Positions 1 through 64,000 of a stretch of DNA of 64,000 bases are shown piece by piece. The notes beneath the pieces were generated by a model that had not been told where the DNA came from, did not search any database, and saw nothing but the letters and a program-made list of their open reading frames with translations. The first letter of the stretch is position 1. Each line of letters starts with the position of its first letter. The stretch lies in assembly GCF_056746865.1 (NCBI RefSeq), contig NZ_CM163382.1. One strand, given 5' to 3'. Both the position numbers and the translations under genes were made by a program.

Positions 1-1
1 C

Positions 2-889
2 GTCCAACTGATCAATCAGTTAGGCTATTACATCGTCAGCGGCGGCGGTAAACGTATTCGCCCGATGATTGCTGTACTGGCTGCACGAGCTGTTGGCTAT
101 GAGGGAAATGCGCATGTCACCATTGCTGCCCTGATCGAGTTTATCCACACGGCGACTCTGCTGCACGACGACGTTGTGGATGAATCAGATATGCGCAGGG
201 GTAAAGCTACCGCCAACGCCGCATTTGGCAATGCCGCCAGCGTGCTGGTAGGCGATTTTATTTATACCCGCGCGTTCCAGATGATGACCAGCCTCGGCTC
301 GCTCAAAGTGCTGGAAGTCATGTCAGAAGCCGTAAACGTCATCGCAGAAGGTGAAGTTCTGCAACTGATGAACGTTAACGATCCGGACATCACTGAAGAA
401 AACTACATGCGCGTTATCTATAGCAAAACCGCGCGTCTGTTTGAGGCTGCCGCGCAGTGTTCCGGGATTCTGGCTGGCTGTACGCCGGAGGAGGAGAAAG
501 GCCTGCAGGATTATGGGCGCTATCTCGGCACTGCTTTCCAGTTGATCGACGATTTACTCGATTACAATGCCGATGGCGAACAGTTAGGTAAAAACGTCGG
601 CGACGATCTGAACGAAGGTAAACCGACGCTGCCGCTGCTGCATGCAATGCATCATGGCACACCAGAACAGGCACAGATGATTCGTACCGCCATCGAACAG
701 GGTAACGGTCGCCATCTTCTGGAACCGGTTCTGGAAGCAATGAACGCTTGTGGATCTCTTGAATGGACGCGTCAGCGTGCCGAGGAAGAAGCAGACAAAG
801 CCATCGCAGCGTTACAGGTGCTCCCGGACACCCCGTGGCGAGAAGCACTCATCGGCCTCGCGCACATCGCTGTTCAACGCGATCGTTAA
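2..889 (+). CDS. ispB: octaprenyl-diphosphate synthase, 5'-truncated by window edge
   Basis: Frame open from nt 2; translation (…LINQLGYYIVSGGGKRIRPMIAVLAARAVGY…DDxxD motifs…VQRDR*) matches polyprenyl synthase IspB; stop at 887-889. Confidence 0.9.
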   Translation, partial: VQLINQLGYYIVSGGGKRIRPMIAVLAARAVGYEGNAHVTIAALIEFIHTATLLHDDVVDESDMRRGKATANAAFGNAASVLVGDFIYTRAFQMMTSLGSLKVLEVMSEAVNVIAEGEVLQLMNVNDPDITEENYMRVIYSKTARLFEAAAQCSGILAGCTPEEEKGLQDYGRYLGTAFQLIDDLLDYNADGEQLGKNVGDDLNEGKPTLPLLHAMHHGTPEQAQMIRTAIEQGNGRHLLEPVLEAMNACGSLEWTRQRAEEEADKAIAALQVLPDTPWREALIGLAHIAVQRDR

Positions 890-1115
890 TCCCCTCCCCT
901 CATCCCGCGCAGCGCGCGGGATGATTCCAGTAAATTCCATAAAAACACTTATTCAGCTCTATAACACCTGAAAATAGGGCTGTACATCTTTATATATTCT
1001 GAATATTCACACTCTTTACAGGAACTTTTTAGAGCAATAGGCCATCAGGAGTATAGTGATGCTCGACAGAAGAAGTGTTCTGAATGAAAGCGACTAACTT
1101 AAGGAGTGAGGAAAG

Positions 1116-1394
1116 ATGGAAAGTAATTTCATTGACTGGCATCCCGCTGACATCATTGCGGGTTTGCGCAAGAAGGGAACGTCAATGGCGGCGGAATCTC
1201 GCAGAAATGGTTTGAGTTCCTCAACGCTGGCGAACGCATTATCGCGCCCCTGGCCGAAAGGAGAGATGATTATTGCGAAAGCCCTGGGAACTGACCCCTG
1301 GATTATCTGGCCATCTCGCTACCATGATCCGCTGACCCATGAGTTTATCGACAGAACGCAGTTGATACGTAGCTACACTAAACCGAAAAAATGA
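1116..1394 (+). CDS. sfsB: Ner-like DNA-binding protein (sugar fermentation stimulation protein B)
   Basis: 92-aa ORF MESNFIDWHPADIIAGLRKKG…; Ner/Nlp family, expected between ispB and murA. Confidence 0.85.
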   Translation: MESNFIDWHPADIIAGLRKKGTSMAAESRRNGLSSSTLANALSRPWPKGEMIIAKALGTDPWIIWPSRYHDPLTHEFIDRTQLIRSYTKPKK

Positions 1395-1441
1395 GTGGTC
1401 TGGCGGTAGCCCCGCGAACGGGGCTGCCAGCTCTCAGACGA

Positions 1442-2701
<1,260 letters not shown>

Positions 2702-2755
2702 TTAGTTTGTTCTCAGTTAACAATTCATATCCGCTACCGGCGAATCGCCCATAGC

Positions 2756-3010
2756 TCAAAAGCCGTTCAGTTTGCGATCGCGCGCCCACTCCGCAGGGGT
2801 ATACGCTTTGATCGACACAGCATGAATGCGGTTATCCGCAATATATTCCATCAGCGGCCCATAGACCGTCTGCTGTTTTTTAACCCGACTCATGCCGTCA
2901 AACAACTCACCCACGGCAATAACCTGAAAGTGGCTGCCATCGCCGGAAACGTGGACTTCCTGGAGGGAGAGAGCGTTCATCAACACGCTCTGAATTTCAT
3001 TATTTTCCAT
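2756..3010 (-). CDS. ibaG: BolA-family acid-stress protein IbaG (YrbA)
   Basis: ORF track 2756..3025; start trimmed to internal Met ([14 protein letters not shown]…, 84 aa). Confidence 0.8.
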
Positions 3011-3129
3011 GGGATCTTCAATCATCAGTTAATAAACCAGCGAAACATCTTAGAGCAAAGTTGCGCTGGCATAAATAAGCAAAAAGCCTCGCTGATAAAT
3101 CAGACAAGGCTCGACTTGCAGGCAGGTTT

Positions 3130-3159
3130 GCCGGACAGGCGTTAACGCCATATCCGGCC
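3130..3159. repeat. REP-like palindromic element between ibaG and mlaB
   Basis: GCCGGACAGGCGTTAACGCCATATCCGGCC. Confidence 0.5.
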
Positions 3160-3168
3160 TGAAAAAAT

Positions 3169-3461
3169 TTAACGAGGCAGAACATCAGCAGGCAAATTAT
3201 ACAATTTCGCCAGGGTATACACTTTATCGTTTACCCCCTGAAGCGTCACGTTGTTGCCCTGCTTTTTCGCCAGATCGATAAGATGGAGCAGCAGTGCCAG
3301 TCCACCCGTATCCACGCGGGACACACGGCTAAGATCGATGCAGGTAATCCCCTTCACCGCTTCCTCACGCATTTCCCAAAGCGGTAGCAGAACGTCCTGA
3401 TCCAGCTCTCCGGATAGCGCCAGCGTGTCACCCGTCTGCATCCAGCTCAGTGACTCGCTCA

Positions 3462-3462
<1 letters not shown>
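3169..3462 (-). CDS. mlaB: Mla phospholipid transport STAS-domain protein
   Basis: 97-aa product MSESLSWMQTGDTLALSGELD… from internal Met of ORF 3169..3558; start overlaps mlaC stop. Confidence 0.85.
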
Positions 3463-4115
<653 letters not shown>

Positions 4116-4667
4116 TTATTTCGTTGTACCCACAGGTTCAGTGGTTTCATTATTACCTGGCGCAGCAGCTGGCGCATCGCCACTATTCTTATTGTCATCG
4201 CCTTTACTACCGTAAAGGAACTGACCAATAAGATCTTCCAGCACCATCGCAGACTTGGTGTCCTGAATTGTATCGCCATCCTTCAGGATAGCAGTCCCCA
4301 GTTCCGGGTCTTCAAAACCGACGTTTAATGCCAGATATTGTTCCCCCAGCAGGCCGGAAGTACGAATGCTCAGCGAACTGGTATCAGGAATGTGGTTATA
4401 ACGTTGTTCAATTTCCAGCGTTACGCGCGGCAGATAGGTTTTCGGGTCCAGCGTAATATCCGCCACCCGGCCCACAACAACACCACCAATGCTGACCGGA
4501 GAGCGCGCTTTCAGGCCGCCAATGTTATCGAACGTCGCATAAAGCGTGTAGGTCGGTTCAGTACGTATGGACGTCACGTTCGCCGCCTTCAGGCAAACAA
4601 ACAGCGCCGCCAGTAGTGCTGCTAATAAAAAGATACCCACCCAAATTTCATTTTTTTTCGTTTGCAT
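4116..4667 (-). CDS. mlaD: Mla MCE-domain inner-membrane protein
   Basis: Start at internal Met MQTKKNEIWVGIFLLAALL… (183 aa) of ORF 4116..4682. Confidence 0.9.
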   Translation of the reverse strand: MQTKKNEIWVGIFLLAALLAALFVCLKAANVTSIRTEPTYTLYATFDNIGGLKARSPVSIGGVVVGRVADITLDPKTYLPRVTLEIEQRYNHIPDTSSLSIRTSGLLGEQYLALNVGFEDPELGTAILKDGDTIQDTKSAMVLEDLIGQFLYGSKGDDNKNSGDAPAAAPGNNETTEPVGTTK

Positions 4668-4671
4668 GAAC

Positions 4672-6271
<1,600 letters not shown>

Positions 6272-6480
6272 AATTCACCCTTCGTCTTGCGTTGATTTTC
6301 TAAGCATGGCGCTCAATTTAACCTTGAACCCAACATATTTACAGAATATTACCCGCCGTGGTTAGCGAAAGCTGGCATTTGTTTTACTTTTTAGCCGCAT
6401 AAAGTCAAAATTAAGAATCCGTTACGGCTTTCTGAAAATCTTCAGCGGACCGGCGAGTATACCTGAAGAAAGGACGTTAG

Positions 6481-7458
6481 ATGCTTTTAGCTACGGCACT
6501 GTTAATTGTTGGTTTACTTTTGGTCGTTTACAGTGCCGACCGCCTGGTTTTTGCCGCGTCTATTCTTTGCCGAACCTTTGGCATCCCGCCGCTGATCATC
6601 GGCATGACGGTGGTCAGTATTGGTACATCGTTACCAGAAATCATCGTCTCGCTTGCCGCGTCTCTGCACGAACAACGCGATTTAGCCGTTGGTACAGCCC
6701 TCGGCTCAAACATTATCAATATATTGCTGATCCTCGGTCTGGCTGCGCTGGTTCGTCCTTTTACCGTCCATTCTGATGTTCTACGCCGTGAATTACCCTT
6801 AATGTTGTTGGTCAGCGTGGTGGCCGGTTCCGTACTCTATGACGGACAACTTAGTCGCAGCGATGGTATCTTTCTCCTCTTTCTGGCTGTGCTATGGCTG
6901 CTGTTCATTGTTAAACTTGCACGTCAGGCTGAACGTCAGGGGACTGACAGTCTGACCAGAGAGCAGCTTGCAGAGCTGCCGCGTGAAGGTGGATTGCCCG
7001 TCGCGTTTTTATGGCTCGGCATTGCGCTTATCATCATGCCAGTGGCCACGCGGATGGTGGTTGATAACGCCACGGTGCTGGCGAATTACTTTGCCATCAG
7101 CGAGTTGACGATGGGGCTGACGGCAATTGCTATCGGAACCAGCCTGCCGGAACTGGCAACCGCAATAGCGGGGGTTCGCAAAGGTGAAAACGACATTGCT
7201 GTCGGAAACATCATTGGCGCAAACATTTTTAATATTGTCATCGTGTTGGGTTTACCCGCGCTGATAACGCCAGGAGAGATTGATCCACTGGCGTACAGTC
7301 GTGACTACAGCGTGATGTTGCTGGTGAGCATTATTTTTGCGTTGCTGTGCTGGCGGCGCTCCCCGCAATCGGGCCGTGGTGTAGGGGTATTATTAACTGG
7401 CGGATTTATCGTATGGCTGGCGATGTTGTACTGGTTATCGCCAATACTCGTTGAATAA
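6481..7458 (+). CDS. yrbG: Na+/Ca2+ exchanger-family inner membrane protein
   Basis: 325-aa hydrophobic ORF with duplicated GTSLPE motifs (CaCA family). Confidence 0.9.
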   Translation: MLLATALLIVGLLLVVYSADRLVFAASILCRTFGIPPLIIGMTVVSIGTSLPEIIVSLAASLHEQRDLAVGTALGSNIINILLILGLAALVRPFTVHSDVLRRELPLMLLVSVVAGSVLYDGQLSRSDGIFLLFLAVLWLLFIVKLARQAERQGTDSLTREQLAELPREGGLPVAFLWLGIALIIMPVATRMVVDNATVLANYFAISELTMGLTAIAIGTSLPELATAIAGVRKGENDIAVGNIIGANIFNIVIVLGLPALITPGEIDPLAYSRDYSVMLLVSIIFALLCWRRSPQSGRGVGVLLTGGFIVWLAMLYWLSPILVE

Positions 7459-7471
7459 CTGGAAACGCATT

Positions 7472-8458
7472 ATGTCGCACGTAGAGTTACAACCGGGTTT
7501 TGACTTTCAGCAAGCAGGTAAAGAAGTCCTGGCGATTGAACGTGAATGCCTGGCGGAGCTTGATCAATACATCAATCAGAATTTCACGCTTGCCTGTGAA
7601 AAGATGTTCTGGTGTAAAGGGAAAGTTGTCGTCATGGGGATGGGGAAATCGGGGCATATTGGGCGCAAAATGGCGGCAACGTTTGCCAGCACCGGTACAC
7701 CTTCATTTTTCGTCCATCCTGGTGAAGCCGCGCATGGTGATTTAGGCATGGTCACCCCACAGGATGTGGTGATTGCTATCTCTAACTCAGGTGAATCCAG
7801 CGAAATCACGGCCTTAATTCCAGTGCTTAAGCGTCTTCACGTACCGTTAATCTGCATCACCGGTCGCCCGGAGAGCAGCATGGCGCGCGCCGCAGATGTG
7901 CATCTGTGTGTTAAAGTAGCGAAAGAAGCCTGTCCGTTAGGGCTGGCACCGACCAGCAGCACCACCGCCACGCTGGTTATGGGCGATGCCCTCGCTGTCG
8001 CGCTGTTAAAAGCACGCGGCTTTACTGCTGAAGATTTTGCGCTCTCACATCCAGGCGGCGCACTGGGTCGTAAACTTCTGCTGCGCGTAAACGATATTAT
8101 GCATACGGGCGATGAGATCCCGCATGTTAAGAAAACGGCCAGTCTGCGTGACGCATTGCTGGAAGTTACCCGCAAAAATCTTGGTATGACTGTCATTTGC
8201 GATGACAATATGATGATTGAAGGCATCTTTACCGACGGTGATTTACGCCGTGTCTTCGATATGGGCGTGGATGTTCGTCAGTTAAGTATTTCCGATGTTA
8301 TGACGCCGGGGGGAATACGTGTGCGCCCTGGCATTCTGGCCGTTGAGGCACTGAACTTAATGCAGTCCCGCCATATCACCTCCGTGATGGTTGCCGATGG
8401 CGACCATTTACTCGGTGTGTTACATATGCATGATTTACTGCGTGCAGGCGTAGTGTAA
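7472..8458 (+). CDS. kdsD: D-arabinose 5-phosphate isomerase
   Basis: Start at internal Met MSHVELQPGFDF… (328 aa); SIS domain plus C-terminal CBS pair. Confidence 0.9.
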   Translation: MSHVELQPGFDFQQAGKEVLAIERECLAELDQYINQNFTLACEKMFWCKGKVVVMGMGKSGHIGRKMAATFASTGTPSFFVHPGEAAHGDLGMVTPQDVVIAISNSGESSEITALIPVLKRLHVPLICITGRPESSMARAADVHLCVKVAKEACPLGLAPTSSTTATLVMGDALAVALLKARGFTAEDFALSHPGGALGRKLLLRVNDIMHTGDEIPHVKKTASLRDALLEVTRKNLGMTVICDDNMMIEGIFTDGDLRRVFDMGVDVRQLSISDVMTPGGIRVRPGILAVEALNLMQSRHITSVMVADGDHLLGVLHMHDLLRAGVV

Positions 8459-8478
8459 AGATTCAAGGATAAACAACA

Positions 8479-9045
8479 ATGAGCAAAGCAGGTGCGTCGC
8501 TTGCGACCTGTTACGGCCCTGTCAGCGCCGACGTTATAGCAAAAGCAGAGAACATTCGTCTGCTGATCCTCGATGTCGATGGCGTACTGTCAGATGGCCT
8601 GATTTATATGGGCAATAATGGCGAAGAGCTGAAAGCGTTCAATGTTCGTGACGGTTATGGCATTCGTTGTGCGCTCACCTCTGATATTGAAGTCGCTATC
8701 ATTACCGGGCGAAAGGCTAAACTGGTAGAAGATCGTTGTGCCACATTGGGGATCACTCACTTGTATCAGGGGCAGTCAAACAAACTGATCGCCTTTAGCG
8801 ATTTGCTGGAAAAACTGGCGATTGCCCCGGAAAATGTGGCTTATGTCGGCGATGATCTCATCGACTGGCCGGTAATGGAAAAAGTGGGTTTAAGCGTCGC
8901 CGTGGCCGATGCGCATCCACTGTTGCTCCCGCGCGCCGATTACGTGACGCGCATTGCTGGCGGTCGTGGTGCAGTGCGTGAAGTTTGCGACTTATTACTC
9001 CTGGCGCAGGGCAAACTGGATGAAGCCAAAGGGCAATCGATATGA
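8479..9045 (+). CDS. kdsC: KDO-8-phosphate phosphatase
   Basis: 188-aa HAD-family ORF (LLILDVDGVLSDG…). Confidence 0.9.
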   Translation: MSKAGASLATCYGPVSADVIAKAENIRLLILDVDGVLSDGLIYMGNNGEELKAFNVRDGYGIRCALTSDIEVAIITGRKAKLVEDRCATLGITHLYQGQSNKLIAFSDLLEKLAIAPENVAYVGDDLIDWPVMEKVGLSVAVADAHPLLLPRADYVTRIAGGRGAVREVCDLLLLAQGKLDEAKGQSI

Positions 9046-9617
9046 GTAAAGCCAGACGTTGGGTTATCATTGTGCTATCACTGGCGGTTCTGGTGATGAT
9101 CGGCATTAATATGGCCGAAAAAGACGATACCGCCCAGGTGGTCGTCAACAACAATGATCCCACCTATAAAAGCGAGCATACGGACACGCTCGTCTATAAC
9201 CCAGAAGGGGCACTAAGCTATCGATTGATTGCTCAACACGTTGAATATTATTCCGATCAGGCCGTTTCGTGGTTTACGCAGCCGGTACTTACCACGTTTG
9301 ATAAGGATAAAATCCCGACATGGTCCGTAAAAGCAGATAAAGCCAAGCTGACCAATGACCGGATGCTCTATTTATATGGACACGTTGAAGTCAACGCACT
9401 TGTGCCGGACTCTCAACTTCGCAGAATCACGACGGATAACGCGCAGATCAATCTGGTGACGCAGGATGTTACCTCTGAAGACCTCGTCACGTTATACGGA
9501 ACAACATTTAACTCCAGCGGTCTGAAAATGCGCGGCAACTTACGCAGCAAGAACGCCGAGCTGATTGAAAAGGTTAGAACATCCTATGAAATTCAAAACA
9601 AACAAACTCAGCCTTAA
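9042..9617 (+). CDS. lptC: LPS export system protein LptC
   Basis: 191-aa ORF with N-terminal TM helix; overlaps kdsC stop by 4 nt. Confidence 0.9.
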   Translation: MSKARRWVIIVLSLAVLVMIGINMAEKDDTAQVVVNNNDPTYKSEHTDTLVYNPEGALSYRLIAQHVEYYSDQAVSWFTQPVLTTFDKDKIPTWSVKADKAKLTNDRMLYLYGHVEVNALVPDSQLRRITTDNAQINLVTQDVTSEDLVTLYGTTFNSSGLKMRGNLRSKNAELIEKVRTSYEIQNKQTQP

Positions 9618-10143
9618 TCTTGTGCTTGCCAGCTCACTTCTGGCCGCCAGCATTCCGGCATTTGCCGTAACCGGAGACACTGATCAGCCGATCCACATTG
9701 AATCGGACCAGCAATCTCTTGATATGCAAGGCAACGTGGTTACCTTTACCGGTAATGTCATCGTCACCCAGGGCACCATCAAAATTAATGCCGACAAAGT
9801 GGTCGTTACCCGTCCGGGCGGCGAACAAGGTAAAGAAGTGATTGACGGCTACGGTAAACCGGCAACGTTCTACCAGATGCAGGACAATGGTAAACCCGTT
9901 GAAGGTCACGCTTCCCAGATGCACTACGAACTGGCAAAAGATTTTGTCGTTCTGACGGGTAATGCTTATCTGCAGCAGGTCGATAGCAACATTAAGGGCG
10001 ATAAGATCACTTACCTGGTGAAAGAGCAGAAAATGCAGGCTTTCAGCGACAAAGGTAAGCGCGTAACCACCGTTCTGGTGCCGTCGCAGCTGCAGGACAA
10101 AAACAACAAAGGCCAGACCCCGGCACAGAAGAAGGGTAATTAA
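9586..10143 (+). CDS. lptA: LPS export periplasmic protein LptA
   Basis: Start at internal Met MKFKTNKLSLNLVLASSLLAASIPAFA (185 aa); overlaps lptC 3' end. Confidence 0.9.
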   Translation: MKFKTNKLSLNLVLASSLLAASIPAFAVTGDTDQPIHIESDQQSLDMQGNVVTFTGNVIVTQGTIKINADKVVVTRPGGEQGKEVIDGYGKPATFYQMQDNGKPVEGHASQMHYELAKDFVVLTGNAYLQQVDSNIKGDKITYLVKEQKMQAFSDKGKRVTTVLVPSQLQDKNNKGQTPAQKKGN

Positions 10144-10149
10144 TTCGTT

Positions 10150-10875
10150 ATGGCAACATTAACTGCAAAGAACCTTGCAAAAGCCTATAAAGGCCGTCGC
10201 GTGGTAGAAGACGTCAGCCTGACCGTCAACTCCGGGGAAATTGTCGGTCTGCTGGGGCCAAACGGTGCCGGTAAGACCACCACTTTCTACATGGTTGTAG
10301 GCATTGTGCCGCGCGATGCGGGCAACATCATTATTGATGATGACGATATCAGTCTGCTGCCTCTGCATGCACGCGCGCGCCGCGGTATCGGCTATCTGCC
10401 ACAGGAAGCCTCCATTTTCCGTCGCCTCAGCGTTTACGATAACCTGATGGCGGTACTGCAAATTCGTGACGACTTGTCTGCTGAACAACGTGAAGACCGC
10501 GCGAACGAGCTGATGGAAGAGTTTCACATTGAGCACCTGCGTGACAGCATGGGGCAGTCACTCTCCGGGGGTGAACGTCGCCGTGTAGAAATTGCCCGCG
10601 CACTGGCTGCGAATCCGAAATTTATTCTGCTCGACGAACCGTTTGCCGGGGTTGACCCGATCTCGGTTATCGACATTAAACGCATCATTGAGCACCTGCG
10701 CGACAGCGGCCTGGGCGTACTGATCACTGACCACAACGTGCGTGAAACACTGGCGGTTTGTGAACGCGCTTATATCGTCAGTCAGGGGCATTTGATCGCC
10801 CACGGCACGCCTACAGAAATCTTACAAGACGAACACGTTAAGCGTGTATACCTTGGGGAAGACTTCAGACTCTGA
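10150..10875 (+). CDS. lptB: LPS export ABC transporter ATPase
   Basis: 241-aa ORF; Walker [18 protein letters not shown], Walker [12 protein letters not shown]. Confidence 0.95.
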
Positions 10876-10922
10876 TAGGGTAGAAGTTTGCGACGTTTTA
10901 GCAGGAGAGTACGATTCTGAAC

Positions 10923-12356
10923 ATGAAGCAAGGTTTGCAACTCAGGCTTAGCCAACAACTGGCGATGACGCCACAGCTCCAACAGGCAATTCGTCTGTTG
11001 CAGTTGTCGACGCTGGAACTTCAGCAGGAGCTACAGCAGGCGCTGGAGAGTAATCCGCTGCTTGAGCAAATCGACACTCATGAAGAAATCGACACCCGCG
11101 AAACGCAAGACAGTGAAACACTGGACACCGCCGACGCGCTCGAACAAAAAGAGATGCCGGAAGAGCTGCCGCTCGATGCCAGTTGGGACACCATTTACAC
11201 CGCTGGTACACCATCCGGCACCAGCGGTGACTACATTGACGACGAGCTGCCGGTCTATCAGGGCGAAACGACGCAGACCTTGCAGGATTACCTGATGTGG
11301 CAGGTCGAGCTGACACCGTTTTCCGATACTGACCGCGCCATTGCTACCTCTATCGTCGATGCCGTTGATGACACCGGTTATCTGACTGTCCCGCTGGAAG
11401 ATATTCTCGAAAGTATGGGCGATGAAGAGATCGACATCGACGAAGTTGAAGCCGTCCTTAAGCGGATCCAACGGTTTGATCCGGTCGGTGTGGCGGCAAA
11501 AGATCTGCGTGACTGCCTGCTGATCCAACTCTCCCAATTCGATAAAACCACGCCGTGGCTGGAAGAGGCCAGACTGATTATTAGCGATCATCTCGATCTG
11601 TTAGCCAATCACGACTTCCGCACTTTAATGCGCGTCACGCGTCTGAAAGAAGATGTGCTGAAAGAAGCCGTCAATCTGATCCAGTCGCTCGATCCGCGCC
11701 CCGGGCAGTCGATCCAGACGGGCGAACCTGAGTATGTCATTCCAGATGTGCTGGTGCGTAAGCATAACGGTCACTGGACGGTAGAACTCAACAGTGACAG
11801 CATTCCGCGTCTGCAAATCAACCAGCACTACGCCTCGATGTGCAATAACGCGCGCAACGATGGTGACAGCCAGTTTATCCGCAGCAATCTGCAGGATGCC
11901 AAATGGTTGATCAAGAGTCTGGAAAGCCGTAACGATACGCTACTGCGCGTGAGTCGCTGTATCGTTGAACAGCAGCAAGCCTTCTTTGAGCAAGGCGAAG
12001 AATATATGAAACCGATGGTACTGGCCGATATCGCCCAGGCTGTCGAAATGCATGAATCGACGATATCTCGCGTGACCACGCAAAAATACCTGCATAGTCC
12101 ACGAGGCATTTTTGAACTGAAGTATTTCTTTTCCAGTCACGTCAATACCGAGGGCGGCGGCGAAGCCTCCTCCACGGCGATTCGTGCGCTGGTGAAGAAA
12201 TTAATCGCGGCGGAAAACCCAGCGAAACCGTTGAGCGACAGCAAGTTAACCTCTTTGCTGTCGGAACAAGGTATCATGGTGGCACGCCGCACTGTTGCGA
12301 AGTACCGAGAGTCTTTATCCATTCCGCCGTCAAACCAGCGTAAACAGCTCGTTTGA
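10923..12356 (+). CDS. rpoN: RNA polymerase sigma-54 factor
   Basis: 477-aa ORF; Gln-rich N-terminus [33 protein letters not shown] and C-terminal RpoN box. Confidence 0.95.
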
Positions 12357-12378
12357 CCCAACCGATAAGGAAGACACT

Positions 12379-12666
12379 ATGCAGCTCAACATTACCGGAA
12401 ATAACGTCGAGATCACCGAGGCACTGCGCGAATTTGTTACAGCCAAATTTGCCAAACTTGAGCAATATTTTGACCGAATCAACCAGGTCTATGTTGTTCT
12501 GAAAGTGGAGAAAGTCACCCACACCTCAGATGCAACACTGCATGTAAACGGTGGTGAAATTCATGCCAGCGCGGAAGGTCAGGACATGTACGCTGCCATT
12601 GATGGCTTAATTGATAAGCTGGCACGCCAGTTGACCAAACATAAAGATAAACTGAAACAACACTAA
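12379..12666 (+). CDS. hpf: ribosome hibernation promoting factor
   Basis: Start at internal Met MQLNITGNNVEITEALREF… (95 aa). Confidence 0.9.
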   Translation: MQLNITGNNVEITEALREFVTAKFAKLEQYFDRINQVYVVLKVEKVTHTSDATLHVNGGEIHASAEGQDMYAAIDGLIDKLARQLTKHKDKLKQH

Positions 12667-12783
12667 TTGTCCGGGCAATTAGCATGTGCATGGCGGCCTG
12701 TTGTGCGGCACAACGGGCCATTTGTACGGTTAATGCTCCGAGCCTGTTCCACTGTTTGAGTGGGCAGGTTCTTAGGTGAAATT

Positions 12784-13275
12784 ATGACAAATAATGATAC
12801 AACTCTACAGCTTAGCAGTGTTCTTAACAGGGAATGTACGCGAAGCCGCGTCCACTGTCAGAGCAAAAAACGCGCCCTGGAAATCATCAGCGAGCTGGCG
12901 GCGAAACAACTTAGTCTGCCGCCTCAGGTGGTTTTTGAAGCTATCCTGACGCGGGAAAAAATGGGCAGTACCGGTATCGGCAATGGTATTGCCATTCCGC
13001 ATGGCAAACTGGAAGAAGATACTCTTCGCGCCGTTGGCGTTTTCGTTCAGCTCGAAACGCCTATAGCTTTCGATGCCATCGACAACCAACCGGTGGATTT
13101 ACTTTTTGCCCTGCTGGTGCCGGCAGACCAAACTAAAACGCACCTGCATACTCTGTCACTGGTGGCGAAACGTCTGGCGGACAAAACCATCTGCCGCCGT
13201 TTACGCGCAGCCCAGAGCGATGAAGAGCTGTATCAAATCATTACGGATACCGAAGGTACTCCGGATGAAGCGTAG
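12784..13275 (+). CDS. ptsN: nitrogen PTS EIIA(Ntr)
   Basis: Start at internal Met MTNNDTTLQLSSVL… (163 aa); EIIA fold motifs. Confidence 0.9.
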   Translation: MTNNDTTLQLSSVLNRECTRSRVHCQSKKRALEIISELAAKQLSLPPQVVFEAILTREKMGSTGIGNGIAIPHGKLEEDTLRAVGVFVQLETPIAFDAIDNQPVDLLFALLVPADQTKTHLHTLSLVAKRLADKTICRRLRAAQSDEELYQIITDTEGTPDEA

Positions 13276-13320
13276 TTATTCGGTAATGTCTCTTTTAGAC
13301 GTTGTGAGGAGAAACAGTAC

Positions 13321-14175
13321 ATGGTACTGATGATCGTCAGCGGACGTTCAGGTTCAGGTAAATCTGTCGCCCTGCGTGCGCTGGAAGATATGGGTTTTTA
13401 CTGCGTGGATAACCTTCCCGTAGTGTTGTTACCCGATCTGGCTCGAACTCTGGCCGATCGCGAGATTTCTGCCGCCGTCAGCATTGATGTTCGTAATATG
13501 CCGGAGTCACCAGAAATATTCGAACAGGCGATGAGTAACCTGCCTGACGCTTTCTCACCGCAACTCCTGTTCCTGGATGCCGACCGTAATACCTTAATTC
13601 GTCGTTACAGTGACACGCGCCGACTGCATCCGCTTTCCAGCAAAAACCTGTCGCTGGAAAGTGCTATCGACAAAGAAAGCGATTTGCTGGAGCCTCTGCG
13701 TTCGCGAGCGGATCTGATTGTCGATACCTCAGAAATGTCCGTTCACGAGCTGGCAGAAATGCTGCGTACCCGTCTGCTGGGTAAACGTGAACGTGAACTG
13801 ACCATGGTCTTTGAGTCTTTCGGCTTCAAACACGGTATCCCTATCGATGCAGATTACGTCTTTGACGTGCGCTTCTTGCCGAACCCGCACTGGGATCCGA
13901 AACTGCGTCCAATGACAGGTCTTGATAAGCCCGTCGCCGCGTTCCTCGACCGCCACACAGAAGTACACAATTTTATCTACCAGACGCGAAGCTATCTTGA
14001 GCTATGGTTACCTATGCTGGAAACCAACAACCGTAGCTACCTGACGGTCGCCATTGGTTGTACCGGCGGGAAGCACCGTTCGGTGTATATTGCAGAGCAA
14101 CTGGCAGACTACTTCCGCTCGCGCGGTAAAAATGTCCAGTCACGCCATCGTACGCTGGAAAAACGTAAACCATGA
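13321..14175 (+). CDS. rapZ: RNase adaptor protein RapZ (P-loop NTPase)
   Basis: 284-aa ORF; Walker A GRSGSGKS near N-terminus. Confidence 0.9.
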
Positions 14176-14444
14176 CCGTCAAGCAAACTGTTGAAATCAC
14201 AAACAAGCTGGGCATGCATGCCCGGCCTGCAATGAAGCTGTTTGAATTAATGCAAGGTTTTGACGCTGAAGTGCTGTTACGTAATGACGAAGGCACCGAG
14301 GCTGAAGCCAACAGCGTTATTGCGCTGCTGATGTTGGATTCTGCCAAAGGACGGCAGATTGAAGTTGAAGCGACCGGTCCACAGGAAGAGGAAGCACTGG
14401 CCGCCGTTATCGCCCTCTTTAACTCTGGTTTTGATGAAGATTAA
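14172..14444 (+). CDS. npr: nitrogen-related HPr-like phosphocarrier NPr
   Basis: 90-aa [27 protein letters not shown]… (HPr fold, active His); 4-nt overlap with rapZ. Confidence 0.9.
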
Positions 14445-14589
14445 TCTTCATCACTTTGACATTCAAATCCCTTCAAGCTCCCCCGGCAATAAGAAAAGCG
14501 CGTACTGAAATCGTTCTCAATCAACGTCAATTGTACATTTCGTGCGCTTTTTACTTTCAGAAGAACCTTAAGAAAACCTTAAGAAGCAT

Positions 14590-14606
14590 TGTTTAGGTTT
14601 CGTTTA
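14590..14606 (+). promoter_or_regulatory. PhoP-box-like direct repeat upstream of yrbL
   Basis: TGTTTAGGTTTCGTTTA = (T/G)GTTTA-N5-(T/C)GTTTA about 50 bp upstream of the yrbL ATG. Confidence 0.5.
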
Positions 14607-14656
14607 AGTTAATCGACCATACTGGAGATCGTCAGAAAATATTTCCAGGAGATGGC

Positions 14657-15289
14657 ATGATTCGCTTATCTGAACAAAGTCCCCTGGGCACCGGAAGACA
14701 TCGGAAATGTTATGCGCATCCGGAAGATGCCCAACGCTGTATCAAGATTGTCTACCATCGTGGCGATGGTGGCGATAAAGAGATCCGCCGTGAGTTAAAG
14801 TACTACGCGCATCTTGGTCGCCGGTTAAAAGACTGGAGTGGAATACCGCGCTATCACGGTACCGTTGAGACGGATTGCGGAACCGGTTATGTCTACGATG
14901 TGATTGCAGATTTTGACGGCAAACCCTCCATTACGCTGACCGAATTTGCTGAACAATGCCGTTACGAAGAAGACATTGCACAACTGCGCCAGATACTGAA
15001 ACAGCTGAAGCGTTATTTGCAGGATAACCGTATCGTGACGATGTCGCTGAAGCCGCAGAATATCCTCTGTCACCGCATCAGTGAGTCAGAGGTTATCCCC
15101 GTCGTCTGCGACAACATTGGTGAAAGCACATTGATTCCACTGGCGACCTGGTCGAAGTGGTGTTGTCTGCGTAAGCAAGAGCGGTTATGGAAACGATTTA
15201 TCGCCCAACCGGCGCTGGCTATTGCCCTGCAGAAAGATCTGCAACCTCGTGAGAGCAAAACGCTGGCCCTCACTTCGCGCGAAGCTTAA
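14657..15289 (+). CDS. yrbL: PhoP-regulon protein YrbL
   Basis: 210-aa ORF in the expected position; PhoP-box-like repeat upstream. Confidence 0.8.
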
Positions 15290-16014
15290 TCAAGCTGGTG
15301 CTGTTGCATAAACGACTCACCGCCTAACTGATACATCTGCCGTAAAATCCACGCCTGACGGCCACGCACGTAGCCCGATGGCGCGGAGACTTTGAAACGA
15401 AGTGGATTAGGTAATACAGCTGCCAGTAATGCAGCTTCCGAGCGGGTAAGTTTGCTCGCGGGTTTGTGGAAATAACGTTGTGCCGCAGCTTCGACGCCAA
15501 ACACACCGTCGCCAAATTCGGCGATATTCAGGTAAACCGTCAGGATACGCTTTTTGCTCCAGACAGTTTCTATCCCCAGCGTTAATCCAGCTTCCAGCCC
15601 TTTTCGAACCCAGCTACGCCCATCCCATAAAAAGAGATTTTTGGCTGTCTGCTGAGAAATCGTTGACGCACCGCGAATACGGTTTTCATTGCGCTCGTTG
15701 TGGGCCAGGGCTTGCTCAATGGAGGCGACATCAAAGCCCCAGTGCTCAGGAAACTTCTGATCTTCTGCGGCAATCACCGCCAGTCCCATCCACGGCGAAA
15801 TTTGATCCATACTGACCCAGTCAGAATGTGCCACGTAACGAAAATTGCCATGCAGCCAGGCGCTGACTTGTCGCTCGGCCATTACCGCTGAGAAAGGAAC
15901 AGGCGCAACGCTAAACAACGCGATGCCCCCGCCCCAGAAAACGGCGAGGACAACCATTAACCGCAGAAGAAAACGGCGAACGAAACTAAACACCGTTAAG
16001 CGGCTTTTACTCAT
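15286..16014 (-). CDS. mtgA: monofunctional peptidoglycan glycosyltransferase
   Basis: 242-aa ORF with N-terminal TM helix and GT51 transglycosylase motifs. Confidence 0.9.
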
Positions 16015-16664
16015 TCAGCCAGAACCAGCACGCGGGAAACCAGCTTATCAATGCCGCTCGCCGCTTCTGCAATGTTCTGCGCCAGCATATATGCCGGGGT
16101 GGTGACAATCTTATTGTCTTCATCAACCACGATATCATCGACAGGACACGGCACATGCTCCGCGCCCATCTCTTCCAGCACTTCTGCGGTATCGATATCA
16201 GTACCGATGGTCAAACGCAGCGGGAAATCGAAAATTTTCGGCAGCATCGCCGGGGCAATACACATAAAACCAAGCGGTTTTCCGGCCTGATGCATCGCTT
16301 GTGCCAGCGCCTTTAATTCACGGTCAACGGTGCATTCGCTACCAAGACTGGCAAAATTGCTTAAATTCTTCGCCGCGCCAAAACCCCCCGGCACAATCAA
16401 CGCATCCAGTTCAGCGGCATCGGCCTGGGCCAGAGGACGGATTTCACCGCGCGTTATTCGTGCCGCTTCAATCAGCACATTGCGCGTTTCCGTCATCGCT
16501 TCGCCCGTTAAATGGTTGATAACATCAACCTGCTGCTTATCCGGTGCAAAGCAGACCGCCTGCGCACCGCTGCGTGAAATAGCTAACAACGTCAACACCG
16601 CTTCATGAATTTCAGAACCGTCATAGACGCCGCATCCGCTCAGAATTACGCCAATTTTCTTCAT
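16011..16664 (-). CDS. elbB: DJ-1/PfpI-family glyoxalase ElbB
   Basis: Start at internal Met [21 protein letters not shown]… (217 aa). Confidence 0.85.
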
Positions 16665-16781
16665 TGTGATCATCCTTTCGCAATTGACTGAAACACATTA
16701 ATTTTTTTAATAAAAATGCTACGCATCACACATTTAACTGATTCATGTAACAAATCATTTAAGTTTTGCTATCTTAACTGC

Positions 16782-16902
16782 GTGCAGCCTGAAAAACAGT
16801 GCTGTGCCCTTGTAACTCATCATAATAATTTACGGCGCAGCCAAGATTTCCCTGGTGTTGGCGCAGTATTCGCGCACCCCGGTCTAGCCGGGGTCATTTT
16901 TT
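16782..16902 (+). ncRNA. arcZ: ArcZ small RNA (Hfq-dependent), 3' end convergent with and overlapping arcB stop
   Basis: Sequence GTGCAGCCTGAAAAACAGTGCTGTGCC…GGCGCAGTATTCGCGCACCCCGGTCTAGCCGGGGTCATTTTTT matches the ArcZ sequence as I recall it, including seed region and intrinsic terminator. Confidence 0.8.
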
Positions 16903-19230
16903 AGTGGCTTTTGCCACCCACGCTTTCAGTACTTCTACGTCGTGACGCCACTCTTCTTTCATCTCTTCAATCCATTCACCGACGTTATCTTCCCAGGCGG
17001 GAAGGTCAGGAGACTGAATTTGCTGACCCAGCTGTTGCAGATGGCGTAACCCCACTGACCCCGCCGCACCTTTAATTTTATGTCCTTCCTCAACAATGCC
17101 TTTTTTATCCTGCGCCGTCAGATTCGACTCCAGCACGCTGACATAGCCCGGCATCATCTTCTCAAACACCGCTAACCCGTCGGTGATCAGCTTCGGTCCT
17201 ACAAGTTCGAGATACTGTTCCAGCATGGGAATATCGAGCAATGCTTCTGATTTACTGTTCTCTTCTGTCGTCACCGTACTTTCCTCATCATCCTGGGTAT
17301 CCCAGAATTTCTTGATCATCGCGGTTAGCGCCGGAACAGAAAGCGGCTTACTCAGCACATCATCCATTCCAGCATTGAGGTACTCTTGCTTGTCTTTCAG
17401 CACGTTAGCGGTTAAGGCCACCAGCGGCGGTAAATCCTCGCGCGGATAACGCTTCGTCAGTTCACGAGAGATATCCAGCCCGGTCATATCTGGCAACTGA
17501 ATATCCAGCAACACCAGGTCGTATTCGCCCGGTTTAAACATTTCCAGCGCCGCCTTGCCGGTCATGGCGACATCAACGCTGTTACCTAATTTTTCCAGCA
17601 CAGAGCGTGCGACAATCACGTTCAGTTCAATATCTTCCACCAGCAGCACATTCAGCGCCGGTAAAGGCATATCGTCTTCATCAAACGCATCATCGACCTC
17701 TTCAGCCACCGACGGTGCGTGGATCGTCAACGTAAAGGTTGAACCTTTGCCCTGTTCGCTGGTAACCGTAATATCGCCGCCCATATTTTTCGCCAGACGA
17801 CGAGAAACGGCCAGACCAATACCGGTGCCGGTGGCAGGTTTACCGCCATGACTGTCTTTCACCTGGTAATACATGGCAAAGATTTTATCCAGCTCATCCT
17901 GCGGAATGCCGATACCAGAGTCTTCCACTTCAAAATGCAGCATATCGCCTTCATCGTAGCGCACGCGCACGGTAACCTGGCCTTGCTGGGTGAATTTGAC
18001 GGCGTTACTGATGAGATTCCACAGGATCTGCCGTAAACGCGTCCCGTCGGTAATGACCTGATGCGGTAATGGCAGCGTAGGCTCCAGATTAAAGCGCAAT
18101 CCTTTTTGTTGCGCCTGCAATGCGGAGAGATTTTCCAGATCGGCAAGGAAGCTGGTGAAATCAACCGGCTGATTATCAAGCTGGACCTTACGCCGTTCCA
18201 TCTTATCCATGTCGATAATATCGTTGAAGATATTCCCGAGCGTGACGGCCGAAACATGGATGGTTTTGAGATATTTTTCCTGCTCGGCGGTGAGTTCGGT
18301 ATCCAGCAGAATGCGGCTCAGGCCGACGATACCATTCAGCGGTGTACGCAATTCGTGACTGATGGTGGAAATAAACGTCGTTTTGTCGCGGCTGGCGCGT
18401 TCAAGCGCATCCTGATACCGCTTACGCTCGGTAATGTCGCGACCAAAACCCATCAAACCGTGACGTTTACCCACGCGGTCGTAGTACGGCACTTTACGGA
18501 TTTCAAAACAGGCTTTGCGCCCGTCCGGGTAATCCAGCCACTGTTCATAGGTCAGTGACACATTATGACGGAACACTTTTTCATCGGTTTCAATGACTTT
18601 CGCAGCGGCTTCCGGTGAGTAAACATCAGCAGGTTTCAGGTGAACCAGTTGTTTTTCGCTTTTTCCGGTCAGCAGCTCCATCGCGCGGTTACAGCCGGAA
18701 AACTCTTTATCTTCGTTACGATAAAAAACCAGGTCGGGTGAAGCGTCAAGGAAGGAACGTAAGAATGAGGATTGCTGCTCGAGCTGAATTTGTGTCTCTT
18801 CGCGCTCTTTGATTTCAATTTTCAGTTGGCCGAAGGTTTCCTGCAGTTCTGCTTCCGCTTTTTCACGAACGGCGATTTCCTGATTTAGCTGGGCAATATT
18901 ATCTTTTAACTGAACGTTGAGGCTCAAATCGCGCTCGCGCATCTCCTCCAGTTTTTGCACCAGTCGTGACAGACGTTGTCGTGACTCCTCCAGTTGCTCG
19001 ACGACCACCGATAGAAAGTAGACCGCCCACGGCGTAATCAGCAAACCAAAGAAGATAGAACGAATAACATCAATGCTTTCGACCTGACCATGCAGCACCA
19101 TGGTTACCGCCATTTGTACCACAATGGCAAGAACGACGAGGGCCAGCGCCAGCAACATTGAGAAGCGCACCAGACCTAACTTCATCATCAGGTCAACATA
19201 ATACTGCGCCAGCAGACGAATTTGCTTCAT
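16894..19230 (-). CDS. arcB: aerobic respiration control sensor histidine kinase
   Basis: 778-aa ORF: TM, PAS, HisKA/HATPase, receiver and HPt domains. Confidence 0.95.
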   Translation of the reverse strand: MKQIRLLAQYYVDLMMKLGLVRFSMLLALALVVLAIVVQMAVTMVLHGQVESIDVIRSIFFGLLITPWAVYFLSVVVEQLEESRQRLSRLVQKLEEMRERDLSLNVQLKDNIAQLNQEIAVREKAEAELQETFGQLKIEIKEREETQIQLEQQSSFLRSFLDASPDLVFYRNEDKEFSGCNRAMELLTGKSEKQLVHLKPADVYSPEAAAKVIETDEKVFRHNVSLTYEQWLDYPDGRKACFEIRKVPYYDRVGKRHGLMGFGRDITERKRYQDALERASRDKTTFISTISHELRTPLNGIVGLSRILLDTELTAEQEKYLKTIHVSAVTLGNIFNDIIDMDKMERRKVQLDNQPVDFTSFLADLENLSALQAQQKGLRFNLEPTLPLPHQVITDGTRLRQILWNLISNAVKFTQQGQVTVRVRYDEGDMLHFEVEDSGIGIPQDELDKIFAMYYQVKDSHGGKPATGTGIGLAVSRRLAKNMGGDITVTSEQGKGSTFTLTIHAPSVAEEVDDAFDEDDMPLPALNVLLVEDIELNVIVARSVLEKLGNSVDVAMTGKAALEMFKPGEYDLVLLDIQLPDMTGLDISRELTKRYPREDLPPLVALTANVLKDKQEYLNAGMDDVLSKPLSVPALTAMIKKFWDTQDDEESTVTTEENSKSEALLDIPMLEQYLELVGPKLITDGLAVFEKMMPGYVSVLESNLTAQDKKGIVEEGHKIKGAAGSVGLRHLQQLGQQIQSPDLPAWEDNVGEWIEEMKEEWRHDVEVLKAWVAKATKK

Positions 19231-19325
19231 TAGGGAATTCCTTCACGACAACCTGCCCCAATAATACCCAATTCTGACAGTTACGTTATAAATTGTGTGA
19301 GAAATGCGGAATTCCCCTCAATGGC

Positions 19326-20255
19326 CTACTCCGTTGGAGGTAGCCACGGACGTCCCAGCGCCGATCCCTGTACGCCATGTTCATTCAGATAGCGATCCAG
19401 CTCGACCATTCCCGTCCATCGATTTTCGCACCACAGAGGAGCAAGCAGCGTCGGGCGACGGGCGCTGGCGGAAATGCGGTGGTAGATCACTTCCGGTGGC
19501 GTATGGCGAATCATTTCTCCGGCAGTGAGCGTGTAATCTTCCAGTTCAATACCGTTCAAACGCCCCGCTTCCCAGGCTTTCGCCATAATGCTGCCTTTCA
19601 CAATATGCAGCGGATGCAGCTTTATGCCGTCCACGCCAGTTTCAACCACTCGCTCCAGCGTTTGCAAACATTCAGCCTGCCCTTCGCCAGGCAGGCCGAC
19701 AATTAAGTGGGAACACACCTTCAGCCCGCGCTGACGTGCCAGCTGGGTTGTACGCTGATAACAGGCAAAATCATGGCCGCGGTTGATGCGATGTAGCGTT
19801 TTGTCGTGGGCGGTTTGTAGCCCCAGCTCCAGCCACACTTCGTAGCCCTGGTCTTTATATTCACAAAGCAGATCCAGCACTGCATCCGGCACGCAGTCCG
19901 GGCGGGTACCAACACACAAACCGACAATATTGGCCTGGCTCACCGCCTGCTGATACATAGAACGCAGCACCTGAACTTCCGCAAAGGTGCTGGTATACGC
20001 CTGAAAGTAGGCCAGATAGCGTTTAGCGCGGTTAACTAAATTCGCCTGGTGCGCCAGTTGTTCGGCAATAGAACGATGTTGCTGCGCTTCATCGGCAAAC
20101 GAGGCAACATTACAGAATGTGCAGCCGCCACGCCCGATGGTACCGTCACGGTTAGGGCAGCTAAAACCGCCGTGCAGCGTCAGCTTATGCACCTTTTGCC
20201 CATAACGACGGGTGAGATCACCACCAAACATATTGACTAATTTCTGTAACTGCAT
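19326..20255 (-). CDS. yhcC: radical SAM protein YhcC
   Basis: Start at internal Met MQLQKLVNMFGG… (309 aa); CPNRDGTIGRGGCTFC cysteine motif. Confidence 0.8.
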   Translation of the reverse strand: MQLQKLVNMFGGDLTRRYGQKVHKLTLHGGFSCPNRDGTIGRGGCTFCNVASFADEAQQHRSIAEQLAHQANLVNRAKRYLAYFQAYTSTFAEVQVLRSMYQQAVSQANIVGLCVGTRPDCVPDAVLDLLCEYKDQGYEVWLELGLQTAHDKTLHRINRGHDFACYQRTTQLARQRGLKVCSHLIVGLPGEGQAECLQTLERVVETGVDGIKLHPLHIVKGSIMAKAWEAGRLNGIELEDYTLTAGEMIRHTPPEVIYHRISASARRPTLLAPLWCENRWTGMVELDRYLNEHGVQGSALGRPWLPPTE

Positions 20256-20929
20256 AATCTGATAGACCGCGCCTTGAAAAGAGGCCAAAGCCTGCCATTT
20301 TTAGCTCAATTCGGCGATGACCTGGATCAATCGTCCCGGCCTGCTTTTATCAACTGCATAATCAATCAAAATTACCGAAATTTCATGCATGATCACATAA
20401 ATCATTTTTGCTTATCTTGTGTCAGATTTTTTTATCTCCTTATAGATTTTAGGCAAAAACAGTAGCATAAAATGCCATTACCAATTAAGGCAGTATAAAA
20501 TGCTGGTTTTCTCGTCAGTTCAAGGCAGGATAAGGGTTAACACGCCTTTATGACAGTCAGGAATTGGCTGTTTCTCTACCGACGCCCCTTTTAGCCTTAA
20601 ATAGAAAATCCACTTTAATTTCAGCAAATTAATAAAGAATTTTGCGCTAAAGCACATTTCTGTACCAATAAGCTTGCCATTTGACCTGTATCATCTTTCC
20701 CGATAAGTTGGAAATCCGCTGGAAGCTTTCTGGATGAGCAGCCTGCTCATCATATTTATGCAGTAATTGAGATCCCCTCTTCACCGTATTAACCGATGCG
20801 AAAAGGACAACAAGGGGGCGAATGCGAGGCGCGCGTATGACACGCAAACCCCGTCGCCACGCTCTTTCTGTGCCCGTGCGCAGCGGTTCGGAAGTGGGGT
20901 TCCCGCAGAGCCTGGGGGAGGTTCACGAT

Positions 20930-23900
20930 ATGTTGTACGATAAATCCCTTGAGAGGGATAACTGTGGTTTCGGCCTGATCGCCCATATAGAAGGCGAACC
21001 TAGCCACAAGGTAGTGCGTACTGCAATACACGCACTGGCCCGCATGCAGCACCGTGGCGCGATTCTCGCCGATGGTAAAACCGGTGACGGTTGCGGCTTG
21101 CTGTTACAAAAACCGGATCGCTTTTTTCGCATCGTTGCGCAGGAGCGCGGTTGGCGTTTAGCGAAAAACTACGCCGTCGGGATGCTCTTCCTGAATAAAG
21201 ATCCTGAACTCGCCGCTGCCGCACGCCGCATCGTTGAAGAAGAGCTGCAACGCGAAACCTTATCGATTGTGGGCTGGCGTGATGTCCCCACCAACGAAGG
21301 CGTGCTGGGTGAAATCGCCCTCTCCTCTCTGCCACGCATTGAGCAAATTTTTGTGAACGCCCCGGCAGGCTGGCGTCCGCGCGATATGGAGCGCCGTCTG
21401 TTTATCGCCCGCCGCCGCATTGAAAAGCGTCTCGAAGCCGACAAAGACTTCTACGTCTGTAGCCTGTCGAATCTGGTGAACATCTATAAAGGTCTGTGTA
21501 TGCCGGCGGATCTGCCGCGCTTTTATCTGGATCTTGCGGACCTGCGTCTGGAATCGGCCATTTGCCTGTTCCACCAGCGCTTCTCCACTAACACCGTACC
21601 GCGCTGGCCGCTGGCGCAGCCGTTCCGCTACCTGGCGCATAACGGTGAAATCAACACCATCACCGGTAACCGCCAATGGGCGCGTGCGCGTACCTATAAA
21701 TTCCAGACGCCGCTGATCCCTGACCTGCACGACGCCGCGCCGTTCGTCAACGAAACCGGTTCTGACTCCAGTTCCATGGATAACATGCTGGAACTGCTGC
21801 TGGCAGGCGGGATGGATATCATCCGCGCCATGCGTCTGTTAGTACCACCCGCCTGGCAGAACAACCCGGATATGGACCCGGAACTGCGTGCCTTCTTTGA
21901 CTTTAACTCCATGCATATGGAGCCGTGGGATGGCCCGGCGGGCATCGTGATGTCTGACGGTCGTTTTGCCGCCTGTAACCTCGACCGTAACGGTCTGCGT
22001 CCGGCGCGCTACGTCATCACCAAAGATAAGCTCATCACCTGCGCCTCTGAAGTCGGTATCTGGGATTACCAGCCTGACGAAGTGGTCGAAAAAGGCCGCG
22101 TCGGGCCAGGCGAACTGATGGTTATCGACACCCGCAGTGGGCGTATTCTGCACTCGGCAGAAACCGATGACGATCTGAAAAGCCGCCACCCTTATAAAGA
22201 GTGGATGGAGAAAAACGTCCGCCGTCTGGTACCGTTTGAAGATCTGCCCGATGAAGAAGTGGGTAGCCGCGAACTGGACGACGACACGCTTGCCAGCTAT
22301 CAGAAACAGTTTAACTACAGCGCGGAAGAGCTGGACTCCGTAATTCGCGTACTGGGCGAAAACGGTCAGGAAGCGGTCGGTTCGATGGGTGACGACACCC
22401 CATTCGCCGTGCTCTCCAGTCAGCCGCGCATTATTTACGACTACTTCCGCCAGCAGTTTGCCCAGGTGACTAACCCGCCAATCGACCCGCTGCGTGAAGC
22501 GCATGTTATGTCGCTCGCCACCAGTATCGGTCGTGAAATGAACGTCTTTTGCGAAGCAGAGGGCCAGGCGCACCGTTTAAGCTTTAAATCGCCGATTCTG
22601 CTCTACTCCGATTTCAAACAGCTCACGACGATGAAAGAGGAGCACTACCGCGCAGATACACTGGATATCACCTTTGACGTCACTAAAACCACGCTCGAAG
22701 CGACGGTCAAAGAGCTGTGCGACAAAGCCGAAAAAATGGTACGTAGCGGCACTGTGCTGCTGGTGCTCTCCGACCGGAATATCGCTAAAGATCGCCTGCC
22801 GGTTCCGGCTCCGATGGCGGTTGGCGCGATCCAGACCCGTCTGGTCGATCAAAGCTTGCGTTGCGATGCCAACATCATCGTCGAAACCGCCAGCGCCCGC
22901 GATCCGCACCATTTCGCCGTGTTGCTGGGCTTCGGTGCGACGGCTATTTATCCGTACCTTGCCTATGAAACGCTGGGCCGCCTGGTAGACACCCACGCGA
23001 TTGCCAAAGATTATCGTACCGTGATGCTCAACTACCGTAACGGCATCAACAAAGGCTTGTACAAAATCATGTCCAAAATGGGCATCTCCACCATCGCCTC
23101 TTACCGCTGCTCGAAACTGTTTGAAGCGGTCGGTCTGCACGATGATGTCGTAGGCCTGTGCTTCCAGGGCGCTGTTAGCCGCATTGGTGGGGCAAGCTTT
23201 GAAGACTTCCAGCAGGATCTGCTGAACCTGTCGAAACGTGCCTGGCTGGCGCGTAAGCCCATCAGCCAGGGCGGCCTGCTGAAATACGTGCACGGTGGCG
23301 AATACCACGCCTACAACCCGGACGTGGTGCGCACACTGCAACAGGCGGTACAAAGCGGCGAGTACAGCGACTATCAGGAATACGCGAAGCTGGTTAATGA
23401 GCGTCCGGCAACCACGCTGCGCGATCTGCTGGCAATTACGCCGGGTGAAAACGCGGTCAACATTGCTGATGTTGAACCGGCAAGCGAACTGTTTAAACGC
23501 TTCGATACCGCTGCGATGTCTATCGGCGCGTTAAGCCCGGAAGCCCACGAGGCGCTGGCTGAAGCGATGAACAGCATCGGCGGCAACTCTAACTCCGGTG
23601 AAGGCGGCGAAGATCCGGCACGCTACGGCACCAACAAAGTGTCGCGCATCAAGCAGGTGGCTTCCGGTCGCTTTGGGGTTACTCCGGCGTATCTGGTCAA
23701 TGCCGACGTCATTCAGATTAAAGTCGCCCAGGGCGCGAAGCCGGGCGAAGGCGGTCAGTTACCGGGCGATAAAGTCACGCCTTACATCGCCAAACTGCGC
23801 TATTCGGTGCCCGGAGTGACGCTGATCTCCCCGCCGCCGCACCATGATATCTACTCTATCGAGGACTTAGCGCAGCTTATTTTCGACCTCAAGCAGGTTA

Positions 23901-25390
23901 ACCCGAAAGCGATGATCTCCGTGAAGCTGGTTTCCGAACCGGGAGTAGGCACCATCGCGACTGGCGTGGCGAAAGCTTATGCCGATTTAATCACCATCGC
24001 AGGCTATGATGGCGGCACCGGCGCAAGTCCGCTTTCATCGGTGAAATACGCAGGCTGTCCGTGGGAACTCGGCCTGGTGGAAACCCAACAGGCGCTGGTT
24101 GCCAACGGTTTACGTCATAAAATTCGTTTGCAGGTTGATGGCGGCCTGAAAACGGGCGTTGATATCATCAAAGCGGCGATTCTCGGCGCAGAAAGCTTCG
24201 GCTTCGGCACTGGCCCAATGGTCGCGCTCGGTTGTAAATATCTGCGAATTTGCCACCTGAACAACTGCGCCACGGGTGTAGCAACTCAGGATGACAAACT
24301 GCGTAAGAATCACTATCACGGCCTGCCGTTCAAAGTGACGAATTACTTTGAGTTTATCGCCCGTGAAACCCGCGAGCTGATGGCACAGCTGGGGGTAACG
24401 CGGCTGGTGGATCTGATTGGTCGCACCGACCTGCTGAAAGAGCTGGACGGTTTCACCGCCAAACAGCAGAAACTGGCGCTGTCGAAACTGCTGGAGACCG
24501 CCGAGCCGCATCCCGGTAAGGCGCTCTACTGCACCGAAAACAACCCGCCGTTTGATAACGGCCTGCTGAACGCGCAGTTGCTGCAACAGGCGAAACCGTT
24601 TGTCGATGAGCGCCAGAGCAAAACCTTCTGGTTCGATATTCGCAACACCGACCGTTCTGTCGGCGCGTCGCTTTCAGGCTATATCGCCCAGACGCACGGC
24701 GATCAGGGTCTGGCAGCCGATCCGATCAAAGCGTACTTCAACGGCACCGCAGGCCAGAGCTTCGGTGTGTGGAACGCGGGCGGCGTGGAACTGTACCTGA
24801 CCGGTGATGCCAACGACTATGTCGGTAAAGGCATGGCGGGCGGCTTAATCGCCATTCGTCCTCCGGTTGGTTCAGCCTTCCGCAGCCACGAAGCAAGCAT
24901 TATCGGCAACACCTGCCTGTATGGCGCGACCGGTGGTCGTCTGTATGCCGCAGGCCGCGCGGGTGAACGTTTCGGCGTGCGTAACTCCGGTGCTATCACC
25001 GTGGTAGAAGGCATTGGCGACAACGGCTGTGAATATATGACGGGCGGTATTGTCTGTATTCTGGGTAAAACCGGCGTTAACTTCGGCGCTGGCATGACTG
25101 GCGGCTTCGCTTACGTTCTCGATGAAAGCGGCGATTTCCGCAAACGCGTTAACCCGGAACTGGTCGAGGTCTTAAGCGTTGACGATTTGGCGATCCATGA
25201 AGAGCATCTGCGTGGACTTATCACCGAGCATGTTCAGTATACTGGCTCTCAGCGCGGTGAAGAGATTCTGGCGAACTGGTCAACCTTCGCCACTAAATTT
25301 GCGCTGGTTAAACCGAAGTCCAGTGATGTAAAAGCACTGCTGGGTCACCGTAGTCGTAGCGCAGCAGAGTTGCGCGTGCAGGCGCAGTAA
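20930..25390 (+). CDS. gltB: glutamate synthase large subunit
   Basis: Glutamine amidotransferase, FMN and GXGXG domains; start set at [15 protein letters not shown] (1486 aa), with in-frame upstream ATGs at 20822 and 20837. Confidence 0.9.
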
Positions 25391-26821
<1,431 letters not shown>

Positions 26822-27004
26822 GCTCTGTCCCAGCGCCGCCTCCTCAGAAAAGAGTCGGCGCTGAAATTCTCCTTTCTTTCTGGAAAGCGCCTCGCATAAT
26901 CTGAAGAAAACCAATGTAATACGCTCATCTGGATTGTTACCGGCAGATGCCCGGCGTATAGCTGATTCCATTATTCAACACAGCGCCATAAAAAGGGACA
27001 GATA

Positions 27005-28132
27005 ATGGAATCGCTCTCAGAGAGAACCACAGCAGGCTACCAGCAAATCCACGACGGCATTATTCATCTGGTCGATAGCGCCCGAACGGAAACGGTACGT
27101 AGCGTTAACGCGTTAATGACCGCGACGTACTGGGAAATTGGCCGACGAATTGTCGAATTTGAACAAGGCGGTGAGGCCAGGGCTGCGTATGGTGCGCAGC
27201 TAATCAAGCGACTATCAAAGGATTTAAGTCTAAGGTATAAGCGTGGGTTCTCTGCAAAAAACTTACGCCAAATGAGGCTTTTTTACCTCTTTTTTCAACA
27301 TGTTGAAATTCGCCAGACAGTGTCTGGCGAATTAACACCATTGGGAATGCCGCAGACACCGTCTGCAGAATTCCCATCGGCAAAGATTTGGCAGACGCTG
27401 TCTGCCAAATCTTTCCCCCTGCCCTGGTCCACCTACGTCCGTCTACTTTCCGTTAAAAACGCTGACGCCCGCAGCTTTTATGAAAAAGAGACGCTCCGCT
27501 GTGGTTGGTCTGTCCGCCAGCTAGAGCGGCAAATTGCGACCCAATTTTATGAGCGAACACTACTGTCACATGATAAATCAGCCATGCTGCAACAACACGC
27601 TCCTGCCGAGATGCATATTCTTCCGCAGCAGGCGATACGCGATCCCTTTGTGCTCGAATTTCTGGAATTGAAAGATGAATACTCAGAATCCGATTTTGAG
27701 GAGGCGCTGATCAACCACCTGATGGATTTCATGCTGGAACTTGGGGATGATTTTGCCTTTGTTGGTCGGCAGCGAAGGTTACGCATTGATGACAACTGGT
27801 TTCGGGTCGATCTGCTGTTTTTCCACCGCCGTTTACGCTGCCTGCTAATCGTCGATCTAAAAGTGGGCAAATTTAGCTATAGCGATGCCGGACAGATGAA
27901 TATGTATCTCAACTACGCCAAAGAGCACTGGACGCTACCGGATGAAAATCCGCCCATCGGTCTGATTCTCTGTGCAGAGAAAGGAGTCGGAGAAGCGCAT
28001 TATGCACTGGCTGGTTTGCCTAACACCGTTCTGGCGAGTGAATATAAGATGCAACTACCTGATGAAAAACGACTCGCGGATGAACTCGTTCGAACACAGG
28101 CGGTGCTAGAGGAAGGCTATAGACGCCGATAA
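27005..28132 (+). CDS. yhcG: DUF1016-family protein with C-terminal PDDEXK-like nuclease fold
   Basis: 375-aa ORF MESLSERTTAGYQQIHDGIIHLVD…; length and sequence match YhcG as I recall it; contains the internal tandem palindromic repeat. Confidence 0.8.
   Translation: MESLSERTTAGYQQIHDGIIHLVDSARTETVRSVNALMTATYWEIGRRIVEFEQGGEARAAYGAQLIKRLSKDLSLRYKRGFSAKNLRQMRLFYLFFQHVEIRQTVSGELTPLGMPQTPSAEFPSAKIWQTLSAKSFPLPWSTYVRLLSVKNADARSFYEKETLRCGWSVRQLERQIATQFYERTLLSHDKSAMLQQHAPAEMHILPQQAIRDPFVLEFLELKDEYSESDFEEALINHLMDFMLELGDDFAFVGRQRRLRIDDNWFRVDLLFFHRRLRCLLIVDLKVGKFSYSDAGQMNMYLNYAKEHWTLPDENPPIGLILCAEKGVGEAHYALAGLPNTVLASEYKMQLPDEKRLADELVRTQAVLEEGYRRR
27307..27411. repeat. three diverged 39-bp tandem units, each with a ~25-27-bp palindrome (GCAGAC…GTCTGC core), in-frame within yhcG
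   Basis: Seen directly: AATTCGCCAGACAGTGTCTGGCGAATT (27307-27333), CGCAGACACCGTCTGCAGAATTC (27351-27373), GATTTGGCAGACGCTGTCTGCCAAATC (27385-27411); centres ~39 bp apart. Confidence 0.85.
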
Positions 28133-28146
28133 TTTCAGCAATTTCG

Positions 28147-28173
28147 AATTCTGCAGACAGTGTCTGCAGAATC
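28147..28173. repeat. fourth copy of the yhcG-type palindrome, 15 bp downstream of the yhcG stop
   Basis: AATTCTGCAGACAGTGTCTGCAGAATC, near-perfect palindrome sharing the GCAGACAGTGTCTGC core. Confidence 0.8.
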
Positions 28174-28191
28174 TTTAAAACGAACTAAGTT

Positions 28192-29524
<1,333 letters not shown>

Positions 29525-29528
<4 letters not shown>

Positions 29529-30214
29529 AGCACCGCCTTTTTCATCGCTGTGTTGTACCACTGACAAATGTGTTCAAGACGCGTAATGGCAGAACCGACC
29601 GTCACCGCCCACGCGCCGTGGCGCATCGCATCTGCCGCCTGAGCAGGCGTGTTGTAACGCCCTTCGGCAATCACCCGACATCCGGCGTCGCTCAACGTTT
29701 TCACCAGCGCCAGATCCGGCTCTTCTGGCGTTTCAGGCGTGGTATAGCCAGAAAGCGTAGTGCCAATAATTTCGGCTCCCAGCTTTTGGCATGCCAGGCC
29801 GTCTTCCGGCGTTGAGCAGTCGGTCATCGCCAGTAAACCGTGATGGTGAATACGTGCCAGCAACGTTTCAACAGGCACCGGACGCGGGCGGTCGGTGCCG
29901 TCAATGGCGATAATGTCCGCGCCCGCCTGCGCCAGCGCATCAACATCTTCAATATAGGCCGTGATGCGTACCGGAGAATCCTCCAGATCGCGTTTCACAA
30001 TCCCGATAATTGGCACGCTCACCACCGCACGCGTGGCTTGCAGATTTGCCACACCTTCAATGCGAATGGCAACCGCGCCCGCCTGCTCTGCCGCTAATGC
30101 CATGGCGGCGACGATTTCGGGTTTATCGAGCGGGCTGTCCGGAACCGGCTGGCAGGAGACAATCAGGCCACCGTTAGCAGCGATTTTTTGATCCAGTTGT
30201 GCAAGTAACGACAT
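29525..30214 (-). CDS. nanE: N-acetylmannosamine-6-phosphate 2-epimerase
   Basis: Start at internal Met [23 protein letters not shown] (229 aa). Confidence 0.9.
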
Positions 30215-30261
30215 ACATCTTCCCTTAGCGAAAGGCCCGGTACAGAGACCGGGCAACAGGA

Positions 30262-31752
30262 TTAACTTTTGGTTTTGACTAAATCGTTTTTGGCGCGGCC
30301 AAATGGCACGGCACCGCTAAATGGTTTGCCGTCGATAGCGTCATGAGTACGCAATGCTTCCGGGCGCAACCAACGCTGAACGCGGGAAGGCATATCCAGA
30401 CCAATCAGCAGGATCACCACAAATGTCAGACTGAACGAGAGCGATGCCAGCGCAGTACCCAGATCCAGACGTTGAGCGATCAACGCGCCGATGATTGGGG
30501 CCAGTGCACCGCCCAATGCGCCGACGTTGTAGGTAAAGCCCAGGCCCGCTGCACGCTGGTCGGTATCGAAATAACCGCCAATCAGTTTCGGTAAGATCCC
30601 GGCGATCCCTTGTCCAAGCATTTGCTGGAAGAACAGTAACAGACCGAGCACCCAGACGTTTGCGCCGCCAATCGCAAATACCGGAATAATCAGCAGCTGC
30701 GAGGCCAGCAGGCTACAAACGTACGCTTTGCGGGTTCCCAGCCAGTCACCGAGGAAGCCACCTACGCAGCATCCCACCGCCGCGCCAAAGCCACTAAAGA
30801 ACAGCACATTGGCGACAGTATGCGGGTTATAAGCCAGATCGGTTTTCAGATACGTTGGCAGCAGCGCCTGAATCGGCCATGAGTAGAGGAAAGCAAACAA
30901 CACGACCACCATCAGCATTACGCCCGTTGGCCAGCGTTTGCCCGTACTTTGCACCATAAAGCTGATAAAGATTGCGGCGCATAACAGCCCAAGAACAGCG
31001 ACGATCGCGGCATTTTGCAGGTTACCGGCGAAGCAAAACCACAGCGCAGTAGCCGCCGCCAGTGTCATTACGATATTGGCAATGCGATGTTCACCACGGT
31101 AGAGAATATCTACCATCGTGCGTACTGGTGCTTTACCAGCATGTTTCTCTTTCCAGTCTTCCGCTTCCGGGATGTTTTTACGCAGCCAGAGAGCAAAGAT
31201 GATTGGCAAAATGCCGATAAAGAACAGCGCACGCCAGCCCCAGACCGGAACCACCAGGCTATAGACCTGAGCGGCAACGACGGCCCCCACAGAGAAGCCG
31301 GAAATCAGAAAACCACTGGCTTTATTACGCAGATGTTTTGGCCAGCTTTCAATGACATAGGTGGCGCTGGAACCGTATTCACCCGCCATCCCCATGCCGA
31401 TGACCAGACGAGCGATAAACATGGTGATGTAGCCTGGCGCAAAGCCGCAGGCCAGCGTCCCGGCCGAGAAGAGAACGATGCTGGTGACCATTGCCAGACG
31501 ACGCCCGTAGCGGTCACCCATAGCGCCGAGCATCAGGCCGCCGAACCAGCGAGAGATAAAGGCTGCGGAGATCAGACTTGCCGCCTGCACCGTCGTCAGC
31601 CCGAATTCACCTTGTACTTCGGTGAGTACCAGGGCGATTAAAACGAAATCAAAACCGTCAAGCAGATATCCCAACCAGGCAGCGGAAAATGCCCGCCATT
31701 GTGCACGATTGAGATGGCGATACCACGGGATATTCTGGGTTGTAGTACTCAT
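30262..31752 (-). CDS. nanT: sialic acid MFS transporter
   Basis: Start at internal Met [15 protein letters not shown] (496 aa); polytopic MFS. Confidence 0.9.
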
Positions 31753-31823
31753 TGTGAGTCTCCCGCGGTGGGCGATGCCCACACGCTTTGGTATGAAAAT
31801 TGTAGGGTACAGATGCGTTTATT

Positions 31824-31854
31824 TCCCCTCACCCGGTAGGGGCGAGCGAGGGGA
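31824..31854. repeat. GC-rich intergenic palindromic element (CCCCTCACCC…GGGGCGAGCGAGGGGA type) between nanT and nanA
   Basis: TCCCCTCACCCGGTAGGGGCGAGCGAGGGGA. Confidence 0.4.
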
Positions 31855-31860
31855 AACAAC

Positions 31861-32754
31861 TCACCCGCGCTCTTGCATCAACTGCTGGGCCAGCGCCTTC
31901 AGTTCTGGCAGATATTTTTCATCTACCGGTCCAAACGGTTTGCGGCACAGCGGCACAGAAACGACATCCATATAATGCAGGACCGTTTTCAGGCCGCGGA
32001 ATACGCCCGTTTTGATCAGTAAATCAATGACTTTATTACATTCGGTTTGCAGCTTCTGCGCGGTCTGGATATCGCCTTCTTTCAGCGCCTTCACAATCCC
32101 CTGATAACGCCAGCCCATGATGTTGTAGGTACTACCGATACCACCATCAGCGCCCGCCAGAAGACCAGAGGCGAAGATTTCGTCGTAACCGTTATAGAGC
32201 ACCAGATCAGGATGTTCACGACGGATCTGTTCCATCTGATAGAGATCGCCAGAGGTCTGTTTCAGCGCGCCGACACCAGGCAGCGTAACCAGGGTGTTGA
32301 TCTGATCCAGGGTTAGTTTTACCCCGCTCAGGGCAGGAATGTTGTACACCACCATCGGCAAACCATCCGCCGAATCAATAATTGCCCGATAGTGATCGCA
32401 GTGTTCTTCAAAGCTGAAAGGATAGTAGAACGGCGTGACGGCGGAGACGGCATCGAAGCCATAACGTTTAGCCGATGCCGCAAGTTGTTGGCTTTCAGCA
32501 GTGCTGACGCAACCGACGTGAGCGATGAGTTTAATCTTGCCTTTCGCCTCTTCGGCGACGATTTCCAGTACCTGTTCACGCTCGGAAAGGCTTTGTACAA
32601 AGGCTTCGCCGGTAGAACCACCCACGTATAAACCGTCGATGCCCTGCTGAATATTGAACTGAACCAGGCGACGCAGACTCGCTTTATCCAGTGCTTGTTG
32701 TTGATCAAAAGGAGTCAGGAGTGCGGCCATTACGCCACGTAAATTCGTTGCCAT
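31861..32754 (-). CDS. nanA: N-acetylneuraminate lyase
   Basis: Start at internal Met [16 protein letters not shown] (297 aa); DHDPS/NAL fold. Confidence 0.9.
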
Positions 32755-32790
32755 AAATACCTCTGAAGTGATGCTTGTCTGATAAAACGA

Positions 32791-32813
32791 TATACCTTTA
32801 TACCTGTTATACC
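32791..32813 (-). promoter_or_regulatory. NanR operator (three GGTATA repeats) in the nanA promoter/leader
   Basis: Minus-strand sequence GGTATAACAGGTATAAAGGTATA, 37 bp upstream of the nanA ATG. Confidence 0.75.
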
Positions 32814-32876
32814 AGATCAATTAAGCAACACCCCATACAGAAAGCTTATAATGCGATCTGCTTCACTAAAGTGGCA

Positions 32877-33668
32877 TTATTTCTTTTTGTTGGTGCTCTG
32901 ACCGAAGGCATGCCAGGTAGCAGAGACGCTGTTGAGATGCGATTGCAACGCGCGATCGGCTTCATCGGGATCATGGCGGCGGATCGCGTCAACGATCGCA
33001 ATATGCTGTTGATAGCTAACGTTGTTATGCTCGTGCAGAGCCTGATCAGCCACGGTTGGACGTGCGGCGATCAGCCAGTCGAGCAAGGCAACGTGGATCG
33101 CCATGAAGATTGGGTTACCGGGGATCTCCGCCAGCACGCGGTGGAAATCAACGTCTGAACGAATGAATGCCGCGTTGTTATCCAGCGACTGACTGTTGAT
33201 TTCCAGTGCTTTTGCCAGCAAATCGATTTGCTCATCGGTGGCGTGTTCAGCCGCATAGCGCACCAGGCTGGATTCAAAGAACAGACGTAATTGTTCGAAA
33301 TGGGCAATCCCACCAGGATGAGAAAGGAAATCTTTCGCCATGCCGGAAAGCTCGCCGATGATGGTGTCCGCAGAAGGACGTGAGACGCGAGCGCGTTCGC
33401 CGTTGTTTATTTGCACCAGACCTTTACGTTTTAACGCTGCCAGCGCTTCACGCACCGAAGGACGCCCGACATTAAAGAACGCCATCAGTTCGCGTTCAGA
33501 CGGTAATTGTTCACCTTCGCCAAATTCACGACGGCGGATCATCTGTTCCAGCTCTTCTTCCACCATTTCGGAGAGTTTTTTACGCGCCAGCGGGCGGCTA
33601 CGCAAGTTGCGACCAATTGCAGGTGAAGAATCTTCGGTTTGCGAATCAAATGCGTTCATAAGGCCCAT
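32877..33668 (-). CDS. nanR: GntR/FadR-family repressor of sialic acid catabolism
   Basis: 263-aa ORF with N-terminal HTH (GntR) and FCD domain, upstream of nanA. Confidence 0.9.
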
Positions 33669-33774
33669 TCTGTAAGGTCAGTGTGATTAACATCATCAGT
33701 GACATCCTATCACAGGATTGAAAGTAGGGGAAAATGGCAGGGTTTTCTCTTTGTGCCTCATCATTACCATAATT

Positions 33775-33783
33775 AACGGAATA
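33775..33783. repeat. IS1 target-site duplication, left copy (AACGGAATA)
   Basis: Identical 9-mer directly flanks both IS1 termini. Confidence 0.85.
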
Positions 33784-33798
33784 GGTAATGACTCCAAC

Positions 33799-34302
33799 TT
33801 ATTGATAGTGTTTTATGTTCAGATAATGCCCGATGACTTTGTCATGCAGCTCCACCGATTTTGAGAACGACAGCGACTTCCGTCCCAGCCGTGCCAGGTG
33901 CTGCCTCAGATTCAGGTTATGCCGCTCAATTCGCTGCGTATATCGCTTGCTGATTACGTGCAGCTTTCCCTTCAGGCGGGATTCATACAGCGGCCAGCCA
34001 TCCGTCATCCATATCACCACGTCAAAGGGTGACAGCAGGCTCATAAGACGCCCCAGCGTCGCCATAGTGCGTTCACCGAATACGTGCGCAACAACCGTCT
34101 TCCGGAGCCTGTCATACGCGTAAAACAGCCAGCGCTGGCGCGATTTAGCCCCGACGTATCCCCACTGTTCGTCCATTTCCGCGCAGACGATGACGTCACT
34201 GCCCGGCTGTATGCGCGAGGTTACCGACTGCGGCCTGAGTTTTTTAAATGGCGGAAAATCGTGTTGAGGCCAACGCCCATAATGCGGGCGGTTGCCCGGC
34301 AT
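33799..34302 (-). CDS. insB: IS1 transposase InsB reading frame (expressed as InsAB' by -1 frameshift)
   Basis: 167-aa [28 protein letters not shown]… overlapping insA 3' end in the -1 frame. Confidence 0.85.
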
Positions 34303-34496
34303 CCAACGCCATTCATGGCCATATCAATGATTTTCTGGTGCGTACCGGGTTGAGAAGCGGTGTAAGTGAACTGCAGTTGCCATGTTTTACGGCAGTGAGA
34401 GCAGAGATAGCGCTGATGTCCGGCAGTGCTTTTGCCGTTACGCACCACCCCGTCAGTAGCTGAACAGGAGGGACAGCTGATAGAAACAGAAGCCAC
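34221..34496 (-). CDS. insA: IS1 InsA transcriptional repressor / transposase N-terminal part
   Basis: 91-aa [46 protein letters not shown]… (zinc finger + HTH). Confidence 0.9.
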
Positions 34497-34551
34497 TGGA
34501 GCACCTCAAAAACACCATCATACACTAAATCAGTAAGTTGGCAGCATCACC

Positions 34552-34560
34552 AACGGAATA
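34552..34560. repeat. IS1 target-site duplication, right copy (AACGGAATA)
   Basis: Identical 9-mer to 33775-33783. Confidence 0.85.
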
Positions 34561-34824
34561 ATTAACTATTGCGAAAAATTAATGTAACGCAGATAAAAAC
34601 ATCCCGATTGAATTATTTATAAGACTATTCACGAGCATTATGAATATTATGAATGTGTTCTTACAAAATAATCATAAGCGCATATTTTTTAATGAAAAAT
34701 CACCTCACCTACAATTAAAAACACGACATCCGCACCATAAATAACCTTGCAAAAAATATAACATCATTGTTTTCAATCTGCCGTTTATGGGATTGACCGT
34801 TTTCTTTTGACACGGAGTTCAACA

Positions 34825-36192
34825 ATGTTCGGCATAATTATATCTGTCATCGTATTAATTACGATGGGCTATTTGATCCTGAAAAACTACAAACCTCAGG
34901 TGGTGCTGGCTGCCGCAGGTATCTTCCTGATGATGTGCGGTGTCTGGTTAGGGTTCGGTGGTGTGCTCGATCCCGCCAAAAGCAGCGGCTACTTGATCGT
35001 CGATATTTATAATGAAATCCTGCGCATGCTGTCCAACCGCATTGCTGGATTGGGGCTGTCGATTATGGCAGTGGGCGGTTATGCCCGCTATATGGAGCGC
35101 ATAGGGGCAAGTCGCGCGATGGTGAGCTTGTTAAGCCGCCCGTTAAAACTCATTCGCTCGCCGTATATTATTCTGTCGGCAACTTACGTCATCGGCCAAA
35201 TCATGGCGCAGTTTATTACCAGCGCCTCCGGTCTGGGTATGTTGCTGATGGTCACCTTATTTCCGACGCTGGTGAGTCTGGGAGTAAGTCGTCTCTCTGC
35301 GGTGGCGGTTATCGCAACCACCATGTCCATTGAGTGGGGGATTCTGGAAACGAACTCCATTTTTGCTGCCCAGGTCGCAGGAATGAAAATTGCCACTTAC
35401 TTCTTCCACTACCAGCTTCCGGTCGCCTCTTGCGTCATTATCTCGGTGGCGATCTCCCACTTTTTCGTGCAACGCGCTTTCGACAAAAAAGATAAAAATA
35501 TCAATCACGAACAGGCAGAGCAAAAAGCTCTCGATAATGTCCCGCCGCTCTATTACGCCATTTTACCGGTGATGCCGTTAATCCTGATGCTCGGCTCGCT
35601 GTTCCTTGCCCACGTCGGGCTGATGCAGTCAGAACTGCATCTGGTGGTGGTGATGTTACTGAGTTTGACGGTGACGATGTTTGTTGAGTTCTTCCGCAAG
35701 CATAACTTGCGCGAAACAATGGATGATGTGCAGGCGTTTTTTGACGGCATGGGTACGCAGTTTGCCAACGTGGTAACGCTGGTGGTCGCGGGTGAAATAT
35801 TTGCGAAAGGCTTAACGACGATTGGCACTGTCGATGCGGTTATCAGGGGTGCGGAGCATTCTGGTCTGGGCGGTATTGGCGTGATGATTATTATGGCGCT
35901 GGTCATTGCCATTTGTGCCATTGTGATGGGCTCAGGCAATGCGCCGTTTATGTCATTTGCCAGTCTTATTCCGAATATCGCAGCCGGACTACATGTGCCA
36001 GCGGTTGTAATGATTATGCCGATGCATTTTGCCACGACGCTAGCGCGCGCTGTTTCGCCGATTACTGCGGTGGTGGTCGTTACGTCAGGAATTGCAGGCG
36101 TTTCGCCTTTTGCGGTAGTGAAGCGGACAGCGATCCCCATGGCAGTCGGTTTCGTGGTGAATATGATTGCCACAATCACGCTATTTTATTAA
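34825..36192 (+). CDS. dcuD: DcuC-family C4-dicarboxylate transporter
   Basis: Start at ATG 34825 ([11 protein letters not shown]…, 455 aa) preceded by GGAG; the ORF-track start at 34807 is a TTG. Confidence 0.88.
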
Positions 36193-36206
36193 GTCATTAA
36201 AAAGAC

Positions 36207-36231
36207 AAAACAGGCCGCCAGGGCCTGTTTT
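36207..36231. terminator. bidirectional intrinsic terminator between dcuD (+) and sspB (-)
   Basis: AAAACAGGCCGCCAGGGCCTGTTTT: GC stem flanked by A- and T-runs. Confidence 0.7.
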
Positions 36232-36235
36232 AGTA

Positions 36236-36733
36236 TTACTTCACAACGCGTAATGCTGGTCGACCACCACGTGGTGGCTGCGGTGGTTCATCGTCAGGAT
36301 GAGTGTCATCATCGTGATCTGGCTTGTCGCCATCAATAACCGACATAACGGTTTCGTTGTCTGCCGATGCCTCTTCATCATTCATGATGCTGGCATCTTC
36401 ATCGTAGGCAGCTTCAGGTTCAAACATCGTGCCTGCGCCATTTTCACGGGCGTAGATAGCCAGCACGGCAGCCAGCGGCACAGAAACCTGACGCGGAATG
36501 CCACCAAAGCGCGCGTTAAAGCGCACCTCATCATTCGCCAGTTCCAGATTGCCGACAGCACGCGGCGCAATGTTGAGTACGATTTGCCCGTCACGCGCAT
36601 ATTCCATAGGAACCTGCACGCCAGGGAGCGTCACATCCACCACCAGGTGCGGCGTGAGCTGGTTATCCAGCAACCACTCATAGAATGCACGCAGCAGATA
36701 GGGACGACGTGGTGTTAGCTGTGACAAATCCAT
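36236..36733 (-). CDS. sspB: ClpXP specificity-enhancing adaptor
   Basis: 165-aa ORF MDLSQLTPRRPYLLRAFYEWLLDNQLTPHLVVD…. Confidence 0.9.
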   Translation of the reverse strand: MDLSQLTPRRPYLLRAFYEWLLDNQLTPHLVVDVTLPGVQVPMEYARDGQIVLNIAPRAVGNLELANDEVRFNARFGGIPRQVSVPLAAVLAIYARENGAGTMFEPEAAYDEDASIMNDEEASADNETVMSVIDGDKPDHDDDTHPDDEPPQPPRGGRPALRVVK

Positions 36734-36738
36734 ACAGA

Positions 36739-37377
36739 TTAACTCCGGCCCAGACGCATTTCACGTTCAGCTTCAGTTAAAGAAGCAAGGAAAGAGTCAC
36801 GCTCAAAGACGCGGGTCATATAGCCTTTCAGCTCTTTCGCACCCGGGCCGCTGAACTCGATACCCAGTTGCGGCAGACGCCACAGCAGCGGAGCAAGGTA
36901 GCAATCGACCAGGCTGAACTCATCGCTCAGGAAGTACGGCTTCTGACCGAAGACCGGCGCAATCGCCAGCAGTTCTTCGCGCAGTTGCTTACGTGCGGCA
37001 TCTGCTTCAGAAGCTGAACCGTTGATGATGGTGTTCATCAGCGTGTACCAGTCTTTTTCGATGCGATGCATGTACAGACGGCTTTCACCGCGAGCTACCG
37101 GGTAAACAGGCATCAGTGGCGGATGCGGGAAACGCTCATCCAGATATTCCATAATGATGCGAGATTCCCACAGGGTCAGCTCACGATCCACCAGGGTCGG
37201 AACGCTCTGATTCGGGTTGAGGTCAATCAGATCCTGAGGCGGATTGTCCTTTTCCACGTGTTCGATCTCGAAACTTACACCTTTCTCAGCCAGCACAATG
37301 CGGACCTGATGGCTATAGATGTCAGTAGGACCGGAAAACAGCGTCATTACCGAACGTTTGTTGGCAGCGACAGCCAT
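36739..37377 (-). CDS. sspA: stringent starvation protein A (GST-like)
   Basis: 212-aa ORF MAVAANKRSVMTLFSGPTDIYSHQVRIVLAEKGV…. Confidence 0.95.
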   Translation of the reverse strand: MAVAANKRSVMTLFSGPTDIYSHQVRIVLAEKGVSFEIEHVEKDNPPQDLIDLNPNQSVPTLVDRELTLWESRIIMEYLDERFPHPPLMPVYPVARGESRLYMHRIEKDWYTLMNTIINGSASEADAARKQLREELLAIAPVFGQKPYFLSDEFSLVDCYLAPLLWRLPQLGIEFSGPGAKELKGYMTRVFERDSFLASLTEAEREMRLGRS

Positions 37378-37712
37378 GAAAACCTCCAGGTATAGTCAGA
37401 ATTTTTACTGCTACCAGCCACCAGGTGGCCAGTCAGAAGTTGTGTTACCCAGTAAGGAACGACTCTCTTTGTTCGAAAATCAAACAAAAAATGAGCAATA
37501 CCCGACATTTGGGCAGAAAATTGGATGATAGTTTACCAGATTTTGCGACCTTTGTGGTGAGTCGATGCCGGAAATGGGGAAAAAGAGATGCGCTTTAGTC
37601 TGAAATAGTTGACTTAGTCCCTTATTGGCGATGTGGTTTTTGTTTTGCCTGTCTGTCAGACGGCAGCAAAAAGCAACTTTCCATTTTTTACGCTGATTCA
37701 GAATTTAGCCAT

Positions 37713-37739
37713 AAAAAAACCCGCCGAAGCGGGTTTTTT
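37713..37739 (-). terminator. intrinsic terminator downstream of rpsI
   Basis: AAAAAAACCCGCCGAAGCGGGTTTTTT: GC hairpin with flanking A/T runs. Confidence 0.8.
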
Positions 37740-37771
37740 CGCAAATTGTTTTCTGCCGGAGCAGAAGCCAA

Positions 37772-38167
<396 letters not shown>

Positions 38168-38179
38168 CTATAATCCCGA

Positions 38180-38695
<516 letters not shown>

Positions 38696-38826
38696 CTACC
38701 CCTTCGAATAGCCTATGCCAGCACACAAAAAGTTTTGGGAAAAAAACTTTCTTGTAACGTGGGGTCGCAGGATTATAGAGAAGTCGGGGTCAAAGATCGA
38801 CCCCTTTTTGTGATTTGTGGCAGGTT

Positions 38827-39954
38827 TTAACCCGCTAAATGCTCGCGCTTCAGATACTCTTCGCTTTGCATCTCTTGCAGACGTGACAGGCAACGCTGGA
38901 ACTCAAATTTCAGCCGCTCGCCCTGATAAATGTCATATAGCGGCACTTCTGCACTCACCACTAATTTGACATGGCGCTCGTAAAACTCATCCACCAGCGC
39001 AATAAAGCGCCGCGCTTCGCTCTCCATCAACCGCGTCATAACTGGCACATCAAACAACATGACCGTGTGAAAGAGGCGTGAGAGCGCAATATAGTCATGC
39101 TGACTGCGGGCGTCGACGCACAGCGTAGTAAAAGAGACCGCCAGCGTCTGGTTCTCGACGCCCATTGTCGCCAATGGCCGATGGTTGATTTCTAACGTCG
39201 GTGAATTTTCTCGTTTCGCCCCCGCCAGCGCCAACCATAGTTTATCCATTTGCGCCCGGGTTTCATCGTTGAGGGGCGAAAGCCACAGATGCGCCTGAGT
39301 GAGTGTACGCAGTCGATAATCAACACCAGCGTCCACGTTCATTACATCACAATGCTGTTTAATGGCATCGATTGCAGGCAAAAAACGCGCACGTTGTAGG
39401 CCATTTCGATAAAGTTCGTCCGGCGGAATATTTGACGTCGCTACCAGGGTAATACCGCGGGCGAACAGGGCTTTCATCAGACCGCCAAGTAGCATGGCAT
39501 CGGTAATATCAGAAACAAAAAATTCGTCAAAACAGAGCACGTCAGTTTCTGCTTTAAAGCGATCGGCAATAATTTCCAGCGGATCGCTTTGGCCTTGTAA
39601 TTCGGTCAGCTCTTCGTGCACCCGCAGCATAAAACGGTGAAAGTGCAGACGCTGTTTCCGCTCTCCCGGCAGGCTTTGATAGAAAAGGTCCATCAGCCAG
39701 GTTTTCCCGCGTCCTACACCGCCCCACATATATAAGCCACGCACTGGCGTATGCTTTGTGTCTTCGCGTTTACCCCACAGCTTACCGACCCGCGCCATTA
39801 GCCCACTCGTCCTGGGGGCTGGAGGCGTGCTATTGATGAGTTCCTGATAAATAATTTCCAGGCGGCTGACGGCCTCTTTTTGAACGTCGTCGGGTTGATG
39901 GCTGCCTTCATTGAGCGCCTTCAGGTATTGCGATGTTGGGGTAACGCTTTGCAT
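38827..39954 (-). CDS. zapE: AFG1-like ATPase ZapE
   Basis: 375-aa ORF with Walker A GGVGRGKT. Confidence 0.9.
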   Translation of the reverse strand: MQSVTPTSQYLKALNEGSHQPDDVQKEAVSRLEIIYQELINSTPPAPRTSGLMARVGKLWGKREDTKHTPVRGLYMWGGVGRGKTWLMDLFYQSLPGERKQRLHFHRFMLRVHEELTELQGQSDPLEIIADRFKAETDVLCFDEFFVSDITDAMLLGGLMKALFARGITLVATSNIPPDELYRNGLQRARFLPAIDAIKQHCDVMNVDAGVDYRLRTLTQAHLWLSPLNDETRAQMDKLWLALAGAKRENSPTLEINHRPLATMGVENQTLAVSFTTLCVDARSQHDYIALSRLFHTVMLFDVPVMTRLMESEARRFIALVDEFYERHVKLVVSAEVPLYDIYQGERLKFEFQRCLSRLQEMQSEEYLKREHLAG

Positions 39955-40147
39955 GATCTTATTGTTATTCCTTGAATAATCGGTGCGCCGTTGTTCACGG
40001 TTGACGAAAAAAAGGCCGTTCTACACTACGCGATATGCAGTCGGGATTCCACTTCTGTGGAATTAACGGTTATAGTGGCATAATCAGCCGCAGGCATGGA
40101 GCCTGAAGCCAACACCCTACGGAAACAAAAGACAACGGGAGATGTTC

Positions 40148-40546
40148 ATGACCTGGGAATATGCGCTAATTGGGTTAGTCGTCGGCATCATTATTGGTGC
40201 TGTGGCCATGCGTTTTGGTAATCGTAAACTACGCCAGCAACAGGCGTTGCAGTACGAACTGGAAAAGAATAAAGCTGAACTGGACGAGTATCGCGAAGAG
40301 CTGGTTAGCCACTTTGCCCGCAGCGCGGAATTACTGGATACCATGGCGCACGACTATCGCCAGCTGTATCAGCACATGGCGAAAAGCTCCAGCAGCCTGC
40401 TGCCGGAACTGTCTGCTGAAGCAAACCCGTTCCGTAATCGTCTGGCAGAGTCTGAAGCCAGCAACGATCAGGCACCGGTGCAGATGCCTCGCGACTATTC
40501 TGAAGGCGCGTCCGGCCTGCTGCGTACTGGCGCGAAGCGCGACTAA
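40148..40546 (+). CDS. zapG: inner-membrane protein YhcB (ZapG)
   Basis: Start at second Met MTWEYALIGLVVGIIIGAVAMRF (132 aa); single N-terminal TM helix. Confidence 0.85.
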   Translation: MTWEYALIGLVVGIIIGAVAMRFGNRKLRQQQALQYELEKNKAELDEYREELVSHFARSAELLDTMAHDYRQLYQHMAKSSSSLLPELSAEANPFRNRLAESEASNDQAPVQMPRDYSEGASGLLRTGAKRD

Positions 40547-40556
40547 TTTATTTTTC

Positions 40557-40575
40557 GGGCGCAGCCATTGCGCCC
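40557..40575 (+). terminator. putative terminator hairpin after zapG
   Basis: GGGCGCAGCCATTGCGCCC followed by a pyrimidine-rich tract. Confidence 0.35.
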
Positions 40576-40699
40576 TCCTCTTCTCTCCCTCCCCGACTAT
40601 CATTTAATCTGGTGTCTCATTGTTAGCCGTCTGAAAATTCAATAACATCAAACTGTTTTGAATCTCTTTTCTTATCATTCAGGTACGAGAGCAGGAATA

Positions 40700-42067
40700 A
40701 TGAAAAAACAAACCCAGCTGTTGAGTGCATTAGCGTTAAGTGTCGGGTTAACTCTCTCGGCGTCATTTCAGGCCGTTGCGTCGATTCCAGGCCAGGTTGC
40801 CGATCAGGCCCCCCTCCCCAGTCTGGCCCCAATGCTGGAAAAAGTGCTTCCGGCAGTGGTGAGCGTACGGGTGGAAGGAACGGCCAGTCAGGGACAGAAA
40901 ATCCCGGAAGAATTCAAAAAGTTTTTTGGTGATGATTTACCGGATCAACCTGCACAACCCTTCGAAGGTTTAGGCTCCGGTGTCATCATCAACGCCAGTA
41001 AAGGCTATGTGCTGACCAACAACCATGTGATTAATCAGGCACAGAAAATCAGTATTCAGCTCAATGATGGGCGCGAGTTTGATGCAAAACTGATTGGTAG
41101 CGATGACCAGAGCGATATCGCCCTGTTGCAAATTCAAAACCCGAGCAAATTAACGCAAATCGCTATTGCCGACTCCGATAAATTGCGCGTCGGTGATTTT
41201 GCCGTGGCGGTCGGTAACCCATTTGGCCTTGGGCAAACCGCCACCTCTGGCATTGTGTCAGCATTAGGCCGCAGTGGGTTGAATCTTGAAGGTCTGGAAA
41301 ACTTTATCCAGACAGATGCTTCCATTAACCGCGGTAACTCCGGCGGTGCACTGTTAAATCTTAACGGTGAGTTAATTGGCATCAACACGGCAATCCTTGC
41401 GCCTGGTGGCGGGAGCGTCGGGATTGGATTTGCCATCCCCAGTAATATGGCGCGAACACTGGCGCAGCAGCTTATCGACTTTGGTGAAATCAAACGCGGT
41501 CTGTTAGGCATCAAAGGCACAGAGATGAGTGCCGATATCGCCAAAGCCTTCAACCTTGACGTGCAGCGTGGCGCGTTTGTCAGCGAAGTGTTGCCAGGTT
41601 CTGGCTCGGCAAAAGCGGGCGTCAAAGCGGGCGATATTATTACCAGCCTCAACGGCAAACCGCTGAATAGCTTTGCTGAGTTGCGCTCTCGTATCGCAAC
41701 CACCGAGCCGGGCACGAAAGTGAAGCTTGGCCTGCTGCGTAACGGCAAACCACTGGAAGTAGAAGTGACGCTCGATACCAGCACCTCTTCGTCGGCCAGC
41801 GCTGAAATGATCACGCCAGCGCTTGAAGGTGCAACGTTGAGCGATGGTCAGCTAAAAGATGGCGGCAAAGGTATTAAGATCGATGAGGTTGTCAAAGGAA
41901 GCCCAGCTGCTCAGGCTGGCTTGCAAAAAGACGATGTGATCATTGGCGTCAACCGCGATCGGGTGAACTCGATTGCTGAAATGCGTAAAGTGCTGGCGGC
42001 AAAACCGGCCATTATCGCCCTGCAAATTGTACGCGGCAATGAAAGCATCTATCTGCTGATGCGTTAA
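40700..42067 (+). CDS. degQ: periplasmic serine endoprotease DegQ (HtrA family, two PDZ domains)
   Basis: Start at internal Met MKKQTQLLSALALSVGLTLSASFQAVA (455 aa); trypsin-like domain GNSGGAL. Confidence 0.9.
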   Translation: MKKQTQLLSALALSVGLTLSASFQAVASIPGQVADQAPLPSLAPMLEKVLPAVVSVRVEGTASQGQKIPEEFKKFFGDDLPDQPAQPFEGLGSGVIINASKGYVLTNNHVINQAQKISIQLNDGREFDAKLIGSDDQSDIALLQIQNPSKLTQIAIADSDKLRVGDFAVAVGNPFGLGQTATSGIVSALGRSGLNLEGLENFIQTDASINRGNSGGALLNLNGELIGINTAILAPGGGSVGIGFAIPSNMARTLAQQLIDFGEIKRGLLGIKGTEMSADIAKAFNLDVQRGAFVSEVLPGSGSAKAGVKAGDIITSLNGKPLNSFAELRSRIATTEPGTKVKLGLLRNGKPLEVEVTLDTSTSSSASAEMITPALEGATLSDGQLKDGGKGIKIDEVVKGSPAAQAGLQKDDVIIGVNRDRVNSIAEMRKVLAAKPAIIALQIVRGNESIYLLMR

Positions 42068-42156
42068 TGTCGTAAACCGGGCATCAGGCTGACGTGTGAT
42101 GTCCGGTTAACTCGTGGTATGCTGCTGCCGTTCCCTTTTTTAATGACGCCTCCATC

Positions 42157-43224
42157 ATGTTTGTGAAGCTCTTACGTTCCGTTGCGATTGGATTAATTGT
42201 CGGCGCTATTCTGCTGGTTGCCATGCCTTCGCTGCGCAGCCTTAACCCGCTTTCCACTCCGCAATTTGACAGTACCGATGAGACGCCTGCCAGCTATAAT
42301 CTGGCGGTTCGCCGCGCCGCGCCAGCGGTGGTTAACGTTTACAACCGAGGTTTGAACACCAACTCTCACAACCAGCTTGAGATCCGCACCCTGGGATCCG
42401 GTGTAATCATGGATCAACGCGGTTATATCATCACCAATAAACACGTCATCAACGACGCCGATCAGATCATCGTCGCCTTACAGGATGGACGTGTATTTGA
42501 AGCATTGCTGGTGGGATCTGACTCTCTAACCGATCTGGCGGTACTTAAAATTAATGCCACTGGCGGTTTACCTACTATTCCAATCAATGCACGTCGCGTA
42601 CCGCACATTGGCGACGTGGTACTGGCGATCGGTAACCCGTACAACCTCGGGCAGACCATTACCCAGGGGATTATTAGTGCCACGGGTCGAATTGGTCTGA
42701 ACCCAACCGGGCGGCAAAACTTCCTGCAAACTGATGCTTCCATTAACCACGGTAACTCTGGCGGCGCGCTGGTGAACTCGCTGGGCGAACTGATGGGCAT
42801 TAACACGCTGTCGTTTGATAAGAGTAACGATGGCGAAACGCCGGAAGGTATCGGCTTTGCGATTCCTTTCCAGTTAGCAACCAAAATTATGGATAAACTG
42901 ATCCGCGATGGTCGCGTGATCCGCGGCTACATTGGTATCGGCGGACGTGAGATCGCACCACTGCACGCGCAGGGCGGTGGTATAGATCAACTGCAAGGGA
43001 TCGTGGTTAATGAAGTGTCACCTGACGGCCCGGCGGCGAATGCGGGTATTCAGGTCAATGATTTGATTATTTCGGTGGATAACAAACCGGCCATCTCTGC
43101 TCTGGAGACGATGGATCAGGTGGCGGAAATTCGCCCTGGTTCGGTGATCCCGGTTGTCGTGATGCGTGATGATAAGCAGTTAACGCTGCAGGTCACCATT
43201 CAGGAATATCCGGCAACCAATTAA
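42157..43224 (+). CDS. degS: sigma-E pathway site-1 protease DegS
   Basis: 355-aa ORF; N-terminal TM anchor, GNSGGAL catalytic motif, single PDZ. Confidence 0.9.
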   Translation: MFVKLLRSVAIGLIVGAILLVAMPSLRSLNPLSTPQFDSTDETPASYNLAVRRAAPAVVNVYNRGLNTNSHNQLEIRTLGSGVIMDQRGYIITNKHVINDADQIIVALQDGRVFEALLVGSDSLTDLAVLKINATGGLPTIPINARRVPHIGDVVLAIGNPYNLGQTITQGIISATGRIGLNPTGRQNFLQTDASINHGNSGGALVNSLGELMGINTLSFDKSNDGETPEGIGFAIPFQLATKIMDKLIRDGRVIRGYIGIGGREIAPLHAQGGGIDQLQGIVVNEVSPDGPAANAGIQVNDLIISVDNKPAISALETMDQVAEIRPGSVIPVVVMRDDKQLTLQVTIQEYPATN

Positions 43225-43240
43225 GTCGTGCGCTCAAAAC

Positions 43241-43270
43241 AAAAAACCGGAGTCTGCGCTCCGGTTTTTT
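43241..43270. terminator. bidirectional intrinsic terminator between degS (+) and mdh (-)
   Basis: AAAAAACCGGAGTCTGCGCTCCGGTTTTTT. Confidence 0.8.
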
Positions 43271-43286
43271 ATTATCCGCTAATCAA

Positions 43287-44300
<1,014 letters not shown>

Positions 44301-44598
44301 TTACAATGACCACATCTCAAGAATGTGTAGTCACGCAAGTTTAGCGTTTATGCATTTAATTGCCGTAATCAGGAACCTAACTTACGTAATTAACAGTCGC
44401 TTATGCATTAGCGCAACATTCCAACAGGTGGTGACAATATACCCTACCGTTCAGCCAAAACAACATCAATTTGATAACAATTAATTTACTTTTAAGCAGA
44501 ATTTGCATGCCGTGACGCAGGCATGTTTCTCAATAACGAAATTTGATAAAATCCCGCTCTTTCATAACATTATTTCAGCCTTCTTCAGGGCTGACTGT

Positions 44599-44636
44599 TT
44601 GCATAAAAATTCATCTGTATGCACAATAATGTTGTA
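44599..44636 (+). promoter_or_regulatory. tandem ARG boxes (ArgR autoregulatory operator) in the argR promoter
   Basis: TTTGCATAAAAATTCATCTGTATGCACAATAATGTTGT: two 18-bp TnTGnAT…ATnCAnT-like palindromes immediately upstream of argR. Confidence 0.6.
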
Positions 44637-44656
44637 TCAACCACCATATCGGGTGA

Positions 44657-45130
<474 letters not shown>

Positions 45131-45494
45131 TCTCTGCCCCGTCGCTTCTGGCGGCGGGGAAAATGTTGCTTATCCCTCTCAACCCCCTGCTTTCCTCTGC
45201 GATTAATTTAACGAATAGTGCGTTTTACTGCGACATGTCATTCACACAATGAATACATACGGTAAAAAAAGCACATTATGCAAAATTCATTATCTAATTG
45301 AAAACAATAGAATTAATAATAAATAACCGTGTTTTTAATTCTTTTTTGTTATTAAAACTCACATTTTTAACACTTAGTATCAACTGAAACAGTTAGCGTG
45401 GTATTAATTAGTTCAATAATTAGTGTATACTTGATTTTGTGATATGGGTCACGAAACAAAGGCCCAGCTAAAAGATTATGTCGAGGTAAAAATC

Positions 45495-45758
45495 ATGAAA
45501 ATCAAAACCACTGTTGCTGCATTAAGCGTACTTTCTGTTCTATCTTTCGGTGCATTCGCTGCCGACTCCATTGATGCTGCACAAGCACAAAATCGTGAAG
45601 CAATCGGGACCGTATCCGTAAGTGGTGTGGCGTCTTCGCCAATGGATATGCGTGAAATGCTGAACAAAAAAGCAGAAGAGAAAGGCGCAACGGCCTACCA
45701 GATTACGGAAGCTCGTAGCGGTGACACCTGGCACGCTACGGCTGAACTGTACAAATAA
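45495..45758 (+). CDS. yhcN: YdgH/BhsA/McbA-family small periplasmic stress protein
   Basis: Start at internal Met MKIKTTVAALSVLSVLSFGAFA (87 aa, signal peptide). Confidence 0.85.
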   Translation: MKIKTTVAALSVLSVLSFGAFAADSIDAAQAQNREAIGTVSVSGVASSPMDMREMLNKKAEEKGATAYQITEARSGDTWHATAELYK

Positions 45759-45785
45759 ACCCTCATCGTCTTGTCCGACGATATT

Positions 45786-45810
45786 GCCCCCGGTTCGGGG
45801 GCTTTTTTTT
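45786..45810 (+). terminator. intrinsic terminator of yhcN
   Basis: GCCCCCGGTTCGGGGGCTTTTTTTT. Confidence 0.85.
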
Positions 45811-45813
45811 GCG

Positions 45814-46086
45814 CTAATGACGAACATTAAAACGCAAATGCCCTTCCAACTCTTCCTCTGCCTCATCAAACAGCAATATTAACGCGCCAAAACGGCGACG
45901 CGTTTTCTCTCCCAGATGAACAAATTCAATCTCAAGTGGTAGCGGCAGGACATCGTTCATTAACACATCCCATAATGAGTCGAGATCGCGTACCTTATCT
46001 TTCGCCAGACCAAAGGCTTGGCTGAAGTCGCGATAAAAATCCTCCTGACTCTCAATCTCATCAAAATCAAAGGTATAAATATTCAT
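45814..46086 (-). CDS. yhcO: barstar-like small protein YhcO
   Basis: 90-aa [30 protein letters not shown]…. Confidence 0.8.
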
Positions 46087-46144
46087 CTGTTGCCACCGTC
46101 ACGTTTCGCGGCGAGTTCTGCCGTTCATCGCTAAGTATAGCCAT

Positions 46145-46174
46145 GAAAAAACCGACGCTTTTGGCGTCGGTTTT
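46145..46174 (-). terminator. intrinsic terminator downstream of aaeB (aaeXAB operon)
   Basis: Minus strand CCGACGCCAAAAGCGTCGG followed by TTTTT. Confidence 0.75.
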
Positions 46175-46177
46175 GAC

Positions 46178-48145
46178 TTAACTATCGGTCAACGCATGTT
46201 GATACTTATGGAGCATCCCCGCCAGCCGATGAACCGGTTCCGTCACCTGTGGTGGCGCTTGCCAGATGCGTAGCTTTTCCTGGTAGATTTCAAGTTCTTC
46301 CAGCAACTGGCCAAAGTACCGACGACGTTTATCATCGCTACGGGCAGATATCACATGGTCTGCTGTGCGGCGCATTTGTCGGTGAAACGCCGATAAATCC
46401 TCGTTAACCGGGATCGGCGCATCACGCAGGCGCTGGTGCGCGATAATCATCGTCAGCGCCAGGCGAAATTTCGGCAAATCCCCTGGGAACTTATTCATCA
46501 GCAAAAACAGCTGCTGATAAAGTGCCGGGAGGTGGTTCTCTTTACGACGTGCCACATTGGTAGTCATCGCGGAAACAGCAGCAGAAACAAACTGATTAAG
46601 CAGTACACGTCCAGTCCTGTCGCGCGATTTATCCCGCACCAGCAAAATAACGGTGAACGCGAGCACACAGCCGACGATTTGCCCTAATGCGCTGTCGAGA
46701 AACTGACTGAAATGGAAAGTCATCGGATTATCCAGCACGATAATATTTATGGTGCTGGCCAGCGCCCCCATCGAGCCCAGTCGCCGTTTCTGTACTTCTA
46801 TACCGAGGAAAAATCCCAGCACTGCCAGGCTAATACACAGCAATAACATGCTTTGTTGGGTATTAGGGATAATCACCAAAAAGTAGAGCAGCCCTAACGG
46901 CAGCGCCGCCAGCGTCCCATAGATAAAGTCGATCGCCACCATGCGTGGATTCGGCAAACGCATTGCCAGTGACGTCACTACCGCAATCATCACCATTGCA
47001 CCACTGCCTGAAGTCCAGCCCGTCCACAGCCAGAAAAGCGTCCCCAGAATGCAGGAAAGTGTGGTTCGCCAGAAGTTAACCATCGCATGATGACGTTCGG
47101 CTGACTCTACTTTGACTTCCGGTTCGCCTTGCAGGATCTCTTCTTCGGTGGCGTTGATTTTTGTGTTACTGATAACGCCGCGCTTGAGAAGCTGATAACG
47201 CGTTGCCGCCGCGACCCAGCTATAAATGGTGACAGGCGTTTCCCGTTCCCCGGTCCAGGCGATAACTCTCCGTAGGCGTTTGAGCTGCTTGTGGACGTCC
47301 TGCGCGGTTTCTACCGGCGTGTCAAAAAATTCGCGGAAAGTATCAGTGATCAATTCCGGGCGCGTATTCTGAATAAGATAAGTTTCGCAGGATTGGGTAA
47401 TCAGCGTCAGCGATAGCGTATTGATTGCTTTTAAACGTCGATTGGCCCGCGCCCAGCGGGAAGATTCCATATTCAGGTTGCTGCGCATACCTTGTAACGC
47501 CGTGGTGCGTCGCACCAGATCGCCCCAGGCTTTATCGACAACTTCACCATCGCCATGCTTGATACAGAGTTGCATTAATTGATATTGCGCGACCAGCAAA
47601 CTTTCCAGCTCTCGATCCACTTCTTGTTTGATCGATCGCGGAGAAAAGAGCAAATCCGCCATAATTGCACACACAATACCGATAACGATCTCGCTACAAC
47701 GTTCGACGGCAAACTGCGGCGTAAGCAATGGTTCCGGCTGAATGGTGATCACAATGATCAGCGCGGTATAACCGGCCAGCCCCCACGCATACGAGTTTTC
47801 TATTCGTACCAGCGAGGATATCCAGGTACAAAAACCGGCCCAGATACAGCACACCAGAATCATCAATAATGGTGCGCGGATCATCGCAATGATGATCACC
47901 AGTCCGGCAATACAGCCAATAAATGTGCCGATGATGCGCAAAAAGCCACGATAGCGAATAGCGCCAGAATACGGTTCACCTCCCGCAGCAAAGGCCGGAC
48001 CGGCGGCAACAATCGCCGCTGTCAGTACTGCCCAGCGTGGCGTTTCCAGCTGGAAGTGAAAGCCAACAAACAGCGCCAGTACAATGGCGGTCGCCAGTTT
48101 TACCGCAAAGCGAATATGTTGGTTAGCAATGGAGAAAATACCCAT
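46178..48145 (-). CDS. aaeB: p-hydroxybenzoic acid efflux pump subunit AaeB
   Basis: 655-aa polytopic membrane ORF. Confidence 0.9.
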
Positions 48146-48150
48146 CGTGA

Positions 48151-49083
48151 TTAACCAAACTCACGCAGGCGATGGGCCATTTTACGGAAGAACGAATCCT
48201 GGCTTTCGTCGCGATCTTGTTTGCCAGTGACCACCACTGTAGCAGTGGTGCCCGCAGGCCAGATGTTCTCTTGCTGGTTGTCGAGACGAATACGAACCGG
48301 AACACGTTGCGCCAAACGCACCCATTCAAGGTTAGAGTCGATGGTCGCCATCCCTTTGTCGTCACTCGTGCTGCTGGCGTTGGTGACCCCAGCGGCAACA
48401 CTATCAACAGTCCCTTTCAGCACTTTGTTACTGCCAAGCGGCGTGATCTCTGCACGATACCCAGGGCGCACCCCTTCCAGCTTAGTTTCTTCCATATAGG
48501 CCAGTACATAGAAGGAGTTCTGTTTCACCAGCGCAACCGCCGTTGATCCACGGGTAATAAACTCACCGGTATAGACGTTGAGGTTGGTCACCCAGCCATC
48601 TGCTGGCGCGCGGATCACCGTGCGTTCAAGATCCAGTTTTGCCAGATCGCGGGTCGCCTGCGCTTTCGCTAACTGATGCAGAACCGTTTGTAGTACGTTG
48701 TTGGCCTGATCGATCTCTTCGCGAGACATCGCCTGCACACCGAGACGGTTACGACGTCCGGCCTCCTGGCGTTTCTCCTGTGCCAGTACCTGATAATAAG
48801 CAACATCGGCTTGCGCTTCCTCAAGCGCCTTTTGATAGCGCGGCTGGTCGATGGTGAACAGTACCTGTCCTTTTTTCACCAGCTGGTTATCATGAACATT
48901 CACCTGGGTGATAAGTCCAGAAACGTCCGGCGCGATCGCAACGACGTCAGCGCTAAAGCGCGCGTCACGCGTCCACGGGGATTCGGTGTAATAGACCCAG
49001 GCATTAAAAATTGCGATGAAGGCCAGAATGACTAATACGACCGTGATGGCCGTACGGGAGAATTTTCTTATTAGTGTTTTCAC
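48151..49083 (-). CDS. aaeA: p-hydroxybenzoic acid efflux membrane-fusion subunit AaeA
   Basis: 310-aa ORF with N-terminal TM and HlyD-like coiled-coil/barrel. Confidence 0.9.
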
Positions 49084-49090
49084 TTCAACC

Positions 49091-49294
49091 TCAAACGAAC
49101 AGTCGCGATATCAAATAAAACAAGCAGCAATAGAGCGCGGTGTTGAACAACGCCGGATGCCAGACAAAGTCGTAGATACCTGTTGGCACAAGTACCCGGC
49201 GCACCAGCCAGAAAATCGCCAGTGATAAAAGCAATTCAAAAAATATCGGTGGGAAGGACAGCCCAAACACCACGATAACGGGAAACAGACTCAT
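49091..49294 (-). CDS. aaeX: small membrane protein AaeX
   Basis: Start at internal Met [31 protein letters not shown]… (67 aa). Confidence 0.8.
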
Positions 49295-49476
49295 GTTGAC
49301 CTTGGTTGTATAGAGAGAGCAGGCGTTATTATTTTCAGCATCTGTCGCCGCAGAGAAGGGCATGGAAAGCCGGGCGAGAGCAACATTGCTGTAGATTGAT
49401 ATTTAATATATTAGCGTAACTGTTATGCTGTTATCTATATTATGTGATCTAAATCACTTTTAAGTCAGAGTGAATA

Positions 49477-50406
49477 ATGGAACGACTAAAACGCATGTCG
49501 GTGTTTGCCAAAGTAGTTGAATTTGGCTCTTTTACCGCCGCCGCCAGACAGCTACAGATGAGCGTTTCGTCCATCAGTCAGACGGTGTCAAAACTGGAAG
49601 ATGAGTTGCAGGTAAAGCTGTTAAACCGTAGCACACGCAGCATTGGCCTGACCGAAGCCGGCAGAATTTACTACCAGGGCTGCCGTCGGATGCTCCATGA
49701 AGTGCAGGATGTTCATGAGCAACTGTATGCCTTCAATAACACCCCCATCGGGACGCTGCGCATTGGCTGTTCTTCAACTATGGCACAAAATGTTCTCGCC
49801 GGGCTGACAGCAAAAATGCTGAAAGAATACCCAGGTTTGAGCGTCAATCTGGTTACCGGAATTCCTGCCCCCGACCTGATTGCCGACGGTCTGGATGTGG
49901 TGATCCGCGTCGGCGCGTTGCAGGATTCCAGCCTGTTTTCCCGCCGTCTGGGCGCGATGCCAATGGTGGTGTGCGCCGCGAAAAGCTATCTCACACAATA
50001 CGGCATACCGGAAAAACCCGCCGATTTAAGTAGTCATTCATGGCTTGAATACAGCGTGCGACCCGACAATGAATTTGAACTGATCGCACCGGAAGGGATC
50101 TCGACTCGCCTGATCCCGCAAGGGAGATTTGTGACTAATGATCCGATGACGCTGGTGCGCTGGCTGACTGCAGGCGCTGGGATCGCCTATGTGCCGCTGA
50201 TGTGGGTGATCAACGAGATCAATCGCGGGGAGCTGGAGATCCTGCTGCCACGTTACCAGTCAGATCCACGCCCGGTTTATGCGTTATATACCGAAAAAGA
50301 TAAGCTGCCGCTGAAGGTACAAGTCGTGATCAACTCGCTAACGGATTATTTTGTTGAGGTCGGTAAATTGTTTCAGGAGATGCACGGGCGCGGGAAAGAG
50401 AAGTAA
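49477..50406 (+). CDS. aaeR: LysR-type regulator of aaeXAB
   Basis: 309-aa ORF with N-terminal LysR HTH, divergent from aaeX. Confidence 0.9.
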   Translation: MERLKRMSVFAKVVEFGSFTAAARQLQMSVSSISQTVSKLEDELQVKLLNRSTRSIGLTEAGRIYYQGCRRMLHEVQDVHEQLYAFNNTPIGTLRIGCSSTMAQNVLAGLTAKMLKEYPGLSVNLVTGIPAPDLIADGLDVVIRVGALQDSSLFSRRLGAMPMVVCAAKSYLTQYGIPEKPADLSSHSWLEYSVRPDNEFELIAPEGISTRLIPQGRFVTNDPMTLVRWLTAGAGIAYVPLMWVINEINRGELEILLPRYQSDPRPVYALYTEKDKLPLKVQVVINSLTDYFVEVGKLFQEMHGRGKEK

Positions 50407-50449
50407 TTAATATTATACTGTTACGTTGTACAAACCTGTGCCAACGGGT

Positions 50450-50481
50450 TCCCCTCACCCTAATCCCAGAGGGGCGAGGGG
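50450..50481. repeat. GC-rich intergenic palindromic element (CCCCTCACCC…GGGGCGAGGGGA type)
   Basis: TCCCCTCACCCTAATCCCAGAGGGGCGAGGGGA; a related copy lies at 31824-31854. Confidence 0.4.
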
Positions 50482-50533
50482 ACCGTTCGTGCACGTAAAA
50501 GGATTAATTATCCTTCTGAAAATACTGAAATTA

Positions 50534-51994
<1,461 letters not shown>

Positions 51995-52026
51995 TTAGTT
52001 ACTGCAGTAGAGGATTTTTTACGGCT

Positions 52027-52060
52027 GCCGGATGCGGCGTGAACGCCCTATCCGGCCTAC
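52027..52060. repeat. REP (repetitive extragenic palindromic) element between tldD and yhdP
   Basis: GCCGGATGCGGCGTGAACGCCCTATCCGGCCTAC matches the canonical E. coli REP consensus. Confidence 0.75.
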
Positions 52061-52134
52061 GGTTATGTTCCGGCTCGTTGGCCTTTGGCAACGATTATCA
52101 TATGAGATTGGGGCAATTACGCGCCCTCGTCAAA

Positions 52135-55100
52135 TCATTGCGCTTTTTCTTTACGCGGTTGGCGCAACACTTCGTTGATTTGCGGATCGTCCAGCGGACC
52201 CGAAATGTGATAGCGCAAAATGGAGACTTTGCTCCACAGCGGCCCCAGCACTTTACTGGCTGCAAACACTGCCGCGCCAACAATGGGGTTAACCGCAAAA
52301 GCCGCAGCCACGCCCACCGTCGCAGAAATCTCTGGTGCGACAACCGCTTCCATATTCAGGTCGCGACGCACCAGATTTACCGACCCTTTCATGGCAATGT
52401 CCGCTTCCAGGCCATCCACCAGCGTGTCGTCGGTGTGCATAACGCCGTCTTTAATCCACGCGGTGCTGCGAATGGAGTCAAAATAGAACCCTTCACCAAA
52501 GGTGTCTCTGAAATCAAAACGCAGCTTACGCATCAGGGCATCAACGCTCAATAAGCGCAGCAATTGCCCGGCATGTCCGGTATTGATTTCGGTAATTTCG
52601 CCTTTGCCCAGTTGAGTATGAATGATGCCATTCAACGTCGCCTCATCTGGTTGCCAGGGTGCTTTGCGCCAGTGTAAATCGTAATCCACATTAAATGACG
52701 ACTGGCGTATGGGCGTCGTGACACCAAAAAATTCTGCGGCGGCATCAATTTTCTGCCCACGCAGTTTTCCTTTCAGCGAGGTGCGTTCATTTCCCGGATT
52801 GTTAACCCATTCACCATCGGCAGTAAGCCGCGAGAAACCAGTATCAATCAGTCCATTGGTCAGCGTTAATGTATTGCCAGAAATGGTGATATCACTGTCA
52901 ATGCGCCCGAATTTTTGCCCCCAGAACCAGCACTCTGCGCATCGTATTTGGGCGTCCGGCCAGCCACGGAAGTTAATGCGCTCCGTTGTCGGGAAAGGTG
53001 ATGACTGTGTTGAATCACCACGAGTTTTCGCCACGCTCGGGTTGTAATAAAGATATTTGATATTCGCCAGCCACGGCGCGTTATTACGCATCGCCAGCGT
53101 GGCGTTGATTTCACGCCCTTGCGCCTCAACCAGGGTGCCATTTGCCGTCGGTTGCGAAACAATACTCAGGTTATTCCATTGCTGATTTCCCAGCGACAAC
53201 ATAGGCGTACGTAACGTTATGTGTTGTGGGAAACTCGCTGCACCACCGACACTCTCCGCCGCGCCTTTCTGGAACAGGGCCAGCCACTCGGCACCATTCA
53301 TCGGCGGCATATTGAGTTCAACGCCACTTTGTTCCGGCAACGGCGGGAGCGTTTTACTGTCTGCCGCCCAAATAGCACGGTCGAGCGTCAGCTTTTGACC
53401 AAGCAACCAGCGGCTATTGAAATGGTTATCTGCACCAGCCTGTCCGGTTAACTCAAAGCTGTTGAGATTGCCATCAACCTTAACGTTTACCGGTAGTGGT
53501 TCACCCGCAGGTTTGGCTAACGGTGAAGGTAAGTGACTGCTCACATTCTTCAGATCGCCGTTCAGCTCTACGTTATAGGTCGCGCCAGCATGATAAGGCA
53601 ACTCAATGCCCACTTTACCATCCCACGCCACGCTGCCATTTAATGCTTCGTTCACCGCTTCAGGCAGAACGCCGGTTTTCGCTGGTTGCCAGTTACCGTT
53701 GAGATTCACCGCGACCTGGTAGGCTTTTGCCCCTTCTTTGGTGGAAAAATCCACGTTCAACGGCTGATTAAACCAGCTTGCTGTCAGTGGTTCACTTTGC
53801 AGATCGCCATTAATAAAGCTGAATTTCCCGCTCAAATTTTTCAGGGTGCTGTCGAGTGGTTTGATAAACAGACTGTTATTACGCAGCGTCACTTCACCTT
53901 TCGCGGTTACCAGTTCGCCGTTCAGCGGGATATCAAGATGTAAGCGAGCATTCACATCGCCGTCGAGCTGGAGTTCTTGCAGGGTCGCACCCAGAGAATC
54001 TTTCAGCGGTGTCTCATCAAAGTAAGGGCCAACGGCTTTACCCGGGCCTTTAATGTCAGTGTCAATCAGCAGTTTTTCTTTTGAGTAGTCAGGGATCACT
54101 GCGGTGAGATTACTCGCGCGCACGCCGCCCAGATTAACGCCATCGGTTTTCATCCATAAACCGTCGTTGATAAAGTCCAGTTCAATATCAAGGTTAGTTA
54201 ATGCAGGCCAGTCCGGCTGGAAGGCAAACTTCGCGTTGCGCAGCGGCACCAGCACTTCAAACTGACCTTCGTTGTGTTTATAGGGGAAGAGTTGCGGATT
54301 GCCACCATAAACCAGCGTCGCGTTATCCGCTTCTCCGCCCTGAATCGCGCCACTTAAGTAATCAACCAGGTCTTTACCCATCAAGTTTTCCGGGAAATAG
54401 CGCCAGGCTTGTGAACCATCATCGGTACTGATGCCAGCCAGAATACCCAGCCAGGGTTCATCGTTAGCTGGTTGCAGGTAACGAAAACCGCCGCGCGCAT
54501 GGACGGCTTTGGCTTTAACGTCAATATTACGCCCATCCAGCTGGAAACCTTTGTCATTGTTCAGCCAGCTTATCGTTGCCTGGCCGTCGGCGATTTCCAG
54601 TGGCGCACGGAATACCGTTTCGTAAGGCATCTTTGCCTGTTTCATCGACGCGGTAAGCAAACCATTTTCTACGCTGCCGGAAAGCGTCCCGGAGAAGTGT
54701 TCCGCACCCGGTAATAATTTCCATTGATTCCAGGCCAGATCGCTCCACGATGCCTGAAAACGGGTCTTGTCTGCCGCCTGAAGCGGGATATCCAGCGCCA
54801 GAGTGTTAATCTTGCCGCTCGGTTGTGTGGAGCGCCAAACATCACCCAGTGCAGGTGAAAGTTTCGCGGCCAGCGGGCGTATGCCCTCCAGGCCTGCCAG
54901 CTCCAGATTACTGGCGCGAATCCGGAGTTCGTCACTGCGTTTATTGTCTTTGCCGCCAACGTCCTGTTCCGGTATCCAGGCCAGCGTCAATGCTCCGCTC
55001 GGCCAGGGTTTGCCGTCCATCGTGATCCGTGTGTCGGGAATAGAGAACTGCCAGCCCGGATTTTCACGCGTAATATGCGCGGTCAGATTATCCACCGACA

Positions 55101-55935
55101 GCGTATGCGTTTGCTTCTCGCCCAACCAGCTGGCACCGCCCTGTTTCAGCCAGACGTCACCGCCGGTTACATCGCCTTTGTCGATCGTCATCCAGCCTTC
55201 AAGGGAGAACTGTGCCGTTTCCAGCGCAATATTGTCCTGCATCCATTTACCGAGCCACGGCTTCAGGTCGATGTCATCCGCCTGGAGCCAGACGCGACCA
55301 TTGCTTAACAACCCCTCATCATCGCGCAAATCCATGCGCACCTGCATCACGCCGTGCTGTCCGGTAAGGCTGGAGAGGCTTACCAGGCCTTCTGCACGGT
55401 GTCGACGTGGATCGTTCAGCCAGGTGAGTTGTGGGATCGCCAGCTCGGCGCGCTGACCGGATGGCGTCAGGAAACTGACTTCACTGTCGCGGAGATCAAA
55501 ATGGTCGAACTGACGAAGAAACAGATCGCTGATGTGACTGGCTTCCAGGCTATCATTACCACCGCCGCTGGTGATAGGAGTGTTGGTGCGAAAGCGCAGC
55601 TGCCAGAAAGTGAGGTCGCGAAACTGCCAGCGCATATGTAACAGGCTCTGCCAGACATCTAGCGCAAGAGTAACGCGTTTAACCGAAAATTCGCCGCCAT
55701 CCTTTAGTTCTGCACGGATGTCGTGTGCTTCAAGCGTCGGGCCAAAATTCTGCCAGCTGGCTGAGAGCTGACTGGCTTCTACCGGCATGCCAGTCGCGGA
55801 TTCTATTTTGTTGAGGATTTCCGGACGCCAGGCATCAAGATGCGGTAAAGCAATACGCAGGCCGCTAACCAGCAGGGCAGCGATCACAACGAGCGCGGCT
55901 CCAGTAAGCAGTAATATCCCCGGCAATCGCCTCAC
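52135..55935 (-). CDS. yhdP: AsmA-like envelope protein YhdP (putative phospholipid transport)
   Basis: 1266-aa ORF with N-terminal TM anchor MRRLPGILLLTGAALVVIAALL…. Confidence 0.9.
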   Translation of the reverse strand: MRRLPGILLLTGAALVVIAALLVSGLRIALPHLDAWRPEILNKIESATGMPVEASQLSASWQNFGPTLEAHDIRAELKDGGEFSVKRVTLALDVWQSLLHMRWQFRDLTFWQLRFRTNTPITSGGGNDSLEASHISDLFLRQFDHFDLRDSEVSFLTPSGQRAELAIPQLTWLNDPRRHRAEGLVSLSSLTGQHGVMQVRMDLRDDEGLLSNGRVWLQADDIDLKPWLGKWMQDNIALETAQFSLEGWMTIDKGDVTGGDVWLKQGGASWLGEKQTHTLSVDNLTAHITRENPGWQFSIPDTRITMDGKPWPSGALTLAWIPEQDVGGKDNKRSDELRIRASNLELAGLEGIRPLAAKLSPALGDVWRSTQPSGKINTLALDIPLQAADKTRFQASWSDLAWNQWKLLPGAEHFSGTLSGSVENGLLTASMKQAKMPYETVFRAPLEIADGQATISWLNNDKGFQLDGRNIDVKAKAVHARGGFRYLQPANDEPWLGILAGISTDDGSQAWRYFPENLMGKDLVDYLSGAIQGGEADNATLVYGGNPQLFPYKHNEGQFEVLVPLRNAKFAFQPDWPALTNLDIELDFINDGLWMKTDGVNLGGVRASNLTAVIPDYSKEKLLIDTDIKGPGKAVGPYFDETPLKDSLGATLQELQLDGDVNARLHLDIPLNGELVTAKGEVTLRNNSLFIKPLDSTLKNLSGKFSFINGDLQSEPLTASWFNQPLNVDFSTKEGAKAYQVAVNLNGNWQPAKTGVLPEAVNEALNGSVAWDGKVGIELPYHAGATYNVELNGDLKNVSSHLPSPLAKPAGEPLPVNVKVDGNLNSFELTGQAGADNHFNSRWLLGQKLTLDRAIWAADSKTLPPLPEQSGVELNMPPMNGAEWLALFQKGAAESVGGAASFPQHITLRTPMLSLGNQQWNNLSIVSQPTANGTLVEAQGREINATLAMRNNAPWLANIKYLYYNPSVAKTRGDSTQSSPFPTTERINFRGWPDAQIRCAECWFWGQKFGRIDSDITISGNTLTLTNGLIDTGFSRLTADGEWVNNPGNERTSLKGKLRGQKIDAAAEFFGVTTPIRQSSFNVDYDLHWRKAPWQPDEATLNGIIHTQLGKGEITEINTGHAGQLLRLLSVDALMRKLRFDFRDTFGEGFYFDSIRSTAWIKDGVMHTDDTLVDGLEADIAMKGSVNLVRRDLNMEAVVAPEISATVGVAAAFAVNPIVGAAVFAASKVLGPLWSKVSILRYHISGPLDDPQINEVLRQPRKEKAQ

Positions 55936-56002
55936 CCGTCACTCCTTGTCTGCTAAAAATGTGACTCAAAAACCCTTTGCCGGATGGCGGCCCAGCATCT
56001 GT

Positions 56003-57472
56003 TTACATCATTACGACGTCAAACTGCTCCTGGTTATAGAGCGGTTCAATTTGTACTTTAACCTGTTTACCAACGAAAATTTCCACTTCCGCCAGCGAGT
56101 GTGACTCTTCGCCTTTCAAGGCTTCAGCTACTGCCGGGGAAGCATAGACCAGGAAACGGTCGGAATCGTAAGCATGGTGTACACGAACAATCTCGCGCAT
56201 GATTTCATAGCATACCGTTTCCACGGTTTTCACCGTTCCGCGACCGTGGCAGGTTGGGCATTCGTTACATAGTACGTGCTCAATGCTTTCGCGGGTGCGT
56301 TTACGCGTCATCTCCACCAGCCCCAGCGCCGAAAAACCATTAACGCTGGTTTTCACCCGGTCTTTGCTCAACGCCTGCTCCAGCGAATGCAACACGCGGC
56401 GACGGTGATCTTCATTATTCATGTCGATGAAATCAATAATGATAATCCCGCCCAGATTGCGCAACCGTAACTGGCGAGCGATAGCCTGCGTCGCTTCAAT
56501 ATTGGTATTGAAAATGGTGTCGTCCAGATTGCGATGACCGACAAACGCTCCGGTATTGATGTCCACGGTGGTCATCGCTTCGGTCTGGTCGATAATCAGA
56601 TAACCACCGGATTTCAGTTCTACTTTGCGTTCCAGCGCTCGCTGGATTTCGTTTTCGACATCAAAGAGATCGAAAATCGGCTGGCGTCCGGTGTAATGCT
56701 CCAGCTTGCTGGTCATCTCGGGAATGTACTCCGAGGTGAACTCAAGTAATGCTTCGTAAGTCAGGCGTGAGTCAACGCGAATGCGATCCAGTTCGGCGTC
56801 GGCGAAATCACGCAGAACACGCTGCGCCAGCGCCAGTTCGCCGTACAGCTGATAACGAGTCTGCGGGCGCTTTTTACGCTCCATCACTTTGGTCCAGACG
56901 CGTTTCAGATAAGCGGCATCGGAGGCCAGTTCAGCCTCGCCAACCCCTTCAGCTGCGGTACGGATGATAAACCCGCCCTGCTCGTCGCAATACTCTGCGA
57001 CCACTTTTTTCAGGCGTTCACGTTCTGATTCGCTTTCAATTCGTTGGGAAACCCCAACGTGAGAAGCCCCTGGCATAAATACCAGATAGCGAGAAGGCAG
57101 CGTGATATCCGTGGTCAGGCGCGCCCCCTTAGTGCCAAGCGGATCTTTCACCACCTGCACCATCAGATCTTGCCCCTGACGAACCAGTTCCGAGATGTCG
57201 CGCACCGTGAATTGCTTTTGTTCTTCACCCGCCACACATTCGGTGTGCGGCATGATGTCAGATGCATGAAGAAACGCGGCTTTATCCAGCCCAATATCTA
57301 CAAAAGCCGCCTGCATACCCGGAAGTACACGACTTACACGACCCTTGTAGATATTGCCTACTATTCCGCGTCGCGCCTCACGTTCAATATGAATTTCCTG
57401 CAGAATACCGCCATCAATATACGCCACTCGCGTTTCCGAAGGCGTTACGTTTACTAACAATTCAGCCGTCAT
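56003..57472 (-). CDS. rng: ribonuclease G
   Basis: Start at internal Met [17 protein letters not shown] (489 aa); S1 and RNase E/G catalytic domains. Confidence 0.9.
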
Positions 57473-58055
57473 GTTTATCCCTTTTCTCACGCAGTGCGTT
57501 AAAATTACTTAATAATTCATACGTTTCAACCAGCGGTAAGCCGACTACGGCGTGATAGCTGCCATTTATCTTCCTGACAAAACAGCCACCCAGCCCCTGA
57601 ATACCGTATGCACCTGCTTTATCTAACGGTTCACCGCTGGCGACATAGCCCGCGATGTCTTCGTCTGTTAACGTTCTGAAAGTCACATCGGTGACCACCA
57701 GGCAATCGAGAATGTGCTGGCTGTCGGCCAACGCCACTGCCGTCATTACCTGATGGGTCTGACCCGATAATTTGCGCAACATCTGCACCGCATGCTCTGC
57801 GTCGCGCGGTTTCTCCAGCACTTCTCCGTTCAGGATAACGATAGTGTCCGCACCCAGCACCGGGAGATCCTGCGCCGTTTGCGCGACACCCGCCTGTGCT
57901 TTCTCGCGCGCCAGACGCACAACATACTGCTGCGCGCTCTCCTGCGGCTGACGCTGCTCCTCAATGCCCGTAACAATACGTTCAAAGGTCACGCCAAGTT
58001 GCGCAAGTAACTCCTGACGACGCGGAGAACCGGAAGCTAAATACAGAGAAGTCAT
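57462..58055 (-). CDS. yhdE: Maf-family nucleoside triphosphate pyrophosphatase
   Basis: 197-aa [24 protein letters not shown]…. Confidence 0.85.
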
Positions 58056-58063
58056 AGAAACCT

Positions 58064-59568
<1,505 letters not shown>

Positions 59569-59594
59569 AAGTTATGCGTATTCTCGTATCAGAC

Positions 59595-59626
59595 CAGGCA
59601 GGGTAAACAGACATTTCCCCTGCCTG
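59595..59626 (-). other. intercistronic stem-loop between mreB and mreC
   Basis: CAGGCAGGG…CCCTGCCTG 9-bp stem; no U-tract, so likely attenuator or processing structure. Confidence 0.4.
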
Positions 59627-59633
59627 CATCCGA

Positions 59634-60803
<1,170 letters not shown>

Positions 60804-60981
60804 TTACAAATCTCTGCCTGAGTCCAGAAAGGCTTAATGCATCAGCAGCATTCCTCGCCTGTTTGCAACCGCGTAAGGTCATTCATCTGCATATGTGCTG
60901 CAACAATCTGGCGAGCAGACAAGCACACTCCCATGAGACGCAGCGCGCGTTATTCTACGTGAAAACGGATTAAACGGCAGG

Positions 60982-62922
60982 TTAAACCGAGTATCTTTGT
61001 GAATATTTTTTCACGTTAGTATCAAGTGGCTGTGAGGACGCGAAAAAATCCCCTTGCCCACCTGTAACACCGCGCTGAATCAGGGTCTGCCACTCGCTTC
61101 GCGAACGCACGCCGGTGGCGTAAACCTGGGTGCTGGTCCCGGAGCAGGCTTCCACCAGGCTTTGAACCAGCAGCTGGTTCTCCGTTCGCTTCTCAATGTT
61201 TCTGACCAGCCCCGGATGGAGCTTGAGTAACTCAACATTAAGTTCTTTGATCCAACTGGTGCTTACCAGCGTCAAACCAGCCTGGTTGACGGCTACCCGT
61301 ACCCCTAAAGCATTCACTAAACGAATAACAGGTTGTAAGCGACTGATATGTTGACCTACATCGGCCTCTGCAAGTTCAATAATTATGCGTTTTCGTTGCG
61401 ATCTTTCACATTGCATTAACGTATCTCGCAGCCAACGCTGAAAACGCGGGCGAATCAGCGACTCAACAGTAACCTGAATCGCCAGATTTTCCTCAGGCCA
61501 GTAACGCAATAGTGGAATAAGACGGCTGATTTGCAGGCGGTCATACTCTTCCGATAAGCCAAACTGCAAGACCATCGGCATATACTCCGCCGAGCTAACC
61601 TCTTCATTACCATCGAAGATGCGGCACATGAGTTCGCGATGATGAACCTGACCTTCGCGAGTAACCGCCGGTTTTTGATAAAGGCGCGGGCCGCCGCGAC
61701 TCAGCATTTGCTCGATAAGCGTACGCCAGCGAACATTACCGCGTCCTTTTTCAGGCAACGAGTCATCGTAAATAGCCCAGCTATTGCCGCCCTGCAATCC
61801 CGCATTACGCGTGGCAGACTCTGCATGTTCCATTACCTGCTCGGTATCCTGACCACTACGCCAGGCGCAGATACCAATGTGGATCATATCGTCGCGATCG
61901 AGCATTTTATTGTTCGGCAAGGTATCGACGGCTTTGATTAACTGACCGGCGATGCTCTCTGCCTCTTTTAACGTCCGGTGCGGTAACAGCGCAGCAAAAT
62001 CACTGCGGTGGTAACGCGCCAGCAGTGCGCCAGGGTAGCGCATCATAAATGTCGATAGCAGATTCGTCAGAGAGAAGAACTGTTCTTCAACCTGGCTGTG
62101 CCCCCAGGTATCACTCAACATATTGAAATCCGGCAGACGAATCATCATCACGATCCCGTGGGTACCTACTTTCTCCTGATCTTCCAGTAACGTTGCTAAC
62201 TGATTATCGAAGAAGAGTCGGTTATTGAGGCCGGTTTTCATGTCCTGGGCGGCATAAGAGCGGATCAGCGTATCAAGACGGCTGTGTTGTTCGCGTGCGT
62301 TCTGAATTTCACGAAGCAGCGTATCCAGCGCACTGCTGGTTCTGGGCGGCCATTCATAGATGGTTCCCAAAACATTAGAGCCACGCTCACCGTTTAAGAT
62401 ACGAGTAGCCCGGGTTTCCAGCAATTCTTGCCCGGCAAGTTGCCGTTGTAACCAGCGTACCGCCAGAAAGAGCATAAGAATGATAAAGCCAATCGCCCCC
62501 GTGAGCGGCGCGGTGGTCATCAACGAATGGAAATAGTTGCCCATCGGATCCTGATAAACCAGACGCAGCGACATCCCCGGATGCTTTATCAACGGAACGC
62601 TCAGTTCGCGAAACAGATCGCTGGTGCCAACCGGACGATAACTTCCATTTCTGGCCAGGGTATATACCTGTTTATCACCATGCAGCAGGTCTACACGAAC
62701 GATATCTGCCGACATCATTAATTCGGTAATTTGTGGCCTTAATGCGCTGAAGTCATTCGACACAAGGTGGGTATCAATTGCCGTCGCCACCGCCTGAACG
62801 CGATGACTAAACTTATACTGAATGGCATTGTAGAAACTTAGCGAACAGCCCAGCAAAGTCACAAAAATTGTTAACCCGGTGAGCAGCGTAACAAAGGCCG
62901 AAAATTTCGTCGTTAATCTCAT
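60982..62922 (-). CDS. csrD: CsrB/CsrC decay regulator with degenerate GGDEF-EAL domains
   Basis: 646-aa ORF with N-terminal TM segments. Confidence 0.9.
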   Translation of the reverse strand: MRLTTKFSAFVTLLTGLTIFVTLLGCSLSFYNAIQYKFSHRVQAVATAIDTHLVSNDFSALRPQITELMMSADIVRVDLLHGDKQVYTLARNGSYRPVGTSDLFRELSVPLIKHPGMSLRLVYQDPMGNYFHSLMTTAPLTGAIGFIILMLFLAVRWLQRQLAGQELLETRATRILNGERGSNVLGTIYEWPPRTSSALDTLLREIQNAREQHSRLDTLIRSYAAQDMKTGLNNRLFFDNQLATLLEDQEKVGTHGIVMMIRLPDFNMLSDTWGHSQVEEQFFSLTNLLSTFMMRYPGALLARYHRSDFAALLPHRTLKEAESIAGQLIKAVDTLPNNKMLDRDDMIHIGICAWRSGQDTEQVMEHAESATRNAGLQGGNSWAIYDDSLPEKGRGNVRWRTLIEQMLSRGGPRLYQKPAVTREGQVHHRELMCRIFDGNEEVSSAEYMPMVLQFGLSEEYDRLQISRLIPLLRYWPEENLAIQVTVESLIRPRFQRWLRDTLMQCERSQRKRIIIELAEADVGQHISRLQPVIRLVNALGVRVAVNQAGLTLVSTSWIKELNVELLKLHPGLVRNIEKRTENQLLVQSLVEACSGTSTQVYATGVRSRSEWQTLIQRGVTGGQGDFFASSQPLDTNVKKYSQRYSV

Positions 62923-63073
62923 CCTTGTGTTAACTCCGATAGTGAGGAAGCGGGCATACTAGCAAATCAGATTTATCTCGCAATTTATTGCGCTTCATCG
63001 GCTTTGCTTTTCCATTAGCGAGTATAGTCTTCAGAAATTATTTTCCAATCCATCATGCACATGAGGACCACTT

Positions 63074-64000
63074 ATGCAGGCGTTACTTTTAGAACAGCAG
63101 GACGGCAAAACTCTCGCATCGGTACAGACTCTGGACGAAAGTCGCCTGCCGGAGGGCGATGTCACGGTTGATGTTCACTGGTCGAGCCTGAACTACAAAG
63201 ATGCGCTGGCAATTACCGGTAAGGGAAAAATCATCCGTAATTTTCCGATGATTCCTGGGATCGATTTTGCCGGAACTGTACGCACCAGCGAAGATCCGCG
63301 TTTTCATGCCGGTCAGGAGGTATTACTCACTGGCTGGGGCGTTGGTGAAAACCACTGGGGTGGGCTGGCGGAGCAGGCGCGAGTGAAAGGTGACTGGCTG
63401 GTTGCCATGCCGCAAGGGCTGGACGCGCGTAAAGCAATGATTATCGGTACTGCCGGTTTTACCGCCATGCTGTGTGTGATGGCGCTGGAAGATGCCGGTG
63501 TTCGCCCGCAGGACGGCGAGATTGTCGTAACGGGTGCCAGTGGTGGCGTCGGCAGTACCGCCGTGGCGCTGCTGCATAAGTTGGGTTATCAGGTCGTTGC
63601 CGTTTCTGGTCGCGAAAGTACCCATGAATATCTGAAAAGTTTAGGAGCCAGCCGTATTCTCTCTCGCGATGAGTTTGCCGAATCCCGTCCTCTGGAAAAA
63701 CAACTCTGGGCTGGGGCAATTGACACCGTTGGCGACAAAGTGCTGGCGAAAGTGCTAGCGCAAATGAATTACGGCGGCTGCGTGGCGGCCTGTGGTCTGG
63801 CGGGTGGTTTTACTCTGCCAACCACGGTCATGCCATTTATTCTGCGTAATGTCCGTTTACAGGGGGTGGATTCAGTGATGACGCCACCAGCACGCCGCGC
63901 ACAAGCCTGGCAGCGACTGGTCGCCGATTTACCGGAATCATTCTATACCCAGGCGGCAAAAGAGATATCTCTGGCAGAGGCACCGAAGTTTGCCGAGGCC
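63074..64000 (+). CDS. acuI: acrylyl-CoA reductase / quinone oxidoreductase family, 3'-truncated by window edge
   Basis: ATG at 63074 (MQALLLEQQDGKTLASVQTLDESRLPEGDVTVDVHWSSLNYKDALAITGKG…), open to the end of the window; absent from the ORF track because there is no stop. Confidence 0.85.
   Translation, partial: MQALLLEQQDGKTLASVQTLDESRLPEGDVTVDVHWSSLNYKDALAITGKGKIIRNFPMIPGIDFAGTVRTSEDPRFHAGQEVLLTGWGVGENHWGGLAEQARVKGDWLVAMPQGLDARKAMIIGTAGFTAMLCVMALEDAGVRPQDGEIVVTGASGGVGSTAVALLHKLGYQVVAVSGRESTHEYLKSLGASRILSRDEFAESRPLEKQLWAGAIDTVGDKVLAKVLAQMNYGGCVAACGLAGGFTLPTTVMPFILRNVRLQGVDSVMTPPARRAQAWQRLVADLPESFYTQAAKEISLAEAPKFAEA

Follow-up and report, generated by a model that had tools for sequence, protein, structure and literature searches.

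The window analysed here, i.e., the whole stretch of 64,000 nt taken from GCF_056746865.1 (NZ_CM163382.1) and read on one strand 5' to 3', comes from an E. coli lineage and carries the genes nanR-dcuD-sspB-sspA in the same order as K-12. The repressor gene nanR is divergent from the carrier gene dcuD, and an intact IS1 element is lodged between the two, its IRR tip 115 bp from the nanR ATG (Table 1). The dcuD product scores 1030 bits against NF007317 (cut-off 623), with residues 1-455 of 455 matched, and stays under the cut-off of the true-DcuC model NF007937; the full-length match together with synteny identifies the gene as the dcuD orthologue. Its ATG at 34825 is the start given by RefSeq for an identical allele. 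The PGAP name for this gene is 'dcuC'.

The native intergenic region spans 379 bp at 33% GC, compared to 52% for the whole window, and IS1 divides it into two unequal parts. The dcuD-proximal part (30.4% GC) matches the empty-site allele L021 at 100% identity, i.e., it is unchanged by the insertion, and the remaining 106 bp are now found on the far (nanR) side of the element. The original prediction placed the IRL end about 270 bp before the dcuD ATG, which proved exact at 273 bp (34552-34824). Its further statement that a 264-bp AT-rich leader had been left intact is right for the DNA downstream of IS1 (273 minus the duplicated 9 bp gives 264) but not for the leader as a whole, as the other 106 bp, together with the only published dcuD promoter, lie beyond the element. 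No known RNA element was found in the 273 bp with Rfam at gathering thresholds, and the sole match in the window is located elsewhere, the ArcZ sRNA (RF00081, 120 bits) at 16782-16889 beside arcB. In strain HSP60 a different IS1 copy is present just past arcB, near the position matching ArcZ. A further peculiarity of this lineage is seen at 26821-27005, where yhcG directly follows gltD and the K-12 block gltF-yhcA-yhcD-yhcE-yhcF is absent.

Table 1. Features of the nanR-dcuD locus in window coordinates, followed by mapped IS1 alleles in coordinates of the empty-allele reference (ref; orientation relative to the window)
Feature	Position	Strand or orientation	Details
nanR, GntR-family repressor of the sialic-acid regulon	32877-33668	-	263-aa ORF; NCBIfam NF003011 NanR, 408 bits; RefSeq annotation of identical allele
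Published sigma54-type dcuD promoter	33735-33762	+	TGGCAGGGTTTTCTCTTT at 33735-33752; EcoCyc start site C at 33762
Candidate hybrid promoter facing nanR	33769-33797	-	TTGGAG (33797-33792), 17-bp spacer, AATTAT (33774-33769); 7/12, consensus only
Target-site duplication, left copy	33775-33783	no strand	9 bp AACGGAATA
IS1 (IS1B-type), intact	33784-34551	-	768 bp; sequence reading and script
IRR tip of IS1	33784		nanR side; GGTAATGACTCC...; sequence reading and script
insB frame	33799-34302	-	NCBIfam NF033558 IS1 transposase
IS1-borne sigma54-dependent promoter	33834-33918	-	Start site 33858; reads through IRR towards nanR, not dcuD
insA	34221-34496	-	91 aa InsA
A6C frameshift motif AAAAAAC in insA	34239-34245	-	IS1 position 307
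Outward -35 box TTGGCA in IRL	34538-34543	+	8 bp from tip, facing dcuD
IRL tip of IS1	34551		dcuD side; ...GGCAGCATCACC; sequence reading and script
Target-site duplication, right copy	34552-34560	no strand	9 bp AACGGAATA
Interval from IRL tip to dcuD ATG	34552-34824	+	273 bp, dcuD-proximal part of the native 379-bp intergenic region
dcuD, DcuC-family C4-dicarboxylate carrier	34825-36192	+	455 aa; NCBIfam NF007317; RefSeq coordinates
Exact IS1 hot site CTGTCATCG	34844-34852		dcuD codons 7-10, ref 1191; unoccupied in this window
Simple insertion	ref 864-871	same	K-12 C3026
Simple insertion	ref 899-907	same	This window
Simple insertion	ref 1155-1164	same	AH01, 258E, WP2-W18-CRE-03
Simple insertion	ref 1191-1199	same	GmM062
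Simple insertion	ref 1868-1875	same	TUM1586
Simple insertion	ref 864-871	opposite	042 lineage, 14 genomes
Simple insertion	ref 1001-1008	opposite	UTAK-5
Simple insertion	ref 1191-1199	opposite	Evo1 and CP137705; S1-CAM-01-C; FDAARGOS_1282
Deletion allele	ref 872->1191	same	EC2641
Deletion allele	ref 886->1191	same	FDAARGOS_943
Deletion allele	ref 907->1157	same	CFSAN061770
Deletion allele	gltD->ref 1191	same	TOE3
Deletion allele	yhcG->ref 1191	same	2015-01-2097
Deletion allele	ref 868->1191	opposite	PRO_A-1443, fS25a
Deletion allele	ref 985->1820	opposite	ABWA45, ECONIH4, CX21
Deletion allele	yhcF->ref 725	opposite	F95

The IS1 element and the origin of its allele

The element bears all the hallmarks of the IS1 family, i.e., its length and terminal inverted repeats (18 of the first 23 nt match between the two ends), an A6C frameshift leading to a product of 232 aa, and a target-site duplication with a matching empty site. 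The duplication is a perfect 9-bp direct repeat of AACGGAATA (this and the repeat comparison by script). Both the insA and the insB frame match NCBIfam NF033558, and InsAB' was reconstructed at 232 aa after the -1 frameshift, its genes being transcribed towards nanR and away from dcuD. The copy is also 100% identical to the RefSeq-annotated IS1B element of strains EC31 and EF5-18-41. It is an intact, ordinary mobile element. No second IS1 copy was found within the 64-kb window, and a composite transposon was rejected for this reason.

The insertion and the surrounding 24.9 kb are 100% identical in EC31 (meat duck, China) and EF5-18-41 (chicken, Laos). The empty site occurs with 100% identity over 2,539 bp in 2017C-4173W12, where the intergenic region measures 379 bp, and HSP60 (among others) presents it on the very same 24.9-kb haplotype. 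Given these identical empty-site alleles, the insertion is the outcome of one recent simple transposition and not a chance resemblance. A third state is found in CFSAN061770 (cheese, Egypt), which shares the haplotype and the left junction and whose IS1 is identical; ~250 bp beside IRL are deleted there (window 34552 to ~34811; L008 3463-3530), leaving only 13 bp between the IS1 tip and the dcuD ATG. On this branch transposition was followed by an IS1-adjacent deletion. One haplotype accordingly provides a natural allelic series (empty site, insertion, insertion plus deletion), which amounts to a cheap test both of a dcuD promoter in the proximal 273 bp and of the reality of the reported sigma54 promoter. 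An IS1 polymorphism beside a gene that is not essential is in itself routine, and the copy is already annotated as IS1 transposase in RefSeq genomes.

Promoters and outward signals on the dcuD side

The only promoter reported for dcuD is of the sigma54 type. Zhao, Liu & Burgess (2010) list the gene among 18 known sigma54-dependent genes, place the promoter, aaaaTGGCAGGGTTTTCTCTTTgtgc, between -313 and -296 relative to the start codon (their Table 1) and report, from microarrays, a 12.5-fold increase upon sigma54 overexpression and a 3.3-fold decrease in an rpoN deletion (PMC2831329). The EcoCyc string for this promoter (PMC12316311 supplement) has a 78-nt exact match at 33704-33781 and is then broken by IS1. 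The reported promoter lies on the nanR side of the element, its start site 22 bp before the IS1 tip, i.e., IS1 sits at about +22 of the reported transcript, between promoter and gene, and the leader counted from the reported start is lengthened from 286 nt to ~1,063 nt, crossing IS1 antisense to insAB'. Classically, IS1 exerts polarity in either orientation. Since the element interrupts the reported transcript at such an early point, reduced dcuD expression is predicted, and its placement between dcuD and the only reported promoter would mean less sigma54-dependent expression, not more.

The promoter is weakly founded. Compared to the consensus TGGCAC-N5-TTGCW, its TGGCAG fits the -24 element, and the -12 element reads TCTCT, in which the conserved G of GC is missing. 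A sigma54 ChIP-seq study detected no peak in this intergenic region, nor did it confirm most of the promoters predicted earlier (PMC4591121). Owing to the non-consensus -12 element and the absence of a ChIP-seq peak, the reality of this promoter is uncertain. Should it prove spurious, there would be no "decoupling" of dcuD to speak of, and the retained 273 bp may harbour the true promoter. An IHF-like site, TATCACAGGATTG (33708-33720, one mismatch to WATCAANNNNTTR), is located ~15 bp upstream of the -24 element and ~20 bp from GGGTTTTC, a site that IS1 has used elsewhere (see below). We discarded IHF as a determinant of IS1 hot spots, as this single near-consensus site is too weak for such an argument.

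The original prediction held that the insertion could alter dcuD expression, IS elements being known to create hybrid promoters or relieve silencing, and its labelling of this as inference only was apt. An activation of a cryptic dcuD would come about either through a hybrid promoter (a -35 box in IRL joined to a -10 in the flanking DNA) or through the disruption of an upstream silencer (such as H-NS). The general premise agrees with the IS1 literature, in which the ends of the element are described as bearing an outward -35 box able to form hybrid promoters (PMC9330008; Prentki 1986 via PMC8764528). Such a promoter arises only if a -10 is found at the right distance, and in ST131 the outcome differed between genes, with afaA raised, osmB lowered and ugd unaffected (PMC8764528). 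Here, the outward -35 box is present in IRL, but the hexamers at spacers of 16-18 bp (AATTAA, ATTAAC, and TTAACT) all fail to combine A2 with T6 and none can be taken as a -10. No junction-spanning promoter reaching 8/12 was recovered at the IRL/dcuD junction by either the tool scan or a relaxed scan, and a hybrid promoter at this position was rejected. The junction is, moreover, 273 bp from the ATG. Few plus-strand sigma70-like candidates exist inside the 273 bp, they reach at most 8/12, and they are the same in the empty allele. Independent alleles with IRL only 13-18 bp from the ATG (AH01-type and CFSAN061770) might appear to speak for activation, and the latter does form a 9/12 hybrid, TTGGCA-16-AACAAT; its -10, however, overlaps the dcuD ATG, and the start site would fall inside the ORF.

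Relief of silencing finds its model in the bgl operon, a silent operon activated by IS1 and IS5 (PMC11043490). The likeness, shared with the known hybrid promoters, consists of a gene reported as silent, an AT-rich upstream region (30% GC here), an IS1 ahead of the ORF, and a -35 box directed outwards. The bgl insertions, however, were obtained under selection and hit a defined silencer, at a position upstream of the promoter, whereas here IS1 follows the only promoter reported (start site 33762), and the bgl-type arrangement would apply only if another promoter lay within 34552-34824. Nor does a suitably spaced -10 exist at this junction, the insertion is not known to have been selected, and dcuD is destroyed in half of the sister alleles. 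The literature searched contains no paper linking H-NS and dcuD, its matches being a sigma54 ChIP table and a GalR site list. What survives of the original prediction is the general point that an insertion inside the control region of dcuD could alter its expression; the two specific activation mechanisms find no support in the arrangement seen here.

Recurrent IS1 insertion and the dispensability of dcuD

To place this allele among others, 5,426 complete E. coli genomes were surveyed with orientation-matched queries for IS1 between or in nanR and dcuD. IS1 was encountered there in ~38 of them, in ~16 distinct alleles and in both orientations. An apparent orientation bias, a possible hint of selection, was discarded, since the first query joined pieces per strand and could return same-orientation hits only; a synthetic query with the IS1 reversed yielded at least 22 genomes in the opposite orientation, i.e., there is no orientation bias. 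Twenty loci were mapped onto an empty-allele reference that covers nanR to dcuD and lacks IS1 and one of the two duplication copies, in which the target site of this window corresponds to ref 899-907 and the dcuD ATG to ref 1172 (Table 1, where a->b denotes deletion end points). The IS1 copies at the locus differ from each other at up to 72 of 768 positions.

Zerbib and colleagues in 1985 and Gamas and colleagues in 1987 are said to have described a regional preference of IS1 for AT-rich DNA together with local hot spots. The most heavily used position at this locus is CTGTCATCG, within the first codons of dcuD, with at least 6-7 independent uses in both orientations and by different IS1 variants. 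It overlaps a perfect palindrome, CATCGTA-TTAAT-TACGATG (34848-34866), with a predicted DNA hairpin of -5.6 kcal/mol (z-score -3.4). A second reused site, GGGTTTTC (33740-33747), was hit twice, in K-12 C3026 (SHuffle) and, reversed, in the EAEC 042 lineage; as it lies in the spacer that separates the -24 from the -12 element of the sigma54 promoter reported for dcuD, this promoter is split in those strains. The deletion end points ref 868 and 872 are close to it. If each of the 64,379 chromosomal IS1 copies in the collection is counted as an independent event and all are distributed evenly over 5 Mb, ~0.013 events would be expected per site. A comparison with control regions would be confounded by purifying selection at other promoters, and the recurrence at exact sites was used instead.

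The documented target preference of IS1 is for AT-rich DNA only (PMC5009759), and our locus resembles the known cases in its 8- or 9-bp duplications, its AT-rich setting, the use of both orientations, and the relatively G/C-containing duplicated cores flanked by A/T runs. It differs from the known hot spots in the reuse of a chromosomal site with single-base precision, at least 6-7 times in natural isolates, beside a palindrome with a 7-bp stem. To our knowledge, reuse of this kind has not been described previously, and the literature searched holds no instance of it. So far the choice of targets by IS1 has been described only as "AT-rich", and codons 7-10 of dcuD, with their hot site, could offer a model system for studying it. 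The recurrence between nanR and dcuD could also be partly due to selection rather than target preference.

Many of the IS1 alleles at the locus truncate or delete dcuD, in at least 10 lineages, and about half of the insertions destroy the gene. The intergenic region is disrupted in 70 of the 4,380 genomes possessing it. By megablast, dcuD has no match in 1,041 of the 5,426 genomes (19%) and is covered over less than 80% in 34 more, and as all matches are at least 95% identical, this represents a presence/absence polymorphism, in agreement with the listing of dcuD as an "extended-core" gene (PMC12595684). As had been stated in the original prediction, PMC12886548 and PMC6414658 (citing Janausch & Unden 1999) describe dcuD as lacking evident expression or silent. 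Given that the gene is truncated or deleted in many alleles, absent from 19% of genomes and reported as not evidently expressed, insertions here are tolerated and dcuD is dispensable. Its silence in the wild type is a matter of some ambiguity, as the literature calls it "silent", yet sigma54-dependent changes appear in the microarray data (PMC2831329) and phenotypes of dcuD mutants are reported (PMC6414658).

Readings of the insertion

Taken together, we consider, with a probability of about 0.6, that this is a recent, lineage-specific, intact IS1 in a preferred AT-rich target beside a cryptic and dispensable dcuD, most likely neutral or inhibitory for that gene; a near-neutral insertion in an IS1-prone region would be the best reading of the locus. 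IS1 would have landed here because the AT-rich stretch is a preferred and repeatedly used target, and insertions would persist because dcuD is cryptic and can be spared. The element leaves the proximal 273 bp untouched and brings no usable outward promoter to the dcuD side. The only promoter reported for dcuD is now 777 bp further away, this added stretch being untranslated IS1, and a transcript from there would have to cross IS1 antisense to insAB'. The intuitive view of an IS placed upstream of a silent gene is thereby corrected, since IS1 separates dcuD from this reported promoter and the outward signals of the element are turned towards nanR. It appears more likely that IS1 cuts dcuD off from this promoter than that it switches the gene on, the direction and size of any change in expression being inferred from the sequence. 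Among the points against this reading are the weak foundation of the promoter and the observation that adaptive laboratory evolution (ALE) on succinate reportedly selected dcuD mutations (PMC12886548).

The functional target of the insertion might instead be nanR, if the native promoter candidates of this gene were split or displaced and IS1 signals substituted for them, altering NanR levels and the repression of the nan regulon. We regard this as a minor possibility, somewhat doubtful in itself but compatible with a near-neutral insertion as far as dcuD is concerned, so the two are not exclusive. A regulatory effect on nanR would be at least as plausible as one on dcuD, because the outward-reading signals of IS1 all point to nanR. 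In the empty allele every minus-strand sigma70-like candidate found in the scan lies at or beyond the insertion point, and IS1 splits one of them, TTCGCA-18-AATTAT; in the occupied allele, TTGGAG in IRR stands 17 bp from AATTAT. Transcription from P(IRL) through insAB' is likewise directed at nanR. The element further carries a sigma54 promoter that is aimed at nanR and matches the EcoCyc "flhD" sigma54 promoter string at 85 of 85 nt. These calls, however, are consensus matches of only 7-9/12, and no mapped nanR promoter was found in the literature searched, Horne 2021 saying nothing on it. In addition, P(IS1) is very weak and repressed by InsA (PMC12428005).

A close parallel to the sigma54 promoter exists in K-12. 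In E. coli K-12 MG1655 an IS1 is inserted ahead of flhDC, as reportedly described by Barker and colleagues in 2004. The sigma54 promoter inside that copy was mapped by primer extension, and its transcript was observed only under sigma54 overexpression (Zhao et al., PMC2831329), which weighs against an effect on nanR. Both cases have the same element in a regulatory intergenic region, with an identical internal sigma54 promoter and outward signals across IRR, but in MG1655 it is flhDC, with its raised expression, that faces IRR, whereas here IRR faces nanR and IRL faces dcuD. A role of nanR also draws on an IS5 insertion in the same intergenic region, which arose twice in lines evolving to recruit NanK, became fixed in one, and was read by its authors as nan-regulatory (bioRxiv 10.64898/2026.02.02.703383). 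That case is alike in the region hit and in the IS being read as changing the regulation of a neighbour, and differs in the IS family, in the laboratory selection, and in the attribution to nanR/nan regulation and not to dcuD. Loss-of-function mutations of nanR are readily selected as well (PMC10519446). Insertions at the dcuD end, on the other hand, cannot act on nanR, and the recurrence as a whole would be left unexplained.

A second alternative is that the loss or decoupling of dcuD is advantageous in some niches, the recurrent IS1 hits being selected loss-of-function events. The 10 or more lineages with truncating or deleting alleles and the absence of the gene from 19% of genomes are in line with this, as is a dcuD deletion reported (cited in PMC6414658) to improve H2 and ethanol yields. 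In strain OkiPb01679 (L023 3436-4763) an IS2, with its transposase reading towards dcuD, occupies the dcuD start codon, i.e., a different IS family likewise targets the 5' end of the gene, and this too would suit selected loss. We nevertheless think it improbable, as the exact reuse of a 9-bp site in both orientations by different IS1 variants points to target specificity and a gene reported as unexpressed offers selection little to remove.

Equally little credence can be given to a more far-reaching proposal, according to which nanR-dcuD is a structure-directed "landing pad" of IS1 (guided by the palindrome at dcuD codons 8-14, or by DNA that sigma54 or IHF bends near the reported promoter) with adaptive rewiring of nanR. 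If it were true, nanR and sialic-acid catabolism would be rewired via IS1-borne sigma54 or hybrid promoters, and the cryptic dcuD permanently uncoupled. The activation of dcuD by this IS1 is just as unlikely, given the arrangement of the junction and of the reported promoter set out above and given that the use of both orientations, scattered positions and about half destructive alleles is not the pattern of selection for activation.

A last observation concerns IS1 itself. The best two sigma70-like sites in the AT-rich interval are found on its minus strand at 34637-34698 (TTTTCA-16-TATGAT and TTGTAA-18-CATAAT), and both are directed towards IRL and insAB'. Read-through from upstream reportedly increases IS1 transposition (PMC12428005).

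Follow-up and report, generated by a model that had tools for sequence, protein, structure and literature searches.

A terminator-like inverted repeat in the upstream half of the rplM-rpsI promoter of Escherichia coli

The zapE-rplM intergenic region

The window (the whole stretch of DNA analysed here, 64,000 nucleotides) is from Escherichia coli: the 341 bases around the motif under study match several strains, O157:H7 among them, at 100% identity and K-12 at 99.4%. The genes zapE, rplM and rpsI follow one another on the minus strand (Table 1). Window positions are converted to MG1655 coordinates by adding 3,340,043, and the RefSeq annotation of MG1655 has rplM at 3378223-3378651 and zapE at 3378870-3379997, both on the minus strand. 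Between positions 38690 and 38835 the sole difference between K-12 and the window is found at 38820 (-55 of the rplM promoter); since K-12 is thus identical across the motif, RNA-end data obtained in K-12 apply to the window. The motif is invariant in the sampled E. coli genomes and occurs at a median of one place per genome.

Within the 68 nt around the motif E. coli has one common polymorphism only, and this too is position 38820 (G in the window and in 2858 genomes, A in K-12), which falls within the 3' untranslated stretch of zapE; 2567 E. coli genomes carry one mismatch in this 68-nt segment.

On the plus strand, positions 38786-38809 read GGGGTC AAAGATC GACCCC TTTTT, i.e. two complementary arms around a loop with a T5 run directly behind them. 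The initial annotation had described this element as a hairpin with a T-run in the orientation of a plus-strand intrinsic terminator, and both the sequence and a consensus scan agree, the latter scoring it as plus-strand terminator-like (a 7-nt loop closed by 6 pairs, of which 5 are G-C). Equally borne out, by the open reading frames and the RefSeq annotation, is the accompanying remark that zapE, rplM and rpsI all lie on the minus strand with no plus-strand gene upstream. The same holds for the absence of a U-tract behind the stem on the minus strand, where the tail reads GACUUCUCUAUAAU. Fold energies on the plus strand were -10.0 to -11.4 kcal/mol; the 19-nt stem-loop alone has 6 bp and -10.0 kcal/mol (z -2.75). 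On the minus strand the same 19 nt fold into 8 bp, including one G-U pair, around a 3-nt loop (-11.3 kcal/mol, z -3.79).

How unusual such an element is depends on the rule applied. A loose scan rule returned 5 sites in a 2.5-kb region and is not discriminating, because 2.9 +/- 1.7 are expected. Under a strict rule (a perfect 6-bp stem with at least 5 G-C pairs, a loop of 3-8 nt and T5 immediately after) the two strands of the 64-kb window hold 7 sites, compared with 0.1 +/- 0.3 in 40 dinucleotide shuffles; with a count so far above the shuffles the motif is real and no random match. Four of the other six strict-rule sites (two loci, each on both strands, namely the rpsI and the degS/mdh terminators) coincide with published 3' ends. 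The motif is similar to canonical intrinsic terminators such as that of rpsI (37719-37734) in its G+C-rich perfect stem, its short loop and the five or more T directly after. In contrast, the rpsI and degS/mdh terminators stand at gene ends and on mapped 3' ends, whereas the motif has neither an upstream plus-strand gene or promoter nor a mapped 3' end, and its T-run and stem are not co-conserved. A bidirectional terminator is not indicated either, given the minus-strand tail and the lack of a convergent gene pair. A search of positions 37500-40200 against Rfam 15 at a permissive E-value gave no match at 38700-38830; the only matches, all below the gathering score, fell at the rpsI terminator.

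The rpsI end itself (about 37705-37775) apparently has two tandem 3' ends, one at MG1655 3377788 (Term-seq) and one at MG1655 3377750-3377753 (TRS, SMRT-Cappable-seq). Its second hairpin, at 37719-37734, carries T6 on both strands and therefore looks like a bidirectional terminator, and the sub-threshold Rfam matches there (RsmY, istR, rimP leader and others) are terminator look-alikes.

Table 1. Features of the zapE-rplM-rpsI region in window coordinates; promoter positions are relative to the rplM-rpsI transcription start site (TSS).
Feature	Position	Strand	Remarks
rpsI	37772-38164	-	
rplM	38180-38608	-	
Structured rplM 5' UTR, 157 nt	38609-38765	-	site of L13 autoregulation and of SrmB-controlled premature termination
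rplM-rpsI TSS	38765	-	MG1655 3378808; 157-nt 5' UTR according to PMC10931766
Discriminator CCTGCG, G+C-rich	38766-38771	-	
-10 hexamer TATAAT	38772-38777	-	-12 to -7; 7 nt upstream of the TSS; invariant in 90 distinct sequences
Hypothetical divergent -10 GATTAT	38771-38776	+	predicted start about 38782-38783; from the symmetry of TATAAT
17-bp spacer	38778-38794	-	-13 to -29; -26 to -21 form one stem arm
Inverted repeat GGGGTC-N7-GACCCC	38786-38804		spans -21 to -39 of the rplM promoter
Putative -35 hexamer TCGATC	38795-38800	-	from TSS and -10; 17-bp spacing; 3/6 matches to TTGACA
A5 tract (T5 on the plus strand)	38805-38809	-	-40 to -44; putative UP-type proximal subsite
zapE stop codon TAA	38827-38829	-	-62 to -64 of the rplM promoter; 22 nt upstream of the stem
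zapE	38827-39954	-	

The rplM-rpsI promoter and its conservation

The rplM-rpsI promoter, its 157-nt regulatory leader and read-through from zapE into rplM are already known. The length of the rplM 5' UTR (157 nt) and the negative stringent control of rplM-rpsI are given in the review PMC10931766, citing Aseev 2016. With rplM beginning at 38608 (38765 - 38608 = 157), the TSS is thus the A at 38765 on the minus strand, and the mRNA-start primers used by Iost and Jain (PMC6736130), who cloned the rplM 5' UTR with a primer beginning ACCCCACGTTACAAG, agree with this position. In SMRT-Cappable-seq an rplM-rpsI transcript on the reverse strand starts at 3378803 and ends at 3377753, backed by 573 reads in M9 and by 224 in rich medium. 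This TSS (window 38760) lies 5 nt downstream of 3378808, which may reflect read trimming or TSS clustering. Placed on this promoter, the motif is its segment from -21 to -44, a coincidence that the initial annotation had missed.

Upstream of the consensus -10 hexamer and at the usual distance stands TCGATC, which we take as the putative -35 hexamer on the basis of its position. It is nearly invariant (-35 to -33 are conserved at 0.99-1.00) yet goes uncalled by the consensus scan. TTGACC (-28 to -23) was considered as a -35 element as well and rejected, its spacer to TATAAT being only 10 bp. According to Rhodius et al. (PMC3326320), the proximal site of the RNA polymerase alpha C-terminal domain (alphaCTD) is centred near -43 and adjoins the -35 element; it prefers A- or T-tracts with a narrow minor groove, 3 nt being the minimum effective tract. 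The A5 run at -44 to -40 overlaps this centre and supplies a tract of at least 3 nt near -43, and the rplM A-tract is accordingly most likely a UP-type subsite, which alphaCTD would contact. In its A-tract upstream of the putative weak -35, its consensus -10 and its G+C-rich discriminator, the rplM promoter shares features with UP promoters of the rrnB P1 type (stringently controlled rRNA and r-protein promoters), and negative stringent control is reported for rplM-rpsI in PMC10931766. It differs from the rrnB P1 type in that no more than a proximal-type tract is evident (-57 to -47 are unconserved) and in a 17-bp spacer with an unusually invariant stretch at -20 to -13.

Two further observations concern this part of the promoter. 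A GATC (Dam methylation) site lies at 38795-38798 inside TCGATC; among 90 distinct orthologous promoters, 73% have the C at -30 that this site requires and the others a T (GATT). From Escherichia to Vibrio the spacer block GACTTCTC (38778-38785, -13 to -20) hardly varies, an unusual feature in a sigma-70 spacer. It combines with -39 to -33 (within 38798-38807) into an imperfect inverted repeat centred on -27, AGRRGTCG-N11-CGACTTCT, which pairs perfectly over 11 bp in Rosenbergiella and forms a stem of 6 bp in Pantoea (loci L014, L022 and L024).

For a comparison across taxa, one genome per species with L13 was scanned, resulting in 80 loci. In about 60 of the 80, spread over Enterobacterales, Vibrionales and Alteromonadales, rplM immediately follows zapE. 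The consensus of 53 loci anchored on the -10 hexamer, from -62 to +10, is aaa.........aat...aAAaA.ggGtcGATcTTTg.....gaCTTCTCTATAATCtTGCGACCCcaCGTT. A metagenome scan anchored on the invariant block from -18 to +12 added 120 loci and brought the total to 90 distinct sequences from -50 to -7. Among these 90 distinct promoters the fraction of the major base is 0.66-0.89 at -44 to -40 (A), 0.70-0.92 at -39 to -36 (G), about 1.0 at -35 to -27, 0.77 at -26, 0.32-0.49 at -25 to -22 (the least conserved stretch of the promoter), 0.70 at -21 and about 1.0 at -20 to -7. It follows from these fractions that the T-run and one arm of the motif coincide with conserved promoter blocks, and that the other arm falls where conservation is poor, which is the case nowhere else in the promoter. 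Conservation reaches as far as Vibrio for the A-run, for the -35 block and for -20 to -7.

Stem and T-run do not travel together. The perfect stem is restricted to the Escherichia, Pseudescherichia, Citrobacter and Kluyvera types and some Enterobacter, and the GGGGTC arm is kept elsewhere opposite sequences that are not complementary to it (GCGGGC, ATACGC, GAAGTC, ATTTTT). T5 accompanies a perfect stem in just 3 out of 11 distinct sequences; the rest read TTTAT, TAAAT, TATTT or TTTTC on the plus strand. In the Enterobacter cloacae group both stem and T-run are degraded. The A-tract variants found in relatives (ATAAA, ATTTA, AAATA, AAATT) all keep a tract of at least 3 nt, which fits a UP-type subsite and not the requirement for a U-tract.

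Variants of the stem are single transitions. The commonest, GACCCT and GACCTC, leave a G-U pair on the minus strand and an A-C mismatch on the plus strand; AACCCC does the reverse. RNAalifold returned no consensus structure for 38 Enterobacterales promoters on either strand, and within the E. coli-type stem no compensatory change was found. Covariation suggested by double-sided changes was rejected, as these come from distant lineages in which other pairs are broken or the register is different. Over the 90 distinct sequences 65% of the cells are paired in the sense direction (column-shuffle 59.6%) and 58% in the antisense direction (54.0%), a small excess that is what shared ancestry produces.

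Mapped RNA ends and alternative readings

Published RNA ends were taken from the complete curated Term-seq tables of Adams et al. 2021, which cover three growth conditions and apply thresholds, and from TRS. In the neighbourhood Term-seq lists 3377788 (-, rpsI), 3378418 (-), 3378595 (-), 3378723 (-), 3380163 (+) and 3380623 (+, yhcB), and TRS lists 3377750 (-), 3378723 (-) and 3380625 (+). Neither set has a 3' end at MG1655 33788xx on either strand, although RNAs of about 27 nt or rare RNAs would escape, and the Adams 2021 tables report no Rho-termination region at the motif. The same tables do list the rpsI terminator, the end within the rplM 5' UTR and the yhcB/zapG end. In Supplementary Data 3 of the SMRT-Cappable-seq study the RegulonDB unit b3232 (zapE) is extended to b3232|b3231|b3230, i.e. 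to zapE-rplM-rpsI, which means that capped full-length transcripts pass through the motif into rplM-rpsI. The number of transcriptional contexts recorded there for zapE is 2 in M9 and 1 in rich medium.

The 3' end at 38680 on the minus strand (MG1655 3378723), among the strongest in the Term-seq tables, falls within the rplM 5' UTR at a distance of 72 nt from the ATG and matches the SrmB-controlled premature termination site of Iost and Jain 2019 (PMC6736130).

The main rival to a promoter-only reading places the function of the stem in the zapE RNA. Here the motif would be a leaky 3' hairpin on the minus strand, devoid of a U-tract and located 22 nt past the zapE stop, while the A-tract would still be a promoter element. 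Such a hairpin would have one of two effects: it would stop a fraction of the polymerases ahead of the rplM promoter, or, once the RNA has been cleaved downstream or terminated by Rho, it would hold up 3'-to-5' exonucleases and thereby define and stabilise the zapE mRNA 3' end. The minus-strand stem is the slightly stronger of the two by length, energy and z-score, the commonest stem variants preserve pairing on this strand through G-U where the plus strand suffers an A-C mismatch, and pairing across lineages is higher in the sense than in the antisense direction. Other minus-strand hairpins exist at the same place in Rosenbergiella (11 bp), in Pantoea and in loci L012 and L033, and the occurrence of zapE in two transcriptional contexts in M9 points in the same direction. 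Moreover, hairpins appear to be distributed in a complementary manner. A strong hairpin between the zapE stop and -46 is present in none of 15 lineages with a strong promoter hairpin as compared to 12 of 21 lineages lacking one (Fisher p = 2.6e-4), and with spacers of at least 30 nt only the counts are 0 of 5 versus 12 of 16 (p = 0.006), although these tests ignore phylogeny and are confounded by spacer length, and several of the post-zapE hairpins are REP-like insertions. This distribution hints at selection for some minus-strand hairpin.

A number of results speak against this scenario. Neither Term-seq (Adams 2021) nor TRS has a minus-strand 3' end at the stem, the zapE unit of SMRT-Cappable-seq reaches rplM-rpsI so that polymerase evidently reads through, and the stem is followed by no U-tract on this strand. 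Nine lineages have no strong hairpin anywhere from zapE to -10, and the E. coli-type stem has neither compensatory changes nor a consensus structure. The suggestion of the initial annotation that the element could be a stability hairpin at the zapE mRNA 3' end therefore receives indirect support from the complementary distribution of hairpins and none from the mapped ends, with zapE transcripts reading through. Altogether we regard a role in the zapE RNA as possible but rather unlikely. With known 3' hairpins that have no U-tract (REP/BIME-type elements, trimmed ends of Rho-terminated RNAs) the motif has in common a stable hairpin soon after a stop codon, and REP-like hairpins occupy the same interval in related species. 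Unlike REP/BIME elements it is single-copy and hence does not belong to a repeat family; it also sits within a promoter, and the 3'-end maps have nothing at the base of the stem.

The REP-like elements of related species, CCCTCTCCC...GGGAGAGGG, fold with -19 to -24 kcal/mol and sit between the zapE stop and the rplM promoter (L008, L017, L018, L047). Their carriers are Enterobacter, Pluralibacter and related genomes, in which the promoter-embedded stem is degraded.

Much less probable is a true intrinsic terminator on the plus strand, which would end a divergent RNA of about 26-28 nt, or an antisense RNA of other origin, and in this way shield zapE from antisense transcription. The E. coli plus-strand motif does have every sequence feature of an intrinsic terminator. 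A source for such an RNA can be imagined in the -10 hexamer itself: read on the opposite strand TATAAT becomes GATTAT, whose second and sixth bases are the key A and T, and the start would fall 3-4 nt before the stem. In a 2020 preprint Warman and coworkers reported that symmetric -10 elements often drive divergent TSSs, most commonly arranged 18 bp apart, and that 19% of E. coli TSSs are divergent. The rplM -10 resembles these bidirectional promoters (Warman, Forrest, Wade and Grainger) in its symmetry and in the 18 bp between the TSS and the predicted divergent start; it differs from them in that the plus-strand hexamer begins with G, that a plus-strand -35 or extended -10 is lacking (the would-be -35 is TTTCTT) and that the divergent start is a prediction only. 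RNAs this short would presumably be lost from standard Term-seq and RNA-seq libraries.

The idea of the initial annotation that the motif terminates an unannotated plus-strand RNA is nevertheless not supported by the data. No plus-strand 3' end was found at about 38805-38810 (MG1655 3378848-3378853), where such an RNA should end, or elsewhere at the motif in Term-seq (Adams 2021) or TRS; a consensus scan of 37500-38786 detected no promoter-like site upstream on the plus strand. In addition, 8 of the 11 distinct sequences that keep a perfect stem lack an intact T5, stem and T-run are degraded in the Enterobacter cloacae group, and the common stem variants put an A-C mismatch at the base of the stem right beside the U-tract. 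We consider a genuine plus-strand terminator very unlikely, and the special case in which the rplM promoter of E. coli and its nearest relatives fires divergently and the hairpin with T5 ends the RNA of about 26-28 nt, as the promoter's own insulator for zapE, more unlikely still.

Just as improbable as this special case is that the 6-N7-6 inverted repeat serves as operator for a dimeric DNA-binding regulator of the rplM promoter. It is a palindrome of the usual operator size lying over the -35, and both the unusual invariance of -20 to -13 and the second imperfect repeat centred on -27 could be read in this way. On the other hand, conservation within the promoter is lowest in one half-site (-25 to -22), the perfect repeat is confined to one clade, and the accounts of rplM-rpsI control in PMC6736130 and PMC10931766 name the stringent response, L13 autoregulation and SrmB and no such regulator. 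A 32-codon plus-strand ORF at 38715-38813 (MPAHKKFWEKNFLVTWGRRIIEKSGSKIDPFL), which ends at the motif with its stop just past the T-run and whose frame and ATG are kept in Escherichia, Citrobacter, Kluyvera and some Enterobacter, was rejected as a small gene terminated by the hairpin (a next to negligible possibility): it has no Shine-Dalgarno sequence and no plus-strand promoter, its ATG is missing from Siccibacter, Enterobacter BIGb0383 and every more distant taxon, and its peptide is absent among the entries listed in the O157:H7 ribosome-profiling small-ORF supplements and from a collection of 15 billion proteins. As the ORF is antisense to the rplM promoter and 5' UTR, which are conserved, its frame would be open in any case and is probably kept only because the underlying DNA is conserved; no sign of expression came to light in these collections.

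A promoter seen from the opposite strand

With moderate confidence we favour the reading that the motif represents the sigma-70 promoter of rplM-rpsI from -21 to -44, its upstream half, and that the resemblance to a terminator is a by-product. In this reading the plus-strand T5 is the minus-strand A5 run at -40 to -44, placed at the proximal subsite of a UP element, where it presumably lets the alphaCTD of RNA polymerase compensate for the weak -35 TCGATC. The GGGGTC arm (-39 to -34) comprises the conserved G-rich junction and the start of the putative -35 hexamer, the loop holds the remainder of that hexamer and the invariant TTT, and the GACCCC arm (-26 to -21) falls where the 17-bp spacer is under the least constraint. 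This stretch of the spacer would then happen to be complementary to the conserved arm in Escherichia, Citrobacter, Kluyvera and some Enterobacter, and the terminator-like repeat would result. The promoter accounts for both the T-run and one arm, so that no RNA needs to be invoked.

Several points weigh against a mere by-product. A perfect G+C-rich 6-bp stem with T5 directly behind it is very rare by chance, as the strict-rule counts show, and the chance that a free 6-mer is complementary to the conserved arm would be about 1/4096 per register. Lineages differ in the hairpin formed at the same place, and promoter and post-zapE hairpins are distributed in the complementary manner described above. 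We infer that the stem itself has no independent function; if it does have one, this is more likely to be exerted on the minus strand.

For genome scans the case is a caution: an UP-type A-tract together with a G-rich -35 region, read on the opposite strand, can pass even strict rules for intrinsic terminators. As a promoter can mimic a terminator in this way, terminator predictions should be checked against promoter maps of the other strand. The biological weight of the finding is small. Should the stem act on the zapE RNA or on a short divergent RNA after all, the locus would illustrate, on a small scale, how the same bases can belong to a promoter and to a terminator-like element at once.
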